The notes beneath the pieces are model-generated. The model was not told the origin of the DNA, made no database searches, and worked only from the letters and a program-made list of their open reading frames with translations. A stretch of 63,515 nucleotides of DNA, the filler included, from Octopus bimaculoides (taxonomy: Eukaryota): NCBI RefSeq assembly GCF_001194135.2. It is 8 parts of 8 records of this genome, joined end to end, with 100 filler letters (N's around TTAATTAATTAA, not from the genome) between each part and the next. Parts side by side here need not be neighbours in the genome. Positions count along the whole stretch, not along the records: positions 29,236 to 59,289 come from NC_069005.1; 7 more parts are not named here. One strand, written 5' to 3'. This document shows, one piece after another, positions 1 through 63,515 of this stretch. The number at the start of each line of letters is the position of its first letter. Position 1 is the stretch's first letter. The translations under genes were made by a program, and so were the position numbers.

Positions 1-25529: not shown

Positions 25530-26765
25530 TATGACGGGCTTCTTTCAGTTTCCGTCAACCAAATCCACACACAAGGCTTTGGTTTGACCTGAGGCTATAG
25601 TAGAAGACACTCACCCAAGGTGCCACGCGGTGGGACTGAACCCGGATCTCTGTAGTTGGGAACCAAGCTTCTTCTCACACAGCCATGTGTGTATGTGTAT
25701 GTGCTTATGTTTGTGTTTGTGTTTGTCCCAACCAGTGTTAGTTTGTTTACGTCCCTATGAACTATTCAGCATGGGAGATCGACAGAATAGTACCAGGCAT
25801 TAAATAAAAAAAAATGTGCTGGGTTTCGATTCGATCGACCGAAAATTCTTCAAGGCGTGTCCCAGCATGGCCGCAGTCTAATGACTGAAACAAGTAAAAA
25901 GTAAAAGGTATTAAGTGAGGAAATTTCACGTAGCTGTGTGGTAAGAAGCCTGCTTTCCGACCACATGGTTCCGGGTTCAGTCCCACTGCGTGGCACCTTG
26001 GACAAGTCTCTTCTACTATAGCCTCGGGCCGACCAAAGCCTTGTAAGAGGATTTTGTAGACGGAAACTGAAACTGAAATATATGTATGTATGTATGTGTT
26101 TGTCCCCCCACCATCGCTTGACAAATGATGGTGGTACGTTTACGTCCCCGTAACTTAGCAGTTCGGCAAAAAGAGACCGATAGAATAAGTACTAGGCTTA
26201 CAAAGAATAAGTCCTGGGGTCGGTTTGTTCGACTAAAGGCGGTGCTCCAGCATGGCCGCAGACAAATGATTGAAACATGTAAACGAATTAAAGAATGTTG
26301 TGGGTTGATTGGAAATGGTTATTCCTCGATGCCAAGGTTGCATTTCCATACAACTGTAACTTTACAAACAGATCACAAGATTAAAGGCGCTGAAATATCT
26401 GCTTTGCAAAGCATTCATGGAATTTTAAAACTTTAACTCGAAATTTCTGAAATTCTTTAGAAGAAATTTTTGAAGAATTATCTAGATTAATGGTTTCTAC
26501 AATGGCACCGCAAAAAATGTCATTACCTTGGGACATTCAAATGCTTTGTGAGTGAAAGTGGTTGACAGAAATTGCGTGAAAGCCGTCGCTTGACAACCAG
26601 TGTTGGTATGTTTATACCCCTGTAACTTAGCGGTTCAGTAAAAAACAACGATAGAATAAATACTAAGCTTCAAAATAAATACTGGGCTTGATTTGTTCCA
26701 TTACACACTTCAAGGCGATGCCCCAGCATGACCGCTGTCCAACGACTGAAACAAATGGAAGACAA
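25530..26765. mobile_element. Cluster of SINE family A pieces (25530-25685 minus; 25730-25910, 25930-26290 and 26545-26765 plus)
   Basis: Repeated family A head, body and tail motifs. Confidence 0.8.
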
Positions 26766-27068
26766 GGACCCTGATGAAACAGCACCGACCATGACACCAG
26801 GTTGCATATCCAACTGTGTGCAGCCGATTAGAGAAATTTAATTTCTCTAATTGAACTAATTGGATATAGAAACGGCTGTAGGTATAAAAATTTCATATAT
26901 TGATTTGAATTTCTTTGAGTAAACTGATGTCTATACGTCAATTTCTGCACTTTCTTCTTTTTCTCATTCATATATACATACACATATATATACTATCAAA
27001 ACAGTTTTTTTCCCCTGTAGCAAAATATCAAAATTAGAACCACGGTTAGCAATAAAAGTACTTTCTAA

Positions 27069-27256
27069 GGTGGTGAGCTGACAGAGTCGTTAACACACTT
27101 GGCAAAAATGCTTAGCGGTAGTTCTTCCGTCCTTACGTTCTGAGTTCAAATTCCACCGAATTCGACTTTGCCTTCTGGACTCTATAAAATACGTACCAAT
27201 TGAATATTGGTGTGGATATAATAGACTTTGTGGCCTTGTGCAAAAATTTGAAACCG
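27069..27256 (+). mobile_element. SINE family B copy
   Basis: Matches the family B consensus. Confidence 0.8.
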
Positions 27257-28507
27257 ATATAAGCAATTTGTCAGTCAAGTTTTCGTAGCGTCGATCCTTT
27301 AGGAAGGCTTATCAAAAAAGGAATTTCCGTCAACATTGGTTGCAGCTGATTTGAAATTGCAAGAAACAAAATGCACAACATTTAGGAAAGACGTTATTGT
27401 TTCACCTTTACTGAAAGACTAAATTGAAGACCAAAGTAATACCGTATTTCCCGACGTACAAACAGACGTATTATCTACTATAATAATACTCTTGTGTCAT
27501 ATGAATGAGAAAGGAAGGGGTGATAGATGAATAAGGAAGGAAGGGGGTGATATCAAACTGGAAGTGGGGTGGTGAACATTCAACACCGAAAAGAAAGACC
27601 AAACAGCGTTTCAACTTTGTGTGAGTATATGTGTGTATGTGTGTAAGTGTACAAGGGAATTATGTGAATGTTTGTATGTGTGATTATTATGTACCTTATA
27701 AAATACTTCAATTAGCCGTCATAAATAATATTCAAAAATTGTCAGCCTCTTTCCAAATCCTTTGGTCTTCCAAAGTCGTCTTGGTGTATAAGTCGACCTA
27801 CCTTTTTGCGGGGTTATAAATTTTGGTCTGAAACATTCGACTTGTATGGTCAAAAATCTGGTAGTCCACTATAGTTTCTTCTCTTTGACTTTGAACAAGT
27901 CAACTGATATTATTTGTGAAAAGTCTCTCCCTCTCTCCCTCCCTCTCTCCACCCTCTCCCTCTTTCTCTCTCTCTCTCTCTCTTAGATAAACGACTAGAT
28001 AAAATTGTCTTGCAATTTTTAGAGTTAATTCCATTTACAAAACTATTGTTAAAGTACTATACCAACTCATAAAAAAGTTCTTGATTGATATGGGAATTAA
28101 TATTAAAAGCTCGTTTTACCATTGCAGCAGACGCAATTCCAAACCAACTGCGGCGTTAATAATTCTCTTCACACATTAATGAAATTAGATAATCCAAAAT
28201 GATTCTCATAAAATGCATTTATCGTTCTCTCTCTCCATTTAGCATTTTCCCATGTCGCTGAAGAATTATCTTCTAACATTGACTCTAAGTTACAAATGTT
28301 TCCACAAATCAGCGCTGGGAAGGCAATCTGATGTGAAGGTATGTAAATTGATCAATTTTGTTGATGAATCATTGGAAACTATTTCTCTTTCAGTCAAAAG
28401 GTGATTGGAGAAAAGTAACAAAAATCCTCAGCCAGTGAGAAGCCTTAAAATGGCGTTTCAAAATGCATTTTCTTCTTGTGACAAGTATTATGAAAAGGTA
28501 TTTATCA

Positions 28508-29125
28508 GACGTAGGAGTGGCTGTGTGGTAACCTCGGGCCTACTAAAACCTTGTGAGTGGATTTGACAAACGGAAACTGAAAGAAGCCCGTCGTATATCT
28601 TTTATCTTTTACTTGTTTCAGTCATTAACCTGTGGCTATGGTGAGGAATCGCCCCACCCCCACCCCCTAGTACTTATTACGCTTAGTTTTAAAGCCACGT
28701 GCTTATTCTAACGGTCTCATTTGCTGAACCACTAAGTTACAGGGACATAAATACACCAACACCAGTTAAGAGATGGTGGTGTTGTGGGGTGGGGGGAACA
28801 AACACAGACGCAGAAACATGTCTCTGAATGCAGGCTTAGCTGGGTGGAGGTGCTTGTCTCCCCCTCGTAAACGTAAGGACACAGGAAATGTGTCAAGGCC
28901 GACAGGAATCGGTGCTGCTTCCTAGGGCTAAATAGCAGTAGTATTATTCCCTTCATGGGACTGTCACATTAAGTTGACAGCATACAACTACTATATATAT
29001 AGTCCCGGGTTCAGTCCCACTGCGTGGCATCTTGGGCAAGTGTCTTCTACTATAGCCTCGGGCCGACCAAAGCCTTGTGAGTGGATTTGGTAGACGGAAA
29101 CTGAAAGAAGCCCGTCGTATATGTG
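28508..29125. mobile_element. SINE family A fragments in both orientations
   Basis: Head at 28508, a minus-strand tail at about 28600-28760, and a body at 29003-29125. Confidence 0.7.
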
Positions 29126-29236
29126 TATATATATANNNNNNNNNNNNNNNNNNNNNNNNNNNNNNNNNNNNNNNNNNNNTTAATTAATTAANNNNNNNNN
29201 NNNNNNNNNNNNNNNNNNNNNNNNNNNNNNNNNNNC

Positions 29237-29276
<40 letters not shown>

Positions 29277-30379
29277 TCAACAACAGTAACAACAACCACA
29301 ACACAGACAACAGCATCAACGACAGTATCAACAAGAAGAGTAATAACAAGTAGACGATGAAGAAGATTTAAATCCAGCAATGGTCGTCTGCTGAAAATTG
29401 CTAGGGCGGCAAGCATGTAGCATTGATTTTGATGTCGGTTGTCGTTTAATATTTCAGACAAATATAGCATTGTCTAACTTATGTATGGCAGAGATTTGCA
29501 AAACACGAACTTCGATTAACTGAGATTAGTTAAGTTATCGCTTGACAGAAACTCCCTCAGGCGATGTTTAAACATTCAAAGAGAAAATAACCCCCAATTC
29601 CCACCCCCCACCCCCAGTACGATCAGCGGAACGGAACTTTCAGCGCATAACGATTCTGCAGACATCAGTGTGTATTGTATCTTAGGCCAGCTGAAGTAAG
29701 CAACGGACAGCATGTTTCGGTAATATGAGGTTTCCTCAGAAAGGCGTGTGTCTTGTCACTTGTCGAAACTAAATTTGATCTATGTATGTGTGTGGGTGTA
29801 TATATATATATATATACAGAGAGAGAGAGAGAGAGAAAGAGAGAGATCCTATTTGTGCGTTGTGGGGTCTGTGCCTGTGTGTGTGCCTGCGTATACATGT
29901 GTGTATGTATATCTTTGTGTTTGTATGTGTGTATATATGTATATGTATTAATGCATGAAAGTTTTCACAGCTCTAGCATTGTTCCTTCATAGGCAGCCTA
30001 ACAATTTCTCAGCCCACCCTCATGCAAAATTTAACTAAACAACGAGTAAATCTTAACATATTAATATTGTTACCGCTTCGAAATAAGGTAAGCAGACGTT
30101 TAATGGAAATTATCCAAAATGTCTAGTCGTGTTTTAAGGAGGATGAGCTGTGAATTGAGATTTCGTTGCTGTTATTTCTAGAAGGAGCGGCTAAAATATA
30201 GAAGTTTCCCGTTGATTTGTCCGCAAATAGTTTCTCGGCATTATGCTAACGATGCTAATTAATGGTTCAAGAAGAATATAAATTATCACAAACCGTAGTA
30301 TCCTGTGAGCATACACAAATAATACAGAAATATCTCGGATAATTATGAGAAAATGTGAACATATTAGTGAACAAAGAAT

Positions 30380-30433
<54 letters not shown>

Positions 30434-31196
30434 NNNNNNNNNNNNNNNNNNNNNNNNNNNNNNNNNNNNNNNNNNNNNNNNNNNNNNNNNNNNNNNNNNN
30501 NNNNNNNNNNNNNNNNNNNNNNNNNNNNNNNNNNNNNNNNNNNNNNNNNNNNNNNNNNNNNNNNNNNNNNNNNNNNNNNNNNNNNNNNNNNNNNNNNNNN
30601 NNNNNNNNNACATATATATATATATATGTATATATATTATATGTATATGTATACATACACATTTCTATACACATATACTTATAAATTAACACATGTACAT
30701 ATGTTAAATTGTATATATAAGCATACACATGTATGTATAAACATATATATATATATATGTTTATATAAGTACACTACTCACATAGATGTATAGACACACG
30801 CATACAAACACACACTAAGTGATGATTAGTAGAATATAGCTCTAAATCCATTTTACAGAAGTTGTTTCTTTCATTGAAGTGTTCTGCATTTTTGTTTGCG
30901 TAGCATCATATTCGAACGTGCAGCCGTTTTGCCTTTATCTCCTCTTCGCTTCTCCTTTTATCATTTACACCGAGATACCATAGTCTGAATATACCTTCGT
31001 TCCTAACTTATAATTTCTTTATTTTAACAATCTAGCTTGTTAAAATAATAACTTGCTCGGAATAATAAGGTATGGTGTTCAAGCTGTCCGCCGCAGCGTT
31101 GCACCTCTGCGTGATACTGCAATAACAAAAGCAGATATGACTCGCAGCCTGCATGCATATATGTATGTACACACACACACACACACACACATTCAC

Positions 31197-31246
<50 letters not shown>

Positions 31247-31268
31247 CACATATATATAGATACATGGA

Positions 31269-31307
<39 letters not shown>

Positions 31308-31478
31308 TGGTATGAAATGTATAAACATAAGTACATATATATAAATATATATATATATACATTCATATATATACATTTATAAGTATATATGTATATATAG
31401 GTATACACACACACATTTATATGTGTGCATATATGTATGTATATATATATATATACATATATATACAGATATATATGC

Positions 31479-31551
<73 letters not shown>

Positions 31552-31775
31552 CATACATACACACATCCATATATCATATCTTTGTAGGTGGCTGCGTAAT
31601 GGTACACAATGGCATTTTTTATCGCTGTGTGATGTTGCAACCTATGTCTGGTCGTTTTATTAATTAAGAAATACACCTGATTCCATCGCTCTAACAATGC
31701 GACGAAGCGCTTTGTGACTAGCAGTTTGTAACAACATTCATTAGCGTAGCAGATATTGTGATACGGTGACATATA

Positions 31776-32100
31776 TACGAGAAGGTGCTGAAAGTAAAGT
31801 TTCGAATGGAAGGATGTTCTTTCTCGGAGATATATGCGTGTCTATCCGTTTTATGCAGCTCTTTATATCTCATGATACGAGAAGTTACGTGAACCAGTTG
31901 TTAGAATCCTGGCGTCACAAGTGTGAGTTCCATTCATTGGCTAAGCAGCGTCTTGCGTCTTCGAACAAGGTACTTATTTCCACGTTTCTTTATTCTGCCC
32001 TACTGGAAAAGAGTACCACTAGCTGTCAGATGCTCGGGGTTCCACCAGGAAGAAAGGCGGATTGAACGAGGTGGTGACTACACAAGCATCTGAAAGCGTC
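31776..32100 (+). mobile_element. Internally deleted mariner-like remnant
   Basis: Starts TA-TACGAG, a mariner-type terminus. A frame near 32050-32090 gives ERRIERGGDY, resembling the mariner C-terminal CIExxGDY motif. Confidence 0.45.
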
Positions 32101-32347
32101 AGTTAATGTGTCGTGTGCGCTACGGCGTCACACTCATTGCCAGTGAAGACTAAGCTTCATAGAAATCGATGAAATAGGTTCCCGGTAGTTATAAGTATTG
32201 GGATGATGGTATGATGGTTGGCTAAGACAAATTCTTGAAGACGTTGGCTTTATGACAGAATGGCAAACTTGGAAGGAGATTATTCTAATGTGAAAGTTAG
32301 TCACACAATCAGGAAGAGTGATAGACAACATGATCAATATATAGATA

Positions 32348-32434
32348 GAGAAGAAGAAGAAGAAGAAGAAGAAGAAGAAGAAGAAGAAGAAGAAGAAGAA
32401 GAAGAAGAAGAAGAAGAAGAAGAAGAAGAACAAG

Positions 32435-32465
<31 letters not shown>

Positions 32466-32545
32466 ACATCATGAACAAGAACAAGATGATGATGATGACG
32501 ACGACGACGACGACGACGACGATGATGATGATGATGATGAAAAAC
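32348..32545. repeat. Compound (GAA)n/(CAA)n/(GAT/GAC)n microsatellite
   Basis: Directly visible. Confidence 0.95.
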
Positions 32546-32989
32546 AATAAGAGAAAGAGAGAGGTGGAGGAGGGAAACAAATGCAAGAGAAATGAGAGAG
32601 TGGGAGGAAGAGATTTGGAGGGCAAGCAATATTATTCTCCTCAGAAAACAGGTGGTTTCATCCCAGATCTATAAACAAGGAGAGAGAGAGAGAGAGAGAG
32701 AGAGACATTCAGAAGTTGTTTTCCGCCATAAATTTCCCAGAATTCCTTGACATCTTTTTTTTCATTAATTTATTATATTTTGTTTGCTTATATTTTTACA
32801 CTTCAAAAAATAAACGACAATTTTATTCGCTTTGTTTTTGTGATTTTGTTTAATTTTAATTTTCCTTCTGTTTCGAGATAGAAGCGGGTNNNNNNNNNNN
32901 NNNNNNNNNNNNNNNNNNNNNNNNNNNNNNNNNNNNNNNNNNNNNNNNNNNNNNNNNNNNNNNNNNNNNNNNNNNNNNNNNNNNNNNNN

Positions 32990-33025
<36 letters not shown>

Positions 33026-34215
33026 CTATCTATCCATCTCTATATATATATATGCATATATATATATATGCGTATATATATATATGAATATATTTGTGTG
33101 TGTATATATATATGGATGTATATATTTGTATATATCCTTTATCTCTGTACACGCATGTGTGTGTGTGTGTTATTACGACATCAATACCTCGTTTCGGGTA
33201 AATAACGCTGTTTACTACTTTACAAAAGCGTCTTTCCTTCTGAGGTGCTCTGACGAGGGAAAAGACAAGGAGCGACTGAGAGAAAGAAAAGAAGGAAGGA
33301 AATATAAAATCTAAACAACAACAACAAAAACGAAAGAACAAAAGTTTTTAAACATCAATTTTTTAAGTGTATTTTTAATGATATTCATTTTGTCTTTATT
33401 TCCTAATCTGTTTCATTACAGACTTACAATTCAAAATATTCATTTTTTTTACGCAAATAAACACGGATGTTTGTTTGTATGTATGTATGTATGTACGTAT
33501 GTATGTATGTACGTATGTATGTATATATNNNNNNNNNNNNNNNNNNNNNNNNNNNNNNNNNNNNNNNNNNNNNNNNNNNNNNNNNNNNNNNNNNNNNNNN
33601 NNNNNNNNNNNNNNNNNNNNNNNNNNNNNNNNNNNNNNNNNNNNNNNNNNNNNNNNNNNNNNNNNNNNNNNNNNNNNNNNNNNNNNNNNNNNNNNNNNNN
33701 NNNNNNNNNNNNNNNNNNNNNNNNNNNNNNNNNNNNNNNNNNNNNNNNNNNNNNNNNNNNNNNNNNNNNNNNNNNNNNNNNNNNNNNNNNNNNNNNNNNN
33801 NNNNNNNNNNNNNNNNNNNNNNNNNNNNNNNNNNNNNNNNNNNNNNNNNNNNNNNNNNNNNNNNNNNNNNNNNNNNNNNNNNNNNNNNNNNNNNNNNNNN
33901 NNNNNNNNNNNNNNNNNNNNNNNNNNNNNNNNNNNNNNNNNNNNNNNNNNNNNNNNNNNNNNNNNNNNNNNNNNNNNNNNNNNNNNNNNNNNNNNNNNNN
34001 NNNNNNNNNNNNNNNNNNNNNNNNNNNNNNNNNNNNNNNNNNNNNNNNNNNNNNNNNNNNNNNNNNNNNNNNNNNNNNNNNNNNNNNNNNNNNNNNNNNN
34101 NNNNNNNNNNNNNNNNNNNNNNNNNNNAAGCTGTACTGTGTATTTTTCTCATTTAATCTGTAGGTTTGTATCATCATTGTATTCATTCATAAAAAAATTG
34201 TACATATGTCGTTTG

Positions 34216-34295
<80 letters not shown>

Positions 34296-36199
34296 ATGTA
34301 TATGTCTGCAGTAATGATTAAGCGGTGTCTTGCTGAAAAGCTTCCATGAGATGGAAACATGTCTCTAGCTGTTACCATTGTACCGAGGATCAGACTCGAT
34401 GCTTTCCATATTTATGAGATATGAAGTAATCACAATGTTATGATGTAGTGTTTTCCAGTTATAATGATATGATGTAGTGTTTTCCAGTTGTATCTATTCT
34501 AGTAGCCACGATATTTTCTTGGTATCCGGTAGCGAGTGTAATTGTGCGAAAGTTCCAGGGTTTTAGCGGAGTGTAGAGTTACCCCTTAGCCACTATTGTT
34601 CTCAAGTCTACTCTGATCTAGAATAGAAGTATCTGACCGGGTCTTAGCTATGAGTTAAATAACATGTAACCACCAGAGTCAGTATATTTTGAAATCATGG
34701 ATTGCAGCGTGCTGGATGTCAACTACTTCGGGAAATTAACTGAGTCAGTGGCGAATATCACTGGATGTTGAGCGGATGAACAGTCAACAAAATATCAACG
34801 GCCAGGATTAACCAATTCAGTTAACCGATCAGTATCACCTGTACTTGTGGCATGTGGAGATGAGATATTTTAGCTAGAGAAAGACGAATAAGATTAAAAC
34901 CTAAGTCACAGCGCATCACTTGATCGCAAGTTGTAACGTAGAAGATTTACACTGGTTTAGGAAACTCGCCAAACCTAGATCGATAGATGGATGGATGGAT
35001 GGATGGATGGATGGATGGATGGATGGATGGATGGAGGGGTGGATGGAGGCGGAGAGAGAGGGATGAATGGATTGATTGATGGAAGAATAGATAGAACAAT
35101 ATAACCTTCATCATGTATTGAGTACTATAATTTTAATACGTTCTGGCGTACCATTTATCAATGTCATAGACGTGGTATGTTTTTCAATTCAAACTTAATT
35201 GAAACTGAGAAAATATATTTTTTTAAATTTCAGATTTGTTTCTTAATTAAACAAGAGAACAATGACAAATCACATGTCAGGATNNNNNNNNNNNNNNNNN
35301 NNNNNNNNNNNNNNNNNNNNNNNNNNNNNNNNNNNNNNNNNNNNNNNNNNNNNNNNNNNNNNNNNNNNNNNNNNNNNNNNNNNNNNNNNNNNNNNNNNNN
35401 NNNNNNNNNNNNNNNNNNNNNNNNNNNNNNNNNNNNNNNNNNNNNNNNNNNNNNNNNNNNNNNNNNNNNNNNNNNNNNNNNNNNNNNNNNNNNNNNNNNN
35501 NNNNNNNNNNNNNNNNNNNNNNNNNNNNNNNNNNNNNNNNNNNNNNNNNNNNNNNNNNNNNNNNNNNNNNNNNNNNNNNNNNNNNNNNNNNNNNNNNNNN
35601 NNNNNNNNNNNNNNNNNNNNNNNNNNNNNNNNNNNNNNNNNNNNNNNNNNNNNNNNNNNNNNNNNNNNNNNNNNNNNNNNNNNNNNNNNNNNNNNNNNNN
35701 NNNNNNNNNNNNNNNNNNNNNNNNNNNNNNNNNNNNNNNNNNNNNNNNNNNNNNNNNNNNNNNNNNNNNNNNNNNNNNNNNNNNNNNNNNNNNNNNNNNN
35801 NNNNNNNNNNNNNNNNNNNNNNNNNNNNNNNNNNNNNNNNNNNNNNNNNNNNNNNNNNNNNNNNNNNNNNNNNNNNNNNNNNNNNNNNNNNNNNNNNNNN
35901 NNNNNNNNNNNNNNNNNNNNNNNNNNNNNNNNNNNNNNNNNNNNNNNNNNNNNNNNNNNNNNNNNNNNNNNNNNNNNNNNNNNNNNNNNNNNNNNNNNNN
36001 NNNNNNNNNNNNNNNNNNNNNNNNNNNNNNNNNNNNNNNNNNNNNNNNNNNNNNNNNNNNNNNNNNNNNNNNNNNNNNNNNNNNNNNNNNNNNNNNNNNN
36101 NNNNNNNATCTTATATATATATATATATGAGGGGGTGCTTTCTCGTATGCGAGCAAATCCATTGCTAGAAAGAATCATTGAAATGAGTCATTTTACGAC

Positions 36200-36420
36200 T
36201 CTTGAGCCCGGCAAAAATTTTGCACATTTTGTTGCATAATGCACAGCTGTGTCGGCTGACAGAACAGGTGTCACAGTATGATCTCTGTTTATTTCCTTGT
36301 GTTCCTTTCTGCTGAAGAGCGTAGACTCGAAACGTAAAAGATTTTCTCACCTTCCCTGAGCGTCAAACTAATACACCTGCTTGTTGTTTATACACCTGCC
36401 TTTGTCCTTGGTTCTTCTTT
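36200..36420 (+). mobile_element. Dispersed repeat with Penelope-like 3' motif (CTGAAGAGCGTAGACTCGAAACG)
   Basis: A paralogue lies at 5200-5290. The motif resembles GIY-YIG retroelement tails (tentative). Confidence 0.55.
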
Positions 36421-36926
36421 AAATTTCATCAGAGTAGAGAAGTTCTTACATTTCAGATCTTAATGCAGAGAAGCTCAAAGAACTAAATCTACCAACATTA
36501 TTTATGGAACGCTGAGCCTCCAGAAACAGCTGTTGGACTTATAACACCTTTCTTCCACCCCTTTAGTTTTCCCTGTCGCCTGTACTCTGTGAAAGTTGGA
36601 TCTATTAAAATATATATATATTATACATATATATATTTATACATGTAAATTCATCGTGTGAAAGTTTCCACTGTCTGTTTTCTTTCATTTTGCATGTATA
36701 CATATATACATATTTTTTGTAGTTGATGTATTTTATATATTTAATGTATTAGATGTATAATTTGTTTATCCACATAATTGCTTCTATATAGGTGTGTGTG
36801 TGTCATTGTGAGTGTATGTGTGTGCGTGTGTGAGTACGTACGTATGAATATATATACATAATAATACATATACACGAAATATATAGGAATATACGGACAT
36901 GTACACACACTCAGAAGAACACACAT

Positions 36927-36971
<45 letters not shown>

Positions 36972-38758
36972 TACATAAATATACATAAGTATATACATAT
37001 ATGTCTGTTTATATGTGTGTATGTATATTTACATACATATATACAAATACAGACACACACACATGCATATACCAATATATAGTGTATATATATATATATA
37101 TGTATATACATATGTGTGTGAGTAAGTATGCGGTTTGTTTACAGCGAAACCTGAACAGCAATTAGCCTAATCAATTGAGTGTATATACGGGTGGCATAAT
37201 AACATGATACCTCATAATTGGTACCCCAGTGATAATGACGTAGATAAAGATGCTAGTAGGAAATGTAATATTCTTATTTCTGTCTGATAACACATAGAAT
37301 ATACAAAGATACGAATACAACACGCTCATATGCCACACGCATGTATAATCAATACTATTTACATTTATATATATATATATATTATGTATGTATGTATATA
37401 TATATATATATATATGTATATACTTTCTGATACATGTACATCTATATATATATGTGTGTGTGTGTATACACGTATGTGTACAAGCACATTCATACAGTAA
37501 TCACAGTGAGTGACATGTATACACATATTTTTAATGCGTTTACGTATAAGCATATTTATAAAGAAAAGAATATATTATATATTCATTTGATTTGCTATGT
37601 ATGGAAGCACATATAAGTTTAATGTGTACATTTATGTGTGCGTGTTTATGAGAGAGAGTGAGTAAGTGTATGTGTATGTGTGTCTTTGTAAATATATGTA
37701 TGTATGTTTGTGTATATAGATAAATCGATACATACATACATGCACACATACATACATGCACACATACATACATACATACATGCACACATGCATACATACA
37801 TACATGCATGCATACGTACATACATACATACATATATACATGCACACATGTATACATACATACATACATATATGCACACATACATACATACATACATACA
37901 TATGCATATCGCGGAGAATTTACACAATCCTTGCTGCAATGAATAGAATAGTTAGATTTATTTCTTTCGGATCTTTGTGTCCTGAGTTCGAATCCAGACT
38001 ATTTCACTTTTCGTTTTCATCGATTTCAGGTCGCGAAATGAACTCCCAGTCTCTGCGAAGTATTGGTGGAATATTAGAGGATTAAAAGAGACGTGTTGCC
38101 ACATCTATTACGTTCCGGGTTGCATGAGTTCTAATTCCAGCTTCATTTAGGGTCATTGTTAAGAGCTTTAGCAATTTTTTTTTTTTGTACGTCAGTTCCT
38201 CACAGCCTTTCCTAATACATACACACACATACACATGAATACATACACACACACTTGAAATATACTGCGTTTCTAACACTCTACGTCTTCAAAAAGACCT
38301 TTCCTGGATGAAATTACGCAGCCCGAAAGCGCTTAACCACACACATGCACTGAGTATGTGTTATCAATAATGTTTGCTTTATAGAACTGCTCCTAAGACA
38401 AAATTTGTATTTTATTTTACTTGTGCGACGCTTTTCCCCATCGGGTGATAGATTTTATGCTACCTGTATAGACCTCAGACCAGCGATTCGAATTCGTTTC
38501 GAGGATGAACCGTGTATACGGCATTAATAAGCAGACATAACCCCATAATATCCATATCTGTCGTTCTGGATCTCGTTCCGGTATGATTCATTTCGCTAGT
38601 GTTATAATTGAAAACTGTTGGTATCAGGTACATACATGCACATACATGCACATACATACACATACATACACATACATACTCACACATGCACAAACATACA
38701 TACATACATACATACACACATACATATATTCGTACATGCATTCATACACATATATTCA

Positions 38759-38796
<38 letters not shown>

Positions 38797-39515
38797 NNNN
38801 NNNNNNNNNNNNNNNNNNNNNNNNNNNNNNNNNNNNNNNNNNNNNNNNNNNNNNNNNNNNNNNNNNNNNNNNNNNNNNNNNNNNNNNNNNNNNNNNNNNN
38901 NNNNNNNNNNNNNNNNNNNNNNNNNNNNNNNNNNNNNNNNNNNNNNNNNNNNNNNNNNNNNNNNNNNNNNNNNNNNNNNNNNNNNNNNNNNNNNNNNNNN
39001 NNNNNNNNNNNNNNNNNNNNNNNNNNNNNNNNNNNNNNNNNNNNNNNNNNNNNNNNNNNNNNNNNNNNNNNNNNNNNNNNNNNNNNNNNNNNNNNNNNNN
39101 NNNNNNNNNNNNNNNNNNNNNNNNNNNNNNNNNNNNNNNNNNNNNNNNNNNNNNNNNNNNNNNNNNNNNNNNNNNNNNNNNNNNNNNNNNNNNNNNNNNN
39201 NNNNNNNNNNNNNNNNNNNNNNNNNNNNNNNNNNNNNNNNNNNNNNNNNNNNNNNNNNNNNNNNNNNNNNNNNNNNTGCCTGTTTTTTATGTCAAGTTAC
39301 ATATATATTAAAGCAATTTTAAATTAAACAGGAGGATTATTCAATACTTCTTTAATATGTGTTTATCATACGTTTACAGGCAAGACGTTGGAAGTGATTT
39401 GAAGTCACTGACAACCTTTTCCTGGTAAAAGCCTAATAAGCATACATGTATGTATGTATGTGCATATGCAATATATAAATATATGCATATATACGTATGT
39501 ATCTATATATATATA

Positions 39516-39560
<45 letters not shown>

Positions 39561-39802
39561 ATGCATGTATATATATGTATATATATAAATCTATATGTAT
39601 GCACACACACATACACACACACACACACACAATTTATACATAAACTACTTTGCATGTCTTTTAGTAAGTAAGCGACAGCAGATGTGTTGTCCTTATGAGA
39701 TGTCTATTCTACCATCTGGTGTCGCTTGCATTGCTAAACATACCTCATTATATTTTGCTTCGTGTGTGTATGCATGTCTCTGCGTATGTATCTCTCTTTC
39801 TC

Positions 39803-39865
<63 letters not shown>

Positions 39866-40982
39866 NNNNNNNNNNNNNNNNNNNNNNNNNNNNNNNNNNN
39901 NNGTGTGTGTGTGTGTGTGTTTGCATGTATGTTTTTTTCTTTGAATTTTATTCAAGTTCTTCTGAAGAGAATGCAAGCTGGTGTCATATGTGTACGTAAG
40001 TATGTATGTACGTATGTATGTATGTATGTATGTATGTATGTATGTATGTATGCCCAACGCGCGCGTGTGTGTGTAGTTGTGAGACTTAGTCCCCGCGCAT
40101 GCAGAGAGCACTTTCTTAAAATATTGGTTTTATACTAGAGTCATTCTTAGCGTTCTGAGCTTTGATATTAACGTTCTGAGTTCAAATCTCCCCTGCGTAA
40201 AATTTGACTATTACCCTTCCCAGATAGATAACGAGCCAGTAAATTCTGGGATCGAATCTTATCTTTCTCTGTCAATCTCTCTCTCTCTCTCTCTCTCTTT
40301 CCCTAATATATATATGTATATANNNNNNNNNNNNNNNNNNNNNNNNNNNNNNNNNNNNNNNNNNNNNNNNNNNNNNNNNNNNNNNNNNNNNNNNNNNNNN
40401 NNNNNNNNNNNNNNNNNNNNNNNNNNNNNNNNNNNNNNNNNNNNNNNNNNNNNNNNNNNNNNNNNNNNNNNNNNNNNNNNNNNNNNNNNNNNNNNNNNNN
40501 NNNNNNNNNNNNNNNNNNNNNNNNNNNNNNNNNNNNNNNNNNNNNNNNNNNNNNNNNNNNNNNNNNNNNNNNNNNNNNNNNNNNNNNNNNNNNNNNNNNN
40601 NNNNNNNNNNNNNNNNNNNNNNNNNNNNNNNNNNNNNNNNNNNNNNNNNNNNNNNNNNNNNNNNNNNNNNNNNNNNNNNNNNNNNNNNNNNNNNNNNNNN
40701 NNNNNNNNNNNNNNNNNNNNNNNNNNNNNNNNNNNNNNNNNNNNNNNNNNNNNNNNNNNNNNNNNNNNNNNNNNNNNNNNNNNNNNNNNNNNNNNNNNNN
40801 NNNNNNNNTGGAACTTTTCTTTCATCAGCTGCCTCTATTCTAAACTAGGCGTTTCGAAGATGAGGCAGAACGCGCTCTTAGAATAGCTCTTACCGCGAAG
40901 TGGATTAACACACACACACACACACACATATATATGTGTGTGTGTGTGTGTGTGTGTATGTGTGTGTGTGCGTGCGTGCGTG

Positions 40983-41014
<32 letters not shown>

Positions 41015-41229
41015 CTCATATGTATATATGATGGACTCTCCCGTCGGTTTTTATATGAGGTTCCGACAATGCACTTTTTCTTTGTCAGTCATAATACTTA
41101 AGTCGAATGTGACATTTAAGTCCCCCAAACGATTTGCAAAGAAGCCCACAGACGTCGCAAGTATGAGGATTACAGGTCAGCGCAGGTCGTATATTTGCAG
41201 CCGCTTTTCTCCTTTATCTTTGCACCCCG

Positions 41230-41533
41230 AAACCTATTAATGCTGGTTGCAACAAAGTTTTTAATACCATTTTGACGCAACGATCTCCATTTTGTTCGTA
41301 CCAAGGCTGTTCGTCCAAAAGCGTTGTGAGCAATCTTCATCTCTAAGCGGTTACTCTTCAGCTTGTCCTTATATCTGAGCTATGATCGACAAACATTCCT
41401 GTGCCCAATCTCGAGCTAGCTGTACATGAGGACTTTGGGTATTCTTTCGTCACTCATTCTGACGTCATGGCCAGCCCAGCGCAATTGTGATTGTATAAGG
41501 ACGCTCTCCATTCCACCAATCTCCATTCCACCG
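41230..41533 (-). mobile_element. RTE-clade LINE 3' coding remnant
   Basis: Minus-strand translation MESVLIQSQLRWAGHDVRMSDERIPKVLMYS*LEIGHR...RYKDKLK matches the RTE LRWAGHVxRM..R.PK motif. It contains stops. Confidence 0.8.
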
Positions 41534-42723
41534 GCATATATACATACATATATANNNNNNNNNNNNNNNNNNNNNNNNNNNNNNNNNNNNNNNNNNNNNN
41601 NNNNNNNNNNNNNNNNNNNNNNNNNNNNNNNNNNNNNNNNNNNNNNNNNNNNNNNNNNNNNNNNNNNNNNNNNNNNNNNNNNNNATATATATATATATAT
41701 ATATATATATATACTTTGCTACACCTTGGTATTTTATTGCAATTTTCCAATTCGTGTTTAAATCTCTATATCACTTTCACCCGCTTTCTCTAGCAAGCAA
41801 AGCTTTAACTCCCACTTCTAATCAGCTTCTTACTATTCAGAATCTCTTTCCCTGTTTATCTCTATACACCATGGTTCGTCGTCACCTCCGCTACATCATT
41901 ACATCATTACCACAACTAACAATTTCTATTTCTTACTGCATTTCAGTTACTTGTCTTAGTGTTGCACATTCAAACTGGTGAAGCTTTTCCCCGGTCAGGA
42001 TCAAACCAGCATCTATTTTACTGCAGAATTATTCTACAACATAAGATCACATCACCAACGACCATCCCAAAGACGTTTATTTTCAGAACTGAGAATAAAC
42101 AAAACTGTGTGAAATCTTGCTTTTGAATACGGTCTAACATCTTCCTGACATTAATAAAGTCATTTCCTTTTTTTATATACAATTTCTGTTTCCAGTTCCC
42201 TGGTATATTCATCAATCATTTCCTACTGTTTACTAATGTATTTCACTATTTCTTCTTTTTAACCCTTTGAAAACGAAAAACGGATATATCCGCTGAAAAT
42301 TTTATTACCATTAACTGCAGAAAGCGGTTTTACTCAAAAGCTATGAAAAAACACTTCTTCTGCTGAGAGAAGCGGAGACATCCCTAGTGATTCTTTTTAC
42401 AAAAGACAATTCTTCAGATTTTCTTAATTTTTTCATATATTTCACCGAAATATCACTTTCCAGGGCTAGAATCACATACTTTTAGTGGATACGCAAGCCG
42501 TACCTACTTTAGATACTGCCAAAGTATTGCAGATGCAAAAAATATCAATTCTAACTTGATTTCTTTGGCGGATAATTTACATAATTACGCGAATGATTAC
42601 GAAATTTAATTATGTAGTCAAAAGGTTGAAATGAGGCTAGTTTATTGCTCAACGCAATGCAGTGTGTCTAAGTTCGAATCACGTTGAGTTTAGTTTTCTG
42701 TATTGCACCTTGCCTGTCAAGAA

Positions 42724-42875
42724 CAGAGGTTCTCAAAGTGGGCAGTACTGCCCCCTTGAGGGCGGTACTGCCCCCTTGAAGGTGGTGGAAAGATCAGTGG
42801 AGATCATTGAAGAAAAGTGGGCGATAATGGGTTGACCAAAAGGAGGCGATGGATGTAAAAAAACATAATGGGTTG
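42724..42875 (+). mobile_element. hAT-type MITE fragment
   Basis: CAGAGGTTCTCAAAGTGGG terminus and an internal tandem duplication of GTACTGCCCCCTTGA. Confidence 0.55.
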
Positions 42876-43329
42876 ATTAGATTAACTTTTATTTGTGAAA
42901 TACAGTTGTTCTGAATTTGCTGCAGAAAGTGGTCTGTGTTTGTGGCGGTGAGTGAGGGGCGCTAGGAACGTGGCCCGGGTATCAGAGAGGCGACAGCCTG
43001 AAAAAGTTTGAGAATAAAGTACTTTGACTGCAATATTTTTTCTCTCCATCATCTGGAGAGACAGATTTTGATAAATTACCATCTCATTTATACAGCTCAT
43101 GGGCAATTTTTTAATTTAGGGTAAGTTTTTAAAAGCTATGTGTTATCTTTGGTGTACTAAGTACATAAATTGAAAGCTGAGATGCAACTAGGTGATGGTA
43201 AAAAGAAAAAAGACCTAATTTACATAGATTATAATGCGGAGTACTACAATAATGGGATGCAAGTTTTACCTTATGCATCATTATCTTAAAGTTTTTAAAA
43301 AATGACTTACACATCGAAAGGTTAAGACT

Positions 43330-43533
43330 TTAACCTTTTAGCATTCTGACTACTTTGTCAAATGTAATGTTTGTCTATGTGAACATTGTTTTTAATTAAT
43401 CCTTAGCTTCAAGATTTCAATGCTGCGGTTGTATATTTTCAGAATGACATTGTAGGGTAGCTACGAGAGGCAGAATCTGGTCAAGAAAGATTATTTGGTT
43501 CGGATATGGCTGCTTTCAATGCAAAAGGGTTAA
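43330..43533. mobile_element. piggyBac-like MITE with TTAA target duplication
   Basis: TTAA-CCTTTTAGCATT at the left end and AATGCAAAAGGG-TTAA at the right end. Confidence 0.8.
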
Positions 43534-43580
43534 CATAGATGACTAGGCAGTCAGACAGGTAAACTGATACACAATTCACA

Positions 43581-43641
<61 letters not shown>

Positions 43642-44128
43642 GGCGGAGAGTCAGTATCTAGGCTATTTCTGTTTAGCATAGCAATTTATATCAATACAAG
43701 TACATCATAATGTATCTCTAAACGAGTGCTAGATCTTTAACAGAGGCTTCTTGTTGCTCTATGTCTCCCTCATAGCTGTTACAGTCCGCCAGTTACATAG
43801 AGCTCTCTCCTTAGAATTAAAGAAATTATAGTGTCTTGGTACTAATTTTAGCATTTTAACAGATGGAAGTTACAGTCAGCTTATTTATAACAAGCAGTGG
43901 ATTGAACATGAGCAATCCAATCCAAGATATATGTTTTTATATATATAAATGTATATTGTTGTGTATTGGAAGGGTCATTAGGCCAATAATAACACACGCA
44001 TTGGATCAATATCACTTCTCTATTGTTCGTCATTTGGTTAAATATCTAACCAACTAACTAATTGATCATTTGTTTAATGTGTTTATTAGTCAAATTTCTT
44101 TCGTCTCTGTTCGTAACCTTCTCTGTAA

Positions 44129-44180
<52 letters not shown>

Positions 44181-44239
44181 CGGTGTGCTCTTCAAAAACG
44201 AATGTGTGTGTCTGTGTGTGTCTGTGTGTGTGTTTGTTT

Positions 44240-44460
44240 GTGTGTCTGTTTCACCCACCCCCGCTATCGCTTGATAACCGAAGCTGGTGTGGTTACATCC
44301 CCGTAACTTAGCGGTTCGGCAAGAGAGAACGATATAATAAGTACTAGGGTTACAAAGAATAAGTCCTGGGATCGATTTGCTCGACCAAAGGCGGTGCTCC
44401 CGCATGGTCGCAGTCAAATGACTGAAACAAGTAGAAGAATAAAAGAATAAAAGAATACAT
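44240..44460 (+). mobile_element. SINE family A, 3' half
   Basis: Matches the family A tail. Confidence 0.85.
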
Positions 44461-45263
44461 GTATATTATGTTCGGCTTTATGTTCCAACACATTCCATCA
44501 GACATAAGTGAGATCACAAAATCAAGTCCATATTTGTACAACAATATTACATGTTAAAAGTCACGGCGTAGTCTACACCTAACAGTGTTAGAAGCTCTAC
44601 TGGAGCCAACGAAGGAACTTAGACCTGCTAGAAATAACAGCCAAATCTTCCTCAAATCACACTCTAATGCCTTTTGAAGAAATTTAAAAAAGGCAGGAGA
44701 CAGACAATCTTAGATATACACGACGGGATGGTCATAACTGGAATATCTTTGATTGTAGCTTGATTGTAGGTCCGCCGATATACAACAATGTTGACGTGGA
44801 GGTCAACAACAAGAAGCACAACAACAAATGCAATGTTAGTAACGTTGTTAGTAAAGAGGGGGGGGTCTTGTTAGGGGTTTGTTGGGGGTGTTAATGACTT
44901 CTATTATATAGGAGGGGACATAGAATTTAATCGGTTTATCCCCTGGTCTTGAGCCTACCTATGACCAGAGGCATTCCAGTTCATCCCACGCTTCTCTTCC
45001 CAGACTGCATCATCGAATTTGTCTCTTTTTTCTTTTCTTTTTCTTTTTAGACGATAGGGTGTATTTTGATAAAGATTTGGCTGCTATTTCTAGCTGGTCA
45101 AGTGACCACATAAAGGTCCCTTCGTCGGCTCGCCTTACAACTTGGTACAACTATAGGTGCTACTGAACCGTGATACACGATGATGTTATTACTAGTATGA
45201 TGGTGTTACAACTAGTATGACTGACAACCATGAAAATATTGTTTGTACTAACGAGATACCAAC

Positions 45264-45269
45264 TTTATT
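45264..45269 (-). promoter_or_regulatory. Candidate polyadenylation signal of the minus-strand gene
   Basis: AATAAA on the minus strand about 830 nt downstream of the stop codon, followed by a GT-rich stretch. Confidence 0.35.
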
Positions 45270-46098
45270 TTGTGAACTTTCATGTCTTCAAATTCATTTC
45301 TTAGAATAGATTGTTCTTCGTGGTCTTCGACTAACGGATCCTCTTCCATTTTCAAAGAATATTTTTAGTACTTCCTACTAACCGACATTTTGTCTTCGTT
45401 GGGCTTTATAATCGTGCACCTTAATCTATATTTCCAATGAAATGTAGTTATAAATATCAACATCAGTTTTTTTTTTTTTAAATCGATTGGAAATGTTTTG
45501 TACTCTTCCATTTTTCTGTCGCCTTCGATCTTCGATCTCTTAAGATTTTAGTATTAGTATTACAAACGTTATCCTTAACCTCTCCATTGTTCTTCAAACC
45601 GTTGTTTTCCCCCTCTCCTTCTTACATCTGATATATAATTTATCTCTGTATTATACCTTTATACGGTTATCAATGTTTTTCATATCGTTTCTTTTCATTT
45701 TTTTTTTTTTTGTCTTACTTCGTTGTACTGATGTATTTATCTCTAATATAGCTATTTTTAGTTTTCCTTTTTCATTGGCATTCGTTCAAACATATATTCG
45801 TGTCTCTTGTTCTTTCAGTCCAAATTATATTTACTCTAAAGCATTATTTTTTTTTTTTTCCAATGCATATTTCTCTAATGCTTTCTTGTTTAAAAATCCA
45901 TAAATGTTGGGGCATTTGTAGTGTTAAGACCTTAATGTTGTGAATGTGTATGTGTGCGTGTTTGTGTATGTGTATGCGTGTATGCATGTGTGTGTATGTG
46001 AAGAAGTGTAGTTTTTACAAGTTGTGTGAGCCACGATTTGCTGTCGTGTATTGTAGCTACTGCTGTTTTGGAATACAATTCATAAATAATGTTTTATA

Positions 46099-47297
46099 CT
46101 ACACCTCCTCTTCTAGATCTATCTCTTCAAAGTCTCTGAAATCGTCAGGCCATGGAACAGAAGATACACCTGTAAGAAAGTTGTTCAATTCTCTCACATC
46201 GTATTTTCTTTCCTTCTCCGAACTTCCTTTACGACTGCTCGGAACACTGTCTGGCTCTTGCGATCCACGTTGCTCCAGAGAAGAATATTTTTCCTCAGTT
46301 GAATTATTGATCCTCTCAATGTCAGTGATTGGGCTGCCTTTACCTGAATCATACGAGGCTTTAGAACAGGAACAAATGTCTGGACAGGGCGATACAGAAA
46401 TTAATTCTACATTTCCATGACCAACATTTTTTACACTTGGACCCAAAATGTGTTTTAAATTTCGCAAAGAAAGACATTCTCCTTCCTCTTGGTCAGATGC
46501 TTGTTCTACAGTATGATAGGATTCACTTTTCGTGCTATCCGTGCCTGAATCAACATAGCTACCTAGGTCTGAATCATACGACAACTTTGAACCGTGCATT
46601 GGTTCTGCCGTATAAAAGGAATCAGAATCGGAGGCAATTTCGTCATCAAGTTCTTGAATAACCTTTTGATCATGGAAATCGTATAATGATTGGAAGCTAA
46701 CAGCTTTTGCTTTTGAGTCAGAAGCGCTTCTAACTTTTGTGTCATGAACAATCTTTGGTTCACAGATATCATCTTTGAGGCGGAAGGAAACACTTTTGGC
46801 TCTAACAATAGGAGTGAAATCTTCATTTGAATCGAGAATAACCTTTGGTTCAATGATGTCGTCCTCGGAACGGAAGTAAACATTTTTAGATTTTAAGTCG
46901 GGAGACATTGTTGCGATTAAATTAGTAGCAGAGTTTGATCTGTGTAAGGATTCTTGCGATGGAGTTGAATCAGATTTTGCGTTTAAATCAGCGTCGGGGC
47001 TGACATTCGAACTTTGAACAACTTGTTGAGAGACGTGTATTTTACGTGGTAAGAAATCGGTTTGCGTACTTGAGTCCACAGTGGGCATTTGACCGAGGCA
47101 AGGAATAATTTCTTCTACAGACGCATCATTTCTTGAGATGCAACAGCAAAAGAAAAAATTCATGAAACAATGACCGATCCTCGAGAAAAGGTTGATCAGA
47201 TAATCTCCCAAGTTGAGATTTTCGTCCGGAGGCTTTTCGAGCATTTTCAAAAGATAATCCAAGCACGGACGAAATATCAATAATACAATCAGTAAAA
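46099..47297 (-). CDS. Terminal coding exon of an uncharacterised membrane protein with a long acidic, Ser-rich tail
   Basis: An open, non-repetitive frame of about 398 codons. Acceptor TTCTACTTAATCAG at 47298 (phase 1) lies just after an in-frame stop. The exon begins with hydrophobic LLIVLLIFRPC. An alternative start is ATG at 47244. Confidence 0.85.
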
Positions 47298-47783
47298 CTG
47301 ATTAAGTAGAAGTAGCATGGATTAATTCATTTACAAAGGTTATCAAATGAACTGTTTCGAAATCTGAAATTTATGAATATAAAATATCAACCAGAATTCG
47401 CTTAGGAACGTCAATTCGAAATGTGAATGAATTGAAGTTTGAGGTTATTTCTCAAGCCAGACCCATCGCTACGTCATGTTCCACTTGTTGATTATGACGT
47501 AGTACGCACTGAAATTTTTAACACCTCCTTTGTCGCATCAAGGATACAGATTTACACAGAGACAAAACACTTCATCTCACGTTGCTCTGCGGTCACTTCG
47601 ACACCTGAGGCGTACCTGTTCGGGTACGTCGTCGGTTGGATGGAGGGAGAGTGAGCTAATGTGCAGCACAAACATTTGATCACAATAACCAAATCCTTTG
47701 TGCAGGTCGTTCGGCAAAAGCTGAAAGGAAATACATCGCCTTCGACGGGAGAGGCTATCATCATCCTCATCATCATTATTATT

Positions 47784-47821
<38 letters not shown>

Positions 47822-47826
47822 TCGAA

Positions 47827-48019
47827 GGCGGGGGAGCTGGCAGAATAGTTAGCACGCTGGGCAAAATGCTTACCGGTATTTCGCCCGTCGCTCCGATCAG
47901 AGTTCAAATTCCGCCGAGGTCGACTTTGCTTTCCATCGTTTCGGGGTCGTTAAATTAAGTAGCAGTGAAACACTGGGGTCGATGTAATCGACTCATCACC
48001 TCTGAAAATTTGTGGAAAA

Positions 48020-48020
<1 letters not shown>
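47827..48020 (+). mobile_element. SINE family B copy (intronic)
   Basis: Matches the consensus; flanked by (ATC)n and (TTA)n. Confidence 0.88.
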
Positions 48021-48061
<41 letters not shown>

Positions 48062-48349
48062 TATTTTTGTTTTGTATATGTACAAGTTGACTCCAAGTCT
48101 CACCCAGAGACCTCAAGAGACATCAAGTTAGAAGTTCATGTTGGTGTTATGCGTAGGCTGTCATATATTTGGTTTTTCACAGAGTATTGTTCTAGAGAAT
48201 GTTTAAGAAAACATAAGAAAATTATAAGTTAGTCTTTAAATTTGAGATTACGTAACAGCATTTTACGTAGAATATGAGCAGTTCCCATGAGCATTATCTT
48301 TTGAATTTCTGCTATTTTGAGGTTTCCTGCGTTAAAAGCTTTTTGTCGA

Positions 48350-48650
48350 AGAAATCCACCCGAGGACTTATCCTTTGAAAGCCTAGTACTTATTCTATCG
48401 GCCTTTTTCGACGAACCGCTAATTTACGGGGACGTAAACACACCAGTATCGGCTGTGATGCGATGGCGGGAGACGAGCTTCTTTCAGCTTTCGTCTACTA
48501 AATCCACAAACAAGGTTTTGATTTGCCTGGATTTGTCTAACAAGGCTTTGATTTAATATAATAGAAAACACGTGTCCAAGGTGTTAGTTGCTGAAACTGA
48601 ACCCGGTACCGTGAGGTTGGAAAGGGAACTTTCCACCATACAGCCACGCA
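48350..48650 (-). mobile_element. SINE family A, degenerate (intronic)
   Basis: Family A motifs on the minus strand. Confidence 0.75.
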
Positions 48651-48840
48651 TGCGTCATGACATTTACATCTATATATTTACATAGGAGTATGTTTTTCTG
48701 TTCTGTGAAACGAACCCTGGTCTACTACGAACTATGAAAGCGCAACGTACTTCTTGGTGCCTCGCTTAATGTTCGCACGAAATCGAAAGTGATGTCTACT
48801 TACTTCAGACAGATTCAAATTACATAGATAGATGGATGGG

Positions 48841-48905
<65 letters not shown>

Positions 48906-48944
48906 TAACGGATTAGTGATGAGGATTTTGAGCTCATGATATGG

Positions 48945-48976
<32 letters not shown>

Positions 48977-49046
48977 ATANNNNNNNNNNNNNNNNNNNNN
49001 NNNNNNNNNNNNNNNNNNNNNNNNNNNNNNNNNNNNNNNNNNNNNN

Positions 49047-49080
<34 letters not shown>

Positions 49081-49290
49081 GTGTGCATGTGTGTGTGTGT
49101 CTATGTATTTATGTATGTATGCATGTATATATATATATAAAGATATAGATATATATGGATGTATATGTGTGCATATATGTATGTATATATTTATGTATGT
49201 ACACACAAGCAGACATATGTGTGTTTACAAATACCATATATAGATTTACGTTTATATTCATATACACACAGATGTCTGTTTATCTCTGTG

Positions 49291-49337
<47 letters not shown>

Positions 49338-49428
49338 ATGTGTATGTGTGTAAGTATATAAGCATATATGAGTGTCTATATATAAGTATATGCATATGCA
49401 TATATATATATGTGTGTGTATGTGTGTG

Positions 49429-49460
<32 letters not shown>

Positions 49461-49478
49461 CGTGTGTTTGTATGCATG

Positions 49479-49509
<31 letters not shown>

Positions 49510-49720
49510 GTCTGTATGCATTTATGTATGTATGTATGTATGTATGTATGTATGTATGTATGGAGGTATGTATGGAGGTATGGAAGTATGTATGTATGCG
49601 AACACAAGCACACGCTTGCATGCGCTCGTACAATAGATTTTCCTTAGTAAAATGGCTTATGCTGTTGCTGCTATCAAATCGTCTGTCAGCTTAGGAGCGT
49701 ACCTACTTGGAGGTACTTAC

Positions 49721-49811
49721 CAAATGACTTTGGCACAGGAATAATATCTTCAATTTCTTTGGAAAGTTGTAAACCAGACATAAGAAAAAAAGTTCCTCCA
49801 ATAACTAACGT
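49721..49811 (-). CDS. Internal coding exon of the minus-strand membrane-protein gene
   Basis: Acceptor GGTTCTTCAG at 49812 and donor GTAAGT at 49720. The 91 nt encode TLVIGGTFFLMSGLQLSKEIEDIIPVPKSF plus 1 nt, which joins the terminal exon in frame (...PKSF-V-LLIVLLIF...). Confidence 0.75.
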
Positions 49812-50081
49812 CTGAAGAACCACACACACACGCACTCACACACACAAATGCATACACATATATGCACGCACATATACATACATACACTACACATATTCAC
49901 AAAGAGTTATATGCAAACATGTACGCATGTATGTGAGTGTACATACTTTATAAGTGTGAATTTACATGTGTGGATATATGTACAAATATATATATATATA
50001 TATATATATACCCCTACACACACGAATACATGCATATGTGATATATATATATATACACACACACAATATATATATCATATA

Positions 50082-50112
<31 letters not shown>

Positions 50113-50123
50113 AGGTGTTTATT

Positions 50124-50176
<53 letters not shown>

Positions 50177-50256
50177 ATATTTATGCACACATACACATAA
50201 CATATTCGCGTGTTAGGTATATTTATATGTACGTGTATGGACAGATATATTATTTT

Positions 50257-50434
50257 CTACTCTAGGCACAGCGCCCGAAATTTAGATCCACCCCAATACG
50301 CAACTGGTACTTAATTTATCGATCCTGAAAGGACGAAAGGCAAATTCGACCTCGACGGAATTTGAACGCAAACGCAAAAGAAATACCGCTAAGCATTTAG
50401 CCCGGCGTGCTAACGTTTCTGCCAGCTCGCCGCC
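50257..50434 (-). mobile_element. SINE family B copy
   Basis: Matches the consensus. Confidence 0.85.
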
Positions 50435-50533
50435 ATGTCTGCACAGATATATTATACTATATGTACGTAGACACATATACATACGCATTCATTAAACTTC
50501 TATTTATCTACCCTACACATATTGAGTTAGTTT

Positions 50534-50566
<33 letters not shown>

Positions 50567-50859
50567 CATACATACACACACCATTGTAGGAGAATTTTAT
50601 ATTTTCATTTATTTATTTATTTATATTAATGTGTGATTATTTTGGCTTTTGTTTGTTTTATGATTTCGTTATTTGTCTTCTTTCTTGGCACTCTTTTCTT
50701 CTTTTTTTTTTTGTTTGTTTTGTTTGGCATCGTCTCTACATTACATGACTCTATTTTTTACCTTTTTACTCTTGTTGTTTATATTGTCAGATCTTACTCT
50801 TAAGTCTACTCTGTGAGGCTACGTGTGTAGGATGTATATGCATATGAATATATATATAT

Positions 50860-50914
<55 letters not shown>

Positions 50915-51230
50915 NNNNNNNNNNNNNNNNNNNNNNNNNNNNNNNNNNNNNNNNNNNNNNNNNNNNNNNNNNNNNNNNNNNNNNNNNNNNNNNNNNNNNN
51001 NNNNNNNNNNNNNNNNNNNNNNNNNNNNNNNNNNNNNNNNNNNNNNNNNNNNNNNNNNNNNNNNNNNNNNNNNNNNNNNNNNNNNNNNNNNNNNNNNNNN
51101 NNNNNNNNNNNNNNNNNNNNNNNNNNNNNNNNNNNNNNNNNNNNNNNNNNNNNNNNNNNNNNNNNNNNNNNNNNNNNNNNNNNNNNNNNNNNNNNNNNNN
51201 NNNNNNNNNNNNNNNNNNNNNNNNNNNNNN

Positions 51231-51267
<37 letters not shown>

Positions 51268-51344
51268 GAGAGAGGGAGAGAGAGATGGGTAGATACATAC
51301 ATATATAATACACTATATGCATATACATATATAGAGAAATATAT

Positions 51345-51375
<31 letters not shown>

Positions 51376-51617
51376 AATGTGCATGTGTGTGTGTGTGAGT
51401 GTCCGTGTGTGTGGTTTTTTCTCTATTTGTATTCAGTGACATATTTTAGTGTAACTATAACGTCTCGTCTCGTCTCGTCCCGTCTCGTTACGAGATTTGC
51501 GGCGTAGCGATTTGCTTGTCTCTGTCTTATGTCTCTGTATTAGATTCCTGTCGGTTTAATCCCTGAACCGAAATGTGTTTTTAAAGAGAAGTCGTCTGTC
51601 TTTCCTTCTGCCTCCAC

Positions 51618-51657
51618 CAGATGATTCAGCAGACATTGCAAAAAAGATGCTGTGAAG
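51618..51657 (-). CDS. Candidate 40-nt exon (FTASFLQCLLNHL) of the minus-strand gene
   Basis: Strong acceptor T8-CCCCAG, weak donor GTGGAG; phase 2 to phase 0 fits the next exon. Confidence 0.25.
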
Positions 51658-51729
51658 CTGGGGAAAAAAAAGATACTAGCGAAATTAACGTAAATCTAAT
51701 TAAAAGATAGACTGTAAAAAGAATAGATG

Positions 51730-51770
<41 letters not shown>

Positions 51771-52192
51771 TACGATAGATTCAATATAATGAGGGGTAAA
51801 CGTAATATATTGTATTATGGAAAGGCATTTTAAAAAGCTTATTTAAAAACCTTTTTATTGTCTCGCTTGCATGTCTTGACAATAATTTTCATTAAAGTCA
51901 ATGATAATGATATTTTTTTCTCTATTACAACTGTACAATGTTATTTAAATTAACATTATCCCTCCCACAACACACACACAACAAATATTCCGCAACAACC
52001 TTTTCCAGCTACTGCTTCTCCGAATGTCCTGAAGGAGAGGTCTTCACCCCGAAATATAGAAATACGAGGTAAAACTGTAACTTCTGTTTCCTTTTCAATT
52101 TGTAGTTTAGTTTGTACCTTCTCGCATTGTTCCGGCTTCATACATTTACATTCCTTAAAGTTGTACCTCACAATGCTTCACCAAAGCTACAT

Positions 52193-52230
<38 letters not shown>

Positions 52231-52986
52231 NNNNNNNNNNNNNNNNNNNNNNNNNNNNNNNNNNNNNNNNNNNNNNNNNNNNNNNNNNNNNNNNNNNNNN
52301 NNNNNNNNNNNNNNNNNNNNNNNNNNNNNNNNNNNNNNNNNNNNNNNNNNNNNNNNNNNNNNNNNNNNNNNNNNNNNNNNNNNNNNNNNNNNNNNNNNNN
52401 NNNNNNNNNNNNNNNNNNNNNNNNNNNNNNNNNNNNNNNNNNNNNNNNNNNNNNNNNNNNNNNNNNNNNNNNNNNNNNNNNNNNNNNNNNNNNNNNNNNN
52501 NNNNNNNNNNNNNNNNNNNNNNNNNNNNNNNNNNNNNNNNNNNNNNNNNNNNNNNNNNNNNNNNNNNNNNNNNNNNNNNNNNNNNNNNNNNNNNNNNNNN
52601 NNNNNNNNNNNNNNNNNNNNNNNNNNNNNNNNNNNNNNNNNNNNNNNNNNNNNNNNNNNNNNNNNNNNNNNNNNNNNNNNNNNNNNNNNNNNNNNNNNNN
52701 NNNNNNNNNNNNNNNNNNNNNNNNNNNNNNNNNNNNNNNNNNNNNNNNNNNNNNNNNNNNNNNNNNNNNNNNNNNNNNNNNNNNNNNNNNNNNNNNNNNN
52801 NNNNNNNNNNNNNNNNNNNNNNNNNNNNNNNNNNNNNNNNNNTTTTTTGTCTCGATTTTTTATAAACCAATTTTGTTATTTTTGTTATTTCCATTGGTTT
52901 TAAGTAAAAGAGATGTTTTCGTTTCGATTCCTTTTTATCCATTTCTATATTTCTTTGAAATATTTTTTTGTCTACGAAAATGTCAC

Positions 52987-53008
52987 CTGATGTCTTCCAT
53001 CTCCACAG
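52987..53008 (-). CDS. Candidate 22-nt micro-exon (VEMEDI) of the minus-strand gene
   Basis: Acceptor GTTTCTTCCAG and donor GTGACA; phase 1 to phase 2 fits the candidate exon at 51657. Confidence 0.25.
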
Positions 53009-53157
53009 CTGGAAGAAACGTACGCATGTCAAGTGTTGCTACATTCGCTTTTATATAACATTATACAAATAAAACAAAACATAAATATATCAGTGTGTGC
53101 GTGTACACTGATATATATATATGCATTTTATATATAGTTTATGTAGTATATATGTAT

Positions 53158-53431
53158 GTCATTATTCAGTTTATTTCAAGATTTCTTACCAACAGAGAAA
53201 GGACCGGTTTCTAACCTAGATTCAAAGCTACTTCACTGGAATGTATATTTGCAAATTTGCATGTTTTGTTTTATGTATGTCTTCTCATGCATATCGTTGC
53301 ATATCTAGACATGTTCATATGTCCTTAAATGATAAATTTCTGGAAAGTTTCACAGATTTTTACAGTTCAAGTGATGGATTAGGTCTGTAGTCTTCGAATT
53401 AGCTTTCTCCTTTCTGGTTTTGAGAAGCCTA

Positions 53432-53433
<2 letters not shown>
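53158..53433 (-). mobile_element. 5'-truncated RLE-type (R4/Dong-like) non-LTR retrotransposon 3' end
   Basis: Minus strand gives LGFSKPERRKLIRRLQT*SIT*TVKICETFQKFII followed by the family 3' UTR. Confidence 0.75.
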
Positions 53434-53462
<29 letters not shown>

Positions 53463-53483
53463 TGTATGTATGTGTGTATGTAT

Positions 53484-53587
53484 GTTATTCAGTTTTACTT
53501 CAAGATTTCTTGCCAATAGAGAAAGAGCTGGTTTCTAACCTAAATCCAAGGCTCCTCCATTTGAATTTCAACAACATCAACAGAGTA
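53484..53587 (-). mobile_element. Same retrotransposon family, 3' UTR-only copy
   Basis: Matches 54880-54986; (TATG)n on both sides. Confidence 0.75.
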
Positions 53588-53618
53588 GTTTTGAATGTAT
53601 GTATGTATGTATGTATGT

Positions 53619-53912
53619 GGAGGCGCAATGGCCCAGTGGTTAGGGCCGCGGACACGCGGTCGGAGGATCGCGGTTTCGATTCCCAGACCGGGCGTTGTGA
53701 GTGTTTATTGAGCGAAAACACCTAAAAGCTCCACGAGGCTCCGGCAGGGGATGGTGGCGAACCCTACTGTACTCTTTCACAACAACTTTCTCTCGCTCTT
53801 TCTTCCTGTATCTGTTGTACCTGTATTTCAAAGGGCCAGCCTTGTCACACTCTGTGTCACGTTGAATCTCCCAGAGAACTACGTTAAGGGTACATGTGTC
53901 TGTGGTATGCTC
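53619..53912 (+). mobile_element. tRNA-derived SINE family C
   Basis: A-box TGGCCCAGTGGTTAG and B-box GGTTTCGATTCCC; a paralogue lies at 23490-24106. Confidence 0.88.
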
Positions 53913-53997
53913 NNNNNNNNNNNNNNNNNNNNNNNNNNNNNNNNNNNNNNNNNNNNNNNNNNNNNNNNNNNNNNNNNNNNNNNNNNNNNNNNNNNNN

Positions 53998-54037
<40 letters not shown>

Positions 54038-54526
54038 TACACACTTCACTATTTCCTCTATTTTTTAAACATGTTAAATTTGACCAGCAACGTGCAAGGA
54101 GTCGCTTAAAAGGTTTCTTATTTCACGTCTTAACAAAATTTAGACGGCTGTTTTGATAACGACTTCTTACATGATCTCTATCTGGCTTTTATAAATCAAT
54201 TTTTGAACATTTTCTCTAACTACATTTTCTCTTTGTTGTTTTCTTTTTTTTACCTATCATACATTCGAATCTTTCAACAGGTGAATCCCTATCATCGGCG
54301 ACGTTTTGTTTTATTTTCATTCATCGTATTTTTATTTAAGGCACGCATAGTTTTAGGAAAATATACATAGGACGTTTATTCAATTAGTAAATTTAATTAT
54401 CTACAACGATGAGGAATTTCTTTGCTAAAGCATTTGCTTGCTGTAGAATAATTTCAAGAAGCCTCGCTCACATACATAATACATACACAAACACACATAT
54501 ATACATTCATAAATATATACATACAT

Positions 54527-54986
54527 GCGCTGAACTATTGAGAAAAGAATATGTACGTTGAACTATTGAAAAATCTGCAGTTACTCTATCCAGATTACAA
54601 GTTCCGATTTATACCTGTAATTATTGGGGCCCTGAAATATATAACACACTGCTTAAATACAAATCTTAAGAAATTAGGCTTCTCAAAATCAGAAAGGAGA
54701 AAACTAATTCAAAGACTACAGATCCAATCCATCACTGGAACTGTAAAAATCTGTAAAACTTTCCAGAAGTTTATCATTTATATATATATATGAGCTTGTC
54801 TAGGTAACTATATGCATGAGAATACATACATAAAACATACAAATCTGCACATACATACATACATACAAACAAACAAAAATACCCTGTTGTTGATATTGAA
54901 ATTCCACTGAAGGAACCTTGGATCTAGGTTAGAAACCGGTTCTTTCTCTATTGGCAAGACATCTTGAAATAAAACTGAACAATGAC
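54527..54986 (+). mobile_element. RLE-type (R4/Dong-like) retrotransposon 3' end: ORF C-terminus and 3' UTR
   Basis: ORF YVELLKNLQLLYPDYKFRFIPVIIGALKYI...LKKLGF...LQIQSITGTVKICKTF fits the post-RLE C-terminal pattern (IPVIIGALG-like). The 3' UTR ends AAATAAAACTGAACAATGAC followed by (ATAC)n. Confidence 0.75.
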
Positions 54987-56699
54987 ATACATACATACAA
55001 TAATGAAGTCTTTGATTCATTCTATCTCAAAAAAAAATGATATTGATCACGACCGGAATGCTTTCCGCCGAAGGCTTTTGAATTAGGACTATCCTGTGGT
55101 TAGAGTAGAAACCTGTGCGTTCTTGAATGTTGATATGCAATAAATAGCAGCTAAACCTCCCTCATAACGCATACACTACCGTAATGAAGTTTTAAAGTAC
55201 ACTTTGGATAACGTATTATAAAATACTAATACGTTTGAAATATCGACGGAGTGATCACATATGGAACGTCTTTGATCTCTCTTAAATTTGCTAGATCAGC
55301 TTTGACCTGAAACTAAACAGCAACAACAACAACAAGCTACTACGACGACGACGACTACTGCTACTACAAACAACACCATTTTTTGGTTGGGTTTTTTTCT
55401 TTTTTATGTTAAAGAAAATCGATATTTTGTTAATTAGAAATGTCAAGTATTTAAATAATTGATTGAGTGGTGTGGGACGGGGTGAGAGGAGGGAGGGGAA
55501 GGGGAGAGAGAGAGAGACAGTGCAAGGGGGGAAAGAGGGTTGGCGGTGGGGAAGTATTTATACAAAAGAATAAACTCGGGAACGGGAGGATATTTACTGA
55601 CGACAAAGTCTGTGATGGCGGCGGTGACGACGAATACCACGACGACGGCGACGACGAATGACCACGAAGAGAACCGGGGACGGCGGCGATGGCGGTGANN
55701 NNNNNNNNNNNNNNNNNNNNNNNNNNNNNNNNNNNNNNNNNNNNNNNNNNNNNNNNNNNNNNNNNNNNNNNNNNNNNNNNNNNNNNNNNNNNNNNNNNNN
55801 NNNNNNNNNNNNNNNNNNNNNNNNNNNNNNNNNNNNNNNNNNNNNNNNNNNNNNNNNNNNNNNNNNNNNNNNNNNNNNNNNNNNNNNNNNNNNNNNNNNN
55901 NNNNNNNNNNNNNNNNNNNNNNNNNNNNNNNNNNNNNNNNNNNNNNNNNNNNNNNNNNNNNNNNNNNNNNNNNNNNNNNNNNNNNNNNNNNNNNNNNNNN
56001 NNNNNNNNNNNNNNNNNNNNNNNNNNNNNNNNNNNNNNNNNNNNNNNNNNNNNNNNNNNNNNNNNNNNNNNNNNNNNNNNNNNNNNNNNNNNNNNNNNNN
56101 NNNNNNNNNNNNNNNNNNNNNNNNNNNNNNNNNNNNNNNNNNNNNNNNNNNNNNNNNNNNNNNNNNNNNNNNNNNNNNNNNNNNNNNNNNNNNNNNNNNN
56201 NNNNNNNNNNNNNNNNNNNNNNNNNNNNNNNNNNNNNNNNNNNNNNNNNNNNNNNNNNNNNNNNNNNNNNNNNNNNNNNNNNNNNNNNNNNNNNNNNNNN
56301 NNNNNNNNNNNNNNNNNNNNNNNNNNNNNNNNNNNNNNNNNNNNNNNNNNNNNNNNNNNNNNNNNNNNNNNNNNNNNNNNNNNNNNNNNNNNNNNNNNNN
56401 NNNNNNNNNNNNNNNNNNNNNNNNNNNNNNNNTAGGGGAGGGGGAGGAAGTGGGTGGAGGTGGAGGTGGAGGAGTAGGAGTTGAGTGACAGCCATATATT
56501 AAAGTGACGCTGTTTAGTTACGGGTGAAGAATGGAAAGAAAGGAATGATTAAAGATGTGAAGAAGCTAAGAAGAAGTGATTTAGTTGATGAGTGTTAATT
56601 AATGAGATAAGAAACGAAGGGGGAAGGAATATGTTACGAAACAACGGCTGAAGCTGCGGATGGCTCTGTATCGTTTAAATAATAAACCTTATATGGAGA

Positions 56700-56890
56700 G
56701 AGGAGGAGAGAGACAGACACAGAGAGAGAGAGAGACAGAGAGACAGACAGACACAGAGAGTGACAGACAGAAAGAGAGAGACAGACAGAGAGAGAGACAG
56801 ACAGAGAGAGAGAGACAGACACAGAGAGAGACAGACAGAGAAAGAGACAGACAGACAGACAGACAAACAGAGAGAGAGAGAGAGAGTGTC
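56700..56890. repeat. Compound (GA)/(GACA)n microsatellite
   Basis: Directly visible. Confidence 0.95.
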
Positions 56891-57222
56891 GTATCGGAGA
56901 AATATTGATGACTGATCAGCGGTGGAGGAGGGGGAATGGGGGGACCTTATCGAACTATGAGAGAACTGAAATGGCGACGGAGGCAATGATGATGATGATG
57001 ATGATGATGATTGTAATAATCTTGGTAAATATGATGNNNNNNNNNNNNNNNNNNNNNNNNNNNNNNNNNNNNNNNNNNNNNNNNNNNNNNNNNNNNNNNN
57101 NNNNNNNNNNNNNNNNNNNNNNNNNNNNNNNNNNNNNNNNNNNNNNNNNNNNNGAGGAGGAGGAGGAGGAGGAGGAGGATGGTGATGATGATGGTGATGA
57201 TGATGACGACGATGACGACGAC

Positions 57223-57262
<40 letters not shown>

Positions 57263-57579
57263 TAAACGATGATGACGATGACAACGATGACGACGATGAC
57301 GACGATGATGATGATGATGATGATGATGATGACGACGACGACGACGATGACCAACGACAATGGGGATCACGTTTTGCGTTGCTCTCACGATTTCGCCATC
57401 TCTCGCCAACCAGCAAAATTTGAGGGGAGGGGTTTTGGTCGATTCCAAGGCATCGTTCACTCGGCACAATTTCAACTCAGAACGGAAAAATCCCAGAACA
57501 AATCCCCCATATGGCAATTTCTCCGACGCTCTACCGATTCTGTCATCACTATTATCATCATCATCATAATAATAATAAT

Positions 57580-57789
57580 GGTTTCAAATTTTGCCACAAG
57601 GTCAGCAATTTGGTGGAAGGAGCTAAGTCGATTACGTCGACCCCAGTGTATGACTGGTACTTATTTTATTGACCCCGAAAAGATGAACTCAGAACATAAA
57701 AGACTGATGAAATACCTCTAAGCATTTCGCCCGGCGTGCTAACGATTCTGCCAGCTCTTCTCCTTAAATATTATAATAATAACAATAAC

Positions 57790-57849
<60 letters not shown>

Positions 57850-58062
57850 CCTTTCCACTATAGGCGCAAGGCCTGAAATTTGGGGGTGAAGGGACTACGT
57901 CTATTGCATTAACCCCAGTGCGTAACTGGTACTTAATTTATCGACCCCGAAAGGATGAAAGGCAAAGTCGACCCCGGCGGAATTGGAACTCAGAGCGTGA
58001 AACAAACGAAATACCGTTAAGCATTTCGTCCGGCGTGCTAACGATTATGCCAGCTCGCTGCC
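57580..58062 (-). mobile_element. Two tandem SINE family B copies (57580-57764, 57849-58062) separated by (AAT)n
   Basis: Both match the consensus. Confidence 0.88.
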
Positions 58063-58441
58063 TGAAGAAGAAGAAGAAGAAGAAGAAGAAGAAGAAGAAG
58101 AAGAAGAAGAAGAAGAAGAAGAAGAAGAAGAAGAAGAAGAAGAAGAAGAAGAAGAAGAAGATATTTTTAAAATGATAATGATAATTGTAATAGGACAAGT
58201 TATCAAGATAATCAAATTTATTTACATATTTTTGTATTTCCAATTAACAAGTATTAATCGAGGTTATAAATTATGATTAAGCGATATGTATGTGTGTAGC
58301 TACCTGTGAATGCACGGGTGTATTAGCTACTGTGTCTCTCTGTCTCGCTTCACGCTAACTGTGTGTCCATTTTAAGTTGTATCACACAAGGGTGTATTAT
58401 ATTATTATATATAATATATAATATAATTGTAGAATGTGGAA

Positions 58442-58935
58442 TTACACTTTTGCACCGTTCTGGCGACAACCATCCAACCTCCACAACGGCTCTGTTTTGG
58501 GTAATCGTTGCTGATGAGGGTTTATGAGGTCGGAGTGCAGCTCCTGATTCAACCTCTTTTTATAGTTGTCTTTTGCACGACATACAGAGTAAACTTTGGG
58601 ATTATTCTTTGACATGCCGGTCCTTACACAGCACTGAAGCACTAGGAAACTAAATGTTTTGCTCAAAAGAACATGCTGATCCCAGAACAAGCTGATCCCA
58701 AGGTTTTCTGCAATTTTACGCTGACTATATCCACCTTCAGAATGACCCGCAATGTGGCCTCTTTGGAATTCAGACAGTTCCAAGGCTACTTTTGTACATG
58801 GCATGATTAAACAGTCGCATATAGAATCTGAAACATAAAAGTGTCAATTAATAAGAAATATAAACATTTACAAGTTAGAATAAACAGAAAACGATGTTTT
58901 ATGGGGTGTCTATTTACTTCTAACATATGTGTGTA
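58442..58935 (-). mobile_element. Internally deleted Tc1-like transposon
   Basis: ORF start MPCTKVALELSEFQRGHIAGHSEGGYSQRKIAENLGI is a Tc1 N-terminal HTH pattern. No DDE core is present. One terminus-like end lies near 58900-58935. Confidence 0.65.
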
Positions 58936-59603
58936 TATATATTCTGAATATTTCGAAAGTTTCCTAATGTAATTCTTATTGTCCTCCGAAAACCCTGATG
59001 ATTTTCTTTATAAGCTATTTAAAATGCAAAATTATATTTTTATATATATTTTGTAATTTTAATTTTATTTAAGAAATGAAACAGTTGTTGGTTAATAAGT
59101 TGATTAATTAATACATTAATTTGCATCCATTAGATATCTCTGTTTTCTAACTCTATAAAAAATGTTTGATGTCTTACGATTTTCTATATAATATATACAT
59201 TGAAAAAATATCTCTTCACAATTTAATATATTAAACCAGTGTATGTTGGATAAATATCCCTATATGAGGTTTGGATATCCACATTGTAANNNNNNNNNNN
59301 NNNNNNNNNNNNNNNNNNNNNNNNNNNNNNNNNTTAATTAATTAANNNNNNNNNNNNNNNNNNNNNNNNNNNNNNNNNNNNNNNNNNNNATATATATATA
59401 TATATACAAAGAGTTAATAACTAGGGATTATCAATCTGAGCAGAAGTCTCCTTACTCTCCTATCAACACAAATAAACCAGGCTAACAACAGGTTTTCTTC
59501 AATGATGTAGTTCTCCAGGTAATGCTAAGACTTGATCTGGAGTGGTAGTCCATCAACAGTCGAATTTGCGAATCCATGGTTGCATTGCGAATTTAATACG
59601 GTA

Positions 59604-59885
59604 TGTGTCTAAGTGGATAGAGCGTCGGGCACACAATCATGTTGTCGTGAGTTCGATTCCCGGACCAAGCTGTGTTGAGTTCCTGAGCAAGTCACTTTAT
59701 TTCACACTGCCCCACTACACTCAGCAAAGGCCAAACTGTATCGGCTTTTGCCTTTACCTTGCATAGCATCAGTGGCGTGGAGAAGCGAGGCTGGTATGCA
59801 TGGATAACTGCTGGTCTTCTACGAACAACCTTGCTCGGACTTATGCCTCGGAGGGTAACGTTCTAGGTAACATTTCATGGTCCTT
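59604..59885 (+). mobile_element. tRNA-derived SINE family D
   Basis: A-box-like TCTAAGTGGATAG and B-box GAGTTCGATTCCC, followed by a CTGAGCAAGTCACTTTA core. Confidence 0.75.
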
Positions 59886-60899
59886 ACCCTTTACCGTTTT
59901 CATAGATTGATATACAAGAGAAAGCATAAATAATGGGCTTTATAAGTTTATATCTGTTTCTCATATGCATTTTACTTGCTTTCGTGTTTCCGTTTACTGA
60001 ATCAGTTGAGTGATTGCTTGGAAAGGGTGAACGACCGTTATAAATGTTATCGTATTCAGAATCAGCGCATTATATACAAAGGTGTACGTAACGAAGATAA
60101 TAAACATTTAGAAAGAAAAGCGAAGAGTAATGGAATAGTAGAAGGAAAAAAGAAAAATAGAAGAGGAGAAAAGAGGAAAGACGAAGAGAGATAGAGAGAA
60201 GAAACCAGGAAATGAAAGAAGATGAGGGGAGGAAGGTTAGTCACGGTTGTATTTATAAAGACCGAGGTAACCCTTTTCTAGTCATTAGCCTTAGTTTGTT
60301 GTAGACTGTTACTAAGGTTAAATGATATCAACATAGGTTATTGAAATTTGATACCCACAAACTTCTCTAGTGATCATCTCTTGATAAAGTTTTTCTCTAT
60401 CAAGGTCATAGCTTGTTGGATTACTATTACATTACTGGTGTTCTAGCATAGTGTTTCTTATTATGTGCTTATCTAAGGTAGCTTATTTTTCAGAATGTAT
60501 AGTACGGGAATCAATATGGGAGATTTAGATAAAATAAAATAGTAAATAAAATAAAATAGGTAAAAGGATTAGAAGTTAATGAAATTAAACATCAATCAAT
60601 AGGGTAAATTAAATGATAAAAATTACAAGAAAAAGGTAACCTAGAAAAAGATAAAGCAAAACAAAAACCAAATAAAACAGTGGAAAATAAAATGACATCA
60701 ATGAAGTCAAATAACGAGGAGACATAATCAGATACATAGAATTAAAGTACAAGGAGATAAAACAAAAAGACATGCAACGCAAAGTAGCAGAAATAAATGC
60801 CGTTCTATGATAAGGTGATTGATATGTGCAAATGGACAATAATAAAGTAATAAAAGCAAATTAAAATTATTAAATAAAAAACAAAATTTTACACAAATA

Positions 60900-61065
60900 C
60901 GCGCAGTAGTGGCTGTGTGGCAAGGAGCTTGCTTCCCAACCACATGGTTCTGGGTTCAGTCCCACTGCATGGCACCTTGGTCAGTTGTTTTCTGCTATAG
61001 CCTCGGGCCGACCAAAGCGTTGTGAGAGGATTTGGTAGGTGGGATCTGAAATAAGCCCGTCGTAT
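60900..61065 (+). mobile_element. SINE family A, 5' half
   Basis: Head and body. Confidence 0.85.
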
Positions 61066-61189
61066 ATATATATATATATATATATATNNNNNNNNNNNNN
61101 NNNNNNNNNNNNNNNNNNNNNNNNNNNNNNNTTAATTAATTAANNNNNNNNNNNNNNNNNNNNNNNNNNNNNNNNNNNNNNNNNNNNTA

Positions 61190-61570
61190 TGCATGTATAT
61201 ATGTATGTATGTGTATGTATGTATATGTACGTATGTATGAATGTGTGTATGTATGAATTATGTATTTATGTATGTATTTATGTATGTGTGTGTACGTATA
61301 TATGAATGTGTGTACGTATGAAAGTATGTACGTATGTATGTACGTATGTATGTACGTATGTATGTACGTATGTATTATGCATGTACGTACGTATGTATGT
61401 ATGTATGTATGTATGTATGTGTGTATGTATGTGTGTGTATGTACGTACGTATGTATGTACGCACGTATGTATGTATGTATGTATGTATTTATGTATGTAT
61501 GTATGTATGTATGTATGTATGTATGTATGTATGTATGTATGTACGTACGTATGTATGTATTTATATGCGT
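61190..61570. repeat. Large (TATG)n microsatellite
   Basis: Directly visible. Confidence 0.95.
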
Positions 61571-61575
61571 GTGTA

Positions 61576-61935
61576 TATTCTCTTCTGTTTTTAATTATCT
61601 AAATTCCTTCTATGAGAAAGGAGCTGCTTTCTCACAAAGATACAAAACTCCATCGTTGGAATGTAGATAACAAAAACAACGTCTCATTTTAAATTTTAGA
61701 AAAGTCTTGCATATTTTTACTGTTCCACTTATAGTTTGCGCTTGTAATGTGCGAGTTAGCCGGTTGGTTTCTTTTTCTGAAAACCCAAGCTTATTCAGAT
61801 TGTCACTTGGACATTTACTCACGAAGTCAAGTGTACCGATTGTTTTTGATATAATTCTGAATTTATAATCTGGAGATAGAAGATAGAGACTTCGAAGCAG
61901 TTGTCCATAGTTATCCTCTTTAACTTTGATTTGTA
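61576..61935 (-). mobile_element. RLE-type retrotransposon 3' end, second subfamily
   Basis: KEDNYGQLLRSLYLLSPDYKFRII...NLNKLGFSEKETNRLTRTLQAQTISGTVKICKTFLKF is homologous to the 54551 ORF, but the 3' UTR differs. Confidence 0.75.
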
Positions 61936-61939
61936 AAGA

Positions 61940-62675
61940 GGCGTAGGAGTGGCTGTGTGGTAAGTAGCTTGCTTACGAACCGCATGGTTCCGGGTTCAGC
62001 CCCACTGCGTGGCACCTTGGCCAAGTGTCTTCTACTAGAGGCTCCGGCCGACCAAAGCCTTGTGAGTGGATTTGGTAGACGGAAACTGAAAGAAGCCTGT
62101 CGTATGTATGTATATATATATANNNNNNNNNNNNNNNNNNNNNNNNNNNNNNNNNNNNNNNNNNNNNNNNNNNNNNNNNNNNNNNNNNNNNNNNNNNNNN
62201 NNNNNNNNNNNNNNNNNNNNNNNNNNNNNNNNNNNNNNNNNNNNNNNNNNNNNNNNNNNNNNNNNNNNNNNNNNNNNNNNNNNNNNNNNNNNNNNNNNNN
62301 NAGAATAAGTACTAGGCTTACAAAGAATAAGTCCTTGGGTCGATTTGCTCGACTAAAGGCGGTGCTCCAGCATGACCGCAGTCAAATGACTGAAACAAGT
62401 AAAAGAGTAACCGCTAAGTTACGGGACGTAAACACACCAGCATCAGTTGTCAAGCGATGTTGGGGGACAAATACAGACACACAAACATACATACACACAC
62501 ACACATACATATATACGATGGGTTTCTTTCAGATTCCGTCTACCAAATCCACTCACAAGGCTTTGGTCGGCCCGAGACTATAGTAGAAGACACTTGCCCA
62601 AGGTGCCACGCAGTGGGATTGAACCCGGGACCATGTGGTTGGTAAGTAAGCTACTTACCACACAGCCACTCCCTC
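61940..62675. mobile_element. SINE family A copies (61940 to about 62410 plus, spanning a gap; 62411-62675 minus)
   Basis: Family A head, tail and body motifs in opposite orientations. Confidence 0.85.
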
Positions 62676-62997
62676 GCCTATGCTTGTTCATCTAAATAAA
62701 AAAGGAGGGTGCTCCAGCATGACCGCGGCCCAATGTGAGAAAGAAGTAAGTGATAAGAGATATTATGTTCACATATTAAATACATTTACATTTATATAGT
62801 TTAACGAAACAATTATTAATAAATTAGAAGTTAAAAACGTTAATGAAACTACATCAAAATTATGTTGATTTTAACATCAACTTTATTGGTGTATGAGACT
62901 CATCAATAAATTAGGCTTGCATTATATAAACTAGTATATAAGCATATATGCAAATATAAATAGGTATGCATATTTGTGCATACATACATACATACAT

Positions 62998-63260
62998 GGT
63001 AGTGGTTGTCTACTCCTTACACAAAGTTCTTGACCACCTCCTGCACCTACACCTTAGCCCCTTCATGGCGTCTGATGTGGCTTTTTAAACCAGACACTCT
63101 TCTGAAAAAACAACCACACAGATTGCACCTCTGATTTGAACTACCAATACCTGCAGGTAAGTTCTGCTCATTGTGGATCTTAACATGTCTTTTAAGACTC
63201 CCATTGGATTTGCAAGCCTTCTGGCACACACCACATTCAAACGTGTGCACAGACATATAG
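62998..63260 (-). mobile_element. 5'-truncated LINE 3' end (probably RTE clade) encoding two C2H2 zinc fingers
   Basis: CGVCQKACKSNGSLKRHVKIH and CNLCGCFFRRVSGLKSHIRRH, a stop at 63047, a 3' UTR of about 50 nt and a (TATG)n tail. There is no TGEKP linker. Confidence 0.65.
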
Positions 63261-63266
63261 TCAGAA

Positions 63267-63298
<32 letters not shown>

Positions 63299-63321
63299 GT
63301 CAGAATACGTACATACATGCA

Positions 63322-63353
<32 letters not shown>

Positions 63354-63390
63354 GTCAGAATACATACATACATACATACATACATACATA

Positions 63391-63495
63391 CCCAGTTGCT
63401 GATGTTGAAATTCCAATGAAGGAGCCTTGGATCAAGGTTAGAAACCAGTTCTTTTTCTTTTAGCAAGAAATCTTGAAATAAAACTGAATAATGAC
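63391..63495 (+). mobile_element. RLE-type retrotransposon 3' UTR-only copy
   Basis: Matches 54880-54986; preceded by (ATAC)n. Confidence 0.75.
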
Positions 63496-63515
63496 ACACA
63501 CACACACAAACACAC

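What the first reader, a model, noticed from the sequence alone, without database searches (positions are those of the whole stretch)
46621..46890. Three exact 30-aa tandem repeats, each starting with an RVxF-type PP1-docking motif
Seen: SKNVYFRSEDDIIEPKVILDSNEDFTPIVR / AKSVSFRLKDDICEPKIVHDTKVRSASDSK / AKAVSFQSLYDFHDQKVIQELDDEIASDSD. The period is exactly 90 nt. The retained positions are K-x-V-x-F, a downstream D and a K-V/I-I/V pair, while the linkers have diverged. Known: [RK]-x(0,1)-[VI]-x-[FW] binds PP1, often helped by a downstream hydrophobic pair, and Ser phosphorylation within the motif blocks binding. Inference: selective retention of the motif across diverged repeats suggests a multivalent PP1-recruiting module at a membrane, which is unusual.
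Basis: partly seen in the sequence, partly recalled or inferred. Interest (0 to 1): 0.75.

Follow-up and report, generated by a model that had tools for sequence, protein, structure and literature searches.

The report
Repeated PP1-docking-like motif, octopus orphan gene
A real three-fold 30-residue repeat in a disordered, octopus-only protein of unknown function carries sequences that look like docking sites for protein phosphatase 1, but only the middle copy is kept in other octopus species, so one docking site is plausible and a three-site module is not supported.

Summary
On the minus strand, window 46621-46890 encodes three 30-aa units in exact 90-nt register, each with K-x-V-x-F at positions 2-6. 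"Exact" applies to the period only: the units are 27-37% identical. The repeat lies in a 381-aa coding exon (46099-47244, minus), Octopus bimaculoides LOC106874399, annotated "uncharacterized protein". The family was found only in octopus: a long and a short paralog, with no Pfam or PDB match.

The protein is predicted to be disordered, is very acidic and Ser-rich, and has no transmembrane segment. Its only membrane lead is an N-terminal amphipathic helix ending in a Cys triplet.

Repeats 1 and 2 have a VxF-x5-I[I/C]-x-P layout with the same spacing as the PP1-bound segment of NIPP1 (PDB 3V4Y).

- Repeat 2 keeps the motif in all species (KSVSF, KTVSF, KSVTF).
- Repeat 1 loses the Val in one lineage (KSDFF).
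- Repeat 3 has the motif only in this species (KTTNL and KITNF elsewhere).

The repeat region evolves almost neutrally (dN/dS 0.6-1.0), while three other modules are constrained (0.07-0.25).

Verdict: one plausible, untested PP1-docking site. Conserved multivalency and a membrane-spanning context are not supported. Modest interest.

The parts
46099..47244 (-). Coding sequence of the 381-aa protein (MLEKPP...DLEEEV*), O. bimaculoides LOC106874399. Essentially one coding exon.
   Evidence: ORF. O. vulgaris has in-frame TGA TAA 11-12 codons upstream of the ATG, no AG between them and the ATG, and a 1-nt indel further upstream, so the CDS starts at this ATG. The RefSeq models of O. bimaculoides and O. 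sinensis start at the same Met. The dN/dS pattern shows protein-level constraint.
46801..46890 (-). Repeat unit R1 (residues 119-148), SKNVYFRSEDDIIEPKVILDSNEDFTPIVR
   Evidence: KNVYF is at 46873-46887 and the II pair at 46852-46857. The orthologues read KSVVF (O. vulgaris) and KSDFF (L001).
46711..46800 (-). Repeat unit R2 (residues 149-178), AKSVSFRLKDDICEPKIVHDTKVRSASDSK. This is the only unit whose motif is kept in every orthologue.
   Evidence: KSVSF is at 46783-46797 and the IC pair at 46762-46767. The orthologues read KTVSF and KSVTF. Of the first 14 residues 7 are invariant across the three species (K, V, F, L, D, I, E); of the last 16 none is. dN/dS is 0.33-0.54.
46621..46710 (-). 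Repeat unit R3 (residues 179-208), AKAVSFQSLYDFHDQKVIQELDDEIASDSD
   Evidence: KAVSF is at 46693-46707 and the FH pair at 46672-46677. The orthologues read KTTNL and KITNF. Only 1 of the first 6 residues is invariant, against 14 of the remaining 24. By parsimony the window state is derived, through 4 substitutions.
47137..47211 (-). N-terminal predicted helix (residues 12-36) ending in a Cys triplet (CCC at 47140-47148). Candidate S-acylated peripheral membrane anchor, by inference.
   Evidence: This is the only long helix in the AF2 model. The highest Kyte-Doolittle 19-residue mean is 1.34, below the usual transmembrane cutoff of about 1.6. The hydrophobic moment is 0.60 at mean hydrophobicity 0.32. 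dN/dS is 0.07-0.22. F..CCC.S.N..S.EEIIPCL is invariant in both paralogs.
46459..46620 (-). The strongly constrained acidic, Ser-rich module that directly follows R3 (residues 209-262). It contains SFYTAEP (46600-46620, phospho-FFAT-like) and DSGTDS (46534-46551, DSGxxS-like).
   Evidence: dN/dS is 0.13 and 42 of 54 residues are invariant. The short paralog keeps SFCTANE and DSGVET. FFAT definitions come from PMC8306308 and PMC7705450. The degron consensus is from general knowledge.
46102..46179 (-). Constrained C-terminal module (residues 356-381), LTGVSSVPWPDDFRDFEEIDLEEEV
   Evidence: 21 of 26 residues are invariant and dN/dS is 0.17-0.25.
42962..42997 (-). Alternative small terminal exon (AVASLIPGPRS*) used by the RefSeq isoform. 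It is joined from the GAG|GTG donor at the last codon of the main exon.
   Evidence: P0010 (XP_014777610.1) ends ...DLEEEAVASLIPGPRS. The exon was found behind a ctttttcag acceptor.

Best explanation
The finding is a tandem triplication of a roughly 30-residue unit. It sits in the intrinsically disordered body of an octopus-restricted, very acidic, Ser-rich protein, O. bimaculoides LOC106874399 (381 aa).

The ancestral unit carried a VxF core followed by a hydrophobic pair. The short paralog still has a single copy (TVSF / SVAF).

In the long paralog the middle copy, K-[ST]-V-[ST]-F-x-L-x-[DE]-D-I-[CY]-E, is the one selection has kept. It most likely acts as an RVxF-PhiPhi short linear motif that docks one PP1 catalytic subunit in the cytosol. 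PP1 would then act on the dense Ser/Thr clusters of the same protein or of its partners. Phosphorylation of the Ser/Thr inside the motif could switch docking off.

The flanking copies R1 and R3 are drifting duplicates. R1 may still add a second, weaker site in O. bimaculoides and O. vulgaris. R3's match in O. bimaculoides is specific to that lineage.

What is shown: the repeat, the motif matches, the predicted disorder, the absence of a transmembrane segment, and the conservation pattern. What is inferred: PP1 binding, the phospho-switch and membrane anchoring through the Cys triplet.
For: - The repeat is real.
- There are three loose RVxF matches, and R2 and R3 also match the stricter patterns.
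- The R2 motif is kept in O. bimaculoides, O. vulgaris, O. sinensis and the SRR11869391 species. Conservation within R2 is confined to the first 14 residues, 7/14 against 0/16.
- AF2 gives mean pLDDT 32.6 with no structure across the repeats.
- There is no transmembrane segment and no N-terminal signal-like hydrophobic stretch.
- The F-x5-PhiPhi spacing lies within the 5-8 residues described for PP1 regulators, and degenerate pairs such as VC and IN are accepted (PMC10731240).
- The NIPP1 chain bound to PP1 reads RVTF-SEDDE-II-NPED (3v4y_B). Anchored on the Phe, the 11 residues after R1 score 22 against NIPP1 (composition P = 6.5e-4) and those after R2 score 11 (P = 0.02).
- PP1 regulators are often PP1 substrates themselves, with Ser sites enriched near the RVxF (PMC11536154).
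Against: - No binding test was possible.
- The loose RVxF pattern occurs by chance in about 25% of proteins (PMC4794898) and in 30% of shuffles of this protein.
- dN/dS of the whole repeat region is 0.6-1.0, and 0.33-0.54 even for R2.
- The short paralog's unit has no basic residue before VxF, so the ancestral unit was not a canonical RVxF.
- NIPP1 was picked as comparator after the fact. Its similarity is weak or absent for the L001 units (P = 0.10-0.20) and for R3 (P = 0.66).
- An acidic-II-x-P element also sits at residues 44-48. It is invariant in both paralogs and has no VxF in front, so conservation of 'EDDI.E' may serve another purpose.
Confidence: 0.45

Rival explanations
1. The repeat is a weakly constrained duplication in a disordered linker, and its RVxF matches are incidental. 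The conserved island in R2 (K-[ST]-V-[ST]-F..L..DI.E) serves something other than PP1. It could be a basophilic-kinase site (R/K at -3 of the Ser/Thr) or a docking strand for a different partner. The functional business of the protein lies in the three constrained modules.
For: - dN/dS is 0.6-1.0 in the repeats and 0.07-0.25 in the N-terminus, residues 209-262 and the C-terminus.
- The fraction of invariant residues in the repeats (0.23-0.50) equals the background of the unconstrained parts (0.47).
- The R2-R3 linker has indels of 3 and 5 aa.
- The motif is lost in R1 of L001 and in R3 of O. vulgaris, O. sinensis and L001.
- The short paralog has no canonical RVxF at all.
- The loose motif is common by chance.
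Against: - Conservation in R2 is concentrated exactly on the RVxF-PhiPhi stretch.
- The VxF core is also present at the homologous place in the short paralog.
- The flanks and spacing fit known PP1 docking.
Confidence: 0.35
2. One reading: in O. bimaculoides all three units are working PP1-docking sites. Together they form a multivalent module that holds several PP1c molecules, or raises avidity, at a membrane.
For: - There are three in-register matches in this species, with K, V and F among only five columns invariant across the units.
- Each unit has a hydrophobic pair at F+6/+7.
- The window's R3 state arose through 4 clustered substitutions that create KAVSF, which would fit selection for a new site.
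- The CCC cluster could anchor the protein to a membrane.
Against: - The R3 motif is absent from the three other sequences, and R1 lacks the Val in one.
- KNVYF has Tyr at the x position, which the stricter consensus patterns exclude (patterns from memory).
- The substitution cluster is not significant (P = 0.24).
- The region evolves nearly neutrally.
- There is no transmembrane segment.
Confidence: 0.12
3. The units are copies of the N-terminal 'acidic-II-x-P ... DF-x-P' module (residues 42-68). Their conserved element is the acidic-Ile-Ile part, for example a sorting or other trafficking signal, and not the VxF.
For: BLASTP aligns R1 (SEDDIIEPKVILDSNEDFTPIV) with the paralog's N-terminal SEEEIIPCLDLNKSHESNKPSV. 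EEIIPCL is invariant in all five family members. E/D-D-I is invariant in R1 and R2 of all three species.
Against: The similarity is short and was seen in one local alignment only. R3 and the short paralog's unit lack the acidic-II element yet keep other unit features. No known motif was matched by any test here.
Confidence: 0.08

Closest known systems
NIPP1 (PPP1R8) PP1-binding segment, RVTF-SEDDE-II-NPED (PDB 3V4Y)
   Same: Both have a VxF core, then five mostly acidic residues, then an Ile pair, then x-Pro. R1 reads NVYF-RSEDD-II-EP and R2 reads SVSF-RLKDD-IC-EP, in a disordered segment.
   Different: There is no homology beyond about 16 residues. No FHA domain, Pfam hit or PDB hit was found. 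NIPP1 has one site and is nuclear. Here there are three diverged tandem copies in an orphan protein.
Membrane-targeted RVxF regulators such as GM/PPP1R3A (RVSF, Ser in the motif phosphorylated by PKA) and GADD34/PPP1R15A (membrane-binding helix, internal repeats, KVRF). From general knowledge.
   Same: They combine a membrane-association element, a disordered region and an RVxF motif with a phosphorylatable x residue. GADD34 also has internal tandem repeats.
   Different: There is no sequence relationship. In those proteins the repeats do not carry the RVxF, and the membrane element is a transmembrane or amphipathic helix shown by experiment. Here the anchor is only inferred from a CCC cluster.
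Proteins with several RVxF-type motifs (IRF7 with two, enterovirus 2C with three, Rif1, several Plasmodium PP1 interactors)
   Same: They carry more than one candidate PP1-docking motif in one polypeptide (PMC10807198; PMC4794898; PMC3937515 listed).
   Different: Their motifs are not copies produced by a tandem repeat with a fixed 30-residue period.
Phospho-FFAT motifs of VAP partners (STARD3, Kv2.1 and others). This concerns the module next to the repeat.
   Same: An acidic tract (LDDEIASDSD, the end of R3) is followed by S-F-Y-T-A-E-P. That gives Phe at position 2, an aromatic residue at 3, Thr at 4 and Ala at 5 of the EFFDAxE core. The short paralog keeps it as S-F-C-T-A-N-E.
   Different: The published position weight matrix was not available, so no FFAT score was computed. 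About 10% of human proteins score as candidates. Binding is untested.

Membership tests
RVxF-type PP1-interacting proteins (RIPPOs/PIPs) | Match to [RK]-x(0,1)-[VI]-{P}-[FW] | tested here: met
   KNVYF, KSVSF and KAVSF at residues 120, 150 and 180. The pattern is as quoted in PMC4794898.
RVxF-type PP1-interacting proteins (RIPPOs/PIPs) | Match to the more specific consensus patterns | tested here: inconclusive
   KSVSF and KAVSF match the two 5-residue stricter patterns and KNVYF does not (Tyr at x). None matches the 6-residue extended pattern [KR][KR][ACHKMNQRSTV]V[CHKNQRST][FW] quoted in PMC4794898. I wrote the two 5-residue patterns from memory.
RVxF-type PP1-interacting proteins (RIPPOs/PIPs) | Motif lies in a disordered region exposed to the cytosol or nucleus | tested here: met
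   AF2 pLDDT is below 50 across the repeats, from an alignment of only 3 sequences. The highest Kyte-Doolittle 19-residue mean is 1.34 and the N-terminus is acidic.
RVxF-type PP1-interacting proteins (RIPPOs/PIPs) | Val and Phe conserved in orthologues | tested here: inconclusive
   R2 is kept in 4 of 4 sequences. R1 is kept in 3 of 4 (KSDFF in L001). R3 is kept in 1 of 4.
RVxF-type PP1-interacting proteins (RIPPOs/PIPs) | Secondary PhiPhi motif 5-8 residues C-terminal of RVxF | tested here: met
   II, IC and FH each lie after 5 residues. The definition and the degenerate variants come from PMC10731240. The spacing equals that of NIPP1 in 3v4y_B.
RVxF-type PP1-interacting proteins (RIPPOs/PIPs) | Direct binding to PP1c that is lost on V/F-to-A mutation | not testable with these tools
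   No multimer prediction or experiment was available.
NIPP1 / PPP1R8 family | Homology to NIPP1 (FHA domain, overall sequence) | tested here: not met
   No Pfam family was found. There was no PDB sequence hit at E<=10 with the repeat region. The exhaustive HMM search found only octopus proteins.
Integral membrane protein | Hydrophobic segment long and hydrophobic enough to span a bilayer, or a signal peptide | tested here: not met
   The highest Kyte-Doolittle 19-residue mean is 1.34, for LFSRIGHCFMNFFFCCCIS. The paralog's equivalent segment contains Asp. The hydrophobic 'LLIVLLIF' upstream of the ATG is non-coding.
Phospho-FFAT VAP-binding motif (neighbouring module) | Core x-F-[FY]-[ST]-A-x-x after an acidic tract, in a cytosolic disordered region, conserved | tested here: inconclusive
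   SFYTAEP follows LDDEIASDSD, is invariant in three species and is retained as SFCTANE in the paralog. No PWM score was computed because the matrix is not held.

The most novel reading that the evidence does not exclude
An octopus-specific, S-acylated, membrane-anchored disordered scaffold combines one to three RVxF-PhiPhi PP1-docking units with an immediately adjacent phosphorylation-dependent FFAT-like VAP-binding motif and a DSGxxS-type degron. Docked PP1 would then erase the protein's own phospho-switches. That would give a self-limiting tether or timer at ER-membrane contacts, with the number of working PP1 sites varying between octopus species through gain and loss of motifs within the repeat.
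Probability: 0.08. Interest if true: 0.6.

Novelty: new member of a known kind. Interest (0 to 1): 0.3.

Why it matters
If R2 binds PP1, this gives a first functional handle on an unannotated, lineage-restricted octopus gene family. It would also be a compact example of short linear motifs being born, duplicated and lost inside a tandem repeat over short evolutionary distances: R2 kept, R1 decaying, R3 lost or regained. It does not touch a long-standing open question. RVxF candidates are very common, membrane-targeted and multi-motif PP1 regulators are known, and nothing here demonstrates binding.

Tried and rejected
- Plus-strand reading of the coordinates gives only stops.
- Tandem Repeats Finder finds nothing at DNA level, even at score 30.
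- Pfam on the whole ORF and on the short paralog gives no family.
- phmmer of the repeat region against PDB chains at E<=10 gives nothing.
- Three word-index homologue searches and one exhaustive HMM search found only octopus sequences, so there is no link to any named family.
- The idea that this is the last exon of a transmembrane protein is rejected. The upstream open frame 'SVLLIVLLIF...' is not conserved in frame. O. vulgaris has a 1-nt indel and TGA TAA with no AG before the ATG.
- The paralog is not in this 30-kb piece (tblastn).
- The 'read-through' C-terminus of P0002 is a database translation artefact in which TAG was read as Q.
- Selection or gene conversion creating R3's KAVSF was tested through clustering of window-lineage substitutions. 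It is the densest cluster, but P = 0.24, so not significant. The codons do not match R1, R2 or the L003 paralog as donors.
- FFAT scoring could not be done because the published matrix is not held.
- Two structural PP1 papers could not be read and one literature query timed out.
- No paper mentions the gene or protein accessions, or the SRA run.
- Fold search was not attempted because the model has pLDDT 32.6.

Full report
**Observation**

The coordinates are right but the strand is minus. The plus-strand translation is full of stops.

The three units (46801-46890, 46711-46800, 46621-46710) are in perfect 90-nt register. They are diverged: 49-54 of 90 nt and 8-11 of 30 aa are identical pairwise. 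Tandem Repeats Finder reports nothing.

A protein self-comparison shows the repeat is not chance. There are 22 identities in a 60-aa window at offset 30. In 500 shuffles the maximum over all offsets had mean 12.5, sd 1.0 and a highest value of 18.

Five columns are invariant across the units (K2, V4, F6, D11, K16), and three of them are the motif positions.

**The gene**

The repeat sits in a 393-codon ORF. Its coding part starts at the ATG at 47244 and ends at 46099.
- O. vulgaris has in-frame TGA TAA 11-12 codons upstream of that ATG with no AG in between. It also has a 1-nt indel further up, so the hydrophobic 'LLIVLLIF' that the raw ORF suggests is not coding.
- The product is identical over residues 1-380 to O. 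bimaculoides XP_014777610.1, 'uncharacterized protein LOC106874399'.
- That RefSeq isoform splices from the last codon (GAG|GTG) to a small exon at 42962-42997.

**The family**

Three word-index searches and one exhaustive HMM search of 1.8 billion representatives found only octopus proteins:
- The long form is present in O. bimaculoides, O. vulgaris, O. sinensis and the species of run SRR11869391.
- A short paralog is present in O. bimaculoides (A0A0L8H8A8, 152 aa) and in SRR11869391 (179 aa).

There is no Pfam family, no PDB sequence match and no mention in the paper library.

**Nature of the protein**

It has 15% Ser and a net charge of -30. The highest Kyte-Doolittle 19-residue mean is 1.34. 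AF2 gives mean pLDDT 32.6, with one helix at residues 12-36 and nothing across the repeats. The alignment behind that model holds only three sequences.

That helix is amphipathic (hydrophobic moment 0.60, mean hydrophobicity 0.32). It ends in a Cys triplet that is invariant in both paralogs.

I infer a cytosolic, disordered protein that may be held at a membrane by S-acylation. A transmembrane topology is not supported.

**Evolution**

Synonymous distances give (O. bimaculoides, O. vulgaris) as sisters, with the SRR11869391 species outside: dS is 0.14, 0.40 and 0.38.

| Module | dN/dS | Invariant residues |
|---|---|---|
| Residues 1-52 | 0.07-0.22 | 46/52 |
| Residues 209-262 | 0.13 | 42/54 |
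| Residues 356-381 | 0.17-0.25 | 21/26 |
| Repeat region 119-208 | 0.6-1.0 | 7-15 of 30 per unit |

The repeat region is no more conserved than the other unconstrained stretches.

State of each unit in the orthologues, in the order O. bimaculoides / O. vulgaris and O. sinensis / SRR11869391 species:

| Unit | Motif state | Note |
|---|---|---|
| R1 | KNVYF / KSVVF / KSDFF | Val lost in the outgroup |
| R2 | KSVSF / KTVSF / KSVTF | 7 of the first 14 residues invariant (K, V, F, L, D, I, E), 0 of the last 16 |
| R3 | KAVSF / KTTNL / KITNF | 1 of the first 6 residues invariant, 14 of the other 24 |

The R2-to-R3 distance is 30, 27 and 25 residues in the three lineages.

The short paralog has one unit, with TVSF or SVAF and no basic residue in front.

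By parsimony the window's R3 motif is derived, through four substitutions in nine bases. That is the densest cluster on this lineage, but a cluster that dense arises somewhere in the CDS in 24% of random placements. Because the paralog has VxF at the homologous place, the history of R3 stays unresolved.

**Does it look like PP1 docking?**

The loose consensus [RK]x0-1[VI]{P}[FW] is matched three times. It occurs by chance in about a quarter of all proteins (PMC4794898) and in 30% of shuffles of this protein.

Several features go beyond the bare match:
- The region is predicted to be disordered.
- Basic residues precede the motif and acidic residues follow it.
- A hydrophobic pair lies five residues after the Phe (II, IC, FH). 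This is inside the 5-8 residue window of the PhiPhi motif, which tolerates pairs such as VC or IN (PMC10731240).
- The PP1-bound NIPP1 chain in PDB 3V4Y reads KRKNSRVTFSEDDEIINPEDVD. R1 (KNVYF-RSEDD-II-EP) and R2 (KSVSF-RLKDD-IC-EP) share its spacing and the x-Pro after the pair.

Anchored on the Phe, the following 11 residues score 22 for R1 (composition P = 6.5e-4) and 11 for R2 (P = 0.02). For R3 and the outgroup units the score is at chance level.

NIPP1 was chosen as comparator after the fact, so this is a lead and not proof. A further caveat is that an acidic-II-x-P element also sits at residues 44-48. It is invariant in both paralogs and has no VxF in front.

**Conclusion on mechanism**

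The best-supported reading is one conserved RVxF-PhiPhi-type docking site (R2) for a PP1 catalytic subunit. It lies in a cytosolic disordered scaffold, flanked by two drifting copies of the same unit.

Docked PP1 would plausibly act on the Ser-rich constrained module that starts right after R3. PP1 regulators are commonly PP1 substrates, with Ser sites enriched near the RVxF (PMC11536154). Ser/Thr at the x position allows the usual phospho-switch, as established for RVxF motifs (general knowledge).

All of this is inference, since binding could not be tested. I put it at 0.45.

**Comparison with what is known, and novelty**

The protein is not a member of any named family. It works, at best, like the many disordered RVxF regulators.

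Membrane-targeted PP1 regulators are known (general knowledge). So are proteins with two or three RVxF motifs, such as IRF7 and enterovirus 2C, Rif1 and Plasmodium interactors. The 'unusual' element therefore reduces to the motifs being copies within a tandem repeat.

I file it as a possible new member of a known kind and score interest at 0.3.

Noticed in passing
window 46600-46650 (-), residues 199-215: The end of R3 (LDDEIASDSD) is an acidic tract directly followed by S-F-Y-T-A-E-P. This fits a phospho-FFAT-type VAP-binding core (EFFDAxE with Thr at position 4). It is invariant in three octopus species, is kept as S-F-C-T-A-N-E in the short paralog, and lies in the most constrained module (dN/dS 0.13).
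   Followed up: partly
window 46534-46551 (-), residues 232-237: DSGTDS (DSGTES in the outgroup, DSGVET in the short paralog) matches the DSGxxS type of phosphodegron known for beta-TrCP substrates. The consensus is recalled from general knowledge and was not tested.
   Followed up: no
window 46102-46179 (-) and 42962-42997 (-): The C-terminus VPWPDDFRDFEEIDLEEEV is almost invariant. Its last codon GTG, followed by TAG, doubles as a GT splice donor. The RefSeq models of O. bimaculoides and O. sinensis join it to a small exon encoding AVASLIPGPRS*, found behind a ctttttcag acceptor about 3.1 kb downstream. Two alternative C-termini are therefore possible.
   Followed up: partly
window about 47245-47560 (-), especially 47370-47510: The roughly 300 nt upstream of the ATG are more conserved among the three octopus orthologues than the repeats are. 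Several blocks are shared even with the upstream region of the short paralog (L003): TACGTCACAAT, ATTTCGAnTTGACG...AAGCGAnTTCT, and a TATA-like TTTTATATTCATAAA. There are three TGACG/CGTCA half-sites, two of them forming an inverted pair at 47469-47503. This is a candidate compact CRE-type promoter or 5' UTR.
   Followed up: partly
window 47101-47115, 46846-46863 and 46756-46773 (-): An acidic-Ile-Ile/Cys-x-Pro element occurs three times: EEIIP at residues 44-48 (invariant in both paralogs), DDIIEP at 128-133 and DDICEP at 158-163. BLASTP aligns R1 with the paralog's N-terminal SEEEIIPCL segment, so residues 42-68 may be an older 'unit 0' of the same repeat.
   Followed up: partly
window 46693-46707 (-) compared with L002 and L001: R3's KAVSF differs from the orthologues' KTTNL and KITNF by four clustered substitutions (ACT ACT AAC to GCT GTT AGC), three of them A-to-G. 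It is the densest window-lineage cluster in the CDS but is not significant (P = 0.24). The short paralog has VSF at the homologous place, so the direction of change is ambiguous.
   Followed up: yes
L001 (SRR11869391 contig) 1839-1841; L002 9846: There are database and annotation artefacts. P0002 carries a 21-aa tail because its TAG stop was translated as Q. O. vulgaris CAI9740536.1 starts at internal Met53 although the upstream ATG and reading frame are intact.
   Followed up: yes
window 58442-58804 (-): A 120-aa ORF has a weak helix-turn-helix match (HTH_23, E = 0.0045, below the Pfam cutoff), probably a transposase remnant. The rest of the 30-kb piece is mostly microsatellite-like repeats and N gaps, with no other convincing gene.
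   Followed up: partly

What the first reader, a model, noticed from the sequence alone, without database searches (positions are those of the whole stretch)
46099..49811. Unrecognised membrane protein with a ~380-aa disordered tail densely packed with docking motifs
Seen: the ORF track starts this protein at a TTG, but an upstream 91-nt exon splices in frame. This gives hydrophobic segment - loop (LQLSKEIEDIIPVPK) - hydrophobic segment, then a long acidic Ser-rich tail. I recognise no family. The tail has motif matches for palmitoylation, LC8, PP1 (three), beta-TrCP (two) and an adaptor ear (separate findings). Inference: a membrane-anchored, phospho-regulated signalling or trafficking scaffold, possibly restricted to molluscs or cephalopods. 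This is the best candidate for an undescribed system in the window. Short motifs do occur by chance in disordered sequence.
Basis: partly seen in the sequence, partly recalled or inferred. Interest (0 to 1): 0.72.

Follow-up and report, generated by a model that had tools for sequence, protein, structure and literature searches.

The report
Octopus-only disordered protein, not transmembrane

Summary
The window is Octopus bimaculoides chromosome CM046625.1 (identical). The ORF is real. It is LOC106874399 (XP_014777610.1 / A0A0L8GVR9, 391 aa, "uncharacterized"), on the minus strand, with CDS 47244..46105 + 42997..42962. The gap at 48980-49046 lies in a microsatellite 1.7 kb upstream of the ATG and touches no reading frame.

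O. vulgaris, O. sinensis and a third octopod all have an in-frame stop 33 nt upstream of the ATG. A paralog has one 51 nt upstream. The "exon" itself carries 5- and 6-nt poly-T indels. So the two hydrophobic segments are not part of the protein.

The protein has no Pfam or PDB match. AlphaFold gives mean pLDDT 34, with one helix (residues 12-36) that ends in an invariant CCC. A profile scan of 1.84 billion proteins found only octopod orthologues and one short paralog family.

Conserved motifs:
- CCC
- TQT (LC8-type)
- KSV[ST]F (PP1 RVxF-type)
- DSGT[DE]S
- C-terminal VPWPDDFRDFEEIDL

Not conserved: two of the three PP1 motifs and one of the two degrons. No canonical adaptor-ear motif is present.

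Best reading: a lipid-anchored, disordered docking scaffold. This is inferred, not shown. Interest is modest.

The parts
46105..47244 (-). Main coding exon of LOC106874399 (codons 1-380: MLEKPPDENL ... EEIDLEEE), ending at the donor GAG|GT (GT = 46104-46103).
   Evidence: The ORF is. The span 47244..42962 is 4283 nt, which equals the annotated gene span of XP_014777610.1. The same start is used in the O. sinensis RefSeq model. All indels against relatives are multiples of 3, and dN/dS is 0.47-0.76 with constrained islands.
42962..42997 (-). Coding part of the small terminal exon (AVASLIPGPRS + TAG), after the acceptor tttttcag|GCT.
   Evidence: The peptide was found in the minus-strand translation. 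It matches the C-termini of P0004 and P0005. The acceptor AG is CG in O. vulgaris, so use of this exon is not universal.
46099..46104 (-). GTG TAG: one extra Val plus a stop if the last intron is retained.
   Evidence: Sequence. The window's own ORF is P0001.
47245..47297 (-). It is 5' leader, not coding.
   Evidence: O. vulgaris and O. sinensis have a +1 nt insertion and an in-frame TAA 33 nt upstream of the ATG. The Logan octopod has a net -3 change and an in-frame TAG 33 nt upstream. The paralog has a TAG 51 nt upstream. This is the least conserved 60-nt block in the neighbourhood.
47298..47560 (-). Conserved non-coding block directly upstream: candidate promoter / 5' UTR. It holds three CRE-like TGACGT hexamers (47408-13, 47471-76, 47495-500).
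   Evidence: It is 90-98% identical to O. vulgaris and 82-93% to the Logan octopod, where the neutral expectation is about 69%. Conservation stops abruptly at about 47550. The core is kept upstream of the paralog gene. Three of only 8 TGACGT hexamers in the piece cluster here. Promoter function is inferred.
49721..49811 (-).
   Evidence: Its poly-T run differs by +6 nt in O. vulgaris and +5 nt in O. sinensis, and the latter shifts the frame. It has 6 substitutions in 91 nt, against 4-5 in the next 110 nt of supposed intron. No protein in 5.8 billion matches its translation.
48980..49046 (.). Assembly gap inside a (TA)n/(CATA)n microsatellite. It is non-coding and lies upstream of the gene.
   Evidence: The same gap is in GCA_001194135.2.
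47137..47211 (-). Residues 12-36, LGDYLINLFSRIGHCFMNFFFCCCI: the only predicted helix, ending in the invariant CCC (47140-47148). Proposed S-acylated membrane-association module.
   Evidence: AlphaFold predicts a helix at 12-36 with pLDDT 50-58. C33, C34 and C35 are invariant in orthologues and paralogs. The best 19-mer has Kyte-Doolittle 1.34, and 0.71-1.15 in the paralogs. The Hessa-scale sum is +5.1. Acylation is inferred.
47059..47067 (-). T60-Q61-T62 in VDSSTQTDFLP: an LC8-type TQT anchor with Asp at position -4.
   Evidence: It is conserved in all paralog-A orthologues and in the Logan paralog B (ESCTQT), but is AQT in O. bimaculoides paralog B. Motif rules are taken from PMC6607443.
46783..46797 (-). 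K150-S-V-S-F154: an RVxF-type PP1 docking motif. It is the only one of the three that is conserved.
   Evidence: The orthologues have KSVSF / KTVSF / KSVTF, and V152 and F154 are invariant across paralogs in alignment A3. KNVYF (120) is lost in the Logan species. KAVSF (180) occurs only in O. bimaculoides.
46534..46551 (-). D232-S-G-T-D-S237: a DSGxxS phosphodegron-type motif inside the constrained island 201-292.
   Evidence: It is conserved as DSGT[DE]S in all orthologues and as DSGVETLS in paralog B. The island has dN/dS of about 0.25. The second DSGKGS (299) is unique to O. bimaculoides.
46108..46173 (-). Residues 358-379, TGVSxVPWPDDFRDFEEIDLxE: the most constrained segment of the protein. 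Its binding partner is unknown.
   Evidence: Twenty of 22 residues are invariant in four sequences. dN/dS is 0.13-0.14 at dS of about 0.3. It matches none of the canonical ear or clathrin regexes that I tested.

Best explanation
Shown:
- The locus is Octopus bimaculoides LOC106874399, a two-coding-exon gene on the minus strand (47244..46105 + 42997..42962; 391 aa, or 381 aa if the last intron is retained).
- Translation starts at the ATG at 47244.
- The protein belongs to a small, fast-evolving gene family detected only in octopods: this gene plus a shorter paralog, A0A0L8H8A8.
- It is intrinsically disordered apart from one N-terminal helix.
- Purifying selection is concentrated in short islands: residues 1-70, 201-292 and the last ~20 residues.

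Inferred mechanism, with rough probabilities:
- The hydrophobic helix (residues 12-36) with its invariant Cys33-35 triplet is S-acylated and holds the protein on the cytosolic face of a membrane (about 0.45).
- The disordered chain then acts as a docking scaffold.
- The conserved VDSSTQTD strand binds the LC8 dimer and so pairs two chains (about 0.3).
- The conserved KSV[ST]F recruits the PP1 catalytic subunit (about 0.3).
- The Ser/Asp-rich island SDSDSFYTAEPMH..SYDSDLGS..DSGT[DE]S is a multi-phosphorylation and degron module that controls turnover (about 0.25).
- The invariant acidic-aromatic C-terminus VPWPDDFRDFEEIDL docks a further, unidentified partner.
- A conserved block with three CRE-like TGACGT sites directly upstream is the likely promoter.

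The overall confidence of 0.55 blends the shown part (about 0.9) with the inferred mechanism.
For: Gene model:
- The window is identical to CM046625.1.
- The gene span of XP_014777610.1 / A0A0L8GVR9 is exactly 47244..42962.
- The terminal exon was found at 42997.
- O. sinensis XP_036354421.1 has the same start and the same type of end.

Start codon:
- In-frame stops lie between the proposed acceptor and the ATG in three orthologues from independent assemblies and in the paralog.
- The paralogs P0006 and P0007 also begin with Met 13-15 residues before the hydrophobic/CCC patch.
- CDS indels are all multiples of 3, whereas the leader has +1 and -4/+1 indels.

No transmembrane segment.

Disorder.

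Orphan status.

Constraint islands.

Motif conservation and chance expectation:
- RVxF: 3 observed against 0.4 expected.
- DSGxxS: 2 observed against 0.07 expected.
- CCC: 1 observed against 0.01 expected.
- All.
- LC8 motif rules (TQT anchor, Asp at -4, disordered context) come from PMC6607443.

Promoter.
Against: - No transcript data were available, so the transcription start site, the 5' UTR structure and the use of the terminal exon rest on existing annotations and on conservation.
- No binding, acylation or localisation evidence exists. The motifs are short.
- PMC6607443 stresses that many TQT peptides do not bind LC8. Here position -3 is Ser rather than a large basic residue.
- O. bimaculoides paralog B has AQT instead of TQT. 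The paralogs lack the basic residue of RVxF (TETVSF, NSVAF).
- Two of three RVxF motifs and one of two DSGxxS motifs are not conserved.
- The AlphaFold alignment has only 6 sequences, so low pLDDT is weak evidence of disorder on its own.
- Absence from squids, cuttlefish and other molluscs depends on what the protein collections hold and on the limits of HMMER with disordered sequences.
Confidence: 0.55

Rival explanations
1. One or more upstream exons, including 49721..49811, splice into 47297 and give a multi-pass or hairpin membrane protein (hydrophobic - loop - hydrophobic) with a cytoplasmic tail.
For: In O. bimaculoides the junction is in frame, with a perfect GTAAGT donor and an AG acceptor. 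The ~230-nt block that holds the segment is well conserved with O. vulgaris and O. sinensis.
Against: - In-frame stops lie between the acceptor and the ATG in all three orthologues and in the paralog.
- A 5-nt indel sits inside the 'exon' in O. sinensis.
- Conservation is no higher in the 'exon' than in its flank.
- 1383 alternative in-frame AG..GT segments exist upstream.
- Two annotation pipelines start the protein at 47244.
- The hydrophobic cores are only about 10-13 residues long.
Confidence: 0.04
2. A single-pass type III membrane protein. Residues ~15-36 (YLINLFSRIGHCFMNFFFCCCI) act as an uncleaved signal-anchor. The acidic 14-residue N-terminus faces outside or the lumen, and the CCC acts as juxtamembrane palmitoylation sites, as in synaptotagmin.
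For: AlphaFold draws a 25-residue helix. The charge distribution (acidic N-flank, Arg38 after the helix) fits an N-out orientation. Cys clusters at the cytosolic end of transmembrane helices are a known arrangement (own knowledge).
Against: - The best 19-mer has Kyte-Doolittle 1.34, below the usual ~1.6.
- The Hessa-scale sum is about +5 kcal/mol, with Arg, His and two Asn inside.
- The homologous segment of the paralogs is far less hydrophobic (0.71-1.15) and contains Lys and Asp.
Confidence: 0.12
3. A soluble cytosolic or nuclear disordered protein with no membrane association. The Cys-rich helix serves another role (metal binding, a redox-sensitive or oligomerisation helix). The short motifs are either phosphorylation-dependent sites for other partners or chance matches.
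For: No lipidation evidence exists. Several further conserved Cys residues are present (C26, C49, C287, C291, C293). The motifs are short and partly not conserved.
Against: An invariant CCC immediately after a run of aromatic and hydrophobic residues, kept in both paralog groups, is the typical context of S-acylation (own knowledge). The TQT, KSVSF and DSG motifs lie in conserved positions.
Confidence: 0.25
4. Not a functional protein: a young, drifting ORF on a transcribed locus.
For: Overall dN/dS is high (0.76 against O. vulgaris). The linkers 71-200 and 293-362 have dN/dS of about 1 or higher. There are no homologues outside octopods.
Against: - The ORF of ~375-391 codons is intact in four species at dS up to 0.4.
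- All indels are in frame.
- The islands have dN/dS of 0.13-0.3.
- A paralog shares the ordered set of islands.
Confidence: 0.04

Closest known systems
PP1-interacting proteins (RVxF-type regulatory subunits, e.g. the PPP1R3 glycogen-targeting subunits with RVSF/KVSF)
   Same: It is a largely disordered protein carrying a conserved [KR]-x-V-x-F motif. KSVSF / KTVSF / KSVTF also fit the stricter [HKR][ACHKMNQRSTV]V[CHKNQRST][FW] form, which I recall from my own knowledge. The motif lies in an acidic, phosphorylatable context.
   Different: It has no sequence homology to any PPP1R family and no targeting domain. Only one of three motif copies is conserved. Binding is untested.
LC8 (DYNLL) client proteins with a TQT anchor, e.g. 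BIM/BCL2L11 (DKSTQT) (PMC6607443)
   Same: VDSSTQTD has the TQT anchor, Asp at -4, a small residue at -2, no pre-anchor proline within the 8-mer, and a disordered context. It is conserved across orthologues.
   Different: There is a single site. Ser rather than a basic residue is at -3. O. bimaculoides paralog B has AQT. The paper shows that many TQT peptides fail to bind.
N-terminally S-acylated disordered neuronal proteins (GAP-43/neuromodulin, SCG10/stathmin-2, paralemmin) - own knowledge
   Same: A Cys cluster next to hydrophobic or basic residues near the N-terminus is followed by a long acidic disordered chain. It would work as a peripheral membrane anchor.
   Different: The Cys triplet is at residues 33-35, at the end of a 25-residue helix, not at residues 3-4. 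There is no homology, no IQ domain and no stathmin domain.
beta-TrCP substrates with a DSGxxS phosphodegron (IkappaB-alpha, beta-catenin) - own knowledge
   Same: DSGTDS / DSGTES matches the regex exactly. It is conserved and embedded in a Ser/Asp-rich stretch suited to priming kinases.
   Different: It is a regex match only. The second copy is not conserved. No ubiquitination or stability data exist.

Membership tests
   The best 19-mer has Kyte-Doolittle 1.34 (0.71-1.15 in the paralogs). The Hessa-scale sum is +5.1. A dedicated predictor (DeepTMHMM) was not available.
   In-frame stops or a frameshift lie upstream of the ATG in O. vulgaris, O. sinensis, the Logan octopod and the paralog. The 91-nt segment carries a 5-nt indel.
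PP1-interacting protein (RVxF class) | [RK]-x(0,1)-[VI]-{P}-[FW] motif in a disordered region, conserved in orthologues | tested here: met
   K150-S-V-S-F is conserved as KSVSF / KTVSF / KSVTF. The two other copies are not conserved. The paralogs lack the basic residue.
PP1-interacting protein (RVxF class) | Direct binding to the PP1 catalytic subunit | not testable with these tools
   This needs pull-down or ITC with the wild-type peptide and a V152A/F154A mutant.
LC8/DYNLL client | 8-residue motif with a TQT anchor in a disordered segment, a favourable -4 residue and no pre-anchor Pro | tested here: met
   VDSSTQTD is conserved. The segment is disordered in the model. The criteria come from PMC6607443. 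LC8Pred itself was not run.
LC8/DYNLL client | Measured binding to the LC8 dimer | not testable with these tools
   PMC6607443 reports many non-binding TQT peptides.
beta-TrCP phosphodegron substrate | DSGxxS motif, conserved | tested here: met
   DSGT[DE]S at 232-237 is found in all orthologues. DSGKGS at 299 is found only in O. bimaculoides.
Clathrin-adaptor ear / clathrin-box ligands | FxDxF, DP[FW], WxxF, [DE]nF..[FL]...R or L[ILMFV].[ILMFV][DE] | tested here: not met
   No matches in any orthologue. DDFRDFEEIDL only resembles acidic-aromatic ear motifs.
Any curated protein family (Pfam-A) or solved structure | A significant profile match | tested here: not met
   Pfam gave no hits at E<=10 or E<=1. 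The PDB profile search gave a best E of 0.64.

The most novel reading that the evidence does not exclude
An octopod-specific gene family (LOC106874399 plus the A0A0L8H8A8-type paralog) encodes palmitoyl-anchored disordered scaffolds that bring PP1 and LC8 to a membrane. The genes are transcribed from a conserved CRE-containing promoter. On this reading the family is a lineage-specific, cAMP/Ca2+-responsive signalling adaptor, possibly tied to neuronal or sensory specialisations of octopuses.
Probability: 0.15. Interest if true: 0.55.

Novelty: new member of a known kind. Interest (0 to 1): 0.3.

Why it matters
As reported, an undescribed membrane protein, it does not hold, and that should be recorded so the upstream exon is not propagated. 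What remains is an uncharacterised, lineage-restricted gene family in octopuses. Both its protein islands and its upstream regulatory block are conserved between paralogs. Cephalopod-specific genes are candidates for cephalopod-specific biology. This one offers directly testable short motifs (S-acylation, LC8, PP1, degron) and a compact putative CRE promoter. The case also shows that an in-frame AG..GT segment in AT-rich, repeat-rich DNA is no evidence for an exon: 1383 such segments lie in the 12 kb upstream.

Tried and rejected
- **Pfam:** nothing on the spliced 429-aa model, the 391-aa RefSeq form or the paralog.
- **PDB:** the sequence-profile search gave only a chance hit, E 0.64.
- **Protein searches:** two word-indexed searches of 5.8 billion proteins and one full HMMER profile scan of 1.84 billion representatives found only octopod sequences.
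- **Structure search:** skipped, because the AlphaFold model is too poor to give meaningful matches (pLDDT 34).
- **Exact look-up of the 381-aa form:** not on record. The 391-aa form was found instead.
- **Literature:** no papers for the gene or protein accessions or for the SRA run. The species behind SRR11869391 therefore stays unidentified, and I call it an octopod only from ~80% nucleotide identity.
- **Rfam and tRNA scans of the piece:** only sub-threshold microsatellite-type miRNA matches and no tRNA, so the conserved 49.6-49.8 kb block is not a known RNA.
- **Terminal exon in O. vulgaris:** a regex search failed because the peptide differs (AIASLVPGPRS) and the acceptor is CG. It was found by BLAST instead.
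- **MAFFT alignment A3:** it misplaces the paralogs' TQT. I judged TQT conservation from the sequences themselves.
- **Rejected readings:**
  - A C-terminal PDZ ligand (EEV). That end exists only in the intron-retained form, and the annotated proteins end in PGPRS.
  - A cleaved signal peptide, because of the acidic 14-residue N-region and the polar residues in the hydrophobic stretch.
Full report
**1. Where the sequence comes from, and the gap**

The piece is identical to Octopus bimaculoides assembly GCA_001194135.2, chromosome CM046625.1, positions 5086887-5111169. There are no mismatches and the N runs are the same.

The gap at 48980-49046 lies between (TA)n and (CATA)n microsatellite arrays on the upstream side of the gene. 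Its two flanks align to adjoining positions of the gap-free O. vulgaris chromosome:
- window 50009..49049 = L002 4936..5887
- window 48976..48821 = L002 5858..6011

The flanks are therefore collinear, and the missing DNA is microsatellite. The gap is 1.7 kb upstream of the start codon supported below, so no supported reading frame crosses it.

**2.

The minus-strand ORF 46099..47280 (393 codons from a TTG) is there. The segment 49721..49811 is bounded by ttcag| and |gtaagt. Joined to cag|47297 it reads in frame as TLVIGGTFFLMSGLQLSKEIEDIIPVPKSF/VLLIVLLIFRPCLDYLLKMLEKPPDE.... The arithmetic is correct.

It is not informative, though. In the 12 kb upstream, 1383 AG..GT segments of at least 30 nt are open in the same joining frame.

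**3. The upstream exon is not coding**

Four independent lines agree.

(a) Existing annotations.
- The original genome annotation (UniProt A0A0L8GVR9) and NCBI RefSeq (XP_014777610.1, "uncharacterized protein LOC106874399") give one and the same 391-aa protein starting MLEKPPDENL.
- Its gene span of 4283 nt equals 47244..42962 exactly.
- The O. sinensis RefSeq protein XP_036354421.1 starts at the same Met.

(b) The 53 nt between the proposed acceptor and the ATG are open only in O. bimaculoides.
- O. vulgaris and O. sinensis, from independent assemblies, share a 1-nt insertion and an in-frame TAA 33 nt upstream of the ATG.
- A more distant octopod (Logan assembly of SRR11869391) has a -4/+1 change and an in-frame TAG 33 nt upstream.
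- The paralog locus has a TAG 51 nt upstream.
- By contrast, every indel inside the CDS is a multiple of three.

(c) The 91-nt segment itself behaves as non-coding.
- It contains a poly-T run that is 6 nt longer in O. vulgaris and 5 nt longer in O. sinensis. The 5-nt change shifts the frame.
- It has 6 substitutions in 91 nt, against 4-5 in the next ~110 nt of supposed intron.

(d) The paralogous proteins also begin with Met only 13-15 residues before the homologous hydrophobic/CCC patch.

The hydrophobic - loop - hydrophobic N-terminus therefore does not belong to the protein. Even taken at face value, its hydrophobic cores are only about 10-13 residues long.

**4. The supported gene model (minus strand)**

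- The ATG is at 47244, in the context aaaATGc.
- The main exon runs to 46105, with the donor GAG|GT.
- The intron spans 46104..42998.
- The terminal exon starts at 42997 after tttttcag and encodes AVASLIPGPRS plus TAG, ending at 42962.
- If the intron is retained, the frame ends one codon later, giving ...EEV and the TAG at 46099-46101.
- In O. vulgaris the acceptor AG of the terminal exon is CG, so the last 11 residues are probably dispensable.
- This is the only convincing gene in the 30-kb piece. All other long ORFs are microsatellite or N-run artefacts.

**5. The region just upstream looks like the promoter / 5' leader**

Block 47298..47560 is 90-98% identical to O. vulgaris and 82-93% identical to the Logan octopod. 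That is as good as the best coding parts. The synonymous divergence to the Logan species (dS 0.40) predicts only about 69% identity at neutral sites.

Conservation stops abruptly at about 47550. O. vulgaris carries about 2.3 kb of extra DNA at exactly that point.

The core of the block is retained upstream of the paralog gene, although the two proteins are only about 30% identical. That core includes ACGTCACAAT and ATTTCGA(A/G)TTGACG(T/C)T..AAAGCGA(A/T)TTCT.

Three of the eight TGACGT hexamers in the whole piece lie within 93 nt here. A CRE-type promoter is an inference, since no transcript ends were available.

**6. The protein**

- No family is recognised. Pfam gives nothing. The PDB gives nothing.
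- AlphaFold, with a 6-sequence alignment, gives mean pLDDT 34. The only helices are residues 12-36 (pLDDT 50-58) and a weak one at 261-267.
- Composition: 15% Ser, 18% Asp+Glu, pI 4.6.
- No segment reaches transmembrane hydrophobicity. The best 19-mer, LFSRIGHCFMNFFFCCCIS, has Kyte-Doolittle 1.34 and a summed Hessa-scale value of about +5. I entered the scale values from memory. The homologous paralog segments score 0.71-1.15 and contain Lys and Asp.

**7. Distribution**

Two word-indexed searches of 5.8 billion proteins and a full HMMER profile scan of 1.84 billion representatives returned only:
- orthologues from O. bimaculoides, O. vulgaris, O. sinensis and the SRR11869391 octopod;
- one shorter paralog family, made up of O. 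bimaculoides A0A0L8H8A8 and 179-180-aa proteins from SRR11869391.

Nothing from decapodiform cephalopods or other molluscs was detected. The caveat is that disordered proteins diverge quickly.

**8. Selection**

| Region (aligned codons) | dN/dS |
|---|---|
| Whole CDS | 0.47-0.76 |
| Residues 1-70 | 0.2-0.3 |
| Linker 71-200 | about 1 |
| Residues 201-292 | about 0.25 |
| Linker 293-362 | 0.5-2.2 |
| Last 21 codons | 0.13-0.14 against the Logan octopod; no differences between O. bimaculoides and O. vulgaris |

This is the pattern of a disordered protein whose function sits in short islands.

**9.

| Motif | Position | Conservation |
|---|---|---|
| CCC | 33-35 | Invariant in orthologues and both paralogs |
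| S-x-EEIIPCL | 42-50 | Invariant in orthologues and both paralogs |
| TQT in VDSSTQTDFLP | 60-62 | All orthologues and the Logan paralog; AQT in O. bimaculoides paralog B |
| KSVSF | 150-154 | Conserved as KSVSF / KTVSF / KSVTF |
| DSGT[DE]S | 232-237 | Conserved; sits within SDSDSFYTAEPMH.SKLSYDSDLGS |
| ILGP.VK.VGHG.V.LISV.PCPDIC | about 266-291 | Conserved in orthologues |
| TGVS.VPWPDDFRDFEEIDL | 358-377 | Conserved in orthologues |
| KNVYF | 120 | Lost in the Logan species |
| KAVSF | 180 | O. bimaculoides only |
| DSGKGS | 299 | O. bimaculoides only |

- The TQT has Asp/Glu at -4, small residues at -3 and -2, and no proline within the 8-mer. This fits the rules in PMC6607443. The same paper warns that many TQT peptides do not bind LC8.
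- No FxDxF, DP[FW], WxxF, beta2-ear or clathrin-box pattern is present. The "adaptor ear" reading is only a resemblance of DDFRDF to acidic-aromatic motifs. The same stretch also fits a generic LIR pattern (D-F-E-E-I), which I recall from memory.
- The three K-x-V-x-F...DDI-x-EPK units (117-210) are an internal triplication. The paralogs carry one unit.

**10. How it most likely works**

Shown: the gene model, the absence of a transmembrane segment, the restricted distribution, and the island pattern of constraint. The disorder rests on a shallow AlphaFold model.

Inferred:
- The aromatic-rich helix with its invariant Cys triplet is a peripheral membrane anchor by S-acylation.
- LC8 binds the TQT strand and pairs two chains.
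- PP1c docks at KSV[ST]F.
- The Ser/Asp-rich island with DSGT[DE]S is a phosphorylation-controlled stability switch.
- The invariant C-terminus binds a further partner.

I put the gene-model part at about 0.9. The lipid anchor is about 0.45. Each docking claim is about 0.3.

Rivals:
- a type III single-pass anchor using residues 15-36 (0.12);
- a soluble disordered protein (0.25);
- a non-functional ORF (0.04).

**11. Comparison with known systems**

It would work like an RVxF-type PP1 regulatory subunit, like an LC8 client, and like N-terminally acylated disordered proteins such as GAP-43. It is homologous to none of them. Membership in any curated family was tested and not met.

The gene itself is already in RefSeq and UniProt as uncharacterised. 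What is new here is the family definition (two paralog groups with an ordered set of islands), the conserved upstream block, and the correction of the N-terminus claim.

**12. Verdict**

The ORF and its disordered, motif-bearing tail are real and uncharacterised. The "unrecognised membrane protein" built on a spliced upstream exon is not. Interest is modest (0.3). It is an octopod-restricted family with testable motifs, but there is no functional evidence and no surprising mechanism.

Noticed in passing
window 47298-47560 (-); TGACGT at 47408-47413, 47471-47476, 47495-47500: A conserved non-coding block lies directly upstream of the ATG. It holds three of the piece's eight TGACGT (CRE-like) hexamers. 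Its core is kept even upstream of the ~30%-identical paralog gene (L003), which suggests a shared CRE-type promoter.
   Followed up: partly
window 42962-42997 (-) and donor at 46104/46105; L002 ~17790: The annotated C-terminus (AVASLIPGPRS) comes from a tiny terminal exon 3.1 kb downstream. Its acceptor AG is CG in O. vulgaris, so the two C-termini (EEV against PGPRS) may differ between species or isoforms.
   Followed up: partly
That is at the top of the range for intergenic blocks here (75-92%). It is not coding, but it could be a conserved non-coding element or a non-coding 5' exon.
   Followed up: partly
window ~47563; L002 7199-9523: O. vulgaris carries about 2.3 kb of extra DNA exactly at the upstream edge of the conserved promoter-like block. 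This is probably a transposon insertion. Its content was not examined.
   Followed up: no
window 47818-47993, 50282-50575, 57624-57767, 57889-58066: Several copies of one ~180-350-nt interspersed repeat (SINE-like) all match L002 1381-1739. No tRNA head was detected by ARAGORN.
   Followed up: no
window 58442-58804 (-): A 120-codon ORF has a weak helix-turn-helix match (Pfam HTH_23, E 0.0045, below the curated cut-off). It may be a relic of a DNA-transposon transposase.
   Followed up: partly
window 29236-59289, e.g. 31507-31577, 37701-37901, 49065-49502, 50016-50199: About 100 sub-threshold Rfam matches to mir-297 / mir-466 / mir-3149-type families all fall on (TG)n/(TA)n microsatellites. They are low-complexity artefacts, and none reaches a gathering score.
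   Followed up: yes
L002 9845-10972 (O. vulgaris OX597838.1): The deposited O. vulgaris protein CAI9740536.1 starts at the internal Met53, although the genomic ORF is intact from the MLEKPPDENL ATG (375 codons). The annotation is N-terminally truncated and omits the CCC module.
   Followed up: yes
L001 1838-1840 (SRR11869391 contig) vs protein P0002: The Logan protein P0002 reads through the normal stop (...DEEVQYQTLF...), whereas the fetched contig has TAG there ('translates to query: no'). This is either a stop-codon polymorphism or an assembly variant among the four contigs.
   Followed up: no
window 47577-47864 (-): A (GAT)n/(ATG)n trinucleotide microsatellite gives poly-Asp / poly-Met pseudo-ORFs just upstream of the conserved block. 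It is not coding.
   Followed up: no
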